This document shows, one piece after another, positions 1 to 64,000 of a stretch of DNA of 64,000 nucleotides. The position numbers were made by a program, and so were the translations under genes. Every line of letters begins with the position of its first letter. Within the stretch, counting starts at the first letter, position 1. Origin of the DNA: Phycisphaerales bacterium (lineage in GTDB: Bacteria; Planctomycetota; Phycisphaerae; Phycisphaerales; SM1A02); assembly GCA_965227335.1 (NCBI GenBank), contig CBDDFV010000001.1:771627-835626 (forward strand), in the 5' to 3' direction. Below the pieces are notes generated by a model that ran no database searches, was not told the origin of the DNA, and saw only the letters and a list, made by a program, of their open reading frames with translations.

Positions 1-31
1 ACGCCCGGGTTCAAGAATACGGTCGTCACCG

Positions 32-583
32 TCACCCCAGCCGGCTGAGATCGTCCGGCGTGTTCACGTTGGCGAACCCGCTGTCGTCATCGACCTCGAC
101 GATCCGCGCCGCCGGGTCGTCGAGCAGGCGGTGCAGCGAACGGACGCCGTCCGCCAGTAACGCGTCGATCCGTGCCAGCATCGAGGCGTGAACGAGCAGC
201 GGCAGGGGATGGAGGCGTTCCCGCGTGCGATACGCGGCGAGCCGCGCCTCGATGTCCGCGAGCGTGCGGAGCCGGGGCCCGGTGAGGCGGGGCATGTCGC
301 AGGGGATCACGAGATATCGCGCGGCGGCGCCGGACCTGAGCACGCTCGCGACCGCCGCGAGCGGACCGGCGCCGGGCGTGTCGTCCGCGACGATCGGGAC
401 GTCGGAGGCAATCTCGATCGACGGCGCGCCGGCGATGAGGACGTCGTCAGTGATCGCACGCATCAGCGCCAGCGCGGCGTGCAGCATCGTGCGCCCGTCG
501 GAAAGCTCGATCGCATCCTTGGACCGGCCCATCCGCCGACTCGCTCCCCCCGCCAGCACCACGCCCGTGAGGTCAGCCGGCAT
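32..583 (-). CDS. mobA: molybdenum cofactor guanylyltransferase (MobA)
   Basis: 183-aa ORF. N-terminal nucleotidyltransferase loop VVLAGGASRRMG, then GPLAAV and VIPCDMP motifs typical of MobA. Start overlaps the stop of the upstream MOSC gene by 11 nt (operon). Confidence 0.85.
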   Translation of the reverse strand: MPADLTGVVLAGGASRRMGRSKDAIELSDGRTMLHAALALMRAITDDVLIAGAPSIEIASDVPIVADDTPGAGPLAAVASVLRSGAAARYLVIPCDMPRLTGPRLRTLADIEARLAAYRTRERLHPLPLLVHASMLARIDALLADGVRSLHRLLDDPAARIVEVDDDSGFANVNTPDDLSRLG

Positions 584-1043
584 GGGCGGGCGCCGGCGTG
601 CGGCTCATCCGCGCGCCGGGACGCAGCACGCCCGGCGTCACGACCTTCGCGTAGAAGCCGCACCGCCCCACGATCGCCCGCTTCAACTCCGGATCGATCG
701 CGTCCAGCACGTAGCACGGCTTGCGGACTTTCGTGAGTTCGATCACCACGCCCCCGTCAAAGGTCAGGACGTCCCCGATGGCGCACGCGTCGACGTCCGC
801 CCCGGCGAGCGTGACGTTCTCCCCCGTCGCGCCGGGGTAGACGTCGAATCCCTCGCGCCGAAGATCGTCGTAGTCCTCGACGTCAAGGAGACTGACCGCC
901 TGGAGCGGCGTGTTGTGCTTCTCGTGGTCGTGGGCGTCGCCCGCGAGTCCGGCGTGCGTGATCTCCACGGCCGGAAGGGGCCGCTTGGGAACGCCGCCGT
1001 TCGAGATGTTCAGGGCGATGACCACGCCGCGCTGCTCGCTCAT
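573..1043 (-). CDS. MOSC domain-containing protein
   Basis: 156-aa ORF with MOSC-like sequence (HAGLAGDAHD, PGATGENVTL, VRKPCYVL with the conserved Cys). ATG 1043 has no SD but a TATCAT box 7 nt upstream. Confidence 0.75.
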   Translation of the reverse strand: MSEQRGVVIALNISNGGVPKRPLPAVEITHAGLAGDAHDHEKHNTPLQAVSLLDVEDYDDLRREGFDVYPGATGENVTLAGADVDACAIGDVLTFDGGVVIELTKVRKPCYVLDAIDPELKRAIVGRCGFYAKVVTPGVLRPGARMSRTPAPAHAG

Positions 1044-1050
1044 GCGGAAG

Positions 1051-1056
1051 ATGATA
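1051..1056 (-). promoter_or_regulatory. -10-like box TATCAT, 7 nt upstream of MOSC ATG
   Basis: Minus strand reads TATCAT-cttccgc-ATG. No SD. Confidence 0.4.
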
Positions 1057-1093
1057 CGCTGCCCGCGTCAAAGATTCGAAAGGACGCACGAAG

Positions 1094-1876
1094 ATGAAAT
1101 CGCTGGCGGGACGACATGCAATCGTGTGCGGCAGCACGCAGGGCATCGGGAAGGCGTGCGCCGAGGCGCTGGCCCGGGACGGCGCGGCGGTCACGCTCGT
1201 CGCCCGCCATCGCGGCGGACTCGAACAGGTCCGCGACAGTCTGCCGACCGACGTCGGGCAGGAGCACGATTATGTCCAGGCGGACTTCCACGAGCCGTAT
1301 GAGCTGGCGGAGAGGATCGCCGCCCACGTGGAGAAGAATCCCGCGGACATCCTGATCAACAACAGCGGGGGGCCGCCGGCGGGCCAGGCGATCGCGGCGT
1401 CCGTCGAGGAGTTCGAGAAGGCGTTCAAGCAGCATCTCGTCTGCAATCAACTGCTCGTCCAGTGCGCCGCTCCGTATATGCGCGACACCGGCTACGGACG
1501 CATCGTCAACATCATCTCGACCTCCGTCATCACGCCGATCAAGGGGCTCGGCGTCTCGAACACGATCCGCGGGGCCGTGGGCAACTGGGGACGGACCCTC
1601 GCGGCGGAGCTCGGTCCCTTCGGCATCACCGTCAACAACGTGCTTCCCGGCTTCACCGCGACCGCGCGTCTGACCGCGCTGCTGACCGGGCGGGCCGAGC
1701 GCGAGGGCTCGACGCTCGCCGAGGTCGAGGCCCGCATCAAGTCGATCATTCCCGCCAACCGTTTCGCGGACCCGACGGAGATCGCGGACGTGGTCGCGTT
1801 CCTGGCCTCGCCCGCCGCGGGCTACGTGAACGGCGTGAACCTGCCCGTCGACGGCGGGCGCGTCGCCGCGAGCTGA
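1094..1876 (+). CDS. short-chain dehydrogenase/reductase family protein (non-canonical active site)
   Basis: 260 aa. Rossmann GSTQGIG, NNSGG and LPGF motifs. Aligns without gaps to FabG-type SDRs around the active site. AAAGGA SD-like box 9 nt upstream. Confidence 0.85.
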   Translation: MKSLAGRHAIVCGSTQGIGKACAEALARDGAAVTLVARHRGGLEQVRDSLPTDVGQEHDYVQADFHEPYELAERIAAHVEKNPADILINNSGGPPAGQAIAASVEEFEKAFKQHLVCNQLLVQCAAPYMRDTGYGRIVNIISTSVITPIKGLGVSNTIRGAVGNWGRTLAAELGPFGITVNNVLPGFTATARLTALLTGRAEREGSTLAEVEARIKSIIPANRFADPTEIADVVAFLASPAAGYVNGVNLPVDGGRVAAS

Positions 1877-3324
1877 TGACCATGGAGACGCTCACGAACT
1901 ACATCGGCGGCGAACAGCGGGCGCCCGAGAGCGGGGCGTACCTTGACAACATCGATCCTTCGACGGGACAGGTCTACAGCCGGATCCCCCGCTCCGACGA
2001 ACGCGACGTCGAAGCCGCGGTCGAAGCCGCCCGCGCGGCCCAGCCCGCGTGGGGCAACGCCGCCGCCGACGAGCGCAGCCGCGTCATGCTGCGCGTCGCC
2101 GACCTGATCGAACGCGATCTCGACGACCTCGCCCGCGCCGAGTGCGTCGACAACGGCAAGCCCCTCAAGCTCGCCCGCGCCGTCGACATCCCGCGGGCCG
2201 TCTCCAACTTCCGCTTCTTCGCCACCGCGATCCTGCACACCCGCACGGACTGCCACGATCAGCACCCGATCTCGCTGAACTACACGCTCCGCCGACCGAT
2301 CGGCGTCGTCGGCTGCATCTCGCCGTGGAACCTGCCGCTCTACCTGTTCACATGGAAGATCGCCCCGGCCCTCGCCACGGGCAACGCGGTGGTGGCCAAG
2401 CCCTCGGAAGTGACGCCGTACACCGCGTGGAAGCTCGGCGAACTGTGCGCGGAAGCGGGGATGCCGCCCGGCGTGCTCAACATCGTCCACGGCGACGGCG
2501 GCGGCGCGGGCGCGGCGATCGTCGAACACCCGGCCGTGAAGGCGATCTCGTTCACCGGCGGCACCTCGACCGGCGCCGCGATCGCACGCACCGCCGCCCC
2601 GGTGTTCAAGAAGCTGTCGCTGGAGCTCGGCGGAAAGAACCCGAATCTCGTGTTTGCGGACGCCGATTTCGACGCCGCGCTGTCCACATCCGTCCGCGCG
2701 GCCTTCGCCAACCAGGGGCAGATCTGCCTCTGCGGCTCCCGCATCCTCGTGGAGCAGTCGATCCACGACCAGTTCGTCGAGGCGTTCGTCGAGAAGGTGA
2801 AGACCCTGACCGTCGGCGATCCGCTGGACGAAGACAGTCGCCTCGGCGCGATCGTCTCGCGTGCACACCTCGAGAAGATCGCGGCCATGGTCGACCGCGC
2901 CCGCGATGACGGCGGACGCATCCGCTGCGGCGGCGAGATCGTGCAGGTTGCGTCCGACCGCTGCCGCGACGGCTGCTTCTACGCCCCGACCGTGATCACC
3001 GGCCTGCCCTCGACGTGCGAGGCGAACCAGGAGGAGATCTTCGGTCCCGTCGTGACGATCCAGCCCTTCAACGACGAGACGCACGCCCTCGAACTCGCCA
3101 ACAACGTGAAGTACGGTCTCGCGAGCATGATCTGGACCAACGACCTCCGACGCGCGCACCGCGTGGCGGCGGCGGTCGAAGCCGGCGTCGTCTGGATCAA
3201 CTGCTGGCTCGTCCGCGACCTCCGCACGCCGTTCGGCGGCATGAAGGCCAGCGGCGTCGGACGCGAAGGCGGCGAGGAAGCCCTCCGGTTCTTCACCGAA
3301 CCGAAGAACATCTGTCTCGCTTAG
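1876..3324 (+). CDS. NAD(P)-dependent aldehyde dehydrogenase
   Basis: In-frame ATG at 1876 overlaps the SDR stop (TGATG). ALDH hallmarks: FTGGTSTG, catalytic Glu in LELGGKNP, catalytic Cys in NQGQICLCGSR, EEIFGPV. The N-terminal 138 aa of the 620-aa track ORF are Arg-rich and lie out of frame over the 3' part of the SDR gene. Confidence 0.9.
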   Translation: MTMETLTNYIGGEQRAPESGAYLDNIDPSTGQVYSRIPRSDERDVEAAVEAARAAQPAWGNAAADERSRVMLRVADLIERDLDDLARAECVDNGKPLKLARAVDIPRAVSNFRFFATAILHTRTDCHDQHPISLNYTLRRPIGVVGCISPWNLPLYLFTWKIAPALATGNAVVAKPSEVTPYTAWKLGELCAEAGMPPGVLNIVHGDGGGAGAAIVEHPAVKAISFTGGTSTGAAIARTAAPVFKKLSLELGGKNPNLVFADADFDAALSTSVRAAFANQGQICLCGSRILVEQSIHDQFVEAFVEKVKTLTVGDPLDEDSRLGAIVSRAHLEKIAAMVDRARDDGGRIRCGGEIVQVASDRCRDGCFYAPTVITGLPSTCEANQEEIFGPVVTIQPFNDETHALELANNVKYGLASMIWTNDLRRAHRVAAAVEAGVVWINCWLVRDLRTPFGGMKASGVGREGGEEALRFFTEPKNICLA

Positions 3325-3350
3325 GTCGGGATCGCATCCCGACATCGAAC
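3322..3350 (+). repeat. REP-like palindromic element fused to the stop codon (copy 1)
   Basis: TAG GTCGGGAT CGC ATCCCGAC ATCGAAC. The 8-bp perfect stem starts at the base after the ALDH TAG stop. Confidence 0.7.
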
Positions 3351-3422
3351 GGGCGCTTGCGGGCGGGCGATGGCGGTCGGGTCCGCACCCCGCGCCGTCC
3401 ACGAGTTCGCCGTCAGCGGTAG

Positions 3423-3443
3423 GGTCCGCACCCCGTGCGGACC
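3423..3443. terminator. hairpin in convergent intergenic spacer
   Basis: GGTCCGCA CCCCG TGCGGACC, a perfect 8-bp stem. A partial direct copy, GGGTCCGCACCCCG, is also at 3379-3392. No T-tract. Confidence 0.4.
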
Positions 3444-3529
3444 ATTTGAGCTGTTCATCGCCGTCCCCGAATTCGCCGTCGGTCCGGTCCCGGGCCCAAC
3501 CACGACCCCGCCGTCCGGACGACGCCCTG

Positions 3530-4939
3530 TCAGGATCCGATCCCGACCGACACGATCTCCTTGACCCACCCGATCGACTCTTCGGTCGTATTGGTCCCCC
3601 CGATCGACATCCGGATCACGTACCGCCCGTCCACCCTCGCGTGACTCAGGTACACCCGTCCCGACTCGTTCAACGTCCGGTGCAACGCCTCTGTCGCGGC
3701 GTCGCCGTCGCGATGGGAGAAACACACCAGGTTCAGCGGCGGGTCCTTCAGCAATTCCAGATGCGGCTGCTCCCGCACCCACGCCGCGAAGTCCTGCGTC
3801 AGGCCCACATGCTCGCGCACGCGCTCGCGCAAACCTTCGACGCCGTAGTGCCGGATCACGAACCACAGCTTCAGCGCCCGGAACCGGCGCCCCAGCGGCA
3901 CGTGCCAGTCGCGATAGTCGAAGACGTCGCCCGCGAGCGTCGCGTCGTTCTTGAGATACTCCGGGAGGATCGAAAGCGTGCGGATCAGGGCCGCGCGATC
4001 GGCGACGTAGAACGCATCGCAGTCGAAGTTCGTGAACATCCACTTGTGCGGGTTGAAGCAGTAGCTGTCGGCGAGCTCCACGCCGTCCTGCAGATGACGA
4101 AACTCCGGACACAACGCCGCCGTGCCGCTCATCGCCGCGTCGACGTGCAGCCAGATGTCGCGCCGCCGACACAATTCGCCGATCGGACGCACCGGGTCCA
4201 TGCCGTTCGACGCCGTGGTCCCGACCGTCGCCCCCACGAAGAACGGGATGCACCCCGCCCGGCGGTCCGCCTCGATCGCGGCCCGCAACGCACTGACGTC
4301 CATGCCCTGCTGGCCATCCACGGGAATCAGCCGCAGGAACTGCCGGCCCAGACCCGCGATCATCATCGCCTTCTCGACCGATGAGTGCGCCTCGACCGAG
4401 GTGTAGGCGGTCATGCGGCGGGTCCCCGCCCCGGACTGATTCACCGTCCAGTCCGTCGCCCGCTCCCGCGCGGCGAGCAACGCGCACAGACTCGCGCTCG
4501 ACGCCGTGTCCTGAATCACCCCGCCGCCCTTGCCGCTCGAAAGGAACGTCTCCGGCAGCCCGAGCATCCCGACCAGCCAGTCGAGCACGTGCGTCTCGAC
4601 CTCCGTGCATGCGGGGCTCGTCTGCCAGAGCATGCCCTGGACGCCGAGACCCGCCGCGAGCAGCTCGCCGAGAATCGCCGGCCCCGACGTGTTCGCCGGG
4701 AAGAACGCGAAGAACCCGGGGTGCTGCCAGTGCGTGAGCCCCGGCATGACGACGTCCTCGATGTCGCGCAGCATCGCGTCGAACGATTCGCCCGTCACGG
4801 GCGGACGCTTCGGCAGCGCGGCCCGAACCTGTCCGGGCTGCACCTCCGACAGCACGCGGCGTTCGCCGACCGTTTCGAGATAGTCGGCGATCCAGTCGAT
4901 CATGGCGCGGCCGCGCCGACGGAACTCGTCCGCCGACAT
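3530..4939 (-). CDS. pyridoxal-dependent aromatic-L-amino-acid/tyrosine decarboxylase family protein
   Basis: Homology-like sequence begins at MSADEFRRRG (ATG 4939), not at the 593-aa track start. Group II decarboxylase motifs HWQHPGFFAFFP and GGGVIQDTASSA, and the PLP lysine in FNPHKW. Confidence 0.85.
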   Translation of the reverse strand: MSADEFRRRGRAMIDWIADYLETVGERRVLSEVQPGQVRAALPKRPPVTGESFDAMLRDIEDVVMPGLTHWQHPGFFAFFPANTSGPAILGELLAAGLGVQGMLWQTSPACTEVETHVLDWLVGMLGLPETFLSSGKGGGVIQDTASSASLCALLAARERATDWTVNQSGAGTRRMTAYTSVEAHSSVEKAMMIAGLGRQFLRLIPVDGQQGMDVSALRAAIEADRRAGCIPFFVGATVGTTASNGMDPVRPIGELCRRRDIWLHVDAAMSGTAALCPEFRHLQDGVELADSYCFNPHKWMFTNFDCDAFYVADRAALIRTLSILPEYLKNDATLAGDVFDYRDWHVPLGRRFRALKLWFVIRHYGVEGLRERVREHVGLTQDFAAWVREQPHLELLKDPPLNLVCFSHRDGDAATEALHRTLNESGRVYLSHARVDGRYVIRMSIGGTNTTEESIGWVKEIVSVGIGS

Positions 4940-4968
4940 GTGCGCGCCGGGCTGGGCGTCCGGCGTCG

Positions 4969-6672
4969 TCACGCGGGAAGCGTCTCGAGTTGCGCCCGCA
5001 CGGCCGTCATGAGCGTCGCCATTGTCGCGGCGCCGAAATCGAACTTGAGGTCCGCCGCCTCGAACAGCTCCGGCAGCGGACGCGAGCCGCCCAGCCGCAT
5101 CGCCCGGCGGTAGTTCTCGAACGCCTGCTGTTCGTCCTGCAGCGACTGCAGCCACAACTGCACCGCCCCGAGCTGCGCGATGCCGTACTCGATGTAGTAG
5201 AAGGGCACGACGAAGATGTGCAGCTGCCGGTGCCAGCTGTGAGCGCGATACGGCTCGAGCCCGTCCCAGCTCGCGGACGTCCCGAACCGCTCCTGCAGAT
5301 GCTCCCAGCACTGCCGCCGTTCCTCCCGCGAATGCCCGACGTTGGTGTAGATCCAGTGCTGAAACGCGTCGACGGTCGACGTCCAGGCGAACAGCCGCGG
5401 CAGATCCTCCAGCGCCTGTCGCTTCGCCCGGGCCGCCTCCGCGTCGTCGTAGAACGCGCTGAAATACGGCTGGGCGAGCAGCTCCATGCTCATCGACGCG
5501 ACTTCCGCGAACTCGATCGGGGCGTGCCGGTAGTGCAGCAGCGGTTCATGCTGCGACAGGATCGAATGGAACGCGTGGCCCGCCTCGTGGATCATCGTTT
5601 CGAGATCCCGGTGCATGCCCGAGGCGTTCATGAAGATGAACGGCGTCCGCTCGCGGTCGCGGGTCTCCTGGTACCCGCCCGGGGCCTTGCCCTTCCGCGA
5701 CACCAGATCCAGGCTGCGCCCGTCGCGCAGCGTGTCGAACATGGCGCCGAACTCGTTGTCCATGGCGCCGAACAGTTCGCTCGTCCGGGCCTCCAGTTCC
5801 TCGCCGCCGTCGAACGGACGCAGCGGCTCCCGACCGTGCACGTCGACGGCGAGGTCCCACGGTCGGAGCGGATCGACGCCGAGCATCGTCGCCCGCTGCC
5901 GCTCGAGATCGCGCAGCAACGGCACGCACACCTTCTCCGCCGCGTCGTGATACGCCTCGCAGTCGGCGGGACTGTAGTCGAACCGGTGTTTCGCCTTGAA
6001 CATGTAGTCGCGGAAGTTGTCGAAGCCGGCGTTGGTCGCCATCTCATGCCGCAGCGCGACCATGCGGTCGAAGATGTCGTTCATCCGGTCCGCATCCTGA
6101 TGACGCCGTTCCGCCACCAGCCGCCACGCCTCCTCCCGCGTGGCCCGGTCCGTCTCCTCCAGATGCCGGCCCATCTGCGGCAGCGTCTTTTCCTCGCCGC
6201 GGAACTCGACCGTCATCGCCCCGTTGATCTCGTCGTACTGCTGGCCGAGCTTCGTGTCCTCCGTCGAGAGCGGGATGTTCTCGGGGCGGAAGATCTCGAC
6301 GTCCGCCCGCAGGTCCCGCAGCATCACGTCGTACTTGCCGTTGAGACGGCTCGCGAACGGATGCTCCACGATCTTCCGGTCCAGCTCGAAGCCGACTTCC
6401 TTGAGCTTCGGCGCCGTGTTCTCCACGAAGTCGAGATACGCCCGCTTCCGGTCCTGATCGTCCGTCTGACACGTCATCGCGATGTACAGATTCGCGTGCG
6501 CCTCGTTCGCCGCCGCGTCGAGCTCGGACCGATCCAGAATCAGCTGCTCCAGCTCGTCCGCATCGCCGATCTCACGGTCGATGAGCGCGCGGTAATAGGA
6601 CTCCAGCGTCGACCATTGCGAACCGTCGAGATCCGCGGGAATGAAATGCGTCGGAATGGTGAACGTCGTCAT
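4969..6672 (-). CDS. pepF: M3 family oligoendopeptidase (PepF-like)
   Basis: 567 aa. Zinc motif MIHEAGHAFH with downstream EFAEVAS glutamate. GAGG SD 5 nt upstream. Only 29 nt from the downstream decarboxylase gene. Confidence 0.85.
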   Translation of the reverse strand: MTTFTIPTHFIPADLDGSQWSTLESYYRALIDREIGDADELEQLILDRSELDAAANEAHANLYIAMTCQTDDQDRKRAYLDFVENTAPKLKEVGFELDRKIVEHPFASRLNGKYDVMLRDLRADVEIFRPENIPLSTEDTKLGQQYDEINGAMTVEFRGEEKTLPQMGRHLEETDRATREEAWRLVAERRHQDADRMNDIFDRMVALRHEMATNAGFDNFRDYMFKAKHRFDYSPADCEAYHDAAEKVCVPLLRDLERQRATMLGVDPLRPWDLAVDVHGREPLRPFDGGEELEARTSELFGAMDNEFGAMFDTLRDGRSLDLVSRKGKAPGGYQETRDRERTPFIFMNASGMHRDLETMIHEAGHAFHSILSQHEPLLHYRHAPIEFAEVASMSMELLAQPYFSAFYDDAEAARAKRQALEDLPRLFAWTSTVDAFQHWIYTNVGHSREERRQCWEHLQERFGTSASWDGLEPYRAHSWHRQLHIFVVPFYYIEYGIAQLGAVQLWLQSLQDEQQAFENYRRAMRLGGSRPLPELFEAADLKFDFGAATMATLMTAVRAQLETLPA

Positions 6673-6744
6673 GGGGCCTCGCTCAGGCGGACCAGCGTCC
6701 GCAGGGATCGAAAGGAGAGAGCTTCGCGCGCGACCGGGTCCGGC

Positions 6745-7662
6745 TCAGGTCTGCGCATCGTGATGAATCGGGGTCTGGCCGATCGACGTCGCGGCGACGG
6801 CGGGCAGGTCGAGCCGCTCGACGATCGCCGCCGCGAGATGCGTCGCGTGCAACTCGTCGTCGCACAGCACGAACAGGGAGGCGCCGCTGCCGGACAGCGC
6901 GGCGGGACGCTCCGCCAGCGCCGACACGTCCTTCAACGCCGCGCCGATCGCCGGCGCCGTCTCGATCGCGGCGTCGGTGAGATCGTTGAACAGCCCGTCC
7001 GGACGCACCACGCCGTTCGACCGCACCCGCAGGGCGTGGACGAGGTCAGGATTCAGCGTCGTGCCGCCGAGTTCGTCGTAGCCGCGATACACGTCGCCGG
7101 TCGGGCACGCGGCGTCGGGGAAGACCAGCGCCGCGTACACCTGCGGCGCCTCATCGTGCGGCTCGATCGCGTCGCCCCGCCCCTCGACCGTCGCCGCTCC
7201 GCCCCGGATCAGAAACGGCACATCCGAGCCGAGGCCGGCGCCGACGCCGCGCAGTTCATCCTCGCTCAGGCCGAGATCGTAGAGGGCGTTGACCGCCCGC
7301 AGCATCGCCGCGGCGTCGGAGGAGCCGCCGCCCAGGCCGCCGCCGACGGGGATGCGTTTTTCGAGCTTGAGCTGGACCGGCAGCTTGCGATCGACGAGAT
7401 CCTCGAGCGCCAGGTGGGCCCGCACCGCGAGATCGCTGGTGATGGACCAGTCGATTTCGCTCCGCCGGGGCGCCTCCTCGTGCCACAGGATCGCGTAACG
7501 CGAGAAGTAGTCCTCGGGGAGCCGCCGGACTTCGAGATCATCAAACAACGTCACCGTCTGCATCCAGGAGCAGATCGGGTGCAGGCCGTCGTCCTCGGGC
7601 GGCCCGACGGAGAGGGCGAGATTCAGCTTGGCGGGCGCCTGGAGACGCACAACATCGGTCAT
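6745..7662 (-). CDS. ispE: 4-(cytidine 5'-diphospho)-2-C-methyl-D-erythritol kinase
   Basis: GHMP kinase. N-terminal APAKLNLAL and ATP loop PVGGGLGGGSSDAAA. ATG 7662 (MTDVVRLQAPAKLNL) preferred over the TTG at 7701 used by the ORF track. Confidence 0.85.
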   Translation of the reverse strand: MTDVVRLQAPAKLNLALSVGPPEDDGLHPICSWMQTVTLFDDLEVRRLPEDYFSRYAILWHEEAPRRSEIDWSITSDLAVRAHLALEDLVDRKLPVQLKLEKRIPVGGGLGGGSSDAAAMLRAVNALYDLGLSEDELRGVGAGLGSDVPFLIRGGAATVEGRGDAIEPHDEAPQVYAALVFPDAACPTGDVYRGYDELGGTTLNPDLVHALRVRSNGVVRPDGLFNDLTDAAIETAPAIGAALKDVSALAERPAALSGSGASLFVLCDDELHATHLAAAIVERLDLPAVAATSIGQTPIHHDAQT

Positions 7663-7668
7663 GCCGAC

Positions 7669-7674
7669 ATGATA
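7669..7674 (-). promoter_or_regulatory. -10-like box TATCAT, 6 nt upstream of ispE ATG
   Basis: Minus strand reads TATCAT-gtcggc-ATG. No SD. Confidence 0.4.
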
Positions 7675-7784
7675 CGCGCCAGATTCCCGGAATCCGACCA
7701 AAGCCGGGACCGGGGCGGGTCGATGAGACCGCAGTCCGGATCCGTCTCGCCGCCCGCCCCGACGCGGCCGGCCGGGAGCCCGCC

Positions 7785-8123
7785 ATGAACGAGCGACGCC
7801 AGCAGAATCGACTCGCCATCACCATGCCCTGCAAGGCCTACGACCCCCAGACGGGCCGGTACGTGCCGGCGCGGACGTGCGATGTCTCCAATGGCGGGGC
7901 CCTCATCGAAACCGATCGTCCCGGCGGCCTGACCCCCGGCGATCGCATCCACCTCGGCCTCGGACACGCCCCGCAGACCGGGGCCCTGATCCGCAACGAC
8001 TCGATGCTTCGCGCCCGCGTCCTCCGACGCGAAGACCCCGACACCGGCGCCGTCCGGCTCGCCCTTCGCTTCGACCAGCCCACGACGCTGCTCGCCACGT
8101 CCGAACTTCGACGCGCCGCCTGA
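7785..8123 (+). CDS. PilZ domain protein (c-di-GMP receptor candidate)
   Basis: 112 aa. RRQQNR (RxxxR) followed about 24 aa later by DVSNGG (DxSxxG). GGGAG SD 6 nt upstream. Confidence 0.7.
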   Translation: MNERRQQNRLAITMPCKAYDPQTGRYVPARTCDVSNGGALIETDRPGGLTPGDRIHLGLGHAPQTGALIRNDSMLRARVLRREDPDTGAVRLALRFDQPTTLLATSELRRAA

Positions 8124-8180
8124 CCATTCCGTATTGCATACTTGCCTCCGACCCCGAGCCCGGAACGAGGAGGCGTCCAC

Positions 8181-9920
8181 ATGCGCGCACGATGGATCAT
8201 GGCGGCGATCATGCTGCTCGCCGGCGTGGCGGACGCCCGCGCGGGCGACGTCGGCCCGCGTCTCGACGAAATGTGCCGCCGCGCCGAAACCCTCGGCTTC
8301 TCCGGCGCCGTGTTCTGCCTCGACGGCGATGAGGTCGTGCTGAAGCAGGGCTACGGACTCGCGAACCGCGATGAGAACCGCCCCGCGACTCCGGACACCC
8401 TCTTCGACATCGGCTCCCTCACCAAGCAGTTCACCGCCGCCGCCATCCTGCGTCTCGAGATGGACGGCGCGCTGAAGACGTCCGACACGCTCGATCGGTT
8501 CTTCCCCGACCTCCCGCCCGACAAGGCGGGGGTCACACTCCACCACCTGCTCACCCACACCAGCGGACTCAGCGTCATCGGCTCGCCCATGGCGCCCTCG
8601 TTTGACGAGAGCGTTAGCGCGGCCACCACGCGACGCGAAGAACTCGTCGATGCGTTCCGACTCGCGCCGATCGCCGCTCCGCCCGGCTCACGCTTCATGT
8701 ACTCCAACGCGGGCTACATGCTCCTCGCCGCCGTCGTCGAAGTCGCCGGCGAACAACCCTTCGAGACGTATCTGCGCGATCACCTCTTCGCCCCGGCCGG
8801 CATGACCGGGACGACCTTCTGCCAGGATCGCACCACCGCCGCCCCCGTCGCGATGGGCTACCAGGGCGACCGCGTCGTGAACAGCGCCGTCGACGGCTGG
8901 TATTCCTGGGGCCTGCGCGGCGCCGGCGGGTGCCTCTCGACACTCAACGACCTCATCCAATGGGAACGCGCCCTGCGGACTCACACGATCCTCTCCGCCG
9001 AAGCGACGGAAAGGCTCTTCACGCCCTTCCTCAACGACTACGGCTACGGCTGGTCGATCAACCGCACCGAGGAGAAGGACCTCCTCTGGATCAACCACGG
9101 CGGCGACACCCGCGGCTTCTCCGCCAAGTACTATCGCTGGCCCGAACTCAACCGCACCGTCGTCTGGCTGACCAACGATCGCGCCGTCGGCTACTTTCTG
9201 CCCACTCACCTCGCGTTCGCCGCCGCGCAGGAGACCCACGTCATGCCGCCGAAGGCGGCGGAGGTCGACAAGACGACGCTGGCGTCCATGGTCGGCGTCT
9301 ACGTCGCGGCGGCGGGCGTGCCGAAGATGCGTATCACCCGCGATGACCGAGGCGTCATCACGTGCGCGCTCGTCGAAACGCCACGCCGCGCCGACATGCT
9401 CGACATCGCGGTCGACGACACCCGTCGTCTGCTGCTCGCCCTTGATCTCGAGGATGTCGACATGCTCGAGGGCTACCTCGCGCCGCGCTGGGATCAGTAC
9501 GGCCGTTGGGCGGATCGTGCGCTGACCTACTGGCGGGACGAGGTTGTGCGGATGCACGGCGCGGTGACGAACATCTCGAATCCGGAGGTGGGGTTCGATC
9601 CGCAGACCGATCACATTCAGACCGCGGTCACGCTCACCCACGAGTCGGGCCGGCGCACCCGCTTCGGCTTCATGTGGGTGAACGGCCGCCTGCAGGGGTT
9701 TCAGGAGAACCCGCCGTGGCGACCCGCCGGCCGCGAAGTGGCGACGATGTCCGTCGGCGCCGTTCCCACCGATGCGCAGACGCTGACGCTCTGGGACCTG
9801 CCGATGATGCAGCCCGCGGGCACGCTGCGATTCGACGGCGACGCCGTGGTGTGGACCGATGCGGATGGAAGCACAGTGAATCTGCAACCGTCGGCCGGGA
9901 TCCCCTCCCGACAACCGTGA
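8181..9920 (+). CDS. serine hydrolase (beta-lactamase/PBP4*-like family)
   Basis: SxxK motif in IGSLTKQF. Signal-like N-terminus MRARWIMAAIMLLAGVADA. GAGGAGG SD upstream of ATG 8181. Confidence 0.8.
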   Translation: MRARWIMAAIMLLAGVADARAGDVGPRLDEMCRRAETLGFSGAVFCLDGDEVVLKQGYGLANRDENRPATPDTLFDIGSLTKQFTAAAILRLEMDGALKTSDTLDRFFPDLPPDKAGVTLHHLLTHTSGLSVIGSPMAPSFDESVSAATTRREELVDAFRLAPIAAPPGSRFMYSNAGYMLLAAVVEVAGEQPFETYLRDHLFAPAGMTGTTFCQDRTTAAPVAMGYQGDRVVNSAVDGWYSWGLRGAGGCLSTLNDLIQWERALRTHTILSAEATERLFTPFLNDYGYGWSINRTEEKDLLWINHGGDTRGFSAKYYRWPELNRTVVWLTNDRAVGYFLPTHLAFAAAQETHVMPPKAAEVDKTTLASMVGVYVAAAGVPKMRITRDDRGVITCALVETPRRADMLDIAVDDTRRLLLALDLEDVDMLEGYLAPRWDQYGRWADRALTYWRDEVVRMHGAVTNISNPEVGFDPQTDHIQTAVTLTHESGRRTRFGFMWVNGRLQGFQENPPWRPAGREVATMSVGAVPTDAQTLTLWDLPMMQPAGTLRFDGDAVVWTDADGSTVNLQPSAGIPSRQP

Positions 9921-9949
9921 GACACGTCCGCTCGCGGCGCCGGGTTCCG

Positions 9950-10011
9950 GCCGCCCGCGCGGACCATTTCCGGTTGTTGTCTTATGAAGAAACGCGCCGC
10001 CCGCGCGGACC
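9950..10011 (+). repeat. 16-nt direct repeat pair upstream of the ECF sigma gene
   Basis: GCCGCCCGCGCGGACC at 9950-9965 and again at 9996-10011 (exact), 46 nt apart start to start. The second copy ends about 110 nt upstream of ATG 10122. Confidence 0.6.
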
Positions 10012-10121
10012 GACCCGATCAGATCGGGACATGGGCCGCGCCATCCATTATCGTGCAGATGTCGATGAGTCGCCGGTCCGCCATCCTCCGGGATGACGAT
10101 CGGCGGCGAGGAGACTGTGGT

Positions 10122-10712
10122 ATGGGCGAGACGCCGTCGGAAGATCCGGTCACGCGAATCCGCGCTTCCTTCGCGGCGGGACGCAGCGCAGCGTCAGACG
10201 CCGAGATCGCTTCCCTCTACGACGAACTGCACGCCATGGCCGATGCGTTCTTTCGCGATCAGCGACCCGGACACACGCTCCAGCCCACGGCGCTCGTCCA
10301 CGAAGCGTTTCTGAAGCTGGCGGACGCAAACGGCGACCAGCCTCGCACCCGCGGACAGTTCTTCGCCCTCGCGTCCGCGGTCATGCGTCACATCCTCGTC
10401 GACCACGCCCGCGCCCGCATGGCCGCGAAGCGGGGCGGCGGCTGGGAGCGTCTCACTCTCAGCGGGATCGCCTCCGGCGGCGGCGACCATCCGGATCGCA
10501 TCGACCTGCTCGCCCTCGAAGAAGCGCTGCAGAAGCTCCACGCGCTCGATCCCGATGACGCCACGCTCGTCGAACTGCGGTTCTTCGGCGGTCTGACGTC
10601 GGACGAAGCCGCCGAGATCGTCGGTCTCACCCGCCACCAGGCGATTCACCGCTGGACCGCCGTCCGCGCGTGGCTCGCCGAGGAACTTGCGGAACAGGAT
10701 CGCACCCCGTGA
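10122..10712 (+). CDS. ECF-type RNA polymerase sigma factor (Sigma70_ECF/PF07638-like)
   Basis: LYDELHAMADAFFRDQRPGHTLQPTALVHEAFLKL, ILVDHARARMAAKRGGG and VELRFFGGLTSDEAAEIVGLTRHQAIHRW match the family. ATG 10122 has a GGAG about 9 nt upstream. Confidence 0.8.
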   Translation: MGETPSEDPVTRIRASFAAGRSAASDAEIASLYDELHAMADAFFRDQRPGHTLQPTALVHEAFLKLADANGDQPRTRGQFFALASAVMRHILVDHARARMAAKRGGGWERLTLSGIASGGGDHPDRIDLLALEEALQKLHALDPDDATLVELRFFGGLTSDEAAEIVGLTRHQAIHRWTAVRAWLAEELAEQDRTP

Positions 10713-13588
10713 CCCCGGAGCAGTACAGACGAGCACGCTCGATCTTTGAAGAAGCCTGCGGGCAGTCGCCGTCCCGCTGGGGCGACTTCGTCGAGGAACA
10801 GGCCGCCGACGATCCCGACGTCGCGGCGAAGGTCCGCGCCATGCTCCGGCGCCACGAGCATGGCGGCGGGTTGATCGACCTCGCGGAGCGCGGCCGCGTC
10901 GTCAGTCTCGAACCGTCCGCCGCGCCGAAACACCCCGACGCGATCCACGACTATCGCATCATCGAACTGATCGGCCAGGGCGGCATGGGACGCGTCTACA
11001 AAGCCGAGCAGTCCCGCCCCCGCCGCTTCGTCGCGATCAAGCTGCTGGCCCCCGGACTCATGTCGCCGTCCATGCTGCGACGCTTCACCCACGAGGCGGA
11101 GGTGCTCGGTCGCCTCCAGCATCCCGGGATCGCCGCCATCCTCGAAGCCGGGACCTTCGATCAGGGCGACGGCGCACAGCCGTATTTCGCCATGGAGTAC
11201 ATCGAGGGCGCGTCGCTGCAACGGTACGTCGACACCCGCGACCTGGACGTCCGCGGCCGCATCGAACTCGTCGTCGCCGTCGCCGACGCCGTGCAGCACG
11301 CCCATCAGCGAGGCGTGATCCACCGTGACCTCAAGCCCGACAACGTGCTCGTTGATGCTGACGGCGCGCCGAAGATCCTCGACTTCGGCGTCGCCCGCGT
11401 CACCGACGCGGACCTTCAGATCACGATGATTCAGACTGCGGTCGGTCAGATCATCGGAACGCTCGCGTATATGAGCCCCGAGCAATGCGCGGCGGATCCG
11501 GACGCCATCGACACCCGCGCCGATGTCTACTCGCTCGGCGTGATGCTCTACGAACTGATCACCGGGCAGCCCCCGTACGAACTGCAGGGACGAGCGATTC
11601 ACGACGCCGTCTCCACGATTCAGACTCGCGTCCCGCCGCCCCTGAGTCGGATCGACGTCCGCTTCCGCGGCGACCTCGAGACGATTGTCGCCCGAGCCCT
11701 GGAGAAGAATCCCGACGATCGCTATCAGTCCGCCCACGAACTCCGGGACGACCTGGTGCGGTACCTGAACGACGAACCGATCCTCGCCCGACCGCCGTCC
11801 GCCCTCGAACAGATCACCAGGCTCGCACGCCGTCACCGCGGGGCGGCGGCGGCGCTCACGGCCCTTGTCATCGTGCTCATCGGCGCGACGGCGGTCAGCA
11901 CGTTCTTTGCGATCAATGCGGCCCGCGCCCGCGACACCGCCCTCCTCCGGGCCGATGAGTACGAGGCGGCGAACCAGTTCATGGAGCGAGTCTTCGAACA
12001 GGCGGATCCGTGGCAGGCGGGAGCGACGGTCTCCATCGCCACCGCGCTTGATCAGGCCGCCCGCCTCGTGGGCGAGGAGTTCGCCGATCAGCCGCGGGTG
12101 GAGGCGTCGGTCCGCGTGACCATCGGCCGGTCGTACTTCGGCCTCGGCATGCACCAGGAATCGGTCGCGCAACTCGAGCGTGCGGTCGAACTGCGGCGCG
12201 TCGAACTTGATCCAGCTCATCCCGAGGTCCTGCAGGCGGAAGTCGCGCTCGCTCGCTCCGAGAGCGCCGACGGCGATCGCGCGGGGGCGCGAGATCGACT
12301 CGTCGACGCGCTCGCCCGCATCGAGCAGCTTCGCCCGGCTGATCCGCTGCTGATTGCGGAGGCGTGCTACTACCTCGCCCAGGCGCTCTCGCACCTGAAC
12401 GAACAAGGTGAAGCGATGGAGAACCTCGATCGCGCGCTGACCCTGCGCACCGAGATCCTCGGTCCGCTTCACGATGAGACCATCGATGTCCTTCTTCAGA
12501 TCGCATCGAGTCGGCTCGCCTGGGGACAGCTCGACGAAGCGGAGGCCAGTCTCCGGAAGGCGCGGGACGCCCTCGCCCGAGCCGGTCGCGACGAGGATCC
12601 CCGGCAGATCATGGCGATCAGCTTCCTTGGAGACATCGCCTACGAGCGCGGCGATTTCGCGGCTGCCGAACAGCACTATCTGGCCTCCATCGCGTTGAGC
12701 GACAACGTACTCGAGTCCGACCACCCCAGCGCCGCGATCACCCGCAGCGGACTGGCCAGCGTGTACAAGGCGCAGGGACGACTTGAGGACGCCGAGCCGC
12801 TCTCGCGCCAGGTGCTCGAAATGTACCGCGAGAGCATGGGCCCGGATCACCATTACACGTTCGGCGCCATGGACAACCTCGGCGCGATCCTGTCCGATCA
12901 GGGACGGTACGGCGAGGCGGAGCCGCTGATCCTCGAGGCGCTCGAGGCGAGGCGGGCGCAGTTCGGCGATGATCATCCCGCGGTCGGCCAGAGCTGGCAG
13001 ACGCTCGGTGTGCTTGCCGCCCGTCGGGGCGATCCGGAGCAAGCGGTCGAGTACACCCGCAAGTCCGTCGACGTCTTCCGCCGCCCCGACGGCGGCCTGA
13101 CCGTCAGCGCGGCGACCTCCCTCGCGAACCTCGGCTCGCTCCTGCTTCGGCTGGATCGCCACGAAGACGCCGCGGACGCGTTCGGTGAAGTCGTCGATTA
13201 CGAACGCGAAACGCTGGCGCCTGATCACATCTACCTCGTCTATGACCTCAATTCGTACGCCCGAGCACTGCGGCAGACCGGCCGGCTCGACGACGCGCAG
13301 ACCGCGTCCCAGGAAGCCCTGGCGATTCTCGAGCGTGGCGACACGCCGCAGCACCAGTCACCCAGTCTCCGCGGGACGACCCATCGCATCGCGGGCGAAA
13401 CGCTCCTCGACATGGAGGGAGATGACGATCGCGCCGCCGGGGCTGCGCACCTGGAGCAGGCATGGACGTTCTTCACCGAAGCGGAGCAGGCCGACGACGC
13501 CGCAGCGGTGGCGGAGCGGTTAGCGTTGTACTTTGAGGATCGCGACGCCGAGGCGGCCACGACGTGGCGTGAACGCACCTCTTCGTAG
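10709..13588 (+). CDS. serine/threonine protein kinase with C-terminal TPR repeats
   Basis: GTG 10709 overlaps the sigma stop (GTGA). Kinase motifs IGQGGMGRV, VAIK, HRDLKPDN, DFG, SPE. One TM (LTALVIVLIGATAVSTFFAI) followed by more than 500 aa of TPR-like repeats. Confidence 0.9.
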   Translation: MTPEQYRRARSIFEEACGQSPSRWGDFVEEQAADDPDVAAKVRAMLRRHEHGGGLIDLAERGRVVSLEPSAAPKHPDAIHDYRIIELIGQGGMGRVYKAEQSRPRRFVAIKLLAPGLMSPSMLRRFTHEAEVLGRLQHPGIAAILEAGTFDQGDGAQPYFAMEYIEGASLQRYVDTRDLDVRGRIELVVAVADAVQHAHQRGVIHRDLKPDNVLVDADGAPKILDFGVARVTDADLQITMIQTAVGQIIGTLAYMSPEQCAADPDAIDTRADVYSLGVMLYELITGQPPYELQGRAIHDAVSTIQTRVPPPLSRIDVRFRGDLETIVARALEKNPDDRYQSAHELRDDLVRYLNDEPILARPPSALEQITRLARRHRGAAAALTALVIVLIGATAVSTFFAINAARARDTALLRADEYEAANQFMERVFEQADPWQAGATVSIATALDQAARLVGEEFADQPRVEASVRVTIGRSYFGLGMHQESVAQLERAVELRRVELDPAHPEVLQAEVALARSESADGDRAGARDRLVDALARIEQLRPADPLLIAEACYYLAQALSHLNEQGEAMENLDRALTLRTEILGPLHDETIDVLLQIASSRLAWGQLDEAEASLRKARDALARAGRDEDPRQIMAISFLGDIAYERGDFAAAEQHYLASIALSDNVLESDHPSAAITRSGLASVYKAQGRLEDAEPLSRQVLEMYRESMGPDHHYTFGAMDNLGAILSDQGRYGEAEPLILEALEARRAQFGDDHPAVGQSWQTLGVLAARRGDPEQAVEYTRKSVDVFRRPDGGLTVSAATSLANLGSLLLRLDRHEDAADAFGEVVDYERETLAPDHIYLVYDLNSYARALRQTGRLDDAQTASQEALAILERGDTPQHQSPSLRGTTHRIAGETLLDMEGDDDRAAGAAHLEQAWTFFTEAEQADDAAAVAERLALYFEDRDAEAATTWRERTSS

Positions 13589-13613
13589 GTCGGGTCCACG
13601 ACCCGACACGAAC
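13586..13613 (+). repeat. REP-like palindromic element fused to the stop codon (copy 2, variant stem)
   Basis: TAG GTCGGGTC CAC GACCCGAC ACGAAC, immediately after the kinase TAG stop. Confidence 0.65.
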
Positions 13614-13635
13614 TCATCACGGGTGATTCGATGGG

Positions 13636-13648
13636 GGGTCGTGGACCC
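13636..13648. repeat. degenerate inverted partner of copy 2
   Basis: GGGTCGTGGACCC equals the reverse complement of the core of copy 2 (GGGTCCACGACCC), 28 nt downstream. Confidence 0.5.
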
Positions 13649-13940
13649 AACCGACGCGACTCATCTTCCGACACCGTCGGCAGGTCGCGCCTTCCGTCCA
13701 CGATCCGCCAGATTTCGACGCGTTCGTGCGCGGCATCGACCGCATAGCACTCCAGATGGTTCCGGAATCCATGGTCCGGCGCCATGCGGAGGTTGACGGC
13801 TGCCGACGCGACGACATCCTGCCGTCGACCCGTTGCAGGATGCTCCGCGAGTTGCTCGCAAAGTCGGCGAGGCGCCGTGGGGGCGCGACAGCCATCGCCA
13901 CCGTCGTAGTCGCCGGTCGACGACCGCGAACTGATTGCCG

Positions 13941-13969
13941 GATCGATGTCGGGATACGATCCCGACCTA
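13941..13969 (-). repeat. REP-like palindromic element fused to the stop codon (copy 3)
   Basis: On the minus strand: TAG GTCGGGAT CGT ATCCCGAC ATCGATC. The first 26 nt are identical to copy 1 except for one loop base. Follows the top6B TAG stop. Confidence 0.7.
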
Positions 13970-15862
13970 TCGCTTCTTCTTCACCTTCCGCCGGATCTTC
14001 TTCTTCCGCTTCGGCGGCGCCTCGTCGTCCCCGCCGAACAAGGTCCCGTTCACGGGCGCCTCGTCGTCGTCATCGGAGCCATCGCCGTTCCCGGTGATGA
14101 CGTCCCGCCGGTCCTCGACGATGATGACGTCGTCATCCTTCGCGAGACGCCCGCCGTCATCCACGACGTTGCCGTCCTCGTCAAGCACCTGGTCCGCCTC
14201 CTGCGTCCGACGTTGCGCCTGCCGCAGCAGCGCCTCGTACAGCGCCGCCGCGTCCGCCCCGGTGATGTCGTGGCACGCGGTCGCGATCTCGCCGATGTAC
14301 CGCTCAAAGATCGAACGACGCTCCGACTCCCGACGCATCTTCTTCCGCCGCCGCAGATACGTTCCCAGCTTGCGGCCGCACTCCTGCAGGGCGAGCTTCA
14401 TTTCCTTGCGGATGTCGTCGTAGTCGGCGATGGCTTCCTTCGACTCGCTCGTGAACGGCACCCAGACCGACGCCATGTGCACCATGATCACGAGCGGGCC
14501 CACCGGCAGCCCGCCGCGCGGCTGCGAGAGGTTGTAGTTCTTCCACCCCGTCTCGACCACCGCCTTGAAGGAGCAGCACGCCGACTGCTGATACAGCAGA
14601 GGCACCCGGTTCGCGAACCGCAGCACCCGCGCCGATTCATCGCCCGCCAGGGCGCCGCCGTACGCGATCGCGACCTCGATCTGGAACGGGTTTCCGCGAT
14701 ACACCGCGGGCGGACGCGTCGCCGCCGCGAAGAACTCCGCCTTTACTTCCTTGAGCAGACCCGCCAGCAACGCCCGCGACCCGATCGGGACGAGACAGTT
14801 GGTGGGGGGGTTGGAGATCCGCGTCTCCTGAATGGCGTCGTACAACGCCTCCGCCTCCGCGTGTCCGATCTGCTTCACCCACGAGCGGTTCGTCAGCTTC
14901 GCCTTCGTGCAGATCTCCTTCGCCTTCGTCGCCCCCACGCGGCAGAAGTCGTTCTGCAGGAACGCCCCGAGCTGCTTCGACTCCGTGCGCTCGATCATCT
15001 GGATCAGCGTGCCGAGTTCGATGCCCTTCGGATGCGGCTTGATCTCCGTCGGCTCCTCCGGCAGTTCGTCCACCGCCCGCGGAAACTCGATCGTCTCGTT
15101 CGCCGGCGTGATGTACGTGACCGACGCGTGCGGGTTCGCGATCGCCGTCTGCTCGAGATACTCGTCGATCGACTGCCGACCCTTCTGGTACCGGCCCTCG
15201 AGTTCGATCACCACCTGCGTGCCGTGCCCGTCCGGGAAGAGCGCATCGTCCTCCGGATGCTCCTGGTCCGAGACGATCTCCGCCTTGTTCTTCATCGTGT
15301 CCATCTTGAGGCGGACTTCGTGGGCCGGCTTGCGCTTCGACGTCTTGGAGATGATCAGCACCGGCTTCCCGGTCGTCATCAATCCGTACATGCCCGCCGC
15401 CGAGATCCCGATGCCCTGCTGGCCCCGGCTCATCTTCATCCGGTGGAACTTCGAGCCGTAGAGCAGCTTGCCGAAGATGTTGTCGATCTGCTTCCGCACG
15501 ATCCCCGGCCCGTTGTCCCGAATCGTGATCTTGAACCGCGTCTCGCTGAGCTGCAGCACCTGCACGAAGATCGTCGGCAGAATCGACGCCTCCTCGCACG
15601 CGTCAAGGGCGTTGTCCACCGCCTCCTTGATCGTGGTCAGCATCGCCTTCCGCGGATTGTCGAACCCGAGCAGGTGACGGTTCTTCGCAAAGAACTCAGA
15701 GACCGAGATCTCACGCTGCTTCGCCGCCATCGACTCCGCGGTCGCGGCGGTCCGGGCCTTCTTCTTCCGCGTCGGTGCGCTCGACTTCCCGTCGCTCTTC
15801 GTCGTTGGCTTCTTACCCATGCTGGATCGGGACGCGTCGGCGGCGGGGGTCAGGGTGGTCAT
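13967..15862 (-). CDS. top6B: DNA topoisomerase VI subunit B
   Basis: 631 aa. GHKL/Bergerat fold and transducer motifs read directly: SVSEFFAKNRHLLGFDNP, EAVDNALDA, IRDNGPGI, SRGQQGIGISAAG, RFANRVPLLYQQSACC, VHMASVWVPFTSESKEAIA. GGAG SD 7 nt upstream of ATG 15862. Confidence 0.9.
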   Translation of the reverse strand: MTTLTPAADASRSSMGKKPTTKSDGKSSAPTRKKKARTAATAESMAAKQREISVSEFFAKNRHLLGFDNPRKAMLTTIKEAVDNALDACEEASILPTIFVQVLQLSETRFKITIRDNGPGIVRKQIDNIFGKLLYGSKFHRMKMSRGQQGIGISAAGMYGLMTTGKPVLIISKTSKRKPAHEVRLKMDTMKNKAEIVSDQEHPEDDALFPDGHGTQVVIELEGRYQKGRQSIDEYLEQTAIANPHASVTYITPANETIEFPRAVDELPEEPTEIKPHPKGIELGTLIQMIERTESKQLGAFLQNDFCRVGATKAKEICTKAKLTNRSWVKQIGHAEAEALYDAIQETRISNPPTNCLVPIGSRALLAGLLKEVKAEFFAAATRPPAVYRGNPFQIEVAIAYGGALAGDESARVLRFANRVPLLYQQSACCSFKAVVETGWKNYNLSQPRGGLPVGPLVIMVHMASVWVPFTSESKEAIADYDDIRKEMKLALQECGRKLGTYLRRRKKMRRESERRSIFERYIGEIATACHDITGADAAALYEALLRQAQRRTQEADQVLDEDGNVVDDGGRLAKDDDVIIVEDRRDVITGNGDGSDDDDEAPVNGTLFGGDDEAPPKRKKKIRRKVKKKR

Positions 15863-15992
15863 GCGGGAGCTCCATCTCCGTCAGATCGGCCGGATCCCTC
15901 CGACCGCTGCACAGCGTACCGCATCCCGCGGCTTCCGGCCTCCGCCCCCGGCCCCGACCGGCCAGCCCGATTGCAACCTCCCGGCCGGACCC

Positions 15993-15998
15993 TATCCT
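15993..15998 (+). promoter_or_regulatory. -10-like box TATCCT, 6 nt upstream of abgT ATG
   Basis: TATCCT-cgcggc-ATG. No SD. Confidence 0.4.
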
Positions 15999-16004
15999 CG
16001 CGGC

Positions 16005-17801
16005 ATGAGCGACCTCAATCCCTCCGACCCGCTGCCCTCGCCCCCGCCCGCCGATGAGCCGAAGAAACCCTCCGGCTGGTTTGCGAAATTCCTCGCCGTC
16101 GTGGAGTGGCTCGGCAACTGCCTGCCCCACCCCGTCACGCTGTTCTTCCTGTTCGCGGTCGCCATCGTCATCCTCTCCGGACTCGCCGCCTACTTCGACC
16201 TCACCGTCCTCGACCCCCGGCCGGAAGGCTCCCGCGGACGCGCGGCGGACGGGATCATCCGCGTCAACTCGCTCATGTCCGGCGAAGGCGTTCGCTGGAT
16301 GTTCCAGAATCTCGTCTCCAACTTCGTCGGCTTCGCCCCCCTCGGCACCGTCCTTGTCGCCCTCCTCGGCGTCGGCGTCGCCGAACGATCCGGACTCCTC
16401 AGCGCCATCATCCGCAAGATGATCCTCGCCGCCCCGCCGTCGCTCGTCACCGTCGTCATCGTCTTCGGCGGCGTCCTCAGCAACACCGCGTCGGAAATGG
16501 GCTACGTCGTGATCATCCCGCTCGCGGCGGCGGTGTTCTATTCCATCGGACGCCATCCGCTCGCCGGACTCGCCGCCGCGTTCGCCGGCGTCTCCGGCGG
16601 CTACAGCGCGAACCTCGTCATCGGCACCGTCGATCCCCTCCTCGCCGGGATCACCCAGGAAGCCGCCCGCTACATCGACCCCGCCTACGAAGTTCACGCC
16701 GCCGTCAACTGGTACTTCATGGCCGTCTCCGTCCCGATGATCACGGTCATCGGCACGTGGGTCACCGCGAAGATCGTCGAACCCCGCCTCGGCAAGTACG
16801 ACCCCGCCCTCGCCGACGAATCCGTCGAGAAGAACCCGAAGCTCGAACAGCTCACCTCCGCCGAAGTGCGGGGCCTCAAGTGGGCGGGCCTCGCCACCCT
16901 CGTCGGCATCCTCTTCATTGTCTACCTCGCCGGACCGCAGGCCACCGCCGCCGTCGGCGTCGACGACCTCGCGGCGGTCAAACATGACCAGCTCTGGACC
17001 CAGGTCGATCTCGACGCCGCGCCGAAGATGGACGACAAGGCCGTCTACAACGCGCCCGTCGCCGAGGGGCTCGGCGGCTTCGTCAACAAGATCGTCCTGA
17101 ACATCCCCGGCTGGGGCGTCCTCCGCGACCCCGTCAACAACGCCCTCATGCCCTCGCCGTTCCTGCGCAGCGTGGTCGCGATGATCTTCATCTTCTTCAT
17201 CCTGCCCGGATTCGTGTACGGCCGGGTGGCGGGCACGATGAAGAACGACGAGGACATCATCAACGCCATGGCGCACCAGATGAACACGATGGGGCTGTAT
17301 ATCGTGCTCGTGTTCTTCGCCGCGCAGTTCGTGGCGTTCTTCGGCTACACGAATCTCGGACAGATTCTCGCGGTGCTGGGGGCGGACGCGATCCGGGCGA
17401 TGAATCTCGACAACCCGCTCGTCTTCATCCCGTTCATCCTGATGTGCTGCTTCGTCAACCTCATGCTCGGCAGCGCGTCGGCCCAGTGGGCGGTGACCGC
17501 GCCGATCTTCGTCCCCATGCTCATGACCGTCGGCTACACGCCCGAGGTGATCCAGGCCGCGTACCGGATCGGCGACTCCACGACGAACATCATCACCCCC
17601 ATGATGAGCTACTTCGGACTCATCCTCGCCTTCGCCGTGAAGTACGACCGCAAGCTCGGCATCGGCACCCTCGTCGCCACGATGCTGCCGTACTCGATCT
17701 GCTTCCTGCTCGGCTGGATCGTCCTGTTCTACACGTGGGTCTTCCTGCTCGGGATCCCGGTCGGTCCCGGGACCGAGATTCTCTACACGCCCGGCGGCTG
17801 A
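16005..17801 (+). CDS. abgT: AbgT family transporter (p-aminobenzoyl-glutamate/antimetabolite transporter family)
   Basis: Polytopic membrane protein. N-terminal WFAKFLAVVEWLGNCLPHPVTLF and overall architecture typical of AbgT/MtrF/YdaH. ATG 16005 (MSDLNPSD) lies 6 nt after a TATCCT box. Confidence 0.85.
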   Translation: MSDLNPSDPLPSPPPADEPKKPSGWFAKFLAVVEWLGNCLPHPVTLFFLFAVAIVILSGLAAYFDLTVLDPRPEGSRGRAADGIIRVNSLMSGEGVRWMFQNLVSNFVGFAPLGTVLVALLGVGVAERSGLLSAIIRKMILAAPPSLVTVVIVFGGVLSNTASEMGYVVIIPLAAAVFYSIGRHPLAGLAAAFAGVSGGYSANLVIGTVDPLLAGITQEAARYIDPAYEVHAAVNWYFMAVSVPMITVIGTWVTAKIVEPRLGKYDPALADESVEKNPKLEQLTSAEVRGLKWAGLATLVGILFIVYLAGPQATAAVGVDDLAAVKHDQLWTQVDLDAAPKMDDKAVYNAPVAEGLGGFVNKIVLNIPGWGVLRDPVNNALMPSPFLRSVVAMIFIFFILPGFVYGRVAGTMKNDEDIINAMAHQMNTMGLYIVLVFFAAQFVAFFGYTNLGQILAVLGADAIRAMNLDNPLVFIPFILMCCFVNLMLGSASAQWAVTAPIFVPMLMTVGYTPEVIQAAYRIGDSTTNIITPMMSYFGLILAFAVKYDRKLGIGTLVATMLPYSICFLLGWIVLFYTWVFLLGIPVGPGTEILYTPGG

Positions 17802-17810
17802 TGGCGCGCG

Positions 17811-18539
17811 TCAGACCGGGGCCGCCGCGTCGCCCAACGCCGCGCCGACGCGATCTCCGACGTCACGCTGTCCCGCCGTCCCGACCACGAGGTCCTGGCG
17901 CACCTCCAGCTCGATCCCGAGGTACCTCGCCGGGTCCAGCCGCTGACGCAGGGTCGTCGTGAGTCCGTCCGAATCCCCGCGGTACGGCTGGTTGAAGGGA
18001 CATCGCCAGTTCGGCCCCGCCGACCGCAGCGCCTTCCGCCACCGCTCGGCGAACGCCAGTTCATACGGCCGCGCTTCGTCAAACAGCAGCGCGACCTCCA
18101 GTTCGCGCGTCCTGCCGTTCAATGACTCGGTGCAGGAATGCACGCCCACATGCAGCACCCGGTGACCGGCGCGCAGCGCGGCGTCGATCGTGCGCTCCAC
18201 ATTCGCCCGGTACGGTGCGTAGTACCCGCCGACGATCGACGCCCGCACCGTTTCCGACACATCCCGGGTGTACACGCTGAAGACGTCCGGCTGATCGAGC
18301 GACCGGTTCAGATCGACGAGCAGACGGGTGACGGTCGAGAAGATGATCGGCGCCGACCGCCGCGCGGCGATCCGAAGCCCGACGCCCAACGCGCCGATGT
18401 CGCTGCCGCGATGCGTCGCGAGATCCGCTTCCGCCCCGCGGAACAGATCGACGTACGGGGCGGGAACGTCGCGTCCGCCGTGCTCGCAGGTCAGCAGGAT
18501 GAACGACGGCCGCCACGTCGCGGGCGTCTCACGGGGCAC
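17811..18539 (-). CDS. N-formylglutamate amidohydrolase family protein
   Basis: 242 aa. FILLTCEHGGRDVP N-terminal motif of the FGase family. GTG start overlaps the upstream GCS2 stop by 11 nt. Confidence 0.75.
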   Translation of the reverse strand: MPRETPATWRPSFILLTCEHGGRDVPAPYVDLFRGAEADLATHRGSDIGALGVGLRIAARRSAPIIFSTVTRLLVDLNRSLDQPDVFSVYTRDVSETVRASIVGGYYAPYRANVERTIDAALRAGHRVLHVGVHSCTESLNGRTRELEVALLFDEARPYELAFAERWRKALRSAGPNWRCPFNQPYRGDSDGLTTTLRQRLDPARYLGIELEVRQDLVVGTAGQRDVGDRVGAALGDAAAPV

Positions 18540-19788
18540 GGAAGAGCTCCCCGCGGTCGAGACAGTCGCCGAGTTCGCGGTAGACGTCCTGCAGTTCCGA
18601 ATGCGTCGGGAAGCGCCGGATACACCGACCGATCCGGTTGGCGAGCGTCCCCGTGCGCAGCATGCGACGCAGGAGCGGCGTCCAGGTCGGATCGTCCGGC
18701 AGCAACAGCTCCTGCAACCGGATCCACAGATCGCCCGCCCACATCATCGACTGCGACACGCCGAACGCGTCCAGCACCGTCCGCTCCCGGATCCGGGTGC
18801 GGTCCGCGTACCGAATCGTGTCGAGCAGCACCCCGTGCAGCAGATCCGTCGCGACCTGCTGCTGATCAGACCACGACAACCAGCGCTCCTCCACGACCGC
18901 CCGCACCACCGCCGTGACCAGCGCGACGATCGCAAGATCCGCGGCCGGACACTCCTGGATATCGAGCACCCGGATCTCGATCGCCCCCCGGTCGAACCGC
19001 GCCATCGCCCCCCGCGCGTTCGCGAACTCGTGGCGAAGGACGCCGTCGGGATCGTGCGGCCGCAGGTCGTCGTACAGCCGCTCCAGAATGTCGCGCTCGT
19101 ACGCGGCCCGCGTGAACACGGGCTCGGGGACGACCAGCCCCGTCATCATCGGGATTCGCGCGGCGTTCGTGCGGTACACCTCCATCCGGTGACATGAGAT
19201 CGGCGACCAGCGCCCCGCCACGATCGGCGAACTCGCGGCCAGCGCCGGCAGCAGCGGCAACACCAGGCGGAGCGCCGCGTGCAGTCGCCCGAACTCCTCG
19301 TCATTCGCGAACGGCAGATTGACGTGCGTGCTCTGCAGATTGCCCCAGCCGTGGCCGCGACAGCCGAAGATGCGGTCGTACGTGCGATAGATCTCGTTGT
19401 TCTCGTGCGGCCAGAGCCGGGTCTCGCGATCAGGATCCATCCAGGGATGCATCGCGGTCGGCAGGAGCCGCGCGCCCAGCGGGGCGAGCAGATCGTTGAC
19501 GCGACGCACGTGCCGCTGGAACTCGTCGATCAGCCCGTCCAGCGTCGCCGCCGGACGCTGCGTCTTCAGTTCGACCACGTGCAGGGCGAGTTCGTTCGAC
19601 CACGCAATGCGTCCGTCCGGACCGTCCGGCTCGACGTCCGACGCCGACCCGCCCGTCGCCGCCTCGAAGAGCTGGTCGCAGATCGGACGCACGTCGAGCG
19701 TCGCCCGGTCGACGATCATGTACTCCAGCTCCACGCCCGCCGCGTCGAAGAGACCGAGCGGATATGACCAGTCGGCGGCGGGACTCAT
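18529..19788 (-). CDS. carboxylate-amine ligase (glutamate--cysteine ligase family 2, YbdK-like)
   Basis: Real start is MSPAADWSYPLGLF (ATG 19788), which overlaps the upstream stop as ATGA. GVELEYMIVD and STHVNLPF motifs. The remaining 334 aa of the 753-aa track ORF are an out-of-frame readthrough over the upstream gene. Confidence 0.8.
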   Translation of the reverse strand: MSPAADWSYPLGLFDAAGVELEYMIVDRATLDVRPICDQLFEAATGGSASDVEPDGPDGRIAWSNELALHVVELKTQRPAATLDGLIDEFQRHVRRVNDLLAPLGARLLPTAMHPWMDPDRETRLWPHENNEIYRTYDRIFGCRGHGWGNLQSTHVNLPFANDEEFGRLHAALRLVLPLLPALAASSPIVAGRWSPISCHRMEVYRTNAARIPMMTGLVVPEPVFTRAAYERDILERLYDDLRPHDPDGVLRHEFANARGAMARFDRGAIEIRVLDIQECPAADLAIVALVTAVVRAVVEERWLSWSDQQQVATDLLHGVLLDTIRYADRTRIRERTVLDAFGVSQSMMWAGDLWIRLQELLLPDDPTWTPLLRRMLRTGTLANRIGRCIRRFPTHSELQDVYRELGDCLDRGELFRAP

Positions 19789-21230
19789 CGCGATTCGATC
19801 CTTCGCAGGAAGTGCTGCATGACGCGACGGTAGAGATCGTCGCCGGCCGCGGCGTCCTCGACGCCGGCGTCGATGTTCGGATTGTCGTTCACCTCGATCA
19901 CCACCGGCCGGCCGCGCACGATCTTGAGATCGACCCCGTACAAACCGTCGCCCATCAGGTTGGCGGCGCGGATCGCAAGACGCACCACGTCCTGCGGCGC
20001 CGCGTCCGTCGGCATCGTCTCGCTGTCGCCCTCGTGCACGCCGGCGTCGTCGCGCCGGACGATCTGCCAGTGGGCCGGGGCCATTCCGTACCGGCACGCG
20101 TACAACGCCGACCCCCCGAGCACGCCGATCCGCCAGTCGAAGTCCGTGGGCACGTACTCCTGCGCGACGAGCAGATCGCTGCCCTCGAAGAACGTGGCGA
20201 GCATCGCCGGGGCCGACGCCTCGTCGTCGCACCGCGACACGCCCGCCGAAAACGAACTGTCCGGCCGCTTCAGCACGCACGGGAACCCGAGCGAACGCAG
20301 ACCGTCCATCGCGTTTTCCTTCGACAAGATCAGCGTGCGCGGCGTCGCAATCCGGTGACGCGCCATCGTCTCCGCGAGGTACACCTTGTTCGTACAACGG
20401 ACGATCGACACCGGATCGTCCATCACCGCCAGGCCCTCCGCCTCCGCCCGACGCGCAAATCGATACGTGTAGTGATCCACCGAAGTCGTCGACCGGATGA
20501 ACAACGCGTCGTACTCCGCGATCCGACCGTAGGCGTCCCGGCGAATCAGGTCGCATGCGAGCCCCAGGGATTCGCCCGCCGCGACGAAACGACGCAGCGC
20601 CTCCGCGTTCGACGGCGACGTGGCTTCGTCCGGGTCGTGCAGGATCGCGAGGTCGAACCGAGTCGCGGCCGGCGTCCGGCCGCGGCGCGGCGCCCGGCGG
20701 AGGTACCGTTCCGCCTGCTCCGCGATGAACGGCCAGTGCGACTCCGGCGCATCGCCCAACCCGATCACCCGCACCGAGCTGAGCTTCCATTCGCCGTTCC
20801 GTTCGAATCGCGCGCGGAGCAACGGGGCCGGAAAGGCGTTGAAGATCGCGGTCGCCAGCCGATCATGCCTCGCCGCCAGATTGTGCCCGAAGTAGATGCT
20901 GAGTTCGAACCCGGCCGACCGGATCGGCCTCAGGCTCGACTGAATCAGGTCTTCGAAGTCCTGCGAGACGATCTTCACCACCGGGGCGAGACGCAGATCC
21001 TGGATCGCCGTCACCGACGGCAGCGGACGATGGCCCCGCGCTTCCGCCAGCAGCGAAACGTAGTACCCCGCCGCCTGGTAGCGGAACGAGCGACAGAGAT
21101 TGAAGACCTTGCGCCCCGGCGCCCCCGCCCACGTCGGGTCGGAGAGATAGGCGTACGACGACACCACCTCCGTCCCGGGAATCTCGAGCGGCCATCGCGT
21201 CGGGTGGTCGACGACCAGCAGCGATGTCAT
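19785..21230 (-). CDS. RimK-like ATP-grasp ligase with N-terminal RLAN-type domain
   Basis: 481 aa. C-terminal ATP-grasp (FPCVLKRPDSSFSAGV, LLVAQEYVPTDFDWRIGVLGG, GVDLKIVRGRPVVIEVNDNP). About 200-aa N-terminal domain with FRYQAAGYYVSLLAEARGH. ATGA overlaps at both ends. Confidence 0.85.
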   Translation of the reverse strand: MTSLLVVDHPTRWPLEIPGTEVVSSYAYLSDPTWAGAPGRKVFNLCRSFRYQAAGYYVSLLAEARGHRPLPSVTAIQDLRLAPVVKIVSQDFEDLIQSSLRPIRSAGFELSIYFGHNLAARHDRLATAIFNAFPAPLLRARFERNGEWKLSSVRVIGLGDAPESHWPFIAEQAERYLRRAPRRGRTPAATRFDLAILHDPDEATSPSNAEALRRFVAAGESLGLACDLIRRDAYGRIAEYDALFIRSTTSVDHYTYRFARRAEAEGLAVMDDPVSIVRCTNKVYLAETMARHRIATPRTLILSKENAMDGLRSLGFPCVLKRPDSSFSAGVSRCDDEASAPAMLATFFEGSDLLVAQEYVPTDFDWRIGVLGGSALYACRYGMAPAHWQIVRRDDAGVHEGDSETMPTDAAPQDVVRLAIRAANLMGDGLYGVDLKIVRGRPVVIEVNDNPNIDAGVEDAAAGDDLYRRVMQHFLRRIESR

Positions 21231-22036
21231 GGACCGGACGCCTCGTCACGCGGTTCAATCACCAGCATGTTCGCATCGTACGTCAGCACCCCGAGCATGA
21301 TCGCCGGCGTCAGACGACTCATCGACATCACGTAGTGCTGCGTGGAGAAACCCGGGTTGTGGGCCAGCGGATCCGCGACCGTCACCTGGCGGCGCTTCGG
21401 ATCAAACCCGTGCAGCACCACGAAGTGACCGGTGGGAAAGCCGCGAATGTCGTCGTAATCGTCATTCGGACCGAACTCCCTCGCGCACCGGTAGAGATAC
21501 GTCGCGCTCAGCCCCGTCAGCACCGGCCGCCCGCTCCGGATGAAGCCGGCGATCAGACGGGTCGTGAGATCGCGGAACCGGATCGCCCCGCCCCGACGCA
21601 GAAACTCCAGATACGACGCCGTCGCGACCGGAAACCGCGGATCGTCCGTCCGCTTCGCCTCCGCCTGCGCCTCCAGACGATCCATGAGCGCCGCCGCCGA
21701 GGCGTCGCCGTGCGCATCGAACCAGGTGGGGTCGAAGATCTGCAGGTTGAAGGTGTACAGCGCGGCGTCATACCCGCGGCTCAACGCGTGGTTGCCGAGC
21801 ATGACCGCCAGCGTCCCCCGCCCCGCCCCCAGCGAGCGCACGGATTCGATGACCTCGTCCAGACCAACCCGCTCGCCAAAGTAGCGATAGACCGCATGCA
21901 GACACGTCGGTCCGCAGGTCTCGTCGTCGGGCTGCGGCATCATCTCCACCGGCAGGACCGCGGGCAGACTCGATGTGCGATCCCGGGACACAGGCGAAGA
22001 TGAACCGGACTCGGGTGCTGGGTCCCGCTCAGTCAT
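21227..22036 (-). CDS. C39-like papain-fold cysteine peptidase
   Basis: Start MTERDP (ATG 22036, GGAG 11 nt upstream). Q-x5-C in QPDDETCGPTCL, and His/Asp in GHFVVLHGFDPKRRQVTVADP. Confidence 0.7.
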   Translation of the reverse strand: MTERDPAPESGSSSPVSRDRTSSLPAVLPVEMMPQPDDETCGPTCLHAVYRYFGERVGLDEVIESVRSLGAGRGTLAVMLGNHALSRGYDAALYTFNLQIFDPTWFDAHGDASAAALMDRLEAQAEAKRTDDPRFPVATASYLEFLRRGGAIRFRDLTTRLIAGFIRSGRPVLTGLSATYLYRCAREFGPNDDYDDIRGFPTGHFVVLHGFDPKRRQVTVADPLAHNPGFSTQHYVMSMSRLTPAIMLGVLTYDANMLVIEPRDEASGP

Positions 22037-22081
22037 GAAGACGAACTCCGGCGACGGTCCGATGCGGTCGCACGCCGACGT

Positions 22082-22087
22082 ATTGTA
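22082..22087 (-). promoter_or_regulatory. -10-like box TACAAT upstream of the four-gene ligase cassette
   Basis: Minus strand TACAAT, 45 nt upstream of ATG 22036 and followed by GGAG. Lies in the 73-nt gap after the antiporter stop. No good -35. Confidence 0.35.
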
Positions 22088-22109
22088 TCTCGAACCGACC
22101 CGCGGCCGA

Positions 22110-24452
22110 TCAACGCTCCCGCGACGCCCGGATGCTCGCCACCCGGATCGCGGCCAGAACGTCCGCCGGCGCCGATGACTCGTACACCATCGCCCGCGTC
22201 TCGTCGTCAATCATGCACCGCGCCAGCTCCGCCAGCGTCGCCAGGTGACCCTCCGGATCCCCCGGCGGACTCAACAGCAGAAACACCAGACGGATCGGCT
22301 CGCCGTCCGGCGACGGCGTCTCCAGCGGCGAACGCAGCCGCGCCAGTCCGCATAACCGACGATCCAACCCCTCCACGTACGCGTGCGGAATCGCCACCCC
22401 GTTCCCGATCGCCGCGGGAAACGTCGACTCACGCTCCATCAGATCATGGATCGTCGCCTCGCGCGGCGTCCGCGGTTCGATCTTCACCACCTCGTCCATC
22501 AACGCCGACAACACCGCCTCCAGATCCGCCGCCGTCGTCAACGACAGAATCAACGACGGATGCAGACTCCGCGCCAGGTAGTCCGCCCGACGACGCAGGA
22601 ACAACACCCGGTCGTCATCCTTCGCCCCCGCCAACGCTTCCTCGCTCGGATCCAGCACCAGACGACCGTCCAGCACCGCCGCGATCGCCGCCGCGTCACC
22701 CGACGCCGCCGGGTCGCGGGGGGCCGCCTCGAACACCGCCGCCTCCCGACGACTCAGTTCGCCCGAAATCAACGACGGGCGCGGCAGACGCTTCCACACC
22801 AGCACGCCGTTCTGCGCATCCTGCGTTTCCTCCCCGTCCGCCGCCACCGGATTGCACCGATACGTGTTCGTCGACCCGACCACCCCGCGCCACGCCTGGC
22901 AGACCCGGACGTTCAGATCCTCATTGTCCGTCAGGGCCAGCACCCGGCCGATCGGATGAAACTCGGTCCGCTCCTGCAACGCGTTGTCACGCGCGTCGCC
23001 GACGAACGCCGTCAGATCCTCCCGACGCGCCTCCTGCACCGCCCGGCCGTTCGTGTCGACGATCACCACCGGCACCTCCAGCGCCCGCTGCAGGAAAGAC
23101 GCCACCCGGCGCGCAAACTGATTCGCCCCCACGATCATCCAACCCACCGGCGGCGATCGACGCACGTGCAGCAGCTTGGCGAGCACGCCGGCCGTGCCCC
23201 CCTGGATGAAGATGGTGGCGATGATCATCGAATAGACGAACGTCTCGACAAACGTCCCGTACGCCGCGCGATCCGCGTTGAAGTTCACCGAGTCCGGCGC
23301 CCCCGCGGACTGCGCGATGCTCAACGCGAACAAGGACGCCATCGACGCCGCCACGATCCCGCGCGGCCCGACCCAGGCGAGGAACACCTTTTCGTTGAGC
23401 GACAGATCCAGACCGATCGAACACAGGAAGATGCTCAGCGGACGCACGATCAACATCACCGCGACCACGGTGACGACGCCCGTCCATCCGAACTCGACGA
23501 ACTGGGCCACGCTCAGCCGCGCGGAGAGCAACACGAAGAGCGTCCCGATCAACAGATCGATCACCTCCGACTTGAACTCCTTGACCTGCTTCGCTTCGAA
23601 GGAGCCGCCCGCCGCGAATACGAACCCCGCCGCCGTCACCGCCAGCAGACCCGCCTCCGCGATCACGTACTCCGCCAGAATGAAGAACGCGACCGCGAAC
23701 CCCACCGCGCCGACATTCAGCATCGACTCCGGCAGCAGCTTGCGCCGCGTCAGGAAGATCAGCAACAGGCCGCCGACGACGCCGATCCCCAGCCCCGACC
23801 CCACCCGCAGGGCGAGGTTCATCACCGCCTCCAACCCCGTCTCGTCCACGACGACGTACTCGAAACACAACAACGCAATGAAGACGCCGATCGGATCGAT
23901 CAGCACCCCCTCCCAGTGCAGCACGTTGTGCAGACGAGACGACACCCGGATGCGCTTCAGCAACGGCCCGATCACCGTCGGACCCGTCACGATCACCAGA
24001 CTCGCCGCGAGAAACGCATACTCCCCCGGAATCCGACCCCCCGTCGAGCACCGCGCCAGCAGCCAGATCAGCAGCGCGGCGCCGAACCACGTGATCATCA
24101 CCCCGAACGTCAGCAGCCGCCGAATCATCGTCGGCGCCTCGCGGTACCCCTTGATGTTCAGCGTCAGCCCGCCCTCGAACAGGATCAGGCCGATGCACAT
24201 CGCCACGATCGCCCGCAGACCGTCCCCCAGGGTCTTCGGATCGACCCACTCGAGCCGGCCCGGACCCAGCAGAAACCCGCCGATCAGCAACAGCACGATC
24301 GCCGGCAGACCCGCCAGACGCGCCGCCGTGATCAGCAATGCACCCGCCGCGATCGCCACGCCGAACGTCATCAGCATCTCGTGCGCCGGGTCGGCGTCCG
24401 CCGCCGCCAGCACCCACATCCAGCCGCCCGTGATGTCGCCAAGCCATGTCAT
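22110..24452 (-). CDS. CPA1-type cation:proton antiporter fused to an RCK/TrkA-N-like domain and a PTS EIIA type-2 (Ntr-like) domain
   Basis: 780 aa. About 420-aa polytopic Na+/H+ exchanger region, a central WMIVGANQFARRVASFL...VVIVDTN Rossmann-like segment, and C-terminal EIIA-2 with AIGNGVAIPHAYVEG (phosphorylatable His). Confidence 0.85.
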   Translation of the reverse strand: MTWLGDITGGWMWVLAAADADPAHEMLMTFGVAIAAGALLITAARLAGLPAIVLLLIGGFLLGPGRLEWVDPKTLGDGLRAIVAMCIGLILFEGGLTLNIKGYREAPTMIRRLLTFGVMITWFGAALLIWLLARCSTGGRIPGEYAFLAASLVIVTGPTVIGPLLKRIRVSSRLHNVLHWEGVLIDPIGVFIALLCFEYVVVDETGLEAVMNLALRVGSGLGIGVVGGLLLIFLTRRKLLPESMLNVGAVGFAVAFFILAEYVIAEAGLLAVTAAGFVFAAGGSFEAKQVKEFKSEVIDLLIGTLFVLLSARLSVAQFVEFGWTGVVTVVAVMLIVRPLSIFLCSIGLDLSLNEKVFLAWVGPRGIVAASMASLFALSIAQSAGAPDSVNFNADRAAYGTFVETFVYSMIIATIFIQGGTAGVLAKLLHVRRSPPVGWMIVGANQFARRVASFLQRALEVPVVIVDTNGRAVQEARREDLTAFVGDARDNALQERTEFHPIGRVLALTDNEDLNVRVCQAWRGVVGSTNTYRCNPVAADGEETQDAQNGVLVWKRLPRPSLISGELSRREAAVFEAAPRDPAASGDAAAIAAVLDGRLVLDPSEEALAGAKDDDRVLFLRRRADYLARSLHPSLILSLTTAADLEAVLSALMDEVVKIEPRTPREATIHDLMERESTFPAAIGNGVAIPHAYVEGLDRRLCGLARLRSPLETPSPDGEPIRLVFLLLSPPGDPEGHLATLAELARCMIDDETRAMVYESSAPADVLAAIRVASIRASRER

Positions 24453-24461
24453 GCGGGCCGC

Positions 24462-24467
24462 ATCCTA
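24462..24467 (-). promoter_or_regulatory. -10-like box TAGGAT, 9 nt upstream of antiporter ATG
   Basis: Minus strand reads TAGGAT-gcggcccgc-ATG. No SD. Confidence 0.4.
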
Positions 24468-24541
24468 CCGAAACCCGCACGGCCGCGACCGACGCCGTTT
24501 TTCTCGCCTTCTCGGACATCCCCGTTTGACATCCGACCGTT

Positions 24542-24559
24542 CTTGATCGATCGTTCAAG
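24542..24559. promoter_or_regulatory. operator-like imperfect palindrome in the divergent antiporter/DinB spacer
   Basis: CTTGAtCGATCGtTCAAG (8 of 9 arm pairs). TTGACA lies at 24526-24531 just upstream, and a GCGGCGCC-GT-GGCGCCGC hairpin at 24563-24580. Confidence 0.3.
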
Positions 24560-24620
24560 TAAGCGGCGCCGTGGCGCCGCCCGACCTCGGTTCATTCCCT
24601 CCGACTGAAAGACGCCGCCC

Positions 24621-25130
24621 GTGACCGCCACCTCCCCGCTCGACGCCGCTCGCGCCAACGGACGCTTCGCACTCAACTTCTCACGCCAGTGGCTCGAAGG
24701 CCTCCTCGCCGACTTCCCGGCCGACCAGATGTGCGCCCAGCCCATCGACGACTGCAATCACGCCCTCTGGATCATGGGTCACCTCGCGTGGACCGATGAC
24801 GCCATGCTCACCGGCCTCGGCGATCAACCCTCCGCCCTCGAGGACGGCTGGGTCGAGACGTTCGGCATGAAATCCACCCCGACCGGCGACGCCGACGCGT
24901 ATCCCGACCCGGCCCGCGTCCGGACCGTCATGCAGGAGCGACGCGCGGCTCTCCTCGCCTGGCTCGAAGGACTCTCCGACGACGAACTCGAGACCCCGCT
25001 CGATGGCGACTGGGCCTCGTTCGCGCCCAATCGAGGCGGCCTCATGTCCACCCTCGCGGCCCACGAGACCATGCACGCCGGTCAGCTCTCCATGATCCGA
25101 CGCGCGTTCCGACTGCCATTCGTCTACTGA
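24621..25130 (+). CDS. DinB family protein
   Basis: 169 aa, GTG start. Four-helix DinB-like His pattern (NHALWIMGHLAW ... AAHETMHAGQL). Confidence 0.7.
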   Translation: MTATSPLDAARANGRFALNFSRQWLEGLLADFPADQMCAQPIDDCNHALWIMGHLAWTDDAMLTGLGDQPSALEDGWVETFGMKSTPTGDADAYPDPARVRTVMQERRAALLAWLEGLSDDELETPLDGDWASFAPNRGGLMSTLAAHETMHAGQLSMIRRAFRLPFVY

Positions 25131-25183
25131 TCCTGATCACGCCCGCACCCGACGCCCCGCCCTGTTTGATGGGAGCCTCCGCC

Positions 25184-26089
25184 ATGCCTGCATCGCCCGT
25201 CCTCGCCACGCTGCTGTGCGCGCTGTTCGGGACCGTCGCTTTCGCGGCGCCCGCCCTCACGTTCGAGACCACCGTTCCCGCGCCGCGCGAGCAGGTCTTT
25301 CGCGCCTGGTCGACCAGCGCCGGCCTCCGGGCGTTCCTCGAGGTCGACGCCGTCGTCGAACTTCGCGTCGGCGGACCCTACGAGATCGCCTTCGGTCCGG
25401 ACCTGCCGGCGGGATCGCGCGGCTCGGAGGGCTGCCGCGTCCTCAGCTACGTCCCCGATTCCATGCTCTCCTTCACCTGGAACGCACCGCCGACGATCCC
25501 CGCGCTCCGCGCCCGGCGCACGTTCGTGGTCGTGCAACTCACGGACGCTCCCGGCGACGGACGGACCCACGTCCGGCTGACCCACGCCGGCTGGCCGGAC
25601 GATCACCAGGACTGGCCCGAAGTGCGCGGCTACTTCGAACGCGCGTGGCCCAACGTCCTCCGTGCGCTCAAGTCCGCCTGCGAGCGTGGTCTGCCCGACC
25701 TGCCCGATCCCTTGACTCTTCCCGGCAGTCCGCCGCCTGTCTACTGGTCGTATCACCTCACACCCGCCGATCCGACCTTCCCCGCCAACGCATCGCCGGC
25801 CGAGCAGGCGACGGTGGGGGCCCACTTCGCCCATCTCGAGCGGATGGCCGCTGACGGCGTGCTCGTCATGGCGGGTCGAACGGAGGCGTCGGTGACGGCC
25901 CCGGGCGAATCGCCGGACGCGGGTCGGACGAAGCCGCTGGACGGCATCGTCGTCTTCGCCGCGCCGGACCACGCCGCCGCCCAGACCCGGATGGAGGCGG
26001 ATCCCGCGGTGGCCTCGGGTCTGTTCGTGGCGGAACTGCGTCCGTTCCGACTGGCGTTGATCCGTGATCGCGTGGAGCCCCGACGTTGA
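25184..26089 (+). CDS. secreted SRPBCC (AHSA1-like) domain protein fused to a YciI-like domain
   Basis: ATG 25184 has GGGAG 8 nt upstream. Signal peptide MPASPVLATLLCALFGTVAFAAP. SRPBCC-like N-half (VFRAWSTSAGLRAFL). YciI-like C-half (GAHFAHLERMAADGVLVMAGRT ... EADPAVASGLFVAELRPF). Confidence 0.65.
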   Translation: MPASPVLATLLCALFGTVAFAAPALTFETTVPAPREQVFRAWSTSAGLRAFLEVDAVVELRVGGPYEIAFGPDLPAGSRGSEGCRVLSYVPDSMLSFTWNAPPTIPALRARRTFVVVQLTDAPGDGRTHVRLTHAGWPDDHQDWPEVRGYFERAWPNVLRALKSACERGLPDLPDPLTLPGSPPPVYWSYHLTPADPTFPANASPAEQATVGAHFAHLERMAADGVLVMAGRTEASVTAPGESPDAGRTKPLDGIVVFAAPDHAAAQTRMEADPAVASGLFVAELRPFRLALIRDRVEPRR

Positions 26090-26209
26090 ACCGGACGCTC
26101 AGGCAATCCGGGTTGCATCAGGGGCGGAAGCCGTTATCCTGCCCGACCTTTCGGATGGCCCGTGCGGGCGGTCCGATGTCTTCCGTCCCCGACGCAGGAG
26201 TCCTCCGCC

Positions 26210-26680
26210 ATGGAAACCACGCTCATCATCCTGAAGCCCGACGCGGTCCAGCGCGGCCTGATGGGTCGCATCATGAGCCGGTTCGAGGACAAGGGACTCC
26301 AGATCGTCGGCGCGAAGATGATGCAGATCTCCCAGGATCTCGCCGCGACCCACTATCAGGACCACCAGGGCAAGCCGTTCTACGACGGCCTGGTCGGCTT
26401 CATGACCTCGTCGCCGGTGCTGGTGCTGGCGGTCCGCGGAATCGGCGCCATCCAGATCTGCCGCAACATGATGGGCGCCACCTTCGGCTCCAAGGCCGAT
26501 CCCGGCACCATTCGCGGCGACTTCGGCGTCTCGAACAGCTTCAACCTCATTCACGGCTCGGACAGCCCCGAAGCCGCGACCCGCGAGTTGAGCCTGTTCT
26601 TCAACGACGGCGAGGTGCTCGAGTACGAGCGGGCGGGCGGCGTGTGGATCTACGACCACTCCTCCGGCGCCCCGGAGTAA
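26210..26680 (+). CDS. ndk: nucleoside-diphosphate kinase
   Basis: METTLIILKPDAVQRGL, GTIRGDF and catalytic His in NLIHGSDS. AGGAG SD 9 nt upstream of ATG 26210. Confidence 0.95.
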   Translation: METTLIILKPDAVQRGLMGRIMSRFEDKGLQIVGAKMMQISQDLAATHYQDHQGKPFYDGLVGFMTSSPVLVLAVRGIGAIQICRNMMGATFGSKADPGTIRGDFGVSNSFNLIHGSDSPEAATRELSLFFNDGEVLEYERAGGVWIYDHSSGAPE

Positions 26681-27156
26681 GCCCGAGGGCCGGGCGGCGT
26701 CCGCCACCCCACCGATGCCTCTGGATTGCGGGAATAAACCATCCGGTTCGCCTATTGGCACAGTGGTGTCATCGGCGTTATCCTCGTCGCGAAAGAAGTG
26801 TGGCGAGATTCCGGATAACCGATAACCCATTCGGGCTTCCCCGGCCGTTTTCATGGGTCGGAATCCTTGTTTCACCGTCTTTTCTCTTAGAATGAGTCTA
26901 AATCCGGGGAACCTGGGAGGAATCTCGTCGTACCAGTGTTGTCTTCTTCAGAGCCCCGGCCTTTCCGGAAGTTGCATCCGGTCGCAGGGGATGGACGAAG
27001 CACATGGAGGAAGGTCAGTTCGGCGTCGGATCGTCTCCGGTGGAGACGACGCGGCCGGCCTGATCGGACACGTCGGGAGAGTGAGTGACCTCAATCCGCA
27101 GCGGGCCATGTCCGTCCGCCGCCCACGACCCCCCGATGCAGGAAGCGAGCTTGGTG

Positions 27157-28206
27157 ATGCGTCAGACCATGATCAATAAGAATTCGCCGCTGGGCCGCCG
27201 ACGTGCGCGCCGAATGGCGCAGCGGGCGCCCGGTCGTCACGCACTGGGTCTGACCCGGTCGGAAGAGAAGGTCCTCGACCGTCTCCTCCGCGAACCCATG
27301 GATTACATCGACTCGGATGAGTTCTACAAGAAGGACGCCGAGCACAAGATCTACGACGAAGCCCCTGAGATTCAGCGGCCGGACGTCTCCTGGTACCGTC
27401 CGCTCATGGACGACCTGACCTCGAACCCCGATCGGAAAGTCCGGAGCAACGGCACGGTGCTGCTCTCCGCCGAAGAAGAGCGCGTGCTGTTCCTGCAGTA
27501 CAACTACGCCCGACACCGCGTCCGTGAACTGCAGGAAGCCGTCGGCCTCGGCGAACCCTCGCCGAAGCAGATCGGTGAAATGCTGTACTGGTATCGCAAG
27601 GCCCGCGGCTATCGCGAGCAGATCGCGGAGACCAACCTCGCCCTCGTGCTCGCCATGGCGAAACGCACGCGGATGAGCGAAGTCGACTTCGCGGATCTCG
27701 TCTCCGAAGGCAACATGGCCCTGCTTCGTTCGGTCGACAAGTTCGACTGCGGGCGTGGCTTCAAGTTCAGCACCTACGCCTGCCGCGCGATCCTCAAGGC
27801 GTTCTCGCGACAGGGCATGAAGCTCACCAAGCATCGCCAGAAGTTCCCGACGGACTTCGACCCGGCGATGGAGAAGTCCAACCATCTCGAAACCCTGCGG
27901 GAGCAGGCCGAGAAGGAAGCGGCCGACGAGGTGAAGCACGTGGTGCTGTCCAACGAGGCCGAGCTGACGGACGTCGAAATCACCGTCATCCACCATCGGT
28001 TCGGGATCGAGAACGTCGACCCCGACGCCTCGCCCCTGACCCTCGAACAGGTCGGCCAGATCATCGGGGTGACCAAGGAGCGGGTGCGGCAGATCCAGAA
28101 CAAGGCGCTCGAGAAGATCCGTCTCACCATCGAGGCGAATCGGGAGCGGGAACTGGAAGAAGCTGCGAACTCCGGTGCATCCGCCGAAGGCGTGACGTCG
28201 AACTGA
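27157..28206 (+). CDS. sigma-70 family RNA polymerase sigma factor (non-ECF, divergent region 2)
   Basis: Region 2 (DLVSEGNMALLRSVDKFDCGRGFKFSTYACRAILKAF) and region 4 (LTLEQVGQIIGVTKERVRQIQNKALEKIR). Start uncertain: ATG 27136, 27157 or 27169. Confidence 0.8.
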   Translation: MRQTMINKNSPLGRRRARRMAQRAPGRHALGLTRSEEKVLDRLLREPMDYIDSDEFYKKDAEHKIYDEAPEIQRPDVSWYRPLMDDLTSNPDRKVRSNGTVLLSAEEERVLFLQYNYARHRVRELQEAVGLGEPSPKQIGEMLYWYRKARGYREQIAETNLALVLAMAKRTRMSEVDFADLVSEGNMALLRSVDKFDCGRGFKFSTYACRAILKAFSRQGMKLTKHRQKFPTDFDPAMEKSNHLETLREQAEKEAADEVKHVVLSNEAELTDVEITVIHHRFGIENVDPDASPLTLEQVGQIIGVTKERVRQIQNKALEKIRLTIEANRERELEEAANSGASAEGVTSN

Positions 28207-28258
28207 CAATAACCGCTCCCGGGATCGATCCCGAGGGCCTCAACGAGCCCCCCCTCAG

Positions 28259-28300
28259 GCGCCGTTCGTCATCTTCGGGTGACGACGGCGCTCTTTTTTT
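28259..28300 (+). terminator. rho-independent terminator after the sigma-70 gene
   Basis: GCGCCGTTCGTCA / TGACGACGGCGC stem (one bulged T), 8-nt loop, then TCTTTTTTT. Confidence 0.8.
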
Positions 28301-28360
28301 CGCTGGGGTCAGACCGGACACCGGCGATCGCATCCTGCCCGGTGTGGCCCGGCAGGGGGC

Positions 28361-29335
28361 TCAGCCCGTCGCCTGCTCCACGTCCGCCTCGGCCGGATTG
28401 CGGCCCGCTTCGATCGCCGCGATCTTGTCGACGCGCCGGGCGTGTCGACCGCCCTCGAAGGGGGCGCTGAGCCAGGCCTCGAGGATCGCCGCCCGCGCCT
28501 TTGCGTTCGTCATGTCCGCCGACAGGCACAGGACGTTAGTGTTGTTGTGCCGGCGACTCATCTCGGCCACGGTTTCGTCAAACGCGAGCACCGCCCGCAC
28601 GCCGTCGATCTTGTTCGCGGCGATGCACATGCCCACCCCCGAGCCACAGACGAGCACGCCCCGGGCCGCCTCGCCGTCCGCTACCGCCCGGCCCACGAGC
28701 CAGGCCTGATCGGGGTAGTCGCACGATTCGCCGTCGCACTGACCGAGCACCTCGGGGACGTACCCGGCGTGCCGCAGCGGCTCGAGCAGCGTCTTTGTCG
28801 CCTCGACGCCGCGATGATCACAGGCGATGGCGATGCGGGTGTCAGGGCTGGCGTCAGCGGTATCCGTGGAAGTGTCCATAAGCAGTTCTCGGAGTCGCCC
28901 CGGCAACAGGGTGGTCAGGGTTTCGGCCAGATGTTCGTACGCGCGGGGGCCCCGGCCAAAAGGATCCTCGATGTCGCCGTCGGGATCGAGGGGGTGGATT
29001 TTCGCGGCGTGTGGCGAATCGGGGGGGAGGAGCGCGGCGGCGGCCCCGGCGTGAGGCCGGGTGAGGGTGAGGACGAGGTCGGCGTTCTCGATCATGCGAG
29101 GCGTCAGCGCCTTGGAGGCGCCGCGATGCTCGATGCCTCTCGCGGCCAGGGCGTCGAGGGTCTCCGGGGAGACCGGGGCGCCATGGGCGGCGGCGACGCC
29201 GGCGGAGGCGAACAGCCAGCCGTCGGACCCGTCCGGGGCGGGGAGTTCGCCGGCGGCGGCCAGCTGCCTCGCCATCGCCTCGGCCATCGGGCTTCGGCAG
29301 GTGTTCCCCGTGCACACGAACAGAATCGTTTTCAT
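28361..29335 (-). CDS. fusion protein: low-molecular-weight phosphatase (YwlE-like) + ribose-5-phosphate isomerase B
   Basis: N-half has FVCTGNTCRSPMAEA (CX5R-S P-loop) and DIEDPFG. C-half has IAIACDHRG, GSGVGMCIAANK and SRRHNNTNVLCLS, typical of RpiB/LacAB. Confidence 0.85.
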   Translation of the reverse strand: MKTILFVCTGNTCRSPMAEAMARQLAAAGELPAPDGSDGWLFASAGVAAAHGAPVSPETLDALAARGIEHRGASKALTPRMIENADLVLTLTRPHAGAAAALLPPDSPHAAKIHPLDPDGDIEDPFGRGPRAYEHLAETLTTLLPGRLRELLMDTSTDTADASPDTRIAIACDHRGVEATKTLLEPLRHAGYVPEVLGQCDGESCDYPDQAWLVGRAVADGEAARGVLVCGSGVGMCIAANKIDGVRAVLAFDETVAEMSRRHNNTNVLCLSADMTNAKARAAILEAWLSAPFEGGRHARRVDKIAAIEAGRNPAEADVEQATG

Positions 29336-29485
29336 GAGATCGACGGCCTTTCGAGCGTGGAGGCGGAGCGCGACCGGGATCGATCGCCGGCGTCTATCTT
29401 ACTCGCTCCGCTGTTGACCTTTCCTGATTGCGGATACACTGTTGCGGAACGGGCGGGTTCTCCGCCCGACGCTGGGAGTGCACAC

Positions 29486-30058
29486 GTGGAGTTCGTCAAG
29501 TACGCAGAAGCCCTTTCGCTGCTCAACGAGCAGGGCGTCCGCGAGCGATCGGTGAGCGAGGACGTCAACTCGTTCGATCTCGAGGGCGATGAGGTCGTTC
29601 ATTTTCTTGTGGCCGCCGAAGGGGCCGAGGTGGACGGGCGGAACAACGCCCGGTCGACCACGCGTCCACGGGAGGAGCTCCCGGCGATCGCCGAGGCGAT
29701 GCTTCACAAGCTGCATCTCGGCCAGGCGCTCCTGGTGCCGGTGGCGAAGTGGCGCAAGGTGTTCGACGCCGTCGCGTTCTCGCTCGCTTCGAACGAGGAC
29801 TGGCAGGAGATCGACGCCACGGCGACCGTCGAGCAGAACACGCGTGATCCGCTGCTGTGCAACCCCGCTGATTTCCACACGGTCAACGCCCTGATCGCCG
29901 CGCTCTACTCGGATGCCGAAGATCGCGATCAGGCGCTCGTCATCACCTCCACCGCGACGCCGCTCATCGTCGAGGTGCTGCCCGAAGGCGCGCTCTCGAT
30001 CAGCGTCGGGGCCCAGGTGCTCGCGGACGAAGTGGCGGAGCTGATCGGGCTCGACTGA
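29486..30058 (+). CDS. hypothetical protein
   Basis: 190 aa from GTG 29486 with GGGAG 7 nt upstream. Balanced, non-Arg-rich composition unlike the overlapping frames. No recognised motif. Confidence 0.5.
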   Translation: MEFVKYAEALSLLNEQGVRERSVSEDVNSFDLEGDEVVHFLVAAEGAEVDGRNNARSTTRPREELPAIAEAMLHKLHLGQALLVPVAKWRKVFDAVAFSLASNEDWQEIDATATVEQNTRDPLLCNPADFHTVNALIAALYSDAEDRDQALVITSTATPLIVEVLPEGALSISVGAQVLADEVAELIGLD

Positions 30059-30306
30059 GTCGCCCCGCCGCCGGCTCCGGGCGGCGGATGCGATCTGACG
30101 ACGGCCCAGCCGCTCACCGGACAGCGTCGGGAATGAAGCACCAGACGCCGTACGGTCGTGTCGGCGGCCAACCTTGTTTCGAGCGCTCACGCCGATCGCG
30201 CCGTCGCCGTTCGGAGGGCCGATCATCGGCCGGTGATTTCCGGTCAGGATGCGGTCCGAATCAGCCGATAAATACGCAGATCCGAATCCCCCGGAGGAGG
30301 TCATCC

Positions 30307-30930
30307 ATGCGCCTGCTGCTCGACGAACAACCCTGTGCGACCAACGCCGCGACCGTCGGTGAAGCGATCGCCGACGCCGCGAACCAGGCGGAAGCCGCCG
30401 GCCGGACCATCATCCAGGTCGTCGTCGACGGCGAGTCCTGGCCGCAGTCGCGTCTCACCGATCCCGCCTCGATCGAGATCCGGGCGGACGAGGTCCGGCT
30501 CGTCTCCGTCCCGCCCGCCCTGCTCGTCCGCGAGACGTTCGCCAGCGCGGCGGAGGCGGTGGACGACGCCGACGCCCTCCAGCAGAAGGCGGCGGAAAAA
30601 CTCCAGGCCGACGACGCCGCCGCCGCCCTGCCCATGCTCCAGGAAGCCATGACCGTCTGGGGCGCCGTCCGCGAAGCCGTGGTCGGCTCGATCGAACTGC
30701 TCGACCTCGACCTCGCCGCCATCGACTGCGGCGACGACGGGCCTGCCTTGCAGGTCGTCGAGCAGCTCGCCCAGCGGCTTCGCGATCTCCGCGACGGGCT
30801 CGTCGGCGCCGATCCCGCCGCCATCGCCGACATCCTGCTCTACGACTTCCCCGAGACCGCCGTCGCGTGGCGCGGCCTCCTCTCGCAGCTCGACGACGCC
30901 GTCACGGCGAAGTTCCCCGAAGCCGCCTGA
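30307..30930 (+). CDS. hypothetical acidic protein
   Basis: 207 aa from ATG 30307 with strong GGAGGAGG SD. Ala/Asp/Glu-rich, helical-looking C-half. No recognised motif. Confidence 0.55.
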   Translation: MRLLLDEQPCATNAATVGEAIADAANQAEAAGRTIIQVVVDGESWPQSRLTDPASIEIRADEVRLVSVPPALLVRETFASAAEAVDDADALQQKAAEKLQADDAAAALPMLQEAMTVWGAVREAVVGSIELLDLDLAAIDCGDDGPALQVVEQLAQRLRDLRDGLVGADPAAIADILLYDFPETAVAWRGLLSQLDDAVTAKFPEAA

Positions 30931-31065
30931 CCGCCCCGCATCCGACGTCGCTCCCCGGCCCTCGTGTCCCCGCCCGCGAACCCGCGCGCCGGACGCCACG
31001 TATCATGCCGGAACACTCGATCGATGTCGTCCTGCGCGGCGGACCGCCGCCCGGAGTCTTCCCCG

Positions 31066-31752
31066 ATGCCCGCCTCCGCCAATCCCTCCAAGATCGACCA
31101 CCTGATGAACAAGGCGAGCGAGACCCTCGCCCACACGCGGTACTTCGAGGCCGAACGCATGGCGGTCAAGGCGCTCGAGATGGCGCACAACGATCGCGAC
31201 TACGAACGCATGGCCCGCATCGTCCTGCCCCTCCAGGAGGCGCGCCGTCAACGCTACCAGCAGGCCCTCGACGAGGGGTCCATCGCGATCGTCAACGAAG
31301 ACATCGCGGACGACTTCAAGCTTCGGCCCGGCTGCTATCTCGTCGAACCGCCGCAGGTCGGCGCCGATGCGCGTCGCCTCCGCCACCTCGGTCTGCAACG
31401 CGAGATCCCGATCGCCGTCCTCTGCTGCGAACCCGTCACCCAGCTCCGTCAGCAGCCGATCGTCGCGATCAATCCCGGGAACTCCTACCGCACCAAGGTC
31501 GACCTGCCCGCTGACTACGACAACCCCGACATCGAATGGTTCGCGAACGCGATGGAAGCGCTCGGCGATTCGGTGATCGAGAACCTCGACGCGAAGCAGG
31601 AAATCACGCGACGCGTCGACACCCTGCTGGAAGCGCTCAACGCGATCCCCGAACACGAACGCCTCCATCAGGTGCTCGAGCAGTCGTGCCGCGATGCGCA
31701 CCACGCGATGATCGAAGCCGCCGCGGAAGCCGCGCGGAAGAAGAAACGCTGA
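31066..31752 (+). CDS. hypothetical protein
   Basis: 228 aa from ATG 31066 (GGAG 9 nt upstream). Alternative ATG 31024 lies 17 nt after a TATCAT box. Lys-rich C-terminal tail AARKKKR. No recognised motif. Confidence 0.55.
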   Translation: MPASANPSKIDHLMNKASETLAHTRYFEAERMAVKALEMAHNDRDYERMARIVLPLQEARRQRYQQALDEGSIAIVNEDIADDFKLRPGCYLVEPPQVGADARRLRHLGLQREIPIAVLCCEPVTQLRQQPIVAINPGNSYRTKVDLPADYDNPDIEWFANAMEALGDSVIENLDAKQEITRRVDTLLEALNAIPEHERLHQVLEQSCRDAHHAMIEAAAEAARKKKR

Positions 31753-31885
31753 TCGTCGCCGGTTTCCGTGGATTGACGTATCACCCGACCTGCCCGCACC
31801 CTCAGTACAGGGGGGACGACGGCGCGATGCGCTGCGCTGCGCGTTCCTCACGCCCCGCCCCATCTGCACCAGAGGAGCCTCGACC

Positions 31886-34351
31886 ATGCCACGAAATCGC
31901 CAATCATGGACGGTCATCGGACTCGCGGCGGTCGTCGCGGGAAGCGCCGCCGGCCAGACCATCTGCGTCAACAAGATCACCGATTTCGAGGCGATCAACC
32001 CCTACGGAGCGCGTCCGGCGATCCACAACGGGCTGATCGCCTTTCTTGGCGAGAACAAGACGACGGGGATCTCGGGGATCTTCACCGCGCCGGCGGACGG
32101 CGCCGGGCCGCTCACGGTGATCGCCGACGAAGCGACGTTCGCGCCGAACGCCGCGAGCACGTTCTTTCAGGCGTTCTGGAACCCGGACATTCATGACGGC
32201 CAGGTCGTCTTCGCCGCCCGTTATGACGGCAGCAACATCGACGGCATCTATCAGGGCGACGGCGACGGGCTGGTGACGCTCGTCGATCATGGGCCGGCCG
32301 ACAATCGTGATGCGATCGGTCCGGAAGGCGTGGTCTGGGAGACGAATGCGGGCTTCAGTACGCCGTTCTTCAAGCCGGTCGGTCAGGCGTGGTTCCCGAT
32401 CGTGTCGCACGGCGATCCAATGCCCGGCGGCGGGACGTTTGTCGATGTCGACCCCGACGATCCGGCGCTGGAGGGCGGCCACGTCACGCTCGCCGCGTAC
32501 GTCAGCCACAAGACCGGCGTGGACGGCGGCGTGTACCTGTACGACGTTGAGACGGACGCGCTCAATCTGGTCGCCAACTGGACGGTTCAGATGCCGGGAC
32601 GCGACGAATTCTTTGACTACTTTTCGCAGGCGCATACGGACGGCGAGCGCGTCGTCATGGTGGGCAAGAGCGGCTTCATCGGCTTCGGCGGTCATCAGGG
32701 GCTGTACACAGCGCCGGCGGTGTCCGCGCCAGGTGAGCCGGCGCCGCTGACGCTGATCACGGAGCTCGGCGACCTCACGCCGGCCGGCGATCCGTTCACG
32801 CAGTTCGGCGACGTCGCGGTGCAGGGCGATCTGATCATCTTCCAGGCGAGCTTCGAGACCGATGGGGGCGGGGGGCTCGCGATCTTCGGCAAGCGGGGCG
32901 ACGGTCCGATCTTCCGGATCGTCGGTCTCGGCGACACCTTCGACGACATTACGCCGACGACGATTGACTGGAACTTCCGCGGGCTCGATCAGAACCAGAT
33001 CGTCTTTCGCGGCACGATCGGACCGCCCCCCGGCGGCGGCACGTTCAATTACGCGCTGTTCTCCGCCACCATTCTCGAAGACGGCGCCAAGTGCCCCGAG
33101 CCGGGCGGCGGCGAACCGCCGACGGAGTTCGAGGCGTGTCGCGAGTGGTCGGTCGCCGCGGCGCCGGACGCCGACACGACACTCAGCGTGCGCGACGTCG
33201 AGATCATTGACGAAAATGACATCTGGATCGTCGGCGGCGACGGGTTCGCCGCGCACTGGAACGGCGCGGCGTGGACGACCGAGCCGACGCCGCCGGTCGA
33301 CGACTTCAACGTCTCTCTCGAGAATGTCGACGCCGATCCGCAGGGGAATGTCTGGGCGGTCGGCCAGTATTACAACGGGTCGAAGAACGTGACCGCAAGC
33401 TTCCGCCGCGCGGCGGACGGCGGCGTCTGGACCCACGTGCCCACGCCGAGTCCCGGCCCCACGTACAACTACCTCTGGGGCGTCGAGGCAATTGGTCCGA
33501 CCGAAGCGTGGGCGGTCGGCGAAGTGTGGCTGTCGAATAGCGGCAGCGAGTTCTTCGTCCTGCACTTTGACGGCGAGTCGTGGAGCGAATTCACGCTGCC
33601 CGATCTTCCCGACGGTCAGTACAACAACTTCCAGGGCGTCTCGTCCAGCGGTCCGGACAACGTCTGGATCGTCGGCACGTCCGACCCCGTCCTGACGTAC
33701 GAGGCGGTGTTCTATCACTACAACGGGGAGACATGGGCGCCGGCGGCGGGGATCAACCAGCCCTCGAACAGCACGTCGATGTATGACATTGACGTGGTGA
33801 GCCCGACGCTGGCGTACGCGGTCGGCAGCCAGTTCGTCACCGGTCTCGGTCATCAGACGTTCGCGATGAAGTTCGACGGCGCGTCGTGGACGCCGATGCT
33901 CACGCCGAACCCGGGCATCGGCTGGAACTTCCTGTTCGGCGTCGCCGCGACCGATGAGGATCACGTCTACGCAACGGGGTACCACTACTACGGCGCCGTG
34001 AACGAACCGATCACGCTTCACTGGAACGCCGGCGCCGACACCTTCGTGGGAACCGACATGGAGATGGTCGGCTACTCGACGACGGCCTGGGCGGCCGGCG
34101 CGCTGCCCAACGGCGACGGCCTCGCGGTCGGCACGATCGGGTATTACGGCGGCGCGCCCGCTGACGTGTACCTGCGTTCGTTCTCGCGCCCGGGCGGTCC
34201 GGCGGATCTCGACTGCGACGGCGCAGTCGGCTCAAGCGACCTCGCCGCGCTGCTCAGCGTGTGGAATACCGCCGACGCGATCGCCGACCTCAGCCGCGAC
34301 GGCGTCGTCGGCGCGGCGGACCTCGCCATGATGCTCAGCGAATGGCAATGA
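31886..34351 (+). CDS. secreted repeat (beta-propeller-like) protein with C-terminal twin dockerin-like module
   Basis: GAGGAG SD. Signal peptide MPRNRQSWTVIGLAAVVAGSAAG. C-half has 6-7 repeats of the type xVWaVG....hfdGxsWt (YCF48/BNR-like). Ends in DLDCDGAVGSSDLAALLSVW...DLSRDGVVGAADLAMMLSEWQ. Confidence 0.7.
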   Translation: MPRNRQSWTVIGLAAVVAGSAAGQTICVNKITDFEAINPYGARPAIHNGLIAFLGENKTTGISGIFTAPADGAGPLTVIADEATFAPNAASTFFQAFWNPDIHDGQVVFAARYDGSNIDGIYQGDGDGLVTLVDHGPADNRDAIGPEGVVWETNAGFSTPFFKPVGQAWFPIVSHGDPMPGGGTFVDVDPDDPALEGGHVTLAAYVSHKTGVDGGVYLYDVETDALNLVANWTVQMPGRDEFFDYFSQAHTDGERVVMVGKSGFIGFGGHQGLYTAPAVSAPGEPAPLTLITELGDLTPAGDPFTQFGDVAVQGDLIIFQASFETDGGGGLAIFGKRGDGPIFRIVGLGDTFDDITPTTIDWNFRGLDQNQIVFRGTIGPPPGGGTFNYALFSATILEDGAKCPEPGGGEPPTEFEACREWSVAAAPDADTTLSVRDVEIIDENDIWIVGGDGFAAHWNGAAWTTEPTPPVDDFNVSLENVDADPQGNVWAVGQYYNGSKNVTASFRRAADGGVWTHVPTPSPGPTYNYLWGVEAIGPTEAWAVGEVWLSNSGSEFFVLHFDGESWSEFTLPDLPDGQYNNFQGVSSSGPDNVWIVGTSDPVLTYEAVFYHYNGETWAPAAGINQPSNSTSMYDIDVVSPTLAYAVGSQFVTGLGHQTFAMKFDGASWTPMLTPNPGIGWNFLFGVAATDEDHVYATGYHYYGAVNEPITLHWNAGADTFVGTDMEMVGYSTTAWAAGALPNGDGLAVGTIGYYGGAPADVYLRSFSRPGGPADLDCDGAVGSSDLAALLSVWNTADAIADLSRDGVVGAADLAMMLSEWQ

Positions 34352-34447
34352 TCTCCACGGGCGCCTGACCCCGACCCGCTCGTCAGCCGGCCGGCGGCCT
34401 CCCTCGAGAGCGTCGTCGGCCGCTGTCATTGACAGCGGGGCGGCAGG

Positions 34448-35368
34448 TCACGCCTCCGAAAAGTCATGCCCCGCCATGTACCGGCCCGTCTCCTGCTTCA
34501 GGATCTGGCGAAGCAGGTCGTTGAGCAGACTCGAGGCGCCGAATCGGAAGAGATCGGGCGTCAGCCACTCCGGACCCAGCGTTTCCTGCACCATCACCAG
34601 GTAGTGCAGCGCGGGCTTCGCCGCCCGGATGCCGCCCGCCGGCTTCATGCCAATCTTCACGCCCGTCGCCCGGTGGTGATCGCGGATCGCCTCCAGCATG
34701 ATCAGCGTCACCGGCATCGTCGCCGCCGGCGACACCTTCCCCGTCGACGTCTTGATGAACACCGCCCCGTCCTCGATCGGGCCCTGCGACGCCGCCGCCT
34801 CGATCGCCAGATCCGATGCGCGGCGGACGTTGTCGTAGGTCTCCAGCTCCCCCGTCTCCAGAATGATCTTCAGATGCGCCGACCCGCACGCCGCGCGGAT
34901 CTCCCGAATCTCCGCCGCGACCTCGCCGTACCGACCCGCGAGGAACGCCCCTCGGTTGATGACCATGTCGATCTCGTCGGCGCCCGCTTCAACGGCCTCC
35001 TGGACATCGCGGAGGCGGACGTCGAGCGGGAACTGTCCGCTCGGGAACGCGGTCGCCACCGACGCGATCTTCACCGATGAACCTTCCAGCGCATCCTTCG
35101 CGATCGGCACGAGGTTGGGATAGACGCAGATCGCGGCGACCGACGGCAGCGGGGGCTCGAGGTCGCCGTCGTACGGCCGGACGCCCTTGCGGCAGAGCGC
35201 CCGGACCTTCTCCGGCGAGTCCTTGCCTTCGAGGGTGGTGAGGTCGACCATCGAGATGGCGAGACGGAGCCCGGCCCGCTTGGAGTCGGTCTTGATCGAG
35301 CGCGTGGTGAACGACGCCGCGCGGCGGTCGGTCATGACGGCGTCGACGGTGCGTCGGGGGCGGGTCAT
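34448..35368 (-). CDS. deoC: deoxyribose-phosphate aldolase (long form)
   Basis: DLTTLEG, DEIDMVINRG and Schiff-base lysine in VFIKTSTGKV. ATG overlaps the upstream stop (ATGA). Confidence 0.9.
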   Translation of the reverse strand: MTRPRRTVDAVMTDRRAASFTTRSIKTDSKRAGLRLAISMVDLTTLEGKDSPEKVRALCRKGVRPYDGDLEPPLPSVAAICVYPNLVPIAKDALEGSSVKIASVATAFPSGQFPLDVRLRDVQEAVEAGADEIDMVINRGAFLAGRYGEVAAEIREIRAACGSAHLKIILETGELETYDNVRRASDLAIEAAASQGPIEDGAVFIKTSTGKVSPAATMPVTLIMLEAIRDHHRATGVKIGMKPAGGIRAAKPALHYLVMVQETLGPEWLTPDLFRFGASSLLNDLLRQILKQETGRYMAGHDFSEA

Positions 35369-36210
35369 GATTCAAGTGTAGCGTCGGACGTCGTCGACGC
35401 CTTTGTCCACCGCATCGCCTCGTCGATCTCGCGTCCGCACTCGGGGCACGCATCGCCTTCGAGTTTGTACACCGGATACCCGCACGGACAGCGGGGCTCC
35501 TCGATTTCGACGGCGATTCGGAGACGACACGATGAGCAGTGTCCGACGCCGGTCCTGACCGTCTGCGTCGCGCCGCAGCGGGGACACGTCAGTTCGACGC
35601 GGATCTTCCCGCCCAGCGCCACCCGTTCGTCCTTGTGCTTCAGCCACTCCACGAGGGCGAGCACGGGCGTCACCACCGTGCCGCACGCGCCGAGGATCGA
35701 GGCGACCGCGAGCGTGCGTTGGTAGAGTTCGTCCCAGTCGTCGACGAGGTCTTCGTCGATGATGAGCACCATGACGAGGGCCGCGACCAGCCCCGCGAAG
35801 CCCAGCGTCGCCACGCGGATCACGCGGGCGTAGTGCACCCGCAGGGGCGGCAGGATCATCAGGCCCCAGTGCGTCGCCCACAGGCTGATCACGGTGCCCG
35901 CCGCGGCGCATCGCACGACGGTCTCCTCGTGGCTCCATCCGAAGACCCGCCAGATCGCGAGGAGCCACACCGCCAGTGAGGCCAGCGACATCACGATCCC
36001 CAGCCACATCAGCGGGACCGCGCGTCGCCGCTCGAGCACGATCGCACACGCGAGGCACGGCAGGCTGAACAGGCCCACGTTCAGCGACGTCAGAATGAGA
36101 CGCTCGGTCTGCGATCCCAGCCCGCCGAAGATCACCGCCGCGACGCCCAGCAGGGCGGCGAGCGCCAGCGAGATCACCATCCCCCACAGGAAAGCCGTCT
36201 TGAGCGTCAT
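35365..36210 (-). CDS. polytopic membrane protein with C-terminal multi-CxxC zinc-ribbon
   Basis: 281 aa. About 6 hydrophobic helices, then CPRCG...CSSC...CPCGYPVYKLEGDACPECG. ATG 36210 lies 6 nt after a TAGAAT box. Confidence 0.65.
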   Translation of the reverse strand: MTLKTAFLWGMVISLALAALLGVAAVIFGGLGSQTERLILTSLNVGLFSLPCLACAIVLERRRAVPLMWLGIVMSLASLAVWLLAIWRVFGWSHEETVVRCAAAGTVISLWATHWGLMILPPLRVHYARVIRVATLGFAGLVAALVMVLIIDEDLVDDWDELYQRTLAVASILGACGTVVTPVLALVEWLKHKDERVALGGKIRVELTCPRCGATQTVRTGVGHCSSCRLRIAVEIEEPRCPCGYPVYKLEGDACPECGREIDEAMRWTKASTTSDATLES

Positions 36211-36216
36211 GACCTG

Positions 36217-36222
36217 ATTCTA
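36217..36222 (-). promoter_or_regulatory. -10-like box TAGAAT, 6 nt upstream of the Zn-ribbon membrane gene ATG
   Basis: Minus strand reads TAGAAT-caggtc-ATG. Confidence 0.45.
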
Positions 36223-36248
36223 CCGCCCGCCGCGGAAGCCGACCCGAC

Positions 36249-36254
36249 TACAAT
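36249..36254 (+). promoter_or_regulatory. -10-like box TACAAT, 8 nt upstream of moaA ATG
   Basis: TACAAT-gcggcgac-ATG. No SD. Confidence 0.45.
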
Positions 36255-36262
36255 GCGGCGAC

Positions 36263-37318
36263 ATGACCGTGATCGCACGCCCTTCCATCCCGCTGCCGCT
36301 GCTCGACGACGGACCGCAGCGTCCGTCCTTCGCGCAGGGACCGCGTGCGCTCAGCAGCGTGAAGCTCCTTCGCATCAGCGTGACTGATCGCTGCAATCTC
36401 CGCTGCATCTACTGCATGCCGGAGGGCGGCGTCGAGTTCTCCGACAAGGATGAACTTCTCCAGCCCGGCGACTTCGAGGCGATCGCCCGCGCCGCGGTGC
36501 GGATCGGCGTCACCCACCTCAAGCTGACCGGCGGCGAACCGACCATCCGACGCGACATCGTCGATATCGCGGCGCGTCTCAAGGCGGCCGGGGCGGAGGA
36601 TCTGTCGCTGACGACCAACGCGCTGCAGTTGCCGCGCCTCGCGGCGGATCTGCGGGCGGCGGGCGTCGACCGGCTCACGCTCTCGATCGACTCCCTGCGT
36701 CCTGATCGCTACACCGCCATCACGCAGGGCGGCCGGATCGAACGGTTCTGGGCCGGCGTCGAGGCGGCGGAAGCAGCCGGGTACGAACGGTTGAAGCTCA
36801 ATGTGGTCGTCATCAAGGGCATGAACGATGACGAAGCGGCGGACTTCGCGGCGTTGACGCTCGACCGTCCGTGGACGGTGCGGTTCATCGAGTACATGCC
36901 GCTCGGCGTGAGTCAGCTGGTCGGGGACGGGATCGATCCGACCGACGTGATGATCGACAACGCGGACGTGATGCGGTCGATCGCGGCGGCGCACGGCCCG
37001 CTGGCTCCGGCCGACCGCCGCGCGGAAGCGGGCGTGGGTCCGGCGGAGGTGTACCGTCTGCCCGGCGCATCGGGGAAGGTCGGTTTCATCAGCGCGATGA
37101 GCCAGCCGTTCTGCGAGACGTGCAACCGCCTGCGTCTGACCGCGACGGGGGAGCTGCGGAGTTGTCTGTTCGACGGCGGCGAGGTGAGCGTGGTTCCGGC
37201 CCTGCGGCCGCATGCCGACGTCGATGCGATTGTGCGGGCGTTCGGCGAATGCGTCGTGCTGAAGCCGGAGACGCACAGTTCCCGGGGAAATCGTGCGATG
37301 AGTCAGCTTGGCGGCTGA
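36263..37318 (+). CDS. moaA: GTP 3',8-cyclase (radical SAM)
   Basis: CNLRCIYC radical-SAM cluster motif, GGEPT, and C-terminal CETCNRLRLTATGELRSC second cluster. Confidence 0.9.
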   Translation: MTVIARPSIPLPLLDDGPQRPSFAQGPRALSSVKLLRISVTDRCNLRCIYCMPEGGVEFSDKDELLQPGDFEAIARAAVRIGVTHLKLTGGEPTIRRDIVDIAARLKAAGAEDLSLTTNALQLPRLAADLRAAGVDRLTLSIDSLRPDRYTAITQGGRIERFWAGVEAAEAAGYERLKLNVVVIKGMNDDEAADFAALTLDRPWTVRFIEYMPLGVSQLVGDGIDPTDVMIDNADVMRSIAAAHGPLAPADRRAEAGVGPAEVYRLPGASGKVGFISAMSQPFCETCNRLRLTATGELRSCLFDGGEVSVVPALRPHADVDAIVRAFGECVVLKPETHSSRGNRAMSQLGG

Positions 37319-37428
37319 GCAGGCAGGTGACGACTCGTTGATCGAGGTTTGTCTTGTGATGCGGCGCATCGCGCGTGATACTGCCGGCGTAATGTGATTG
37401 TTTTCCGGGAGATGCAGGGAGGGACGAC

Positions 37429-38343
37429 ATGCGGTGTCACATGGTGATGAGACGTGCATTCATCAGCCTGGGGTTGATGATCGTCGTTGACGCAGGAGCG
37501 GATCCTTCAGTGCTGTACGGGATCGGCAACGCGACCGGCGACGGGTCGAGCAACCTGTACCGGATCGACAACTACGCGGTCGCGCCGACTGCGGTCAATC
37601 TCGGTGAGACCGGCCTGATCTTCCTCGACATCGCGATCGATCCGTCGGACCCCACCGGGTACGGCGTCGCATCGGACGGCGGTTTCTACCGCATCGACCT
37701 GACGAACGGCGTCCCGACTCTTGTGAGCAGCTCGCCGGGCGGCAACCTCAACGCCATGGAGTGGCTGGCCTCCGGGGTCATTCTGTCCTGGGGATCGGTC
37801 AACACGAATCTCTACGAAGTGGATCCCGCGACCGGCGTGTTCACCCTGCTCTTTGACGTGGGCTTCGCGTCCGGCGGCGATCTGGCGGAAGATGTGAACG
37901 GCGACCTCTACGGCGCCACGAGCACGCAGCTCATTCGCATTGATATCGGCGCCCAATCGGCGGAGGTCATCGGCGACTTCGGTTTCGAAGACGCCTTCGG
38001 ACTCGAAGTTGATGTGGACGGGGTCATGTACGTCATGCGGGGCTCGAATGGCTCGTCGGGAACGGCTGATCTCTACACGGTGAACAAGAGCAGCGGTTCG
38101 ACGACCCTCATCGGCGCCGTCGCCAATGCATCCTCGTACGGTTGCTACGGCATTGGTCTCGTCCCCGGCGTCGCGGCGTGTCCGGCTGATCTGACGAACG
38201 ACGGGATCGTCAACCCCGCCGACCTCGCCGCCCTGCTCGCCGCCTGGGGACCGTGCCAGGGCTGTCCAGAAGACCTCGACGACGACCGCATGGTCGGCGC
38301 CTCCGATCTCGCGGCGCTGCTCGCCGCGTGGGGCGAGTGCTGA
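37429..38343 (+). CDS. secreted repeat protein with C-terminal twin dockerin-like module
   Basis: GGGAGGGA SD. Signal-like MRRAFISLGLMIVVDAGA. Repeats of the type LYxvDxxtGxxTLig. Ends in CPADLTNDGIVNPADLAALLAAWGPCQGCPEDLDDDRMVGASDLAALLAAWGEC. Confidence 0.65.
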   Translation: MRCHMVMRRAFISLGLMIVVDAGADPSVLYGIGNATGDGSSNLYRIDNYAVAPTAVNLGETGLIFLDIAIDPSDPTGYGVASDGGFYRIDLTNGVPTLVSSSPGGNLNAMEWLASGVILSWGSVNTNLYEVDPATGVFTLLFDVGFASGGDLAEDVNGDLYGATSTQLIRIDIGAQSAEVIGDFGFEDAFGLEVDVDGVMYVMRGSNGSSGTADLYTVNKSSGSTTLIGAVANASSYGCYGIGLVPGVAACPADLTNDGIVNPADLAALLAAWGPCQGCPEDLDDDRMVGASDLAALLAAWGEC

Positions 38344-38486
38344 GCGCCCCGACTTCGCCGACATCATCATCTGGCGGCTTCAGTTCGCCCCGCGCTTCCT
38401 CCGCCCAAAAACAAACCGACCCGGTGCACGACTTCCGGGTCGATTCGCCACGCGCGGAGACGCGCTCACGGAGTATCTTCTGCGAT

Positions 38487-39773
38487 TCAGGCCATGCGGT
38501 TCAGGCCGAGACCCTGCGGATACGAATCGCCGAGGTGACGCAGCACATACTGCTGCTGCTCGCTGTTCAGGTTGAGGTTGTTCAGGATCTGGTGCAGATT
38601 CGTCGGCGGCTGACTGCTGAAACCGGCCCGCTCCAGACGACGCTCAATCGCGCCGACCAGACGGTCCAGCTTCGTGGTGTCCATGCCGCCGTCGGTCACC
38701 TTCGGCAGCGGACGCGCCATGTCCTCCGGACCGCTCGGGCCCGCCATCCGATCGTTCACGCCGAACGCGTCCAGCCACCGCTGACTGAACGCCGAGGCGT
38801 CGACGTCGGCGCCCTGCATCATCACGCTCTTCAGACTGTGCGTGATCGCGCCCTGCAGATCCTGACCGCTGATCACGCCGTCCTGATCCTGGTCGACGAT
38901 CTTGAAGATCGACGGGTTGCCCGCGAACTCCTTCGCGTTGATCAGGCCGTCCGTGCCGCCCGACGCCGCGATGATCTGCTTGGCCAGACCATCGACGAGA
39001 TCGGACACGGCGTCAGCGCCCGCCGGGGGCGCGGCGCCGTCCGACGGGGCCGTCGACGGGGTCTCGCCCGGGGCGCCGCCGCCCGCGAGCAGCGTCGCGA
39101 GATCCGCCGCGTCCACCGTGCCGTCGCCGTTCAGATCGAACTGGGCGTCATCGCTGCCCCACGCCGCCATCAACTGGGCGACGCGATCGCCGTCACCGGC
39201 GGGGGGAGCGAACGAGGGCGGTCCGGTCGGTCCGTCCACGCCGCCGGACAGGAACTGCGCCAGGTCGCCCGAGCCGACCGTGCCGTCGCCGTCGAAGTCA
39301 TACATCGACTCCGACTGGCCCCAGTCGCTGAGAAGGCCTTCGAGCGTGAACTGCGGCCCGCCGGTCGAGGGGGCGCCGGTGGAGAGGTCGGGGGCGACCT
39401 CGCCGGTCTCGCCGCCCTGCCAGCTCAGCAGCAGGGCCAGATCCTGAGCGTCGACGCCGCCGTCGCCGTTCAGGTCCGCGTTCGCGTTGTTCGTGCCCCA
39501 GTTCTTGAGGATGTCGTCGACCGTGATCTCCTGGCTGAATGACGGCGGAGCGGTCGGCGCGGCTTCGGCCGGAGCGGTCGAGGGCGCGACGGCCGCGGCC
39601 CGACGTGCGGCCCGGGCCGCCTCCATCGGATCGGTCGTCCCGGTGCGGGAAACAGAGGTGGGGTTGCCGGAGACCTCAGCCGCTCCGGCGGCGTTGGCGT
39701 CCGTACGAGCCGCCGCGATCCGGGCGCGTTGCGCTTCCAGAGATGTCGCGGCGAGTTGCGGATCGATGCGCAT
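38487..39773 (-). CDS. EF-hand/dockerin-loop repeat protein, no obvious signal peptide
   Basis: Start MRIDPQL (ATG 39773, GGAG 7 nt upstream). Four Ca-loop-like motifs: DLNGDGGVDAQDL, DFDGDGTVGSGDL, DLNGDGTVDAADL, DQDQDGVISGQDL. The upstream 88 aa of the track ORF are Arg/Gly-rich and were rejected. Confidence 0.6.
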   Translation of the reverse strand: MRIDPQLAATSLEAQRARIAAARTDANAAGAAEVSGNPTSVSRTGTTDPMEAARAARRAAAVAPSTAPAEAAPTAPPSFSQEITVDDILKNWGTNNANADLNGDGGVDAQDLALLLSWQGGETGEVAPDLSTGAPSTGGPQFTLEGLLSDWGQSESMYDFDGDGTVGSGDLAQFLSGGVDGPTGPPSFAPPAGDGDRVAQLMAAWGSDDAQFDLNGDGTVDAADLATLLAGGGAPGETPSTAPSDGAAPPAGADAVSDLVDGLAKQIIAASGGTDGLINAKEFAGNPSIFKIVDQDQDGVISGQDLQGAITHSLKSVMMQGADVDASAFSQRWLDAFGVNDRMAGPSGPEDMARPLPKVTDGGMDTTKLDRLVGAIERRLERAGFSSQPPTNLHQILNNLNLNSEQQQYVLRHLGDSYPQGLGLNRMA

Positions 39774-40035
39774 AGTGGTGCTCCTTCCAGAACAGGACCG
39801 GTTCAGAGGGTGCAAAGCGGGCGCCCGCCCGGTCGACCCCCGAAGACCGCGATTTGCCCCGTCAGCCGGCGAAAAACGCGCGTCAGAAGGACGCAATGCG
39901 CAGAATCCGCCGCGCGTTGTTCCTGCCGGCGGCCCCGTTGCGCTACCATCAGGGAGCCGTCCGGCCGGATCGGAGCGATTCCGGCCGGGGGGCCCCTCGT
40001 CCCGCCTCTGACGACCCGTTTCGAAGGATTTCCCC

Positions 40036-41343
40036 ATGACGTTCCGTCCCGCCGCCGGCCTGCTCGCGTTTCTCGTGATGACCGTGGCCCTCGTGTCCGC
40101 CGCCGCCGCCGCCCCGATCGAGGTGAAGCCCGACGCCCGTCCCGTGTTCGATCGTCTCGCCCGGCATTACCAGTCGGTTCCCGGCGTCGCGACGACGATC
40201 GAGATGCGGGTGAAGATGACGGGTCAGATGGCGCAGGACACGACGTCGACCTTCGAGCTCCGGGCCGCGCCCCCGAACCATCTCCTGCTCACGCACACGT
40301 CGGGCGAACTGGGCATCGACATCTCGTCGACCGGCTCCGAGTACCTCGTGCACCTGCCGATGATGCACCGTTACACGGTGGAGCCGGCGCCGTCGACGAT
40401 GACGGAGCTGGTCAAGAAGATCACGATGACCGAGGGCAGCGCGGGCGGGGCGGAGATGACGCTGCCGCTCATGTTCATGGCGGAGGACCCCGCCGCGGCG
40501 CTGGGGCTGCACTTCCGCACGTTCGAACTGCTCGGCCAGGAGCGGCTGGGCAATGAACTGATGGACCGCGTGCGTCTCGGCGGGGTGGACCTGCCGATTG
40601 ATGTCTGGGTGCAGGCGGACGGCGCCCCGTGGGTCCGCCAGATCACGCCCGACTATTCGAACTTCGTCGCCCAGATGAAGGCGCAGGGCATGGGCGACAT
40701 GTCGATCGAACTGGTCGTGAAGTACAAGAACGCCGAGGCGAAGCAGATGCCGGTCGAGTCGTTCGTGTTCACGCCGCCGAAGACGTCGAAGAAGTCGGAG
40801 CGTCTGGTGGATGCGCCCGCGGCCGCCCAGGCGAACGATCCCCGCGCCCTCATCGGACACCACGCCCCCGCGATCGAACTCGCCCGACTCAACGGGGAGT
40901 CGGTGAGCCTCGCCCAGCACCGCGGGACGGATGTCGTCGTCCTCGACTTCTGGGCGACGTGGTGCGGCCCGTGCAAGCGCGGACTGCCCGTGGTCGACCG
41001 CGTCACCCGCCAGTTCAAGGATCAGAACGTCGTCTTCTACGCGGTCAACCTCGCGGAGCCGAAGCCGCTGGTCGAGACGTTCATGAAGCAGGCGAAATGG
41101 GACTTCCCCGTCCTGCTCGACGAGAAGGGCCTCGTCGGACGCGCGTACCGCGCGGCGTCAATCCCGATGACCGTCATCATCGGCAAGGACGGCGTCGTCG
41201 AACAGATCCACGTCGGCTACAACCGCGAGATGGAGGCGGAGCTGACCGGGGAACTGACCAAGCTGCTGTCGGGCCAGTGCCTCCACGAGGGCCATCATCA
41301 TCACGGGCATGACCATTCGCATGACCATGATCATGACCACTGA
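40036..41343 (+). CDS. periplasmic LolA-like (DUF2092-type) domain fused to a TlpA/ResA-like thioredoxin domain with a His-rich tail
   Basis: Signal peptide MTFRPAAGLLAFLVMTVALVSAAAAAP. Thioredoxin motif LDFWATWCGPCK. C-terminal HEGHHHHGHDHSHDHDHDH. Confidence 0.8.
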   Translation: MTFRPAAGLLAFLVMTVALVSAAAAAPIEVKPDARPVFDRLARHYQSVPGVATTIEMRVKMTGQMAQDTTSTFELRAAPPNHLLLTHTSGELGIDISSTGSEYLVHLPMMHRYTVEPAPSTMTELVKKITMTEGSAGGAEMTLPLMFMAEDPAAALGLHFRTFELLGQERLGNELMDRVRLGGVDLPIDVWVQADGAPWVRQITPDYSNFVAQMKAQGMGDMSIELVVKYKNAEAKQMPVESFVFTPPKTSKKSERLVDAPAAAQANDPRALIGHHAPAIELARLNGESVSLAQHRGTDVVVLDFWATWCGPCKRGLPVVDRVTRQFKDQNVVFYAVNLAEPKPLVETFMKQAKWDFPVLLDEKGLVGRAYRAASIPMTVIIGKDGVVEQIHVGYNREMEAELTGELTKLLSGQCLHEGHHHHGHDHSHDHDHDH

Positions 41344-41650
41344 TTGCTGATCAGCCGCGCGCCATGCGGCGGCGCACCGCGCGACCGTGCTGCATCCGCG
41401 CCCAGCCGCCAGCGCTCGCGCCGCGTGAGGTCAAGTTCGACCGCTGGCGAGTCGGTGGACGCGGGGGTCGGGTCGGGGTGCGGCATTCCGCTCAGATCGT
41501 AGTGCTCCGGCGGGGCTCCACTCGCCGGAAGCATGGCCGATCCGGGCCGATCGCCGGGGAATATCCTGTCAACTGCGCCACCCGACCAGAACCCCACCCT
41601 ATCATGGCGATCCGTCAATGGAATGACCCTCCAGCCACGAGATCTCGCCC

Positions 41651-44600
41651 ATGATCGCATCTTCATCCCAAGATGGCGCCGTTTCGTCCGTGGGCGGCGG
41701 CTTCGCCCACCTGCACCTGCACACCGAGTACTCGCTCCTCGACGGCGGCAACCGCATCGGGAAGCTGATGAAGCAGGTGAAGAAGCTCGGCATGGACGCG
41801 GTCGCGATGACCGACCACGGCGTCATGTTCGGGGCGGTCGAGTTCTACACGAAGGCGAAGGCCGAAGGGCTCAAGCCGATCCTCGGGATCGAGGCGTACG
41901 TCGCTCCCGGTGACCGCACGGAGAAGAAGCCGACGGGCGTGGCGGACGGCGGCTTCCACCTCGTGCTGCTCGCCGAGAACCAGACGGGGTGGTCGAACCT
42001 GCTCAAGCTCTCGTCCGACGCGTTCATCAACGGCTTCTACTACAAGCCCCGCATGGACAAGTCGACGCTGGCGCAGTGGTCGGAGGGGATCATCGCGATC
42101 AACGGCCACCTCGGCAGCTCCATCGCCTATCACCTGCTGCAGTACGCGCAGACGGGGCAGCAGACGCATTACGACGCGGCCCGCGAGGAAGCGATCTGGC
42201 ATCGCGACTGTTTCGGCGTGAACGAGAACGGGGAGCCGCGCTTCTACGTCGAGGTGCAGCGTCACTCCGTGGTCGAGCAGGAGCGGATCAACCCGTACCT
42301 CTACCAGCTCGCGGACGAACTCGAACTGCCGGTCGTCGCCGACAACGACGCCCACTTCCTGCGGGAGGAGGACTGGGATCACCACGACACCCTCTGCTGC
42401 ATCTCGATGGGCAAGCTCAAGGAGGACGTCAATCGGCTGCACTACTCACGCGATCTGTACGTGAAATCGCCGGAACAGATGGCCGCGATCTTCGACGAGC
42501 GTCCCGAGGTCATCGAGAACGCGGCGAAGATCGCCGCCCGCTGCGAGGTCGATCTCGACTTCACCGCCAATCACGCCCCGGTGGTGAAGATCGTCTCGAA
42601 CTTTCCCGACCTGCCGACCGATTCCGACCTCGCCCTGGCGATCATCGACGCCTGGGAATGCGAGCACGACGTCGGTTCGACCGAGTGGTTCAAGGCGTTC
42701 TGCTCAGAGTTCACGCTCGAACCGTTCGACCAGGACCGCGACACCGAGTCCGCCGAGGAACTCAAGGAACGGTGCGACGGCGCCCTGCGTCTGCTCACCG
42801 AAGCGGGCGCCATCTGGCGGTACGGACGCGACGGCGTCGACGAGGAAAAACGCGCCCGCATGGACCGGGAGCTGCAGATCCTCTTCGACAAGCTCATTTC
42901 GGCGTACTTCCTCATCGTGTGGGACTTCGTCAACTGGGGCCGCCAGCGCGGCATTCCGGCCAACGCCCGCGGCTCCGGCGTCGGCACCATGGTCGGCTTC
43001 GCCCTCGGCCTCTCCAACGCCTGCCCGGTCGAGTACGGCCTGCTCTTCGAACGCTTCACCGATCCCGACCGCACCGAATACCCCGATATCGATATCGACC
43101 TCTGCCAGAACGGGCGGGCCGACGTCATCAACTACGTCCGCGAGAAGTACGGCCACGTCGCGCAGATCATCACCTTCGGTCGACTCAAGGCGAAGGCCGC
43201 GATCAAGGACGTCGCCCGCGTCATGGGCCTCTCCCCCGGCGAAGGACAGCGTCTGTCCAACCTCGTCCCCGCCGAACTCAACATCACCGTCGACGACGCC
43301 CTCGAGAAGGCGCCCGACTTCCGCGAAGCGTACGACACCGATCCCGCCGTGAAGAAGGTCGTCGACAGCGCCCGCGCGCTCGAGGACCACGCCCGGCACA
43401 CCGGCGTCCACGCGGCGGGCGTCGTCGTCGCCACCCAGCCCCTCGACAACATCGTCCCGCTCTGCAAGGCCTCCGGCTCCGACGACATCGTCACCCAGTG
43501 GGACGGCCCGACCTGCGAACGGGTCGGCCTGCTCAAGATGGACTTCCTCGGGCTCCGCACCCTGTCGACCATCGAACTCGCGAAGAACATCATCACCCAG
43601 ACGCTCCCCGCCGACCAGGTCTGGCGGGCGGTCGGACGGGAGCCGAACGACGGCGGCCCCCATCCCCTCGACCTCGAACGGCTGCACTACGACGATCAGA
43701 CCGTCCTCGAACTCTTTCGGCGCGGCGACACGGCCGGCGTCTTCCAGTTCGAATCGGGCGGCATGCGCAAACTCCTCGTCGAAATGAAGCCCGACCGCCT
43801 CGAAGACCTCATCGCCGCCAACGCGCTCTACCGCCCCGGGCCCATGGACCTCATCCCGTCGTATTGCGCGCGGAAGCACGGCCAGGAAGACGTCCCCCGC
43901 GTCCACCCCATCGTCGATTCGTTCACCGCCGAGACCTACGGCATCATGGTCTACCAGGAACAGGTCATGCAGATCGTGCACGGCCTGGGCGGCGTTCCGC
44001 TTCGCGCGGCGTACTCGCTGATCAAGGCCATCTCGAAGAAGAAACACGATGTCATCAACGCCGAACGACCCAAGTTCATCGAAGGGGCCGGCGCGAAGGG
44101 GCTGCCGAAGAAGGAAGCCGAAGCCCTCTTCGAACTGATCCTGAAGTTCGCCGGCTACGGCTTCAACAAGTCGCACTCCACCGGCTACGCGATCATCGCG
44201 TACCAGACCGCCTACCTGAAGACGTACTTCCCCAACCAGTACATGGCCGCGGTGCTCACCTACGAAAGTCAGGCCCGCAAGGTCGAGGACTGGGCGCCCT
44301 ATCTCGACGACTGCCGCAAGACCGTCTACCCCGACTCACGCCCCGATCGATCCCACGTCGGCATCGAAGTGAAGCCGCCCGATCTCAACCTCTCCGCCGC
44401 GGAGTTCACCGTCGTGTTCGAGGAGGACGAACCGCAGGACGAGAACCACGGCCACATCCGCTTTGGTCTCGCCGCGGTGAAGAACGTCGGAAACGCCGCG
44501 ATCCGCGCGATCATGCGGGAGCGCGACGAACGCGGACCGTTTGAGTCCATCTTCGAATTCTGCGAACGCGTTGATCTCAAGACCGTCAACAAGGCGACCA

Positions 44601-45574
44601 TGGAAGCGCTGGTCAAGTGCGGCGCGTTCGACGGCCTCCACGGCCGTCGACAGCGCTCCGCCGTGCTCGCGGCGATCGAGGATGCGGTGGCCGCGGGACA
44701 GCAGGCGGCGGCGGATCGCGCGGCGGGCCAGATGAACTTCTTCGGCTCCTTCGAGGACGCCGCGCCGGCGGAGGAAACCAGAGCCGCTGTCCGTCTCCCG
44801 ACCATCCTGCCCTGGGACGAGCGCACGACGCTCGGGTTCGAGAAGGACGCCCTCGGCGTCTACATGTCGGGCCATCCGCTCGACCCGCACGAGGACATCA
44901 TGCGGGCGTTCGCCACGCCCTGCCTGAAGCTGCGCCAGATGCCGAACGATGCGGAGGTCGTGGTGGGGGGGTTCCTCGCCCGGACGTCCACGCACATCAC
45001 CCGCAGCGGACGCAGCGCCGGACAGAAGATGGCCCGCCTCACCATCGAGGACAAGACCGCCGCCGTCGACGGCGTCGCGTTCGCCGAGTGCTACGCGAAG
45101 TACGGATCGCTCGTCGAGGACGACGCCATCGTCTTCCTCGTCGGACGCGTCGATCATTCGCGCGGCGACGTCAATCTCGTCGTCGACAAGGTCTTCTCGC
45201 TCGACGACGCGGCGACCCAGCTCGCGGGCGCCATCGAACTCTCAATCGCGGTCGACGATGAGGGCGACGGCTTCTTCACGCCGAAGATCGAGGCGATCGC
45301 CACGGCGCTCGAGCAGGCCCGGGCCCGGGCGCGAAGCGGCGGCGTCCGACTGGCCGAAGTCCGCGTCCGCCTGCGTCTGCCGGACGGATCCACGGTGCGT
45401 CTGAAGTGCAACGGCGGCGGCGTGCCAGCCGAACCCGCCCTCCTGGAACGACTCGCCCAACTGGTCGGCGATGGAAACGTGCGCGTGACCGCAGGTCGGA
45501 TCCCGATCAGCGAGAAGGACGATCGCCGACGCTTCCGCCGCGCGACGGCCGGCGCCACGGGCGGCGGACGCTGA
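41651..45574 (+). CDS. dnaE: DNA polymerase III subunit alpha
   Basis: 1307 aa. PHP domain FAHLHLHTEYSLLDGG, FGRLKAKAAIKDV, GFNKSHSTGYA, and an OB-fold C-terminus. Confidence 0.95.
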   Translation: MIASSSQDGAVSSVGGGFAHLHLHTEYSLLDGGNRIGKLMKQVKKLGMDAVAMTDHGVMFGAVEFYTKAKAEGLKPILGIEAYVAPGDRTEKKPTGVADGGFHLVLLAENQTGWSNLLKLSSDAFINGFYYKPRMDKSTLAQWSEGIIAINGHLGSSIAYHLLQYAQTGQQTHYDAAREEAIWHRDCFGVNENGEPRFYVEVQRHSVVEQERINPYLYQLADELELPVVADNDAHFLREEDWDHHDTLCCISMGKLKEDVNRLHYSRDLYVKSPEQMAAIFDERPEVIENAAKIAARCEVDLDFTANHAPVVKIVSNFPDLPTDSDLALAIIDAWECEHDVGSTEWFKAFCSEFTLEPFDQDRDTESAEELKERCDGALRLLTEAGAIWRYGRDGVDEEKRARMDRELQILFDKLISAYFLIVWDFVNWGRQRGIPANARGSGVGTMVGFALGLSNACPVEYGLLFERFTDPDRTEYPDIDIDLCQNGRADVINYVREKYGHVAQIITFGRLKAKAAIKDVARVMGLSPGEGQRLSNLVPAELNITVDDALEKAPDFREAYDTDPAVKKVVDSARALEDHARHTGVHAAGVVVATQPLDNIVPLCKASGSDDIVTQWDGPTCERVGLLKMDFLGLRTLSTIELAKNIITQTLPADQVWRAVGREPNDGGPHPLDLERLHYDDQTVLELFRRGDTAGVFQFESGGMRKLLVEMKPDRLEDLIAANALYRPGPMDLIPSYCARKHGQEDVPRVHPIVDSFTAETYGIMVYQEQVMQIVHGLGGVPLRAAYSLIKAISKKKHDVINAERPKFIEGAGAKGLPKKEAEALFELILKFAGYGFNKSHSTGYAIIAYQTAYLKTYFPNQYMAAVLTYESQARKVEDWAPYLDDCRKTVYPDSRPDRSHVGIEVKPPDLNLSAAEFTVVFEEDEPQDENHGHIRFGLAAVKNVGNAAIRAIMRERDERGPFESIFEFCERVDLKTVNKATMEALVKCGAFDGLHGRRQRSAVLAAIEDAVAAGQQAAADRAAGQMNFFGSFEDAAPAEETRAAVRLPTILPWDERTTLGFEKDALGVYMSGHPLDPHEDIMRAFATPCLKLRQMPNDAEVVVGGFLARTSTHITRSGRSAGQKMARLTIEDKTAAVDGVAFAECYAKYGSLVEDDAIVFLVGRVDHSRGDVNLVVDKVFSLDDAATQLAGAIELSIAVDDEGDGFFTPKIEAIATALEQARARARSGGVRLAEVRVRLRLPDGSTVRLKCNGGGVPAEPALLERLAQLVGDGNVRVTAGRIPISEKDDRRRFRRATAGATGGGR

Positions 45575-45628
45575 CGCCGGCCCGCGTCTCCCCCGAACGG
45601 GGCGTCGCGATGGACGGTCGGAGAGACG

Positions 45629-46093
45629 CTACGCGGCCTGCGGATGCGCGGGCGCGGCGGACTGGCCCGCGAACGCGTCGATCGCCCGGGTGATGTCATC
45701 CGGCGACGGGACGCCGGCCCCGCGTCCGAGCGCGGTCCACACCTGCTCGAAGTCCGGCTTCTCCAGCGAGAAGCCGAGGTCGTATGCGCCCATCGACCAC
45801 TTGGGATAGAGCCGCGCGTTGTTCATGCACGGCGCGAACGACAGGCACCGGAGATCGAAGTGACGGTCATCCTTGTGCAGATGAGCGTAGAGGGTCGCGA
45901 TCTGGCCGGGCGAGCCTTCGAGCACCTGCAGGAAGTGGCCGCTCGAGTGCACGAGCACGCCGGTGATGCGGGCCGCCGCGTTCAGCGGACGCGCCTGCTC
46001 GGCGATCTCCAGCAGTCGCTCCGTATCGCACGGACGGTTCGACTGGCTGAGGTAGATGAGTCGAAAGAGAACGCCGTCTTCGTGGGTGGACAT
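45629..46093 (-). CDS. BLUF domain protein (blue-light FAD sensor), stand-alone
   Basis: Start MSTHEDGVLFRLIYLSQ (ATG 46093, GAGG upstream). Conserved Tyr (RLIYLS), Gln (GHFLQVLEG) and Trp/Met (YPKWSMG). Confidence 0.8.
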   Translation of the reverse strand: MSTHEDGVLFRLIYLSQSNRPCDTERLLEIAEQARPLNAAARITGVLVHSSGHFLQVLEGSPGQIATLYAHLHKDDRHFDLRCLSFAPCMNNARLYPKWSMGAYDLGFSLEKPDFEQVWTALGRGAGVPSPDDITRAIDAFAGQSAAPAHPQAA

Positions 46094-46265
46094 GCCGGGT
46101 GGCCTCGTGCGCGCGACTGGCGGCGATCCGATGGGTCCGCAGCGGCCCGGTCGAGCAATCACCGTCGTTCACGAATATCGGCCGATCGCGTCGGTGGTTT
46201 CACTCCGCGTGACGGCGATCGGCGACGTCTCCCGCGGAGGCGGGGCGGCGGCTTCGAGACCCGGA

Positions 46266-47690
46266 TTATCGGTTGCAGAGCACGATGAGCATCTTCTCGA
46301 ACGCATCGGTGGCCCGGGCGAGCCGTTCGAAATCGATCACCCCGGGCTCGTCATGCTCGGGGCCGTACCACGGGTTCCGGTACGGACCGGTGTCCGTGAC
46401 GAGAAACCCCTCGTACCCCTGATCCCAGAAGTGACGATGATCCGACGCCCGGACAAACGGCATCCACTCCCACCCGGTGATCCCCTCCGCCGCGAAGCCG
46501 CCGTTGAAGCGGAACGCGAGAATCGACGAGCGGGTGAGCAGACGCGACCGCTGGTTCCCGATGAACGCGACGAAGTCGCCGGTGGACGGATACAGCGGAT
46601 CGAGCAGCATGGGGTATGACTGCGACCCCGCGCTGTCGCGGTAGTAGCCCAGTCCGTCGATGGCGATCATCGCCACGATGTTGTCGCCCGCCGCGCGGCA
46701 GGAACGGGCGTAGACCTCGCTCCCCATGTGAGGCGTCGAACGCCAGGGATCGGCCCCGTTGGCGAAGAACACGAAGCGCACGGTGCGACGCGGTCGTCGA
46801 CGCATCCAGCGTTGCGCCACGCTCATCGCCGCCGCGACCCCCGAGGCGTTGTCGTTCGCGCCGGGACTGTCGCCGATTGAGTCGTAGTGCACGCCGACGA
46901 CGACGATCTCTTCGTACAGATCCTGCCCCGGCAACTCCACGATCACATTGTCGCACTCGACGCGATCCAGCCCGAGCGCGGCGTCCGTCACCGTGAACGT
47001 CTGCCGACTCGGCCGGTAGCCCACATCGAACATCTCGCCGTGGATGTACTGCGCCGCCCGCCTGTACGACCACGGATGCTCCACATTGCGCGGCCCGATG
47101 TCCACCGCCAGCGCGTAGACCCGGCGCGTCAGTTGAGTCTGCAACGCCTCATCCACCGCCGTGAAAGTGCGATAGACGGCCGGCGCCTCGCCCGGCATGT
47201 CGAACATCGTCCACCACAGAAAGAAGATGGTCACGCCCGTCACGCTCACCGACGCAAACGCCCGGATCGTGGCGTTCCAAGACCACCACGCCCGACGCCA
47301 CCAGCGTTGCGGCGCGGCTGGATCGTACCCGGGCGGCGAGACCGGTCCGATCACACGCGGCCGACCTTCCCGCAACGCCGCCTGCCGGTGACGAATCGCC
47401 TGCATCACGCGATCCTCGCGCGGCGGAAGGGGCGGCGACATCGCGCCGCCCGCCCCGTTCGATTCCGGGGGCGGGGCCAGGGCGGGAAACAACGCCGCGA
47501 ACAACACCGACAACGGAACCCCGCCCGGCGGCAGGTCGCCCGCCTCCAGCTGATCGATGACCTCGGTCGCCGAATCCCCGTCATCGTCCGCGATGTCGTG
47601 CGACGTCGCCTCCGACGACTCGTCCGACGCCGCCGGCCAGTCGTCCGACGTCGACGACCAGCGGGGCCGACGCGGATGCTCGTTCTTCAT
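46266..47690 (-). CDS. M28 family metallopeptidase, membrane-anchored
   Basis: GVHYDSIGDSPGANDNASGVAAAMSVA zinc-ligand region. One TM (FASVSVTGVTIFFLWWTMF). ATG 47690 with GAGG SD (the track start at 47696 is TTG). Confidence 0.8.
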   Translation of the reverse strand: MKNEHPRRPRWSSTSDDWPAASDESSEATSHDIADDDGDSATEVIDQLEAGDLPPGGVPLSVLFAALFPALAPPPESNGAGGAMSPPLPPREDRVMQAIRHRQAALREGRPRVIGPVSPPGYDPAAPQRWWRRAWWSWNATIRAFASVSVTGVTIFFLWWTMFDMPGEAPAVYRTFTAVDEALQTQLTRRVYALAVDIGPRNVEHPWSYRRAAQYIHGEMFDVGYRPSRQTFTVTDAALGLDRVECDNVIVELPGQDLYEEIVVVGVHYDSIGDSPGANDNASGVAAAMSVAQRWMRRRPRRTVRFVFFANGADPWRSTPHMGSEVYARSCRAAGDNIVAMIAIDGLGYYRDSAGSQSYPMLLDPLYPSTGDFVAFIGNQRSRLLTRSSILAFRFNGGFAAEGITGWEWMPFVRASDHRHFWDQGYEGFLVTDTGPYRNPWYGPEHDEPGVIDFERLARATDAFEKMLIVLCNR

Positions 47691-47826
47691 GCCCAACCTC
47701 GAACTGACTCCTTTCCTCGCATCGCCATGATGCGCGAAAAGGCCGCCCGACGCCCGCGGAAATCCCGCGAAATCCCGGCTCGATCGCCCCGGCGCTCGTC
47801 CGTCGGTCAGTCCGTCGGTCCGTCCC

Positions 47827-49839
47827 TCAGTCCAGCATCGGCGACACCAGCCCCGGCAGCGACCGCGACGGCTGGCCGGTCAGCTCCGCATGCTTCAGCA
47901 GGTACGAGATCACCGTGGTGACCACCGTCGCGTGCGACCACGTCAGCGGACTCACCGAAACCGGATCGCCGTTCCGCGGGTCGAACTGCTCCGCCATCAC
48001 GCCCGACAGCGCGGCCCGCTGACGCACCCACTCGATCTCCTCCAGCGCCGACTCCAGATCCGTCAGGATCTCCGCGGACGCGATCTTGTACATCGCCCGC
48101 CACAACGTGCAGATGATCCACGGATTCCCCGGCACGTCCTGGATGTTCTCCGTCTCGATCTGGTGGTAGTAGTCGCGCTCGTACCGCGCGGCGCCGCCGA
48201 CGTCGGTCTTCACCCAGAGCCGATCGAAGATCGCCTTCATGTCCGACGCGACCATCGGATGATCCGCCGGCAACGCGCCGAACATGAAGTGTCCCGCGTT
48301 CGCCGAGTCGATCGTGGTGTCCAGTCGGTACGTGCCGTCGGCGAGCGGCGTGGCCATGCGGGCGAAACGTTGCAGATCCTCGATCCACAGATGCCGGATC
48401 ATCGCGCCGCGCATCCGCTCCGCCCCCTCCGAGAACGTCGCCGCGAAGTCGCCCGCTCCCATGTCGCTCGAGAAGTCGGCCGCCGCCTGCAGCGCGCCGA
48501 TGGTGGCGGCGACGGTCCAGGTGTGGACGCCGCGCCGCTCCTCCCAGAGGTCCCACGTCGGCAGCGGCAGACCGTTGTGATCACGGTGTTCGAGCAGCCA
48601 TTCCGCCGGCCGGATGATCAGCTTGCGGTACAGCGGCTTGATGAACTCGACGTCGCGGAACACCAGGAAGTGCTGCCGCAGCGCCCACAGGACGAGCGCC
48701 GTTTCGTCCTGCTGAATGGGAAGCACCTCGCGTCCGTCCACCGTCCACGGGTGCCAGCTCGACGCCAGCGTGCCGGACGGATTGTACTTGTGCAGGAAGT
48801 ACCCCTTCTTCCCGATGACGTCGCCGCAGAAGCGGAAGAACGCCCGGCTGAGCTCGCCGTGGCCGGCGAGGACCAGCGCGTGGGCCACGAGCGCGCCGTC
48901 GCGCGGCCACATGTAGGAGTAGGTGTCGCCGGAGAAGTGGGTGATGTCCGTGTCGTTCGCCGCGATGATCGCGCCGCCGTTGTCGATCTGCGTGCGCAGA
49001 ATCAACTGGCTGCGGATGAACATGTCGCGGATCGGCTCCGGCAGCGGCGAGAAGTCGATCGGCTCCTTGCACGCCCACAGCCGCCAGTACGCCTCGGTGC
49101 GCCCCGTCATCCGCTCCGTGGTCTTGTGCACGACCTTGTCGTTGAGCCGACGCACGGCGGGGTAGTCGGGCCCCGCCGCGATCCAGTAGTCGATCTTCGC
49201 CGAGCCCCGCGGATCGAGATGGAGCGTGAACCCGACGCACGAATCGACCGAGCCTTGCGCAATCGCGTTGCGCGACAACTGACCGTCCTCCGCGTCGCGC
49301 CAGGTGCCCTCCGCCCCGCCGACCCGCTTGGCCCCGCACGCCCAGTGGTCGACGCCGCACTTGCGGTCGTCGCACCCGTTCATCAGGAAGTAGACGTCGT
49401 CCTTGTAGTGGACGAGCGCCGAGGTCTTCGGGTCGTAGTTGACGGTGTCGCCCACCGCCGACCCGTTGATGGAGAAGTCGTGGTGGAAGAAGATCCGCAC
49501 GTCGCGGGCGCGTCCGAACAGATCGGTCGCCACGATCCGACGCATGAACAGCGGACTTGAATAGTCGACGCTGTCGCTGCACTGCAGTTCGAGCCCCAGC
49601 GCCTCGCTGACCAGACGCACCTCGGTGACCATCGTGTCCGGCCGGTATCGCATCTCCCGTGTCCAGCCCGCGTCGTCGAGCCAGGAGAAGTCGCCGTCCG
49701 CCCACACGCCGAAACGCTGGACGCTGCCGCCGGTGTGGTTGGGCAGCCCCACCCGCGGGTAGTAGATGTCGCGGATGAGGTAATTGTGGTCGAACGTGAC
49801 GAGCATCTCGCCGTTGCCGACCGGAATGTCACGGGGCAT
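47827..49839 (-). CDS. glycoside hydrolase family 15 (glucoamylase/glucodextranase-like)
   Basis: N-domain GNGEMLVTFDHNYLIRDIYYPRVG. Catalytic-domain motifs YMWPRDGA and DLWEERRGVHTWT. GAGGAG SD. Confidence 0.85.
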   Translation of the reverse strand: MPRDIPVGNGEMLVTFDHNYLIRDIYYPRVGLPNHTGGSVQRFGVWADGDFSWLDDAGWTREMRYRPDTMVTEVRLVSEALGLELQCSDSVDYSSPLFMRRIVATDLFGRARDVRIFFHHDFSINGSAVGDTVNYDPKTSALVHYKDDVYFLMNGCDDRKCGVDHWACGAKRVGGAEGTWRDAEDGQLSRNAIAQGSVDSCVGFTLHLDPRGSAKIDYWIAAGPDYPAVRRLNDKVVHKTTERMTGRTEAYWRLWACKEPIDFSPLPEPIRDMFIRSQLILRTQIDNGGAIIAANDTDITHFSGDTYSYMWPRDGALVAHALVLAGHGELSRAFFRFCGDVIGKKGYFLHKYNPSGTLASSWHPWTVDGREVLPIQQDETALVLWALRQHFLVFRDVEFIKPLYRKLIIRPAEWLLEHRDHNGLPLPTWDLWEERRGVHTWTVAATIGALQAAADFSSDMGAGDFAATFSEGAERMRGAMIRHLWIEDLQRFARMATPLADGTYRLDTTIDSANAGHFMFGALPADHPMVASDMKAIFDRLWVKTDVGGAARYERDYYHQIETENIQDVPGNPWIICTLWRAMYKIASAEILTDLESALEEIEWVRQRAALSGVMAEQFDPRNGDPVSVSPLTWSHATVVTTVISYLLKHAELTGQPSRSLPGLVSPMLD

Positions 49840-49983
49840 GTCTGGAACTCCTCGACCGAGGTCGGATCATCGACGACGACCGCCGCCGAAGCGCGACAAT
49901 CGCGCGGTCTCCGAACCGGAATGGTATCGACGCGCCGCGGGCGGGACTTCACCCGGCCCCGAGGCGGCGGCCCGGATCGAGGC

Positions 49984-50367
49984 TCACAGACCGAGCGCGG
50001 AGAGGGCTTCGTTGGCGATCCGCTCCGCTTCCTCGTCGTCGACCGGATCCATGCCCGGCCCCGGAGCGTCCGGCGGATCCTTCGGCCGGGGCCGGGACGC
50101 GTCCCCGCCCAGCGCCTTCACCCGGTCCGCAAGGTCGCCCATGCCGGTCACCCGGATGCCGAAGTTCTCCCCGACCTTCACCACCGCCCCCGACCCGATC
50201 GACTTGTTGTTGATCAGGATGTCCAGATCCGCTCCGACGGGCTTGGGAAGCTCGATGATCGCCCCCGGACGCAGGGCGAGCACTTCCTCCATGGTCAGCG
50301 ATCGCTCCGAGATCTGCACGATCAAGGGCACTTCCAGCTTCAGAATGGCGTCCAGATCGCCAGCCAT
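49984..50367 (-). CDS. FliN/SpoA (surface presentation of antigens) domain protein with an acidic C-terminal extension
   Basis: 127 aa from ATG 50367. ILKLEVPLIVQISERSLTMEEVLALRPGAIIELPKPVGADLDILINNKSIGSGAVVKVGENFGIRVT matches the FliN/YscQ C-ring fold. Only the last 127 aa of the 421-aa track ORF look genuine. Confidence 0.7.
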   Translation of the reverse strand: MAGDLDAILKLEVPLIVQISERSLTMEEVLALRPGAIIELPKPVGADLDILINNKSIGSGAVVKVGENFGIRVTGMGDLADRVKALGGDASRPRPKDPPDAPGPGMDPVDDEEAERIANEALSALGL

Positions 50368-50583
50368 CCCGGTGGTATCGGCAGCCCGACCCCCCGGACT
50401 GAAGCGGAATCGCCCGCCCGACGCGGACCGCCCCCGCCCAGACCCACCCCAGGTCCGGGAACAGAAAAATCCCGTTCGGCGCGAGAATACCCCCGGTCGG
50501 CGACGTTCCACTCCTGAACCCGCCGGCCGATCTCCGAACCCGCCGGCCCCGCGTCTGAGCCTCATCCCAACCGGAGCCCTTCC

Positions 50584-51447
50584 ATGCCACACCTCCTGCG
50601 ACTTACGTTCGTCTGCCTTCTGCTGCTCGCCGCCTCCACCGCGGCCGACGCCCAGCAAGCCCAGAGCCGGGCCGGACAGACGGCCCCGACCCCGCTCATC
50701 GATCTCGACTTCAACGGCGGTCCCTTCACGGCCTACGTCGAAGCGCTCGCCCGGGCCGCCCGCGCCGCCAGCCCCGACGCCGCCGTCAACGTCGTCCTCA
50801 GCGAAGACGTGCAGACCGTCCCGGTCCCGCCGCTCCAGCTGCGCGGCGTCACGGTCGAAAGCGCCCTGCGTTTCCACGACCACCGCCAGATCGATGACAT
50901 CTCCCGCTTCAATCTCGAGGTCATTCGCGACCATGCCGGCGCGCCGATCTACCGGTTCGACCGCAACGTCTTCGCCGGGCGAGCGCCCAGCCAACCCGCG
51001 GAGTCGTCCGTCTGGAGCCTCAAGGCGGTGATCGAGTCCGACGCCTATACGGCCGACGCCGTGCTCAGCGCCGTCGAGACCGCAGTGCAACTGCAGGGCG
51101 ACGCCGCGGTCGAGATGCGATTCCATGAAGACACCGGGCTCCTGCTCGCGCACGGCGATTCCGAAGCCCTCGTCGCGATCGACGCCGTCATCGATCGACT
51201 GCGCGGCTCCGTGGCCGGCCCGAATCGTCTCAACCCCGCCTTCAGGCAAGCCGTCAGCGAAGCCGCCCGCGAGAAGGACATCGAGATCGAAATGCTCCGA
51301 CGAGAACTCGATCAGCGCGAAGATCGTCTGCTCACCCTGCAGGCTCAGCTCGCCAAGATCCAGGCCGATCAGCAGGAACTCATGAGCACCATCGCCCAGC
51401 TCAACGTCCAGCTCGACGCCGCCCGGCAGGGTGACGGCGGTCGCTGA
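50584..51447 (+). CDS. secreted protein with C-terminal coiled coil
   Basis: GGAG SD. Signal peptide MPHLLRLTFVCLLLLAASTAADA. C-terminal heptad-rich EIEMLRRELDQREDRLLTLQAQLAKIQADQQELMSTIAQLNVQL. Confidence 0.55.
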   Translation: MPHLLRLTFVCLLLLAASTAADAQQAQSRAGQTAPTPLIDLDFNGGPFTAYVEALARAARAASPDAAVNVVLSEDVQTVPVPPLQLRGVTVESALRFHDHRQIDDISRFNLEVIRDHAGAPIYRFDRNVFAGRAPSQPAESSVWSLKAVIESDAYTADAVLSAVETAVQLQGDAAVEMRFHEDTGLLLAHGDSEALVAIDAVIDRLRGSVAGPNRLNPAFRQAVSEAAREKDIEIEMLRRELDQREDRLLTLQAQLAKIQADQQELMSTIAQLNVQLDAARQGDGGR

Positions 51448-51467
51448 ATCACACTACCGGAGCGTTC

Positions 51468-52010
51468 ATGTCGAACGTCCGCCAACAGACCGCTGCGATC
51501 GCCTCGGGTGACTCCGAGGCGTTCGCGCAGCTCTACGACGCGAAGTTCGACCTCATGTACGCCGAAGCCCGACGACTCACCCGACGCGATGAAGCCTTCT
51601 GCCTCGACGTCGTTCAGGACGCCATGATGAAAGTCATCAAACGCATTCCGGTCATCGACGAAGACGCGAAACTCGACGCCTGGCTCCGGGTCGCGACGCG
51701 CTCCGCCGCCTACGACCGACTACGCGCCGACCGTCGACGCGCCGAACGGGAACGACGCACGGTGGACGCCGCGCCGGATCCGCAGGAACAGTCCGACGCC
51801 GAGTCGCGCGCCGAACTCCGCCGCCTGCTCGACGAGGTCGACGATCCCACGCACGACATGCTGATCATGCGGTACCGCTTCGGCTGGTCGCTCCGACGCA
51901 TCGCCGAGACGTGTCAGCTGACCGTCAGCGCGGCGGACGGACGCATCCGCCGCGCCCTCGCCGGCTTCGCCGCTCGGGACGCCGCCGCCTCGGAGGAGGA
52001 TCTCACATGA
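51468..52010 (+). CDS. ECF subfamily RNA polymerase sigma factor
   Basis: 180 aa. Region 2 (FAQLYDAKFDLMYAEARRLT ... DVVQDAMMKV) and region 4 (LIMRYRFGWSLRRIAETCQLTVSAADGRIRRAL). GGAG SD. Starts 20 nt after the upstream gene. Confidence 0.8.
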   Translation: MSNVRQQTAAIASGDSEAFAQLYDAKFDLMYAEARRLTRRDEAFCLDVVQDAMMKVIKRIPVIDEDAKLDAWLRVATRSAAYDRLRADRRRAERERRTVDAAPDPQEQSDAESRAELRRLLDEVDDPTHDMLIMRYRFGWSLRRIAETCQLTVSAADGRIRRALAGFAARDAAASEEDLT

Positions 52011-52513
52011 CCGACCGGCACGTGCAACTGACCCCCGACGGCCGTGCGCGGCGCGACGCCATGCGGGCTGATCTCGCCCGCCTCGTCGACCGCCGTCGTC
52101 GCCGGCGCCTGGCGGGCCGGACGATGGTCGGCGTGACCGCGATCCTGCTGCTGGCGGTCGGCGCGGTGTGGATGATCCCCGCCGCCCAGGTGACGCCGCC
52201 CGATGTCGTGGTCGACGCCACGCCCGCGACGCCCTCCCGCATCATCCGGGTCGCCACCGACGGCGTCGTCGTCGACCGTCTCCGGGCGTCCACGGGCGGC
52301 GCCCTTGCGCGGCTGCGCGTCACCGATGCTCCCGGCGCCCTCGACCGATGGCGCGCCGACCCCGGTCCGTCGCGCATCGTGTATCTCTCGGATGACGGAC
52401 TGGTCGACATGCTCGCCCGACTCGACCGGCCCGCCGGGATCATCCGCAGCGGCGGCGAGGTCCATCTCACCGCCGCCGTCGTCGATCCGCCTCCGCCCGA
52501 CCGCGGACTCTGA
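52007..52513 (+). CDS. putative anti-sigma factor (single-pass membrane protein)
   Basis: ATG 52007 overlaps the sigma stop (ATGA) behind a GGAGGAGGA SD. Arg-rich N-terminus and one TM (MVGVTAILLLAVGAVWMI). Call is by position only; no anti-sigma motif recognised. Confidence 0.5.
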   Translation: MTDRHVQLTPDGRARRDAMRADLARLVDRRRRRRLAGRTMVGVTAILLLAVGAVWMIPAAQVTPPDVVVDATPATPSRIIRVATDGVVVDRLRASTGGALARLRVTDAPGALDRWRADPGPSRIVYLSDDGLVDMLARLDRPAGIIRSGGEVHLTAAVVDPPPPDRGL

Positions 52514-52523
52514 CGCCGCGCGG

Positions 52524-52529
52524 TACACT
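52524..52529 (+). promoter_or_regulatory. -10-like box TACACT, 6 nt upstream of lipoprotein ATG
   Basis: GCGGTACACT-ttcgcc-ATG. No SD. Confidence 0.35.
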
Positions 52530-52535
52530 TTCGCC

Positions 52536-53243
52536 ATGCTCCGATGCGCGGCGACGATCGTTCTGGTGCTTTCGGCCATATTCGCGGCGGGCTGTCGCTC
52601 CGGCGCCGACGGACCCGAAGTGCTTACCATCGACGCCGCGTCGTACAACCAGGCGTTCGACTCCGCGGTCCGCAGCGCTCGCGCGGCGGGATTCAAGCCC
52701 GCCACCCTCGACCGTCGCGCCGGCGTCATCGAAACCGAACCCGTCATCGCCGCCTCGATCTTCGAACCGTGGCGCACCGATGCGACGTCGCTGGCCAACG
52801 CCTTCGATCAGACGCTGGCGATGACGCGTCGTCGACTGCGGTTCGAGTTCTCGACGCCTCGCACCGATCCCGTCGCGCCGCCGAGCGACCTCCTGACCGG
52901 GCCCGACGTGGTCGGCATCGAAACGGCCCCGGTCGATCTCTCGGCCTGGGACGGCGCGATTGAACTCCGCGTGCTGGCCTTCATGGATCAGGCGCACCGA
53001 CCCGGCGATCAACTCTTCGCGTGGACGCAGTACGACGATCTCCGGGCGGAGCGGGTCGTGACGTATCGATTCGCGGAAGGCGACGACGCGACATGGGGCG
53101 CGGAGCTGATCCGAGACCCCGCGTTCTACTGGACGCCCGTCGCCCGCGATCCCGCGTACGAGCGATCGCTGCTGGCCGATGTGCAACGCCGGCTGGTCCC
53201 GCGGGAACAAGCGTCTTCGGACGCCGGCCCGGACGAGGACTGA
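52536..53243 (+). CDS. putative lipoprotein
   Basis: MLRCAATIVLVLSAIFAAGC signal with lipobox-like AAGC. ATG 52536 lies 6 nt after a TACACT box. Confidence 0.6.
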   Translation: MLRCAATIVLVLSAIFAAGCRSGADGPEVLTIDAASYNQAFDSAVRSARAAGFKPATLDRRAGVIETEPVIAASIFEPWRTDATSLANAFDQTLAMTRRRLRFEFSTPRTDPVAPPSDLLTGPDVVGIETAPVDLSAWDGAIELRVLAFMDQAHRPGDQLFAWTQYDDLRAERVVTYRFAEGDDATWGAELIRDPAFYWTPVARDPAYERSLLADVQRRLVPREQASSDAGPDED

Positions 53244-53469
53244 GCCGTCCGCCTACCATTTCCCTGATCCTCGGTGCGGGTCCCGCGGCTGGTGTCGGCC
53301 GCGGTTCTCGGACCCGCCTGCGAATGCCGTCCGCCGCGGCGTATCCTCCCGACTTCATGGTCGATTGATGCGCCGGTCGTGGTAGGCTGAGCGAGGAGCA
53401 CGACATCGCGTGTGTGGTCGGGACGGCGACGTCCGCGCGACCGCGCCGTCGACCGCAGGAGAACGAAAG

Positions 53470-55074
53470 ATGCTGGATTTCACACGTCAATTCCGCCGGC
53501 TCGCCACGCTCGGCGGTCTGTCGCTGGCGTTCGGGGCGGGCGCCGCGGCGCTGGCCGGCGACAACCCGGACCTTGAGGCGATCGGCTACTACGACCTCGT
53601 CGAGCGTCTCGGCGAAGGGAACGTCCCGACCGGGGCCGGCGTGATCGTCGGACAGGTCGAGGCCAACGAAGGCGCCAATTACGGACCCAACCAGGGGGCG
53701 GGCGATTTCGCGGGCAAGACGTTCATCGCCGAGAGCGGCGCGCCGGGGACGTCCGGTCACGCGACGACAGTCGCGAAGAACTTCTACGGTCTGTTCGACT
53801 CCGCCGCGCCGGATGTCGACACGATCCACCTCTGGTCCGCCGTGGGCTGGATCTTCAGCTTCCTCGGCGCGACGAACGGGGCCGAGACCTTCCCGCCGGA
53901 CCAGCCGCCGGCGGGTCTGCGCATCTTCAACGGCAGCTGGATCGGCGACCTCGACTCCGCCCCGTTCAACAACAGCGCGCTTCGACGCGCGGACCGGGTC
54001 GTGGAGCTGTCCGACGTCCTGATCATCAACGGCGTGAACAACGCCGCGGGCGCGGGGGACAACCTGCCGCTCATGAGCCACATCTACAACGGCCTGGCCG
54101 TCGGCAAGATGAACGGCGCCCACCAGGCCAACGCCACCGGGAACGGCGTCGACGGGCCCGGCCGACAGAAGCCGGAGATCGTCGCCCCCGGCGCCGCCAC
54201 CAGCTGGGCCACGCCCATCGTCAGCGCCGTGGGCGCGGTGCTGTACGAAACGGCCGAGACCGACCCCGCCCTCGTGGGCAACGACAACGCCGATCGCTCC
54301 GCCGTCATCCGCGCCATCCTCATGGCGTCGGCGGTGCACCGCGACGGCTGGACGAACAACCCGATCAGCAGCGGCTCGGGGCGCGGCGTCACCACCACTC
54401 CGCTCGACGATGTCTACGGCGCCGACCTCGTCAACATCGACCGCGCTCACCTCACCCACACCGCGGGCGAGCAGGACGGCGCGACCGATCCCGCGTCCGC
54501 TCCGACCATCGACGAGGCGGGCTGGGACTTCGAATCGCTCGGCTACGGCGAAAGCCGCTTCTACGCGTTCGAGATCACCGAACCGACCGACGACTTCTCC
54601 GTCGTCGCGACGTGGAACCGACGCATCCGTCTCAGCCAGGGTCTCGTCACCGTCGGCGATTTCGATCTGTATCTCTGGGAAGTCGACGGCGACGGCGAAC
54701 TCGTGTCGCTCGTCGGCGACGGCGGGCTCGACAACTTCGACGAGGGCGCCGTCGTCTCCATCAGCCCGATCAACAACATCGAACATCTGTACGTCAACGG
54801 CCTGCAGCCCGGGTCGTACATGATCGAACTGCGGCGCATCGATGAGACGTCGATCTATCCGACCTTCGACGCCGGTCTCGCGTGGATCTTCCCGGAGCAG
54901 CCTGACGCGGGCGATCCCGCGGACCTCAACGGCGACGGCGGCGTCGGCGCCGCGGACCTCGCGATCCTGCTCGGCTCGTGGGGCCCGTGCGAAGGCTGCC
55001 CGGCCGATCTCGACGGCGACGGCGTGGTCGGGGCGGGCGACCTCGCGATCCTGCTCGGCGCGTGGACCGGCTGA
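53470..55074 (+). CDS. subtilisin-like (S8-like) serine peptidase with C-terminal twin dockerin-like module
   Basis: AGGAG SD. Signal-like N-terminus. His motif TSGHATTVA and Ser motif GAATSWATPIVSAVG. Ends in DLNGDGGVGAADLAILLGSWGPCEGCPADLDGDGVVGAGDLAILLGAWTG. Confidence 0.7.
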   Translation: MLDFTRQFRRLATLGGLSLAFGAGAAALAGDNPDLEAIGYYDLVERLGEGNVPTGAGVIVGQVEANEGANYGPNQGAGDFAGKTFIAESGAPGTSGHATTVAKNFYGLFDSAAPDVDTIHLWSAVGWIFSFLGATNGAETFPPDQPPAGLRIFNGSWIGDLDSAPFNNSALRRADRVVELSDVLIINGVNNAAGAGDNLPLMSHIYNGLAVGKMNGAHQANATGNGVDGPGRQKPEIVAPGAATSWATPIVSAVGAVLYETAETDPALVGNDNADRSAVIRAILMASAVHRDGWTNNPISSGSGRGVTTTPLDDVYGADLVNIDRAHLTHTAGEQDGATDPASAPTIDEAGWDFESLGYGESRFYAFEITEPTDDFSVVATWNRRIRLSQGLVTVGDFDLYLWEVDGDGELVSLVGDGGLDNFDEGAVVSISPINNIEHLYVNGLQPGSYMIELRRIDETSIYPTFDAGLAWIFPEQPDAGDPADLNGDGGVGAADLAILLGSWGPCEGCPADLDGDGVVGAGDLAILLGAWTG

Positions 55075-55107
55075 ACCCGCGACGCCTCCGACATCCAGGT
55101 TGAAGCA

Positions 55108-55140
55108 ACAACGCCCGGCGCCAGCGACGCCGGGCGTTGT
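55108..55140 (+). terminator. terminator-like hairpin after the S8-like peptidase gene
   Basis: Perfect 13-bp stem ACAACGCCCGGCG / CGCCGGGCGTTGT with a 7-nt loop. Poor T-tail. Confidence 0.6.
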
Positions 55141-55377
55141 GCATGGGGGAACCGGGGAATGCGAGAGAGCGGGTGGGGGGCGTGGTCGGGCCGGGCGACC
55201 GGGCGGGGCGGATGGCGGCGCCGCCGCGTCAGATCACATGTTTTTCCTCACCCTGGCGGTTGAATCGGGCCGAGGTCTGGGCGGTACCATCAGGGAACGG
55301 GTGATCGCCGCGCGGTCCCGGGACGGTTCTTTCATCGTCCACGCGTGGCGTCGAGCCCGGCAGGAGTGATCATCCCC

Positions 55378-58320
55378 ATGACGATTTCCCGCATGTGCAG
55401 CATTCTCGGCGCCGTGACGCTGCTCGGCGCCGCGACCGGCTGGGCGGCCCCGCCCGCTGAGGCGTCTCCCGACGACGCCGTCAACCCCGAAGCCGCCCCC
55501 GTGGACGTGGCCGAGATGGCCCGTCGGATGGCCCAGCGTGGCGGCGGCGGCGACGGCAAGGCCGGCGACTTCCCGAAGTGGGAGGACGTCTCGAAGGACT
55601 ACAAGAAGGTCATCTCGACCGCCGGCGACGAGAAGCCCCTGTACACGCTCTATCAGCGTGACAAGGACCAGCAGCTCCTCGCCGAACTGCCCCGCAACTT
55701 CGGGAAGCAGAAGCTCTTCATCGCCTACACGGTGGCCGGCGGCATTCCGACCGCGGGCGTGCAGGTCGGCGATCTCTACGCCTACTGGAAGCGCTACGAC
55801 GACCGCCTCGCGCTCATCCAGCCGAACTACGCCGTCCGGACGTCCGGCGATCTCGAATCGCAGAAGGGGCGCGACCGGGTCTTCACCGACCGCGTCGTTC
55901 TCGACGTGCCGATCGTGACGATGGGCCCGGGCGGCGGTCCGGTGATTGATCTCGACGCGCTGCTCGTGAGCGGCGCATCGAACTTCTTCGGCGCCCGCGG
56001 CCGGGGCATCCGCACGCAGCTCGCCGAGATCGTCAAGGCGAAGTCGTTCCCCGAGAACGTCGAAGTCTCGGTCAAGGCGCCGGTCGCGAACGGTCAGTTC
56101 TCGACCTTCTCCTACTCGATGCGGCTGCTGCCGGAGAAGACCGGCTACACGCCGCGCGACGCCGACCCGCGGGTCGGCTACTTCGCCACCGCGTACCGCG
56201 ACATCGGCGAGCCGGGGGCGGACACGCCGTGGCGCCGGCTCATCAACCGCTGGCACCTCGTGAAGGCGGACCCCAAGCTGAAGGTCAGCCCGCCCAAGGA
56301 GCCGATCGTCTTCTACCTCGAGCACACGATTCCCGTCCGCTACCGCCGCTGGGTGCGCGACGGCCTGCTCGAATGGAACAAGGCGTTCGAGAAGGTCGGC
56401 TTCGCGAACGCGATCGAGGTCTACCAGCAGGACGCCCGCACCGGCGCTCACATGGACAAGGACCCGGAGGACGCCCGCTACAACTTCATTCTCTGGACCA
56501 ACGCGGGCATGGGCTTCGCGATCGGCCCGAGCCGCGTCGATCCCCGCACCGGTCAGATCCTCGACGCCGACATCGTCATGGATGAAGGCTTCATCACCGG
56601 CTGGTCGAAGACGTGGGAGGACATCATCCCGCAGACCGCGGTCGAAGGCATGGCCCCCGCGACCCTCGAGTGGCTCGCGAAGCGTCCGGCGTGGGATCCC
56701 CGCGTCCGCCTCGCCCCGCTCAGCCGGCGCGACAGCGTCATCCGTCAGCTGCAGGTGCAGCCGTGCATGCACTCCGCGTGCCAGCATCTCATGCCTGCGT
56801 CCCACGCCGCGTCGGCCGCGCAGGGTTCGAACCTCATGGGCGGCGCGATGGAAGGCCTCGCGGGCCGCATCAGCCAGGTCAACGGCGGCTGCATGAACGC
56901 GAGCTTCAAGTCCGAAGCCCTCGCCATCTTCCGCACGTTCCCCGAACTGCTCAGCGCTCGCGGCGACGACGGCGACGGCGACGGCGACGGCCAGGTCCTC
57001 GACGGCGCGCCGGAGGAGTTCATCGGCCCGCTGCTCCGTGATGTCATCATGCACGAGGTCGGCCACACGCTCGGCCTGCGTCACAACTTCAAGGCGTCCG
57101 CCCTCTACTCCATGGAGGAGCTGAACTCCGAAGATCGCGACCAGCTCGCCATCACCGCGTCGGTCATGGACTACACCCCGATCAACATCAACGTCGAGGA
57201 CGGCCCCGAGCAGGGGAACTACTCGATGATGTCGATCGGTCCCTACGACTACTGGGCGATCGAGTACGGCTACGGCGACGACAAGTCCGTCAAGGATGTC
57301 CTCGCCCGCTGCACCGAACCCGCCCACGACTACGCGACCGACGAGGACACCTTCGGTCCCGATCCGCTCGCCCGCCGGTTCGACCTCGGCACGGATCCGC
57401 TCGACTACGCCGAATCGCAGATGCGTCTCGTCAGCCAGCTCCGCGAAACGATCCTCGACCGGGCGGTCGATGACGGCGAATCGTGGGCGAAGGCGCGGCA
57501 GGCGTACGAGCGACTGCTCGGCCTCCACTTCCGCGCCGTCGGCATCTGCACCAACTGGGTCGGCGGCTCCACCGTGAACCGCGACCACAAGGGCGATCCC
57601 AACGGTCGCGACCCCATCGAGTCGATCGATCCCGATCAGCAGCGCCGCGCCCTCCAGTTCACCATCGACAACCTCTTCTACGACGACGCGTTCGGCCTCA
57701 CGCCGGAACTGCTTGCGAAGATGACGGTCGACAAGTGGTGGGACGACGGCGGCTTCATGCAGATCATGGAGGATCCGACGTGGCCCGTGCACGAACGCAT
57801 CCTCGGCCTCCAGGCGTCGGCGATGTCGATGATCCTCAACCCGACCACGCTCAACCGGCTCTACGACATCGAGTTCCGCACCCCGGCCGATCAGGACGCC
57901 CTGACCCTGCCGGAGCTGCTCTCGACCATCGAGAACGCCGTGTGGTCGGAACTCGATGACTCCATGCAGGCGAACTACTCCGCCCGCCAGCCGATGATCT
58001 CGTCGCTGCGTCGCAACCTGCAACGTGAACACGTGCAGCGGCTCATCGACCTCACCCTGCCCGACGCCAACCTCGGCGCCGCGCAGAAGCCGGTCGCCAA
58101 CCTGTGCACGATGACGCTCCGCGATCTCGAAGCCCGCATCGACGGGCTGCTGGAACGTCGCAACGGGAAGATCGACGCGTACTCCCGCGCGCACCTGAGC
58201 GAACTGCAGCTGCGGATCGCGAAGGCGCTCGATGCGGATTACATCTACAACGTGGACGACATCGCGCCCGCGCCGTCGCTCCCGTCGATCTTCTTCGGCG
58301 AACCCGTCGACCGACGCTGA
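55378..58320 (+). CDS. secreted zinc metalloprotease (metzincin signature)
   Basis: Signal peptide MTISRMCSILGAVTLLGAATGWAAP. HEVGHTLGLRH = HExxHxxGxxH. AGGAG SD 11 nt upstream of ATG 55378. Confidence 0.8.
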   Translation: MTISRMCSILGAVTLLGAATGWAAPPAEASPDDAVNPEAAPVDVAEMARRMAQRGGGGDGKAGDFPKWEDVSKDYKKVISTAGDEKPLYTLYQRDKDQQLLAELPRNFGKQKLFIAYTVAGGIPTAGVQVGDLYAYWKRYDDRLALIQPNYAVRTSGDLESQKGRDRVFTDRVVLDVPIVTMGPGGGPVIDLDALLVSGASNFFGARGRGIRTQLAEIVKAKSFPENVEVSVKAPVANGQFSTFSYSMRLLPEKTGYTPRDADPRVGYFATAYRDIGEPGADTPWRRLINRWHLVKADPKLKVSPPKEPIVFYLEHTIPVRYRRWVRDGLLEWNKAFEKVGFANAIEVYQQDARTGAHMDKDPEDARYNFILWTNAGMGFAIGPSRVDPRTGQILDADIVMDEGFITGWSKTWEDIIPQTAVEGMAPATLEWLAKRPAWDPRVRLAPLSRRDSVIRQLQVQPCMHSACQHLMPASHAASAAQGSNLMGGAMEGLAGRISQVNGGCMNASFKSEALAIFRTFPELLSARGDDGDGDGDGQVLDGAPEEFIGPLLRDVIMHEVGHTLGLRHNFKASALYSMEELNSEDRDQLAITASVMDYTPININVEDGPEQGNYSMMSIGPYDYWAIEYGYGDDKSVKDVLARCTEPAHDYATDEDTFGPDPLARRFDLGTDPLDYAESQMRLVSQLRETILDRAVDDGESWAKARQAYERLLGLHFRAVGICTNWVGGSTVNRDHKGDPNGRDPIESIDPDQQRRALQFTIDNLFYDDAFGLTPELLAKMTVDKWWDDGGFMQIMEDPTWPVHERILGLQASAMSMILNPTTLNRLYDIEFRTPADQDALTLPELLSTIENAVWSELDDSMQANYSARQPMISSLRRNLQREHVQRLIDLTLPDANLGAAQKPVANLCTMTLRDLEARIDGLLERRNGKIDAYSRAHLSELQLRIAKALDADYIYNVDDIAPAPSLPSIFFGEPVDRR
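56962..56991 (+). repeat. in-frame hexanucleotide microsatellite (GGCGAC)n
   Basis: GGCGAC GAC GGCGAC GGCGAC GGCGAC GGC, encoding GDDGDGDGDG inside the metalloprotease. Confidence 0.8.
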
Positions 58321-58348
58321 GTCCGGCCGACCCCCGCGGATCCGATCC

Positions 58349-58388
58349 GGGCCGTCGTCTCCCCGTGAGACGGCGGCCCGTTTTCGTT
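58349..58388 (+). terminator. rho-independent terminator between convergent genes
   Basis: GGGCCGTCGTCTC / GAGACGGCGGCCC (13 bp, one G-U), loop CCCGT, then GTTTTCGTT. Confidence 0.75.
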
Positions 58389-59290
58389 CACGCCCGCGTG
58401 GTCGCGCGTCGTGTGTCCGTGGTCGGCGGGTCGAGTCCATCGCACAGCCAGAGCAGGGCCAGCCCGCTCCGCAGGCGGGGCGGCAGCAGGAGCCGCAGCA
58501 CGAGCCGGGCGAGGGGACGACCGATCAGCATCCCGAGGTAGAGCCACGTCATCTGGGCGACGAACTCGACCACCAACAGATGCGACGCCCAGACCCCCCG
58601 CAGGTGCCACACACTCGTGGGCGACTGCGTTCGGGCCGCCCAGTCGACGAACGCAAAGCTCGAGAACGCCGCCGCGATCGCCGCGATGATCGCGACCGAC
58701 GCCAGCAGCCCCCGCCACTTCCGATGGAACAGCACCGTCCCGAGCACGAGCCCGCTGACGAGCATCAGGAACCACGACACGCCCATGAAGAAGAAGTCCT
58801 CGGGATCCGCCACCCGCCACCATGCGGGCGATTCCGCCCGCAACTGAGCCGGGTTCGTGGTCTGCCACCACGCCTGAAACGCCTGCCCGCCGCTCAGGTC
58901 CGGCGCGTTCGTTTCGATCCACGCCTCGATCCGATTACTGACGTCGTCCTGGTAGTTCCGGGAAACCTGTTCAGTGAAGGCGATGTTGAAGCCGGTGGTG
59001 ACGCCCGCGGTCCCCGTGAAGAGCGCGATCACGACCGCGAACCAGAACGCCGCCGCGAGCATGCCGATCCGTCCCGCCCATTTGCCGAGCAGGGGGTACT
59101 CCTGCGTCGCCGCCACCGCGCCGCACTCGGGACAGCGGACCACGAAGAGGCCGTAGTGCGGCTCCCGGCGAATCGTCTGGCCGATCAGGTTGTAGTTGCA
59201 CTCGATGCAGAGGCGGTCGCCCTGGAGCAGGCCGCGCGGCGAATCGTCGTGTTGATCCGCCGTCGGCGACGGCGACGTGGTGTCGGTCAT
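58388..59290 (-). CDS. zinc-ribbon (CxxC...CPECG) polytopic membrane protein, paralog 2
   Basis: 300 aa from ATG 59290 (ATGA overlap with the upstream paralog, GGAG 10 nt upstream). CIECNYNLIGQTIRREPHYGLFVVRCPECG followed by about 5 hydrophobic helices. Confidence 0.65.
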   Translation of the reverse strand: MTDTTSPSPTADQHDDSPRGLLQGDRLCIECNYNLIGQTIRREPHYGLFVVRCPECGAVAATQEYPLLGKWAGRIGMLAAAFWFAVVIALFTGTAGVTTGFNIAFTEQVSRNYQDDVSNRIEAWIETNAPDLSGGQAFQAWWQTTNPAQLRAESPAWWRVADPEDFFFMGVSWFLMLVSGLVLGTVLFHRKWRGLLASVAIIAAIAAAFSSFAFVDWAARTQSPTSVWHLRGVWASHLLVVEFVAQMTWLYLGMLIGRPLARLVLRLLLPPRLRSGLALLWLCDGLDPPTTDTRRATTRA

Positions 59291-59985
59291 TCGGAGGTCT
59301 CCAGACGATGCGCAATGCGCACGCTGACGGGAAGATGCGAGGCGCGCACGCGTCGGATGAAACGCAGCCGCAACCGCCGCGCAATCCAGCCCTGCACGAT
59401 CTGCCCCAGCCACCCGAGCGGGACGCCGAGCAGCATGACGGGCAGCGTGAGGGCGAGGGAGAAGAGTGATTTGCCGAGCCACTCCGCCGCGCGTCCGGGC
59501 CGGAACGCCCCGCCGTAGCGGGTCATCTCGATCTCGGCGATCAGCCACGCGAGTCCGAGCCCGATGATGACGAGTCCGAACCACGCGGTCCACGGGGCCC
59601 ACCGGCGCCGCCAGTGGGGGAACGCCGCGCTCAGCCACGCCCCCGCGATGAACGGCGCGATCAGGTATCCGATGGTCGCGAGCACATACTCCGGTCCTTC
59701 GAGGCGGAAGCCGTTGCGGCTGATGAAGCGGACGATCGCGGCGTGGAACGTCGAGGTGAACGCCACGGACGCGATCAGCATGAAGAGCTGGAGTTCGAGC
59801 ACCTGTGAGGAATGAAGAAAGCGGATCGCCTGGCGACGCATCTCGACGAGCGGATGGGTCCGACGCACCGCCGCCCGCCCGCACCGCGGACAGGTCACCA
59901 GCGGCAGTCCGTAGCGCGGCTCCCGCTTCGGGCGATGGGGGGCCAGGTCGTAGCCGCAGGATTGACAGAGATGGGACAGCCGCAT
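59287..59985 (-). CDS. zinc-ribbon (CxxC...CPRCG) polytopic membrane protein, paralog 1
   Basis: 232 aa from ATG 59985 (AGGAG 4 nt upstream). CQSCGYDLAPHRPKREPRYGLPLVTCPRCG followed by about 5 hydrophobic helices. Confidence 0.65.
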   Translation of the reverse strand: MRLSHLCQSCGYDLAPHRPKREPRYGLPLVTCPRCGRAAVRRTHPLVEMRRQAIRFLHSSQVLELQLFMLIASVAFTSTFHAAIVRFISRNGFRLEGPEYVLATIGYLIAPFIAGAWLSAAFPHWRRRWAPWTAWFGLVIIGLGLAWLIAEIEMTRYGGAFRPGRAAEWLGKSLFSLALTLPVMLLGVPLGWLGQIVQGWIARRLRLRFIRRVRASHLPVSVRIAHRLETSE

Positions 59986-60201
59986 GCGGCTCCTGACGTA
60001 AGCTCGTCGCGCCGTGGCGGCCGGCCGGCCGCACCCTCGCGTGTGGACCATTGTCGCGAAGGACGCGTGATCCGCTACTCGACTGGTACGGAAGGGGGCG
60101 CGGCGTCTTTCAGCCCGGCGACACCTTGTCCGACGCCGCTGCCCGAACGATACTGACGGCGGTCCGGAACGGCACGATCACACAGCATTCGGGGTTCGTC
60201 C

Positions 60202-61725
60202 ATGATTACGGTTCTGTTGGCCGTCACGGGAGTCATCGCCCCGGTGATGCTCATCGCCGGCTGGCGGGGCCGGCGGGTCGGGGATGAGCCGCGCTGCCGA
60301 CGCTGCCGCTACGACCTCTCCGGCCGGTCCGATCCCGACCGCTGCCCCGAGTGCGGGGCGAATCTCACGGAGCCCCGCGCCGTCGTCGTCGGCCTCCGGC
60401 GCCGACGTCCGGCGGTCATATCGATCGGCCTCCTCCTCCTCCTGGCGGGCGGCTCGACGATCGGCGTCCGGTCATACGTCGCCAGCCGGAACCTCGACTG
60501 GCGATCGTTCGCGCCGGTCAGCGTGCTCGTCTTCATCGGGGAGTGGGGCGATGCGGCCGCCGCGGCGGAACTGATGAATCGGACCTCCGTCAACACCGCC
60601 GGACCGTTCGGCGAACTCTCCGACACGCAGGGCGATCGTGTGATTCAGATGCTGCTCCGCGTGCAGGGCGACGCGAGCGTGGCGTGGACGCGAGAGTGGC
60701 AGGAACTCGCCGGCGTGTTGTTGCCGATTGATGCGTGGGATCCGGCGGACCTGCGTCGGTTCTACGAACAGGGGGTTTCGATCGTCATTCAGACGCCGCC
60801 TCGCGTCCATGCGGACTCCGAGTTCACCGAATGGAGACGTCGCGCTGGAGGGCGCTCGTGGTCGCCGCGGCCCGGCGGGTCCCGAACCGATGGCCCGTTG
60901 CTCGTCGAGGTCGAGCGGACGGACGTGCAGGTCGACGGAAGAGAAATCCGGTCGTGGAGTTCGTCCACCGCTTCTTTCCCGGAGGCCGGCCAATCCAGCG
61001 GGAGCGGTACGCGGTATCGCGCAGCGCAACTGGTTCCCGACGGCGGTCCGGGCGTCCGGACGGTGACCGTCACCCGACGGGTTCGTGTTGGCGTTGCGAA
61101 CGCCGACGGCTGGGGACTCGCGGATCCGCCCCGTGCGGAGTGGACGCGCGAGGATGTCTTCGTGATGGAGATCGTCCCGAACGACGTCGAGTTGGTCACG
61201 GCGGTCCCGGCCGCGGCCTGTCCGAAGCTCCTGGACACGTTGCGGGTCGGTCCCGTGCGATTCCAGGGCGGCGAGCCGCTGGTTCCCCGTGGTTCGGTCA
61301 TGATCGACAACGTCGGCATCGAGGCCGGACTTGCGGTCACCGTGAGCGTGCGTTTCGCGGGTCAGACATCCGTCGTCAACGAGAGTCTCGCGCTCTGGAT
61401 CGATCCGGGGTCGATCGCAGACGCCCACTCCTGGGGCGTCACCAACAGCGGAAGGTTCTTTTCCGACGACCCCGACGCGGCGGCGTTCGCCCGCACGCTG
61501 CTCGAGCACGCCGAAGCGGGGGGAACGGTCGATCTCATCCTGACGCCGAATCCTGACGCCGCGCTCCTCGAGCCCGGTATGACTCAGATGGTCGGCGACA
61601 CCCTCATCTTTCGCGGCGTTCCCGTTCTGCCCCCGCCGCTCCCCGGCGAATCATCGCCGTACGTCCCCGACGAAGATCGGATCCGGGCCGAGGTCCTGGA
61701 GGACGAGGACGCCCCCGCGCCCTGA
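60202..61725 (+). CDS. zinc-ribbon (CxxC...CPECG) membrane protein with a large extracytoplasmic domain
   Basis: 507 aa. TM1 (ITVLLAVTGVIAPVMLIAGW), CRRCRYDLSGRSDPDRCPECG, TM2 (VISIGLLLLLAGGSTIG), then about 400 aa with no recognised motif. Confidence 0.6.
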   Translation: MITVLLAVTGVIAPVMLIAGWRGRRVGDEPRCRRCRYDLSGRSDPDRCPECGANLTEPRAVVVGLRRRRPAVISIGLLLLLAGGSTIGVRSYVASRNLDWRSFAPVSVLVFIGEWGDAAAAAELMNRTSVNTAGPFGELSDTQGDRVIQMLLRVQGDASVAWTREWQELAGVLLPIDAWDPADLRRFYEQGVSIVIQTPPRVHADSEFTEWRRRAGGRSWSPRPGGSRTDGPLLVEVERTDVQVDGREIRSWSSSTASFPEAGQSSGSGTRYRAAQLVPDGGPGVRTVTVTRRVRVGVANADGWGLADPPRAEWTREDVFVMEIVPNDVELVTAVPAAACPKLLDTLRVGPVRFQGGEPLVPRGSVMIDNVGIEAGLAVTVSVRFAGQTSVVNESLALWIDPGSIADAHSWGVTNSGRFFSDDPDAAAFARTLLEHAEAGGTVDLILTPNPDAALLEPGMTQMVGDTLIFRGVPVLPPPLPGESSPYVPDEDRIRAEVLEDEDAPAP

Positions 61726-61749
61726 TCACGCTTCGGCCGCTCGCTGCGG

Positions 61750-61755
61750 TACACT
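61750..61755 (+). promoter_or_regulatory. -10-like box TACACT, 9 nt upstream of ABC permease ATG
   Basis: GCGGTACACT-ctccccgcc-ATG. Shares the 10-mer GCGGTACACT with 52520-52529. Confidence 0.35.
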
Positions 61756-61764
61756 CTCCCCGCC

Positions 61765-63495
61765 ATGCGCGAGACCGCCCGCTCCAGCCACCCCGTTCTC
61801 CTGTTCAGCCTGCTCGCGGTGCTCGGGCTGACGCTCGTCTATCCCATCGGGCTGACCGTCTGGGGCGGGTTCGAGAGCGTCGACGGCGGGTTCACGCTCC
61901 ACCACATCATCGCGATCTTCCGCGACCCCACCCTCCTCGCCGGGCTCGTCAACGCTCTGCTGATCGCGGTGCTGACGACGTTCCTCTGCTTCGTGATCGC
62001 CCTCCCCCTCGCCGTGCTCAACGCCCGGTGCGAGTTCCCCGGGAAGAAGATCTTCGGCGCCCTTGTCCTCGTCCCGCTCATCCTCCCGCCATTCGTCGGG
62101 GCGATCGGCCTGCACCACCTGCTGGGCCGTGCGGGTTCGATCAACACCGCCCTCCTCGACCTCGGCCTCGTCGGCGAGCCGATCGACTTCATCGGGCGGG
62201 GCGGGCTCTGGGCGATCGTGCTCATCGAGGCCCTGCATCTCTATCCGATCCTCTACCTGAACGCGACCGCCGCTCTCGCCAACCTCGATCCCGCCCTCGA
62301 GGAAGCCGCCGAGAACCTCGGCGCCTCGCGGAGCCGGCGATTCTTCTCGATCGTGCTCCCGCTGATCCGCCCCGGCCTGTTCGCCGGGGCGACGATCGTC
62401 TTCATCTGGTCGTTCACCGAACTCGGCACGCCGCTGATGTTCGACTTTCAGACGGTGACGCCGGTGCAGATCTTCAACGGGCTGAAGGAGATTGACACCG
62501 CCGCGCAACCGTACGCGTTGACCGTCGTCATGCTCACGATGGCGATCGTGATCTACGTCCTCGGGAAGCTCGCGTTTGGACGCGAGGCGCACGCGATGTA
62601 CTCGAAGGCGTCGGTGCAGTCGTCGACCGTGAAGCTCGCCCCGGTCCCGGCCCTGCTGGCGACCCTGGCGTTCCTTGTCGTCACCGCGCTCGCGATCAGT
62701 CCCCACCTCGGCGTCGTGCTCACCTCGATCTCGAAGACGGGCTACTGGTACGAATCGATTCTGCCCACCGGCTACACCGCGGAGCACTACCTCGGCGCGC
62801 TCTCGCACGACCTCGCCGGGGCCTCCATCCGCAACTCGCTCTTCTTCGCCGGATCCGCCGTCGCCATCGACATCGGGCTCGGACTCCTCATCGCCTACCT
62901 CGTCGTCCGCACCCGCACGCCGGGGCGCGGCGTCCTCGACGCCCTCGCCATGCTGCCCCTCGCCGTCCCCGGACTCGTCATGGCGTTCGGCTACGTCGCC
63001 GTCACCCTCCAGTGGCCCTTCGGCAAGGGACATCCCCTCGAAGGCGTCCTCGACATCATCGGCCCCGAACCCAACCCCGCCCCGCTTCTGATCATCGCCT
63101 ACGCCGTCCGCCGACTGCCCTATGTCGTCCGCGCCGCCGCGGCCGGCCTCCAGCAGACCTCCAGCGAACTCGAGGAAGCGGCCCAGAACCTCGGCGCGAC
63201 CAAGACCTACGCCGTGCGCACGATCGTCGTCCCGCTCATCGCGGCGAACCTCATCGCCGGCGGCCTCCTGGCCTTCAGCTTCGCCATGCTCGAGGTCTCC
63301 GACTCCCTGATCCTCGCCCAGCGGGAATCCGACTTCCCCATCACCAAGGCCATCTACATCCTCTTCTACCGCCTCGGCGACGGCGAGCACATCGCCTCCG
63401 CCCTCGGCGTGTGGGGCATGGTGCTGCTGATGGTGACGCTGATCGGGGCGTCCGCCGTGATGGGGCGACGCATGGGCGCGATTTTCAGAGTCTGA
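61765..63495 (+). CDS. ABC transporter permease, duplicated (FbpB/ThiP-like two-module) type
   Basis: 576 aa, about 12 TM. Two EAA loops (LEEAAENLGASRSRRFFSIVLPLIRPG and LEEAAQNLGATKTYAVRTIVVPLIAAN). Confidence 0.85.
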   Translation: MRETARSSHPVLLFSLLAVLGLTLVYPIGLTVWGGFESVDGGFTLHHIIAIFRDPTLLAGLVNALLIAVLTTFLCFVIALPLAVLNARCEFPGKKIFGALVLVPLILPPFVGAIGLHHLLGRAGSINTALLDLGLVGEPIDFIGRGGLWAIVLIEALHLYPILYLNATAALANLDPALEEAAENLGASRSRRFFSIVLPLIRPGLFAGATIVFIWSFTELGTPLMFDFQTVTPVQIFNGLKEIDTAAQPYALTVVMLTMAIVIYVLGKLAFGREAHAMYSKASVQSSTVKLAPVPALLATLAFLVVTALAISPHLGVVLTSISKTGYWYESILPTGYTAEHYLGALSHDLAGASIRNSLFFAGSAVAIDIGLGLLIAYLVVRTRTPGRGVLDALAMLPLAVPGLVMAFGYVAVTLQWPFGKGHPLEGVLDIIGPEPNPAPLLIIAYAVRRLPYVVRAAAAGLQQTSSELEEAAQNLGATKTYAVRTIVVPLIAANLIAGGLLAFSFAMLEVSDSLILAQRESDFPITKAIYILFYRLGDGEHIASALGVWGMVLLMVTLIGASAVMGRRMGAIFRV

Positions 63496-63563
63496 TTGAC
63501 GCCCTGCTTGCCCCCGGTCGATTCGGATGTGAGGGTGAAGACACGCCCGCGGAGAGTTGAGAC

Positions 63564-64000
63564 GTGCCGCATCTCATGAATCGTCACCAGTCCGGGAGTG
63601 CTCGGCGGCATCGCTGCGCCGTCCTCGGGGTCCTCGCTGTTCTCGTCCTCGCCGCCGTCGCGACCGCCGCGCCCAGCAAACGCAACGCCGCGTACTGGCT
63701 GGACGAAGCCTTCGCCCGCTACCACACGCTCTCCGAATCGGAGTGGAACACGGTCATCGATTACGCCGGGGCGGCGGTCGCGCCGCCGCCGGAGCACGTC
63801 CGCGCGATGTTGTCGAAGGCCGCCCCCATCCTTCGCGATCTGCGGCGGGCCGCCCGCTGCGACTACTGCGACTTCGAACTCAATTACGAGGACGGCTTCG
63901 AGATGCTGCTGCCGCATCTCGCGCCCGCCCGGCGCGGCGCCCGTCTGATGTACGCCGACGCGATGGCGAAGCTCGCCGCGGGCGACTCCGCCGGCGCCGC
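63564..64000 (+). CDS. hypothetical secreted protein (5' partial, runs off the window)
   Basis: Open frame to the window edge, so absent from the ORF track. GGAGAG SD 7 nt before GTG 63564 (alternative ATG 63576). Signal-like RHRCAVLGVLAVLVLAAVATAAP. Confidence 0.45.
   Translation, partial: MPHLMNRHQSGSARRHRCAVLGVLAVLVLAAVATAAPSKRNAAYWLDEAFARYHTLSESEWNTVIDYAGAAVAPPPEHVRAMLSKAAPILRDLRRAARCDYCDFELNYEDGFEMLLPHLAPARRGARLMYADAMAKLAAGDSAGA

Follow-up and report, generated by a model that had tools for sequence, protein, structure and literature searches.

The window, by which we mean the whole 64,000-nucleotide stretch of Phycisphaerales DNA that was analysed, carries on its minus strand (17811-22036) four genes that form a real operon, with an order that is kept across at least 12 bacterial phyla. 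Read directly from the strand, a C39-like Cys peptidase is followed by an RLAN+RimK-type ATP-grasp ligase, a GCS2 ligase and an FGase-like enzyme, a tightly packed set in which two enzymes form amide bonds at the expense of ATP and two hydrolyse them. With about even confidence, we read the cassette as one that would make and turn over a small N-blocked peptide or amide with a terminal Glu.

Gene junctions and upstream signals

The preliminary description of this DNA had listed four minus-strand genes joined by two ATGA overlaps and one overlap of 11 nt, and a direct read found all three in place (Table 1). The GCS2 start at 19788 is supported by M1, which is near-invariant in alignment A3. 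No in-frame start other than the GTG at 18539 lies ahead of the conserved LLTCEHGG motif of the FGase-like protein, and GGGGAG stands 7 nt upstream of this GTG. Strict stoichiometric coupling, which had been proposed from the overlapping stops and starts, may hold. The TACAAT box and GGAG described ahead of the first gene are both there, but the promoter call has a -10-like hexamer as its only element. Since a sigma-70 scan upstream of the peptidase gene found no two-hexamer promoter and a same-strand gene ends only 73 nt upstream of the cassette, a promoter is not established.

Table 1. Features of the cassette, in positions of the window.
Feature	Position	Strand	Basis or detail
C39-like papain-fold Cys peptidase/amidase	21227..22036	-	ATG 22036 to TGA 21227, 269 aa
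RLAN + RimK-type ATP-grasp amide ligase	19785..21230	-	481 aa; Pfam RLAN + RimK
RLAN domain	20718..21152	-	aa 27-171 of ligase; Pfam
Catalytic ATP-grasp region	19803..20522	-	aa 237-476; TIGR00768 rimK_fam and PDB alignments to RimK
GCS2-family (glutamate-cysteine-ligase-like) carboxylate-amine ligase	18529..19788	-	419 aa; Pfam GCS2
FGase-family (N-formylglutamate-amidohydrolase-like) amidohydrolase	17811..18539	-	242 aa, GTG start; Pfam FGase
ATGA stop/start overlap, peptidase/ligase	21227..21230	-	read from sequence
ATGA stop/start overlap, ligase/GCS2	19785..19788	-	read from sequence
11-nt overlap, GCS2 stop/FGase GTG start	18529..18539	-	read from sequence
GGAG, Shine-Dalgarno-like	22046..22049	-	9 nt before peptidase ATG
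TACAAT, putative -10-like hexamer	22082..22087	-	present in sequence

Conservation of the cassette and its variants

We compared 80 related loci, and the denominators given here are evaluable loci. The peptidase gene precedes the ligase gene in 66/75 and GCS2 follows the ligase in 59/73, both neighbours being present together in 55 of 69; FGase follows GCS2 in 38/58. The cassette was found in Leptospiraceae, Desulfobulbaceae, Chitinophagales and others. A spacing of -4 (ATGA) is the commonest junction at both the peptidase/ligase boundary (64 relatives) and the ligase/GCS2 boundary (50 relatives), and the divergence of the four families is correlated (Mantel r 0.58-0.70, with 0/300 permutations as high). 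This arrangement is far beyond chance. The earlier idea of a co-conserved four-gene unit thus stands for order and adjacency but not for the number of genes, FGase being often absent.

The flanks of the related loci are otherwise unrelated and hold no conserved extra ORF of at least 70 aa. The preliminary description had seen no precursor-peptide ORF; a search of the relatives, reaching 600 nt from the cassette, likewise found no small ORF (12-80 aa) that is conserved. No carrier-protein gene or transporter is conserved near the cassette, no Rfam element or riboswitch is present, and none of the 80 loci shows a candidate protein target associated with the operon. The window neighbours AbgT, Na/H exchanger, DinB and TopoVI-B recur in none of the other loci, bar one weak, partial match to the Na/H exchanger (locus L005).

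Sister systems carry a GNAT acyltransferase, fused or adjacent, in place of GCS2. GNAT-RLAN-ATP-grasp fusion proteins exist, GNAT adjoins the ligase in Nevskiaceae loci, and in Azospirillum a GNAT+DUF3335 (C39-like) fusion gene overlaps the start of the RLAN-ligase gene. These GNAT partners are most similar to RimI. One locus (L028) has a class-II amidotransferase-type hydrolase at the FGase position. Solitary RLAN-ligases, with no partner within 6 kb, occur in P. aeruginosa and Aeromonas, so the ligase cannot universally depend on a GCS2 product. From these variants, peptidase plus ligase is the core met most often, the second enzyme that forms an amide is either GCS2 or GNAT, and FGase is an optional member.

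Comparative genomics of RLAN-type RimK-like amidoligase neighbourhoods was reportedly carried out by Iyer, Abhiman, Burroughs & Aravind 2009 (Mol Biosyst 5:1636); that work is said to be the source of Pfam RLAN PF14401 and to consist of prediction only. Its set reportedly comprises RLAN+ATP-grasp proteins with a papain-like peptidase, GCS2, FGase or GNAT, so that the window cassette is a typical member and shows no architectural difference. That GNAT-fused DUF3335 papain-like domains were treated in that survey is confirmed by PMC10318531. Our literature searches found no experimental paper and no characterised product for the cassette, in keeping with the earlier statement that no product or substrate had been identified.

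Family assignments and catalytic residues

All four family assignments first made by eye score above the curated Pfam cut-offs. The catalytic motifs quoted with them were all found in the translations, and the catalytic or ligand residues, described as intact, are conserved across phyla.

The peptidase, to which a public 269-aa protein (P0001) is identical, matches Peptidase_C39_2 (42.7 bits against a cut-off of 24, E 1.1e-10) and, weakly, Peptidase_C39. Its predicted catalytic residues Q35, C41, H204 and D222 do not vary among 45 close homologues and reach at least 93% conservation among 65 diverse ones; a helical insert spans residues 100-170 or thereabouts. The AF2 model (pLDDT 78.8) gave as top Foldseek matches the C39-like protein 3erv, the PeiR isopeptidase and the ComA/PCAT1 C39 domains, with weaker matches to phytochelatin synthase (PCS; E ~3e-3) and CtaG (E ~9e-3, TM-score 0.31 normalised to the query). 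The precursor processing ascribed to C39 peptidases in the preliminary description fits this protein poorly, as there is no precursor, no ABC-transporter fusion and, by eye, no evident signal peptide. The characterised papain-fold partners of ATP-grasp ligases are amidases or transacylases on small substrates (PMC7183216).

The 481-aa ligase (identical to P0121) matches Pfam RLAN (144 bits against 25, E 3.6e-42) and the RimK domain (32.3 bits against 21, E 9.8e-8). The closest solved structures, Pseudomonas RimK, E. coli RimK and LysX, align to its C-terminal half only; TIGR00768 rimK_fam covers residues 237-453 (E 1.8e-21), and the GVD...IEVNDNP motif (D434, E446, N448) aligns with GVD...EVN of RimK. 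The RLAN family (761 clusters at 50% identity) has the near-invariant motif N44-L-C-R...Y51-Q...G55-Y-Y-V-S-L-L-A-x-A-R65-G-H...P71. In a set of 150 representative homologues R65 and P71 never vary, N44, G55, Y56, Y57 and S59 exceed 97%, and Cys46 is kept in 125/145, being Ser in Azospirillum.

The GCS2 protein (Pfam GCS2, 100.5 bits against 21, E 1.5e-28) has E20, E22, E66, H70, H155, N157, E271 and R273 invariant in 26 diverse homologues; its sole PDB link, made with a profile, is a plant Glu-Cys ligase (E 9e-4). The FGase-like protein belongs to a family of zinc amidohydrolases (Pfam FGase, 82.6 bits against 28.9, E 5.9e-23; PDB 2odf, Atu2144, E 1.5e-20) and conserves E19, H20, H43, R44, N78, R79, H130, H134, E210 and E212. 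All four cassette proteins score below the cut-offs of the characterised equivalogs (RimK, LysX, GshA/B, YbdK, HutG), so specificity could differ from Glu.

Proposed chemistry and alternatives

Drawn from family chemistry, the preferred reading is a self-contained four-enzyme amidoligase/amidohydrolase module, in which inspection by eye showed no signal peptide, that would make and turn over a small glutamate-containing, amide-linked product from a starting substrate encoded outside the operon. The GCS2 ligase would join gamma-Glu to X, an amino acid or small amine, at its free amine and so produce gamma-Glu-X; in sister systems this amine would instead be blocked by a GNAT acyltransferase. 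The RLAN+RimK-type ligase would then turn the alpha-carboxylate of the N-blocked substrate into an acyl-phosphate and add at least one alpha-linked L-Glu, as the characterised enzymes of the RimK family are all known to do. The C39-like enzyme, which accompanies the ligase more often than any other and would be coupled to it in translation, would attack one amide through a Cys41 thioester, either as a hydrolase that trims or erases (compare RimB for RimK, and glutathionylspermidine synthetase/amidase in its amidase half) or as a transpeptidase (compare phytochelatin synthase, BtrH and CtaG). The optional FGase-like enzyme would cleave an N-acyl-glutamate bond, the kind made by a RimK-type ligase, and so would release Glu. 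The suggestion first made from the sequence, that a small Glu-containing peptide or a protein tag is ligated and trimmed in steps, is plausible. The GNAT fusions and adjacency, the Azospirillum GNAT+DUF3335 gene and the L028 hydrolase support a small-molecule substrate and GCS2/GNAT alternation.

Chemical precedents are offered by GshA/GshB, Gss, NAAG synthase and HutG. Two-step glutathione synthesis uses a GCS2-type GshA and the ATP-grasp GshB, with phytochelatin synthase or glutathionylspermidine synthetase/amidase as the papain-fold partner. The cassette likewise pairs a GCS2-family gamma-glutamyl ligase with a GshB/RimK-superfamily ATP-grasp and a candidate papain-fold Cys enzyme acting on the product, PCS being among the peptidase's structural matches. 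Unlike that system, it scores far under the GshA, YbdK and GshB equivalog cut-offs and carries no sign of a thiol substrate; the host taxa may also carry normal gshAB. RimK-family ligases also glutamylate small cofactors, as do MptN and, on the polyglutamate tail of methylofuran, MyfB; no enzyme has yet been named for the branching of that tail (PMC8141765). The cassette ligase is an ATP-grasp like the alpha-L-Glu ligases MptN, CofF and MyfB, and MptN is its third-best NCBIfam match, but these lack RLAN, the cassette scores below their cut-offs, and Leptospiraceae, Desulfobulbaceae, Chitinophagales and others that carry the cassette are not known for the H4MPT/methylofuran pathway.

The main alternative, though rather unlikely, is that the system reversibly modifies a protein, the RLAN-RimK ligase placing Glu on the C-terminus or a side-chain carboxylate of a conserved housekeeping protein encoded elsewhere. 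GCS2 would cap or branch the tail or, PafA-like, conjugate it to an amine through the gamma-carboxylate, and the C39-like peptidase and FGase would be erasers. The closest solved or curated relatives of the ligase, RimK (on S6) and LysX (on LysW), act on proteins, RLAN could serve in target recognition, solitary RLAN-ligases parallel the solitary rimK of E. coli, and a housekeeping target agrees with the lack of an operon-encoded substrate; against this, no candidate target is linked to any locus and the ligase scores 39 on the RimK equivalog, whose cut-off is 331. FGase and GCS2 members of assigned function act on small molecules, and GNAT/GCS2 alternation is easier to read as N-blocking of a small amine. 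The precedent is RimK/RimB, a writer-eraser pair (PMC12239564). In Pseudomonas this pair, like E. coli RimK, concerns poly-alpha-L-glutamylation of ribosomal protein S6, with a trimming protease. The cassette ligase is also a RimK-family ATP-grasp with conserved Mg/ATP motifs and an adjoining, plausibly counteracting peptidase, but that peptidase is of papain/C39 rather than retropepsin fold, and an extra 190-aa RLAN domain and the GCS2 and FGase genes are present. Papain-fold or C39-like enzymes more often act on peptides, isopeptides or proteins (the top structural matches include PeiR and ComA), and the GNAT partner is nearest RimI and the ligase nearest RimK, both ribosomal-protein modifiers; these points, the solitary ligases and the unreached equivalog cut-offs count against a small-molecule product.

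Still less probable is a natural-product-type pathway in which the papain-fold enzyme is an amide-forming transacylase that moves a ligase-built acyl or peptidyl group to the final acceptor, giving an oligomer or conjugate such as a phytochelatin-like (gamma-Glu-X)n-Glu. Papain-fold transacylases are experimentally known to work with ATP-grasp ligases in amide assembly, as in closthioamide (CtaG/CtaD) and butirosin (BtrH) (PMC7183216). The cassette resembles CtaD/CtaG and BtrJ/BtrH, which perform non-ribosomal amide assembly, in pairing an ATP-grasp with a C39/BtrH-like Cys-His-Asp enzyme whose triad is intact, but it lacks a decarboxylase and its ATP-grasp falls in the RimK clade. The precedents are thiotemplated, yet no carrier-protein gene accompanies the cassette and RLAN Cys46, a possible built-in thiol, is not universal; PCS and CtaG are among the structural matches but are weaker than the hydrolytic C39-like proteins. 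A RiPP or bacteriocin system with leader-peptide processing of the C39 type, suggested only by the Pfam name, or incidental adjacency of unrelated genes is highly improbable and effectively refuted by the conserved order and ATGA junctions across at least 12 phyla and by the lack of a precursor ORF, ABC transporter or double-glycine peptide nearby.

Under the preferred reading of a small N-blocked, Glu-terminated product, the compound would be similar in class to glutathione, N-acetyl-aspartyl-glutamate or the glutamyl tails found on cofactors.

Layout of the cassette and family assignments

The cassette consists of four consecutive minus-strand genes, as listed in the table. Two ATGA overlaps and an 11-nt overlap had been reported in the preliminary description, and reading the minus strand returned all of them exactly at the positions claimed. 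The chosen starts of the peptidase and ligase genes are supported by identical public proteins of 269 aa (P0001) and 481 aa (P0121), and the start of the GCS2 gene by its Met1, which is near-invariant in A3, our alignment of GCS2 homologues. A TACAAT box (22082-22087) and a GGAG (22046-22049) are both found upstream of the peptidase gene as described. A sigma-70 scan detected no two-hexamer promoter upstream of the cassette, and the upstream gene on the same strand stops just 73 nt away; for these two reasons we leave the promoter as a candidate. Co-transcription of this Na+/H+ exchanger fusion gene with the cassette is possible.

Coordinates of the cassette genes (minus-strand readings), their window neighbours and one related gene, with Pfam matches
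Feature	Coordinates	Strand	Product and remarks	Pfam match
C39-like peptidase	22036-21227	-	269 aa	Peptidase_C39_2, E 1.1e-10
RLAN+ATP-grasp ligase	21230-19785	-	481 aa	N-terminal: RLAN, E 3.6e-42, 144 bits (cut-off 25); C-terminal: RimK ATP-grasp, E 9.8e-8, 32.3 bits (cut-off 21)
GCS2 ligase (second ligase)	19788-18529	-	419 aa	GCS2, E 1.5e-28, 100.5 bits
FGase-like hydrolase	18539-17811	-	242 aa, GTG start	FGase, E 5.9e-23, 82.6 bits (cut-off 28.9)
Na+/H+ exchanger + TrkA_N + PTS EIIA-2 fusion	22110-24452	-	780 aa, directly upstream, 73-nt gap	
AbgT-family transporter	15819-17801	+	E 2e-201, N-terminal extension of ~90 aa	
GNAT adjoining ligase, Nevskiaceae (locus L065)	9473-9928			

All four family assignments scored above the Pfam curated cut-offs in profile searches. 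No cassette protein reached the cut-off of the NCBIfam equivalogs of characterised enzymes (RimK, LysX, MptN, GshA, GshB, YbdK). The ligase scored 39.3 against a cut-off of 331 for NF007764 and 76.8 against 143.4 for TIGR00768, both RimK models. Scores for the GshA/YbdK models were 56.4 against 332 (NF010041), 54.3 against 176.4 (TIGR02050) and 30.9 against 249 (TIGR02048), and that for the GshB model NF003573 was 16.5 against 272. The FGase-like protein had no NCBIfam match at E < 0.01 and thus no HutG equivalog match. Among solved structures, the ligase finds relatives in RimK and LysX through its C-terminal half, and the FGase-like protein matches Atu2144, a functionally uncharacterised protein. 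The sole match of GCS2 is the plant Glu-Cys ligase (E 9e-4, by profile search only), and the peptidase has no significant solved-structure match by sequence.

One protein carries RLAN N-terminal to a RimK-type ATP-grasp domain, its papain-fold C39-like neighbour has an intact Cys-His-Asp triad, and GCS2 provides a second amide-forming enzyme in the same operon. This architecture belongs to the RLAN-type amidoligase neighbourhoods, which were reportedly predicted in a comparative-genomics survey of 2009 (Iyer). Since the domain association was noted before, the cassette will be no surprise to the specialist.

Conservation, flanks and variant loci

The cassette is a genuine and widespread operon, orphan as far as experiments go, and a full-text literature search found no published function for RLAN or for the four-enzyme combination. 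When relatives were scanned with one genome per species, at least 593 stretches, out of 600 pattern matches, were found to encode relatives of the ligase. The best 80 of these were analysed as loci, with composition scored by family HMMs and tblastn as a second view. Judged by record title, these 80 include Planctomycetota, Pseudomonadota, Desulfobacterota-type deltaproteobacteria, Myxococcota, Nitrospirota, Nitrospinota, Tectomicrobia, Bacteroidota, Gemmatimonadota, Krumholzibacteriia, Sumerlaeota and Leptospiraceae (Spirochaetota), with Legionella and Thiobacillus among the proteobacterial carriers.

The co-occurrence and order of the genes hold in these relatives. By family HMMs, the peptidase lies immediately upstream of the ligase in 66 of 75 evaluable loci and GCS2 immediately downstream in 59 of 73; both flank the ligase in 55/69, and FGase follows GCS2 in 38/58. 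The commonest junction is -4 (ATGA), at the peptidase/ligase and ligase/GCS2 boundaries alike. The four families diverge in a correlated way: comparing their matrices of pairwise identity gave r 0.58-0.70, a level reached in 0 of 300 permutations. With the RLAN region as query, 1.84 billion representative proteins yielded 761 clusters (50% identity); for the peptidase family the count exceeds 7,500 clusters (90% identity). Recent horizontal acquisition of the cassette was rejected: GC is 65-69% across the region, as in the flanks, with no compositional anomaly.

Clustering of the other ORFs in the 8-kb flanks of the 80 loci gave none common to more than 4 loci, and no conserved ORF of at least 70 aa. 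The preliminary description had seen no precursor-peptide ORF, and the search extended to relatives agrees: no small ORF (12-80 aa) within 600 nt of the cassette is conserved, except among near-identical relatives. A precursor peptide or carrier protein beside the cassette was rejected on these results, no conserved extra ORF of at least 12 aa that could be a carrier protein (PCP/ACP) adjoining the cassette. Neither an ABC transporter nor hut genes are conserved neighbours in the 80 loci. A riboswitch or leader RNA was likewise rejected, as neither the window cassette nor any of the 8 loci searched matched Rfam. Because no conserved ORF, small ORF or Rfam element was found in these searches, the cassette is a self-contained unit whose substrate is not encoded alongside.

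The neighbours of the cassette in the window are AbgT, the Na/H-exchanger fusion, DinB_2 and TopoVI-B; they were not found in the other loci, save for one weak partial Na/H-exchanger match (111 aa, 40% identity) in L005. The AbgT gene converges on the FGase gene with 9 nt between the stop codons, and transporters of this aminobenzoyl-glutamate type have N-acyl-glutamate as substrate. Since none of the 80 related loci has AbgT, its position here is incidental, and a functional link with the cassette was rejected. The topoisomerase VI subunit B homologue of this Phycisphaerae genome (13967-15862, minus strand) carries an acidic stretch and, after it, a C-terminal tail rich in Lys/Arg (...PPKRKKKIRRKVKKKR).

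Several loci depart from the common arrangement. In those from Nevskiaceae and Solimonas, a 151-aa GNAT comes after the RLAN-ligase, and peptidase and GCS2 are both missing. GNAT-RLAN-ATP-grasp fusions in a single chain occur among the 761 RLAN clusters (e.g. P0347, 646 aa), and their GNAT scores best with RimI in NCBIfam. That these fusions are the NAGGN synthase Ngg, whose model we take to be TIGR03103 (a GNAT + ATP-grasp NAGGN dipeptide synthase), was rejected: no Ngg-type family is found among 25 of the 26 NCBIfam families listed for P0347, nor among all 11 NCBIfam matches of the window ligase. On replicon p1 of Azospirillum brasilense Sp7 (L083, 4763-7470), a 408-aa fusion of GNAT and DUF3335 (C39-like) overlaps the RLAN-ligase start by 1 base. 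According to PMC10318531, DUF3335-GNAT fusions were discussed in the 2009 survey. Legionella adelaidensis has the arrangement ligase-GCS2-FGase, and solitary RLAN-ligases exist in P. aeruginosa and Aeromonas. In locus L028 (3757-4545), a class-II glutamine-amidotransferase-type (GATase_4) hydrolase directly follows GCS2, in the usual FGase position; L032 and L054 have further members of its ORF cluster close to the cassette. The GATase_4 family includes EgtC/YafJ-like enzymes.

These variants therefore point to a core pair with exchangeable partners. The pairing met most often is that of the C39-like enzyme with the RLAN-ligase. GCS2 and GNAT appear to be alternative second amide-forming enzymes, GNAT substituting for GCS2. 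FGase is an optional hydrolase, for which other hydrolases may stand in.

The solitary ligase of P. aeruginosa (L081, NZ_CP133752.1, 6902-8491) is a 529-aa RLAN-RimK protein, and none of the peptidase, GCS2 and FGase genes is found within 6 kb of it. A Glu/Asp ABC transporter and a gamma-glutamyltransferase (ggt) are encoded a few genes away. A full-text search for PA1345, which we take to be the PAO1 locus tag of this gene, gave incidental mentions and no functional literature. In the planctomycete locus L071 (6770-7900), an alpha/beta-hydrolase (S33/S9-like) stands in the peptidase position, directly upstream of the RLAN-ligase; by eye, its hydrophobic N-terminal stretch looks membrane-spanning.

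Catalytic residues, the peptidase fold and the RLAN domain

In all four proteins, the catalytic and ligand residues are conserved at 93% or more in 37-81 diverse homologues. These are Q35, C41, H204 and D222 in the peptidase; K282, K321, D434, E446 and N448 in the ligase; E20, E22, E66, H70, H155, N157, E271 and R273 in GCS2; and E19, H20, H43, R44, N78, R79, H130, H134, E210 and E212 in the FGase-like protein. Like C39 leader peptidases of the PCAT type, the cassette peptidase has the Gln oxyanion residue and Cys-His-Asp in a papain fold. The ligase keeps the ATP-grasp Mg/ATP motifs, D434, E446 and N448 aligning with the GVD/EVN metal-binding motif of RimK. As for HutG, the FGase-like protein has an FGase-family fold with conserved His/Glu/Asn-Arg ligand positions. 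Conservation of these catalytic residues suggests that all four enzymes are active.

The best PDB matches of the peptidase AlphaFold2 model (pLDDT 78.8) were C39-like 3erv, the pseudomurein endoisopeptidase PeiR and the C39 domains of ComA and PCAT1, while phytochelatin synthase and the transacylase CtaG were weaker matches.

In the RLAN domain, R65 and P71 are invariant and N44, G55, Y56, Y57 and S59 near-invariant, whereas Cys46 is conserved in 125 of 145 sequences and replaced by Ser in Azospirillum. A built-in thioester carrier at Cys46 was rejected since the Cys is not universal, and, judged from these alignments, the conservation fits a binding site better than a catalytic thiol. The AF2 model of the RLAN region (ligase aa 1-197; 20640-21230, minus strand) had a pLDDT of 74 and a pTM of 0.58. 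Its top Foldseek matches were the ATP-grasp enzymes LysX, RimK, PruB, ITPK1 and PPIP5K2, with query-normalised TM-scores of 0.5-0.6, and by eye KVFNLCRS..GYYVSLLAEARGH, the RLAN motif, and KIAILSRD..LYSCKRLREAAIQRGH, at the N-terminus of RimK, look alike. From the model, RLAN may be a degenerate pre-ATP-grasp-like duplication. However, hhalign gave a probability of 0.8% against the ligase's own C-terminal half and 0.1% against E. coli RimK, and a profile search of the PDB gave noise only. We therefore did not adopt the duplication and record it as a passing observation.

Possible function of the cassette

The RimK-family enzymes characterised to date all, to our knowledge, couple a carboxylate of their substrate to the amino group of Glu or of a close analogue. 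In GCS2 enzymes it is the gamma-carboxylate of Glu that is linked to an amine, and FGase cleaves an N-acyl-glutamate amide by hydrolysis. Examples of RimK-family and related chemistry are found in PMC8141765 and PMC12239564. The alternation of GNAT and GCS2 suggests, as the first step, a blocking of the amine on a small substrate X by acetylation or gamma-glutamylation. The RLAN-ligase would then add an alpha-linked Glu to the blocked substrate, and the Cys enzyme and FGase would remove or transfer the added units. Precedents of two kinds are known. One is the writer/eraser pair, as in RimK/RimB (PMC12239564) and in the ligase and amidase halves of glutathionylspermidine synthetase; the other is the papain-fold transacylase that acts with an ATP-grasp ligase, as do CtaG and BtrH (PMC7183216). 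Small-molecule ligation and trimming is the reading we favour, at about even odds; its product could be a new peptide of low molecular weight, glutathione-like or phytochelatin-like. A role in building the cofactor tail of methylofuran or H4MPT was rejected, as it would not fit the taxonomic spread of the cassette.

The cassette is alike in working to RimK/RimB, to GshA/GshB with a papain-fold partner and to the MptN/MyfB cofactor glutamylases, but lies below their curated thresholds. With RimK/RimB as writer/eraser precedent (PMC12239564), the enzymes might instead maintain a reversible glutamylation tag on a protein, which we consider somewhat unlikely. In one such scheme the target would be a conserved protein encoded elsewhere: RLAN-RimK would be the writer of a C-terminal Glu tail, GCS2 would serve to branch, cap or conjugate that tail via a PafA-like gamma-glutamyl isopeptide, and the erasers would be the C39-like isopeptidase and the FGase-like enzyme. 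We regard this particular scheme as unlikely.

A biosynthetic transacylase or oligomer pathway has its models in CtaG and BtrH, papain-fold transacylases that work with ATP-grasp ligases (PMC7183216). The match of the peptidase model to CtaG (9qvk) is weak (E 9.4e-3, query-normalised TM-score 0.31) and ranks under hydrolytic C39-like proteins. We hold such a pathway to be improbable. The thiotemplated CtaD/CtaG and BtrJ/BtrH pathway has a carrier protein, whereas the cassette is without one and is therefore not of the CtaD/CtaG type. PCAT-type C39 systems have a transporter and a double-glycine precursor; the cassette peptidase is a stand-alone protein without either, and so the cassette is not such a system. 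We effectively exclude both a RiPP/bacteriocin role and a chance adjacency of the genes.

The preliminary description of the cassette was thus accurate, and its interpretation, a peptide/amide ligation-and-trimming system, is reasonable and unproven. As a compact orphan enzyme set, the cassette is well suited and tractable for work aimed at finding new functions. Were its role solved, four large families of "hypothetical" proteins would gain a function together, and the outcome would be either a new metabolite based on glutamate (osmolyte, thiol or cofactor tail) or a new bacterial protein modification. The two ligases are candidate biocatalysts for the synthesis of defined alpha/gamma-glutamyl peptides. 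If a protein encoded elsewhere is the substrate, the cassette would represent a widespread bacterial "glutamylation code" in at least 590 species of at least 12 phyla.

Follow-up and report, generated by a model that had tools for sequence, protein, structure and literature searches.

Several described membrane proteins carry a zinc ribbon on their cytoplasmic side. [quoted passage not shown] GltJ of Myxococcus and ZitP of Caulobacter have an N-terminal cytoplasmic C4 ribbon that acts as a protein-docking module, with MglB and PopZ as the docked partners (PMC11135422). Arv1, a eukaryotic ER lipid-trafficking protein, and DUF983 also place an N-terminal cytosolic ribbon before their TM helices (PMC4631934). 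Here we compare with these systems a pair of genes, P1 and P2, found in Phycisphaerales MAGs.

P1 and P2 lie in a 64,000-nucleotide stretch of a Phycisphaerales genome, referred to as the window, which also encodes the ribbon-bearing membrane proteins P3 and P4. All four ORFs are present with the sequences quoted in the original prediction at the coordinates in Table 1, and their GC3 of 0.82-0.90 is as expected of coding DNA at a genome GC of 68%; given this and conservation at the protein level (30-44% identity across more than 50 genomes), we rejected the possibility that they are spurious. Members of the P1 family start M..AH.C with a Cys at residue 7, which supports 59985 as the P1 start. 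Both the ATGA overlap of P1 and P2 and the divergent orientation of P3 were confirmed in the DNA, the overlap implying that the pair is translationally coupled. The region between P1 and P3 contains no match to the sigma-70 consensus, a scan that is uninformative for Planctomycetota. The gene facing P2 indeed encodes a Met-zincin (PF16313, E 9e-74), as had been proposed, but its adjacency to the pair is not conserved elsewhere, and a strong hairpin separates the two genes.

Table 1. Features of the P1-P2 locus, in window coordinates.
Feature	Coordinates	Strand	Description and basis
P1	59287..59985	-	232 aa; predicted C4 zinc ribbon at the cytoplasmic N-terminus, then four TM helices and a polybasic C-tail; upstream subunit
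P2	58388..59290	-	300 aa; predicted zinc ribbon, TM1, ~60-aa helical periplasmic loop, TM2-TM4, conserved cytoplasmic C-tail; downstream subunit
P1-P2 ATGA stop/start overlap	59287..59290	-	Read in DNA: ...tccgaATGAccgac...
P1 zinc ribbon	59881..59967	-	C7-x2-C10-x21-C32-P-x-C35, preceded by invariant His5; motif and family alignment
P2 zinc ribbon	59123..59209	-	C28-x2-C31-x21-C53-P-E-C56; motif, alignment and AF2 strands
P2 cytoplasmic C-terminal motif	58421..58522	-	GRP.AR...R.LLPPRLR..LA.LW..DG..PP, residues ~257-290
P1/P3 divergent intergenic region	59986..60201	.	216 nt, presumed promoter region; ORF coordinates
GC-rich hairpin	58348..58380	.	14 pairs, likely terminator; between convergent metzincin and P2 stop codons
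P3	60202..61725	+	TM1, short predicted cytoplasmic ribbon C32-x2-C35-x12-C48-P-E-C51-G, TM2, ~410-aa periplasmic domain
P4	35365..36210	-	Polytopic membrane protein; predicted C-terminal double zinc ribbon (CPRCG...C..C, then C.CGY...CPECG)

P1 and P2 are tandem paralogs, as originally predicted, and are related over their full length: the similarity is not confined to the cysteines (BLASTP E 7e-14, 91 aa), and their family profiles align across 210 columns (hhalign 99.4%, E 1.6e-21). The arrangement is conserved: of 53 other Phycisphaerales loci that have sufficient DNA upstream, 52 have a paralog immediately upstream of the P2 homolog, and in 50 of the 53 a P1-type ORF was recognised there by motif. 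Of 51 pairs, 40 overlap by 4 nt and four by 1 nt (TGATG). One divergent locus has a single gene (L058) and another has three paralogs (L031), so the stoichiometry is not fixed everywhere. A word-indexed homolog search with P1 returned P1 alone, and the P1 family was collected through synteny instead. The P2 family comprises 999 clusters at 50% identity (E<=1e-3), all called hypothetical, and 511 clusters at E<=1e-30; of 60 genome loci, 54 carry Phycisphaerae-class, Planctomycetota or Planctomycetia MAG titles, the remainder being five titled Isosphaeraceae and one titled only 'uncultured bacterium'. The gene neighbourhood gave no functional hint across ~60 loci: the pair is flanked by housekeeping genes unrelated to one another (EamA, cyclophilin, GH15, LepA, PurD), and no third gene is common to the pair loci, the next-best gene cluster occurring in 10 of ~60.

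Both proteins have the features of a generic C4 ribbon, with two Cys-x2-Cys knuckles predicted on beta-hairpins and four invariant cysteines; H5, C7, C10, C32 and C35 are invariant in the P1-family alignment, and the second knuckle is C-x-C in three members. The spacer between the knuckles is exactly 21 residues in all 51 P1-family and all 51 P2-family sequences (102/102), and in P2 the ribbon is embedded in the conserved block GDRLC..CG[FY]NL.GQ..RE..Y...VRCPECG....EYPLLG.W. Across all six reading frames of the window, the motif C..C.[YF].[LVIM]...CP.C has three occurrences, confined to P1, P2 and P3, and it is absent from 100 dinucleotide shuffles, while C..C...CP.CG occurs four times, P4 being added, against a shuffle mean of 0.01. 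Structure prediction, which had been proposed for following up this locus, gave a P2 model (AF2; pLDDT 87, pTM 0.79) in which strands 39-42, 49-52 and 59-61 flank the ribbon knuckles and helices span residues 70-128, 163-186, 192-221 and 227-268. Rather than the roughly five hydrophobic helices first estimated for each protein, hydropathy, together with the AF2 model for P2, indicates four TM helices in each. Hydropathy, charge distribution and the AF2 model place both proteins in an N-in topology with cytoplasmic ribbons, in line with the original prediction; basic segments follow the ribbons, and Cys4 zinc sites need a reducing cytoplasm.

That no named family fits these proteins was upheld by every search. 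P1 and P2 have no match in Pfam or NCBIfam, including the ribbon families of GltJ and ZitP, and window proteins scored ~12-15 bits against generic zinc-ribbon Pfams whose cut-offs are ~27. Zn_ribbon_3 (PF13248) and DZR (PF12773), which likewise have two CxxC/CPxCG knuckles, match 22 and 21 of 31 P2-family members weakly; these two families are uninformative on the membrane domain and on the 21-residue hairpin insert that is conserved here. DUF983 gives weak matches (E 0.007) to two P1-family members; Arv1 and DUF983 nevertheless differ from P1 and P2 in having no significant similarity, another number of TM helices and no pairing, and Arv1 is eukaryotic. Against PDB sequences the P1- and P2-family profiles found nothing below E 0.26; a joined P1-GGGGS-P2 profile gave 752 matches, all to the artificial linker, and was discarded. 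With the P2 model as query, Foldseek gave no match at E<=0.001 in either the PDB or the viral libraries, the best match in the PDB (entries to April 2026) having an E of 1.3. PADLOC matched P1-P4 to 0 families at E<=0.1; given this result and the housekeeping neighbourhoods, an anti-phage defence role was rejected. No paper on the P1/P2 family emerged from a literature search for such ribbons in Planctomycetes or Phycisphaera.

Closer inspection of conservation within the proteins revealed that the strongest constraint faces the cytoplasm, falling on the ribbons, on a His-x-Arg loop that follows TM2 and on the C-tails of P2 and P1, the latter polybasic. Regional conservation was 0.76 for the ribbon and 0.64 for the P2 C-tail, compared to 0.32-0.45 for the TM helices and 0.20-0.33 for the periplasmic loops. 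Within the P2 C-tail, R258, R262, L280, W281 and P289 never vary and L269-P270-P271-R272 is almost invariant, whereas the TM helices and periplasmic loops of both proteins drift and are without conserved charged residues. This pattern fits the anchoring role raised in the original prediction and points toward a docking platform as opposed to an enzyme or ion-coupled transporter, although a conserved cytoplasmic face would also suit a regulated transporter or a signalling protein. We therefore favor, tentatively, the reading that P1 and P2 form an obligate two-subunit inner-membrane complex specific to Phycisphaerales that serves as a cytoplasmic docking platform. Each subunit would present a cytoplasmic C4 ribbon, its 21-residue spacer adding a further beta-hairpin, and behind it a membrane domain of four helices whose two ends both lie in the cytoplasm. 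As ancient paralogs kept as overlapping, translationally coupled genes, the two would be produced at equal levels and would most likely form a pseudo-symmetric heterodimer containing 8 TM helices and 2 ribbons, for which the paired ribbons of LetA and its split two-gene versions offer a precedent (PMC13017536). The complex would then most likely anchor or organise a cytoplasmic partner at the membrane, docking being the mechanism known from the ribbons of GltJ and ZitP (PMC11135422), which differ from P1 and P2 in that they are single-pass and not 4-TM, are not paired paralogs and carry GYF and DUF3426 domains.

The same build could instead mark P1-P2 as a functional analogue of split LetA/PqiA, or as a relative that has diverged to an extreme degree, acting as a (ribbon + 4 TM) x 2 transporter by which lipids or other hydrophobic molecules leave the inner membrane. 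Two ribbon + 4-TM modules encoded as adjacent paralogs reproduce the module build and gene arrangement of split LetA/PqiA (PMC13017536), the P1-family ribbon region aligns with E. coli PqiA/LetA ribbons (91%, 35 columns), and in both systems a basic RRR.H/N.(P/S)L stretch lies between CP.C and TM1. The likeness does not extend into the membrane, however: hhalign against the E. coli PqiA/LetA modules covered only 27-35 ribbon columns and never the TM domain, PF04403 gave 0 matches in 31 P2-family and 20 P1-family members even at E<=10, and no LetA chain was among the best 50 of 176 weak Foldseek matches in the PDB, a comparison in which Foldseek is weak on helical bundles. Outside its ribbon the P2 model contains only helices, as opposed to the tetraspanin/claudin-like TM domain with periplasmic beta-strands of LetA, and the 21-residue spacer of all 102 sequences exceeds the n of 11-18 in the CXXC-Xn-CXXC of LetA/PqiA and the E. 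coli values of 10-16. Due also to the poorly conserved TM helices, which have no conserved polar residues, and to the lack of an MCE-domain gene (LetB/PqiB) or other conserved partner beside the pair among annotated clusters at ~60 loci, we consider this relationship unlikely.

Zinc ribbons often bind nucleic acids, and the ribbons and polybasic P1 C-tail could bind RNA, DNA or ribosomes and so tether them to the membrane, as the original prediction had suggested in similar form. The only hint from the proteins themselves is the composition of the P1 C-terminus, where the family median over the last 30 residues is 37% Lys+Arg and 3% Asp+Glu, yet membrane-adjacent polybasic tails are also explained by the positive-inside rule and by anionic lipid binding. 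Some pair loci lie beside lepA, dnaN or aspS-like genes, but neighbours are not consistently translation or replication genes, and similarity above threshold to nucleic-acid-binding ribbon families is absent in Pfam and NCBIfam, leaving such a tether improbable. A transmembrane signalling device or anti-sigma-like regulator, in which the P2 loop senses a signal from the periplasm or membrane and alters sequestration of a cytoplasmic regulator by the ribbons, appears highly improbable. The ~60-aa P2 loop does carry a conserved WW..QD....GG patch, but it is the least conserved part of the protein and ranges from ~50 to >150 residues across the family. The invariant H-x-C-x2-C of P1 loosely recalls the H-x3-C-x2-C of zinc anti-sigma factors (ZAS, zf-HC2), whose gene is adjacent to an ECF sigma gene; an ECF sigma gene does lie in the window, 7 kb away, but P1 and P2 match neither zf-HC2 nor any other anti-sigma Pfam, and at ~60 loci the pair has no conserved neighbour that encodes a sigma factor, kinase or regulator.

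The locus had originally been presented as a cluster of three ribbon proteins with a fourth elsewhere. The ribbons themselves are present in all four, but those of P4 are C-terminal and follow its TM helices, an architecture different from that of P1 and P2. P3 belongs to a separate small family that is not syntenic with P1-P2 elsewhere, and its ribbon-plus-TM module is profile-similar to that of the P2 family (hhalign 96.6%, E 5e-10, 56 columns); for P4, hhalign gave 93.6% against the P3 family (27 columns) and 24% against the P2 family. The AF2 model of P3 was poor (pLDDT 54), and its Foldseek matches (IL-6R, RbmA, FimC and LacZ Ig-like domains), of which the best had an E of 1.6e-3 and a TM-score of 0.12, were taken as no more than a hint of beta-sandwich content. 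The short ribbon-plus-TM module also occurs in at least six other unrelated membrane ORFs of the flanks and recurs at ~1 per 90 kb of flanking DNA. By sequence, P3 and P4 share with the pair only this promiscuous membrane-adjacent module. That P1, P2 and P3, with P4, form one functional set is thus scarcely tenable and largely refuted by synteny, since, despite the divergent P3 gene 216 nt from P1 and the profile similarity of its module, P3-family genes are absent from all ~60 pair loci, three P3-homolog loci in unrelated neighbourhoods have no P1 or P2 gene nearby, P4 lies 22 kb away and overlaps deoC instead, and the frequency of the short ribbon makes its presence beside the pair unremarkable.

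Beyond the docking platform, we also entertain a doubtful but not negligible extension, in which P1-P2 is an unrecognised two-subunit machine and a core component of Phycisphaerales cells, whose fold is absent from the PDB and whose LetA-like build was reached independently, and in which the short ribbon is a shared localisation tag. That ribbon (TM, Arg-rich stretch, C..CGY[DN]L.G..CPECG) recurs in many membrane proteins of the lineage that are otherwise unrelated, and it could be a common tag that plugs them into one cytoplasmic organising or localisation system; to our knowledge, the group divides without FtsZ. For now P1-P2 is an uncharacterised lineage-specific family and still an ordinary 'conserved hypothetical' case.

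The pair nonetheless defines two uncharacterised protein families, along with a recurrent membrane-adjacent ribbon module, all of them lacking models in Pfam and NCBIfam, and the fold predicted for P2 appears to be without a solved counterpart. The named relatives found are all from Phycisphaerales or other Planctomycetota MAGs. The likeness to the recently solved LetA lies in build and not in sequence or fold, pointing to a very deep relative or to convergence, and either bears on how zinc ribbons are used in assembling two-part membrane proteins. Given that the cell biology of Phycisphaerae (envelope, division and protein localisation) is almost unexplored, a strictly paired, coupled and lineage-wide predicted complex offers a reasonable entry point.

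The four open reading frames and the ATGA overlap of the original prediction were confirmed in coordinates, strand and DNA as read in the window, with one ATGA common to the P1 stop and the P2 start. The GC3 of P1-P4, 0.82-0.90 at a window GC content of 67.8%, is that expected of real genes. Upon six-frame translation of the window, the pattern C..C.[YF].[LVIM]...CP.C matched three times versus none in 100 dinucleotide shuffles, and C..C...CP.CG matched four times versus an average of 0.01 in the shuffles; chance does not explain the ribbon motif. A GC-rich hairpin of 14 pairs, likely a terminator common to both genes, separates the stop codons of the convergent Met-zincin (58320) and P2 (58388) genes. 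The window also encodes a secreted-looking protein that lacks a Pfam match and ends C-terminally in two dockerin-like repeats (DLNGDGGVGAADLAILLGSWG ... DLDGDGVVGAGDLAILLGAWTG).

Coordinates of genes and sequence features in the window and at loci from other genomes (L handles; each locus carries a P2-family or P3-family homolog plus flanking DNA)
Feature	Source	Position	Strand	Detail
P1	window	59287-59985	minus	232 aa
P2	window	58388-59290	minus	300 aa
P3	window	60202-61725	plus	507 aa
P4	window	35365-36210	minus	281 aa
ATGA, P1/P2	window	59287-59290
ATGA, P4/aldolase	window	35365-35368
deoC-like aldolase gene	window	34448-35368		PF01791
ABC permease	window	61765-63495	plus	BPD_transp_1, 576 aa
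Hairpin	window	58348-58380
Secreted-looking protein	window	53410-55074		554 aa
Three paralogs in a row	L031	3233-5906
Two paralogs	L064	4169-5723
Lone P2-like gene	L058	4971-5816
1572-aa protein	L001	521-5239		GCA_043101845.1
P3-family genes in tandem	L068	3801-4997, 5369-6820
Short ribbon	L007	1260-1316
Short ribbon	L030	3825-3881
Short ribbon	L033	2416-2487
Short ribbon	L042	3677-3748
Short ribbon	L051	294-350
Short ribbon	L058	3257-3313

As judged by profile comparison, P1 and P2 are full-length paralogs, in keeping with the tandem paralogy originally proposed: the pairwise BLASTP match was limited to the N-terminal 91 residues (E 7e-14), and hhalign of the two family profiles aligned 210 columns, spanning ribbon to TM4 (99.4%, E 1.6e-21). 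A word-indexed search with P2 returned 32 homologs, all annotated 'hypothetical' and all from Phycisphaerales MAGs, and the same search with P1 found no match beyond P1. On the contigs inspected, each P2 homolog had a gene of 180-256 aa with a P1-type ribbon directly upstream, overlapping by 4-8 nt. Scanning one genome per GTDB species yielded 60 loci, which by title comprise 54 Phycisphaerae-class, Planctomycetota or Planctomycetia MAGs, 5 Isosphaeraceae and 1 labeled only 'uncultured bacterium'. Pairing was counted at 54 loci, window included, each with at least 900 nt upstream; a P1-type ORF was recognized by motif in 51/54, and HMM searches added an upstream paralog at L005 and a divergent tandem one at L064, leaving L058, with its lone divergent P2-like gene, as the sole singleton. 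The two genes overlap by 4 nt in 40/51 pairs and by 1 nt in 4/51. For both L064 paralogs the P2 model gives a higher score than the P1 model, and the L031 set consists of P1-type, intermediate and P2-type genes in succession. HMMER, run exhaustively with the P2 profile, recovered 999 clusters at 50% identity (E<=1e-3), with 511 at E<=1e-30, and sampled matches were unnamed or titled 'hypothetical protein [Phycisphaerales bacterium]'.

The P1-P2 pair is the conserved unit. When all flanking ORFs of about 60 loci were clustered, no third conserved gene was found beside the pair; the next-best cluster, EamA, covered 10 loci, and the other recurring clusters were cyclophilin, GH15, LepA and PurD, so the neighbourhoods consist of unrelated housekeeping genes. 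Just upstream of the pair at two loci (L001 and L002) is a gene whose 1572-aa product combines ABC_membrane, ABC_tran and Secretin Pfam matches, so that an ABC exporter is unusually fused to a secretin domain of the outer-membrane kind.

Hydropathy and charge place both termini of P1 and P2 on the cytoplasmic side with four TM helices each, which upholds the predicted membrane proteins with cytoplasmic ribbons and helices behind them but revises the helix count from about five. P1 comprises a ribbon (1-55), TM helices at about 65-88, 100-123, 130-156 and 169-197, and a basic tail. P2 comprises a ribbon (23-74), TM1, an acidic periplasmic loop of about 60 aa, TM2, an HRKWRG loop, TM3, TM4 and a basic tail, and its AF2 model is confident (pLDDT 87, pTM 0.79). 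The insert between the ribbon knuckles, R-E/D-P-x-Y-G-L-x-x-V, forms an extra hairpin in this model (strands 39-42 and 49-52), and the knuckle spacer is 21 residues in 51/51 P1-family and 51/51 P2-family sequences.

Column conservation by region in the P2 and P1 families
Region	P2	P1
Ribbon and linker	0.76	0.55
Cytoplasmic C-tail	0.64	0.25
TM2-TM3 loop	0.48	0.45
TM helices	0.32-0.45	0.28-0.33
Periplasmic loops	0.20-0.33	0.20-0.22

The P2 C-tail carries the motif GRP.AR...R.LLPPRLR..LA.LW..DG..PP, and the periplasmic loop of P2 ranges in length between about 50 and over 150 residues with WW..QD....GG as the sole kept patch. Neither family alignment contains a conserved charged residue within the membrane. 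In P1, His5 ahead of the first Cys and His124 at the cytoplasmic end of TM2 are invariant, and the last 30 residues have a median Lys+Arg content of 37% across the family.

No known family in the databases and structures searched fits P1-P2. Against Pfam and NCBIfam, P1-P4 gave only generic, sub-threshold ribbon matches (about 12-15 bits versus cut-offs of about 27); scanned singly, 31 P2-family and 20 P1-family members matched no family above threshold and the membrane domain matched nothing, with Zn_ribbon_3 (22/31) and DZR (21/31) appearing sub-threshold among P2-family members. PADLOC had no match for P1-P4, profile searches of PDB sequences with P1 and P2 gave nothing below E 0.26, and Foldseek with the P2 model had no match reaching E<=0.001 in either the PDB, where the best E was 1.3, or a viral library. 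The motif maps to no characterized family in these searches, and the ORFs are strongly conserved across related genomes.

The build of P1-P2, a ribbon plus four TM helices twice over in adjacent genes, is strikingly like that of LetA/PqiA, inner-membrane proteins of MCE systems, and in both the CP.C knuckle is followed by a basic stretch. However, PF04403 matched none of the 51 P1/P2-family proteins, hhalign alignments were confined to 27-35 columns of the Cys-rich ribbon, the spacer is 21 residues as opposed to 11-18, the periplasmic part is helical in the P2 model rather than beta-sheet as in LetA, LetA was absent among the Foldseek PDB matches listed, and no MCE gene adjoins the pair at about 60 loci. 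Membership was rejected and P1-P2 is not filed under LetA/PqiA, since every homology test failed; the relationship is not demonstrable despite the LetA-like build, and we consider it improbable that P1-P2 works like LetA.

The simplest reading is an obligate P1-P2 heteromer, given that the genes are strictly paired, paralogous and translationally coupled, that the proteins are N-in and that their cytoplasmic face is conserved. The two ribbons would lie side by side beneath the membrane and, joined by the P2 C-tail, would make up a conserved surface on the cytoplasmic side, with the eight TM helices serving mainly as an anchor; such a complex would dock or organise some cytoplasmic partner. There are two precedents. 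In LetA, two ribbons dimerise and keep two 4-TM halves together, and modules of the LetA type are also found encoded by a pair of adjacent genes (PMC13017536). The N-terminal ribbons of the membrane proteins GltJ and ZitP dock MglB or PopZ (PMC11135422).

P3 does not belong to this unit: no P3-family gene was found at about 60 pair loci, and no P1 or P2 lies near P3 homologs elsewhere, which occupy unrelated contexts. The proposed cluster of three was therefore abandoned; of the wider interpretation, cytoplasmic ribbons hold and anchoring is plausible, but a three-gene set does not survive the lack of synteny of P3 homologs. The P3 family is small (6 homologs) and conserves an anchor of TM1, ribbon (C-x2-C-x12-CPECG), RRRRP stretch and TM2, followed by a variable periplasmic domain; its AF2 model (pLDDT 54) is of too low quality for interpretation. 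By profile, the ribbon-plus-TM module of P3 resembles that of P2 (96.6%, E 5e-10, 56 columns), and the last P4 ribbon resembles that of P3 (93.6%, 27 columns), although short Cys-rich alignments inflate such scores. The same short ribbon, C..CGY[DN]L.G..CPECG, recurs in six other unrelated membrane ORFs of the flanks, always directly preceded by a TM helix plus Arg-rich stretch and in several at the extreme C-terminus; this recurrence suggests a membrane-adjacent zinc-ribbon module that has expanded in the lineage, and given such promiscuity the position of P3 beside P1-P2 is best treated as coincidence.

The ATGA overlap of P4 with the downstream deoC-like gene suggests that P4 is probably co-translated with a sugar-phosphate aldolase rather than with P1-P2. 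A two-domain ABC permease gene, co-oriented with P3, starts 40 nt beyond its stop codon, making co-transcription possible; no such neighbour accompanies P3 homologs elsewhere. At L068, the second of two tandem P3-family genes is apparently split into a TM-ribbon-TM ORF (180 aa) and a periplasmic ORF (289 aa).

Collectively, P1-P2 represents a solid, sizeable and structurally unmatched family of uncharacterised, probably two-subunit membrane proteins, which in this analysis came only from MAGs of Phycisphaerales and other Planctomycetota.
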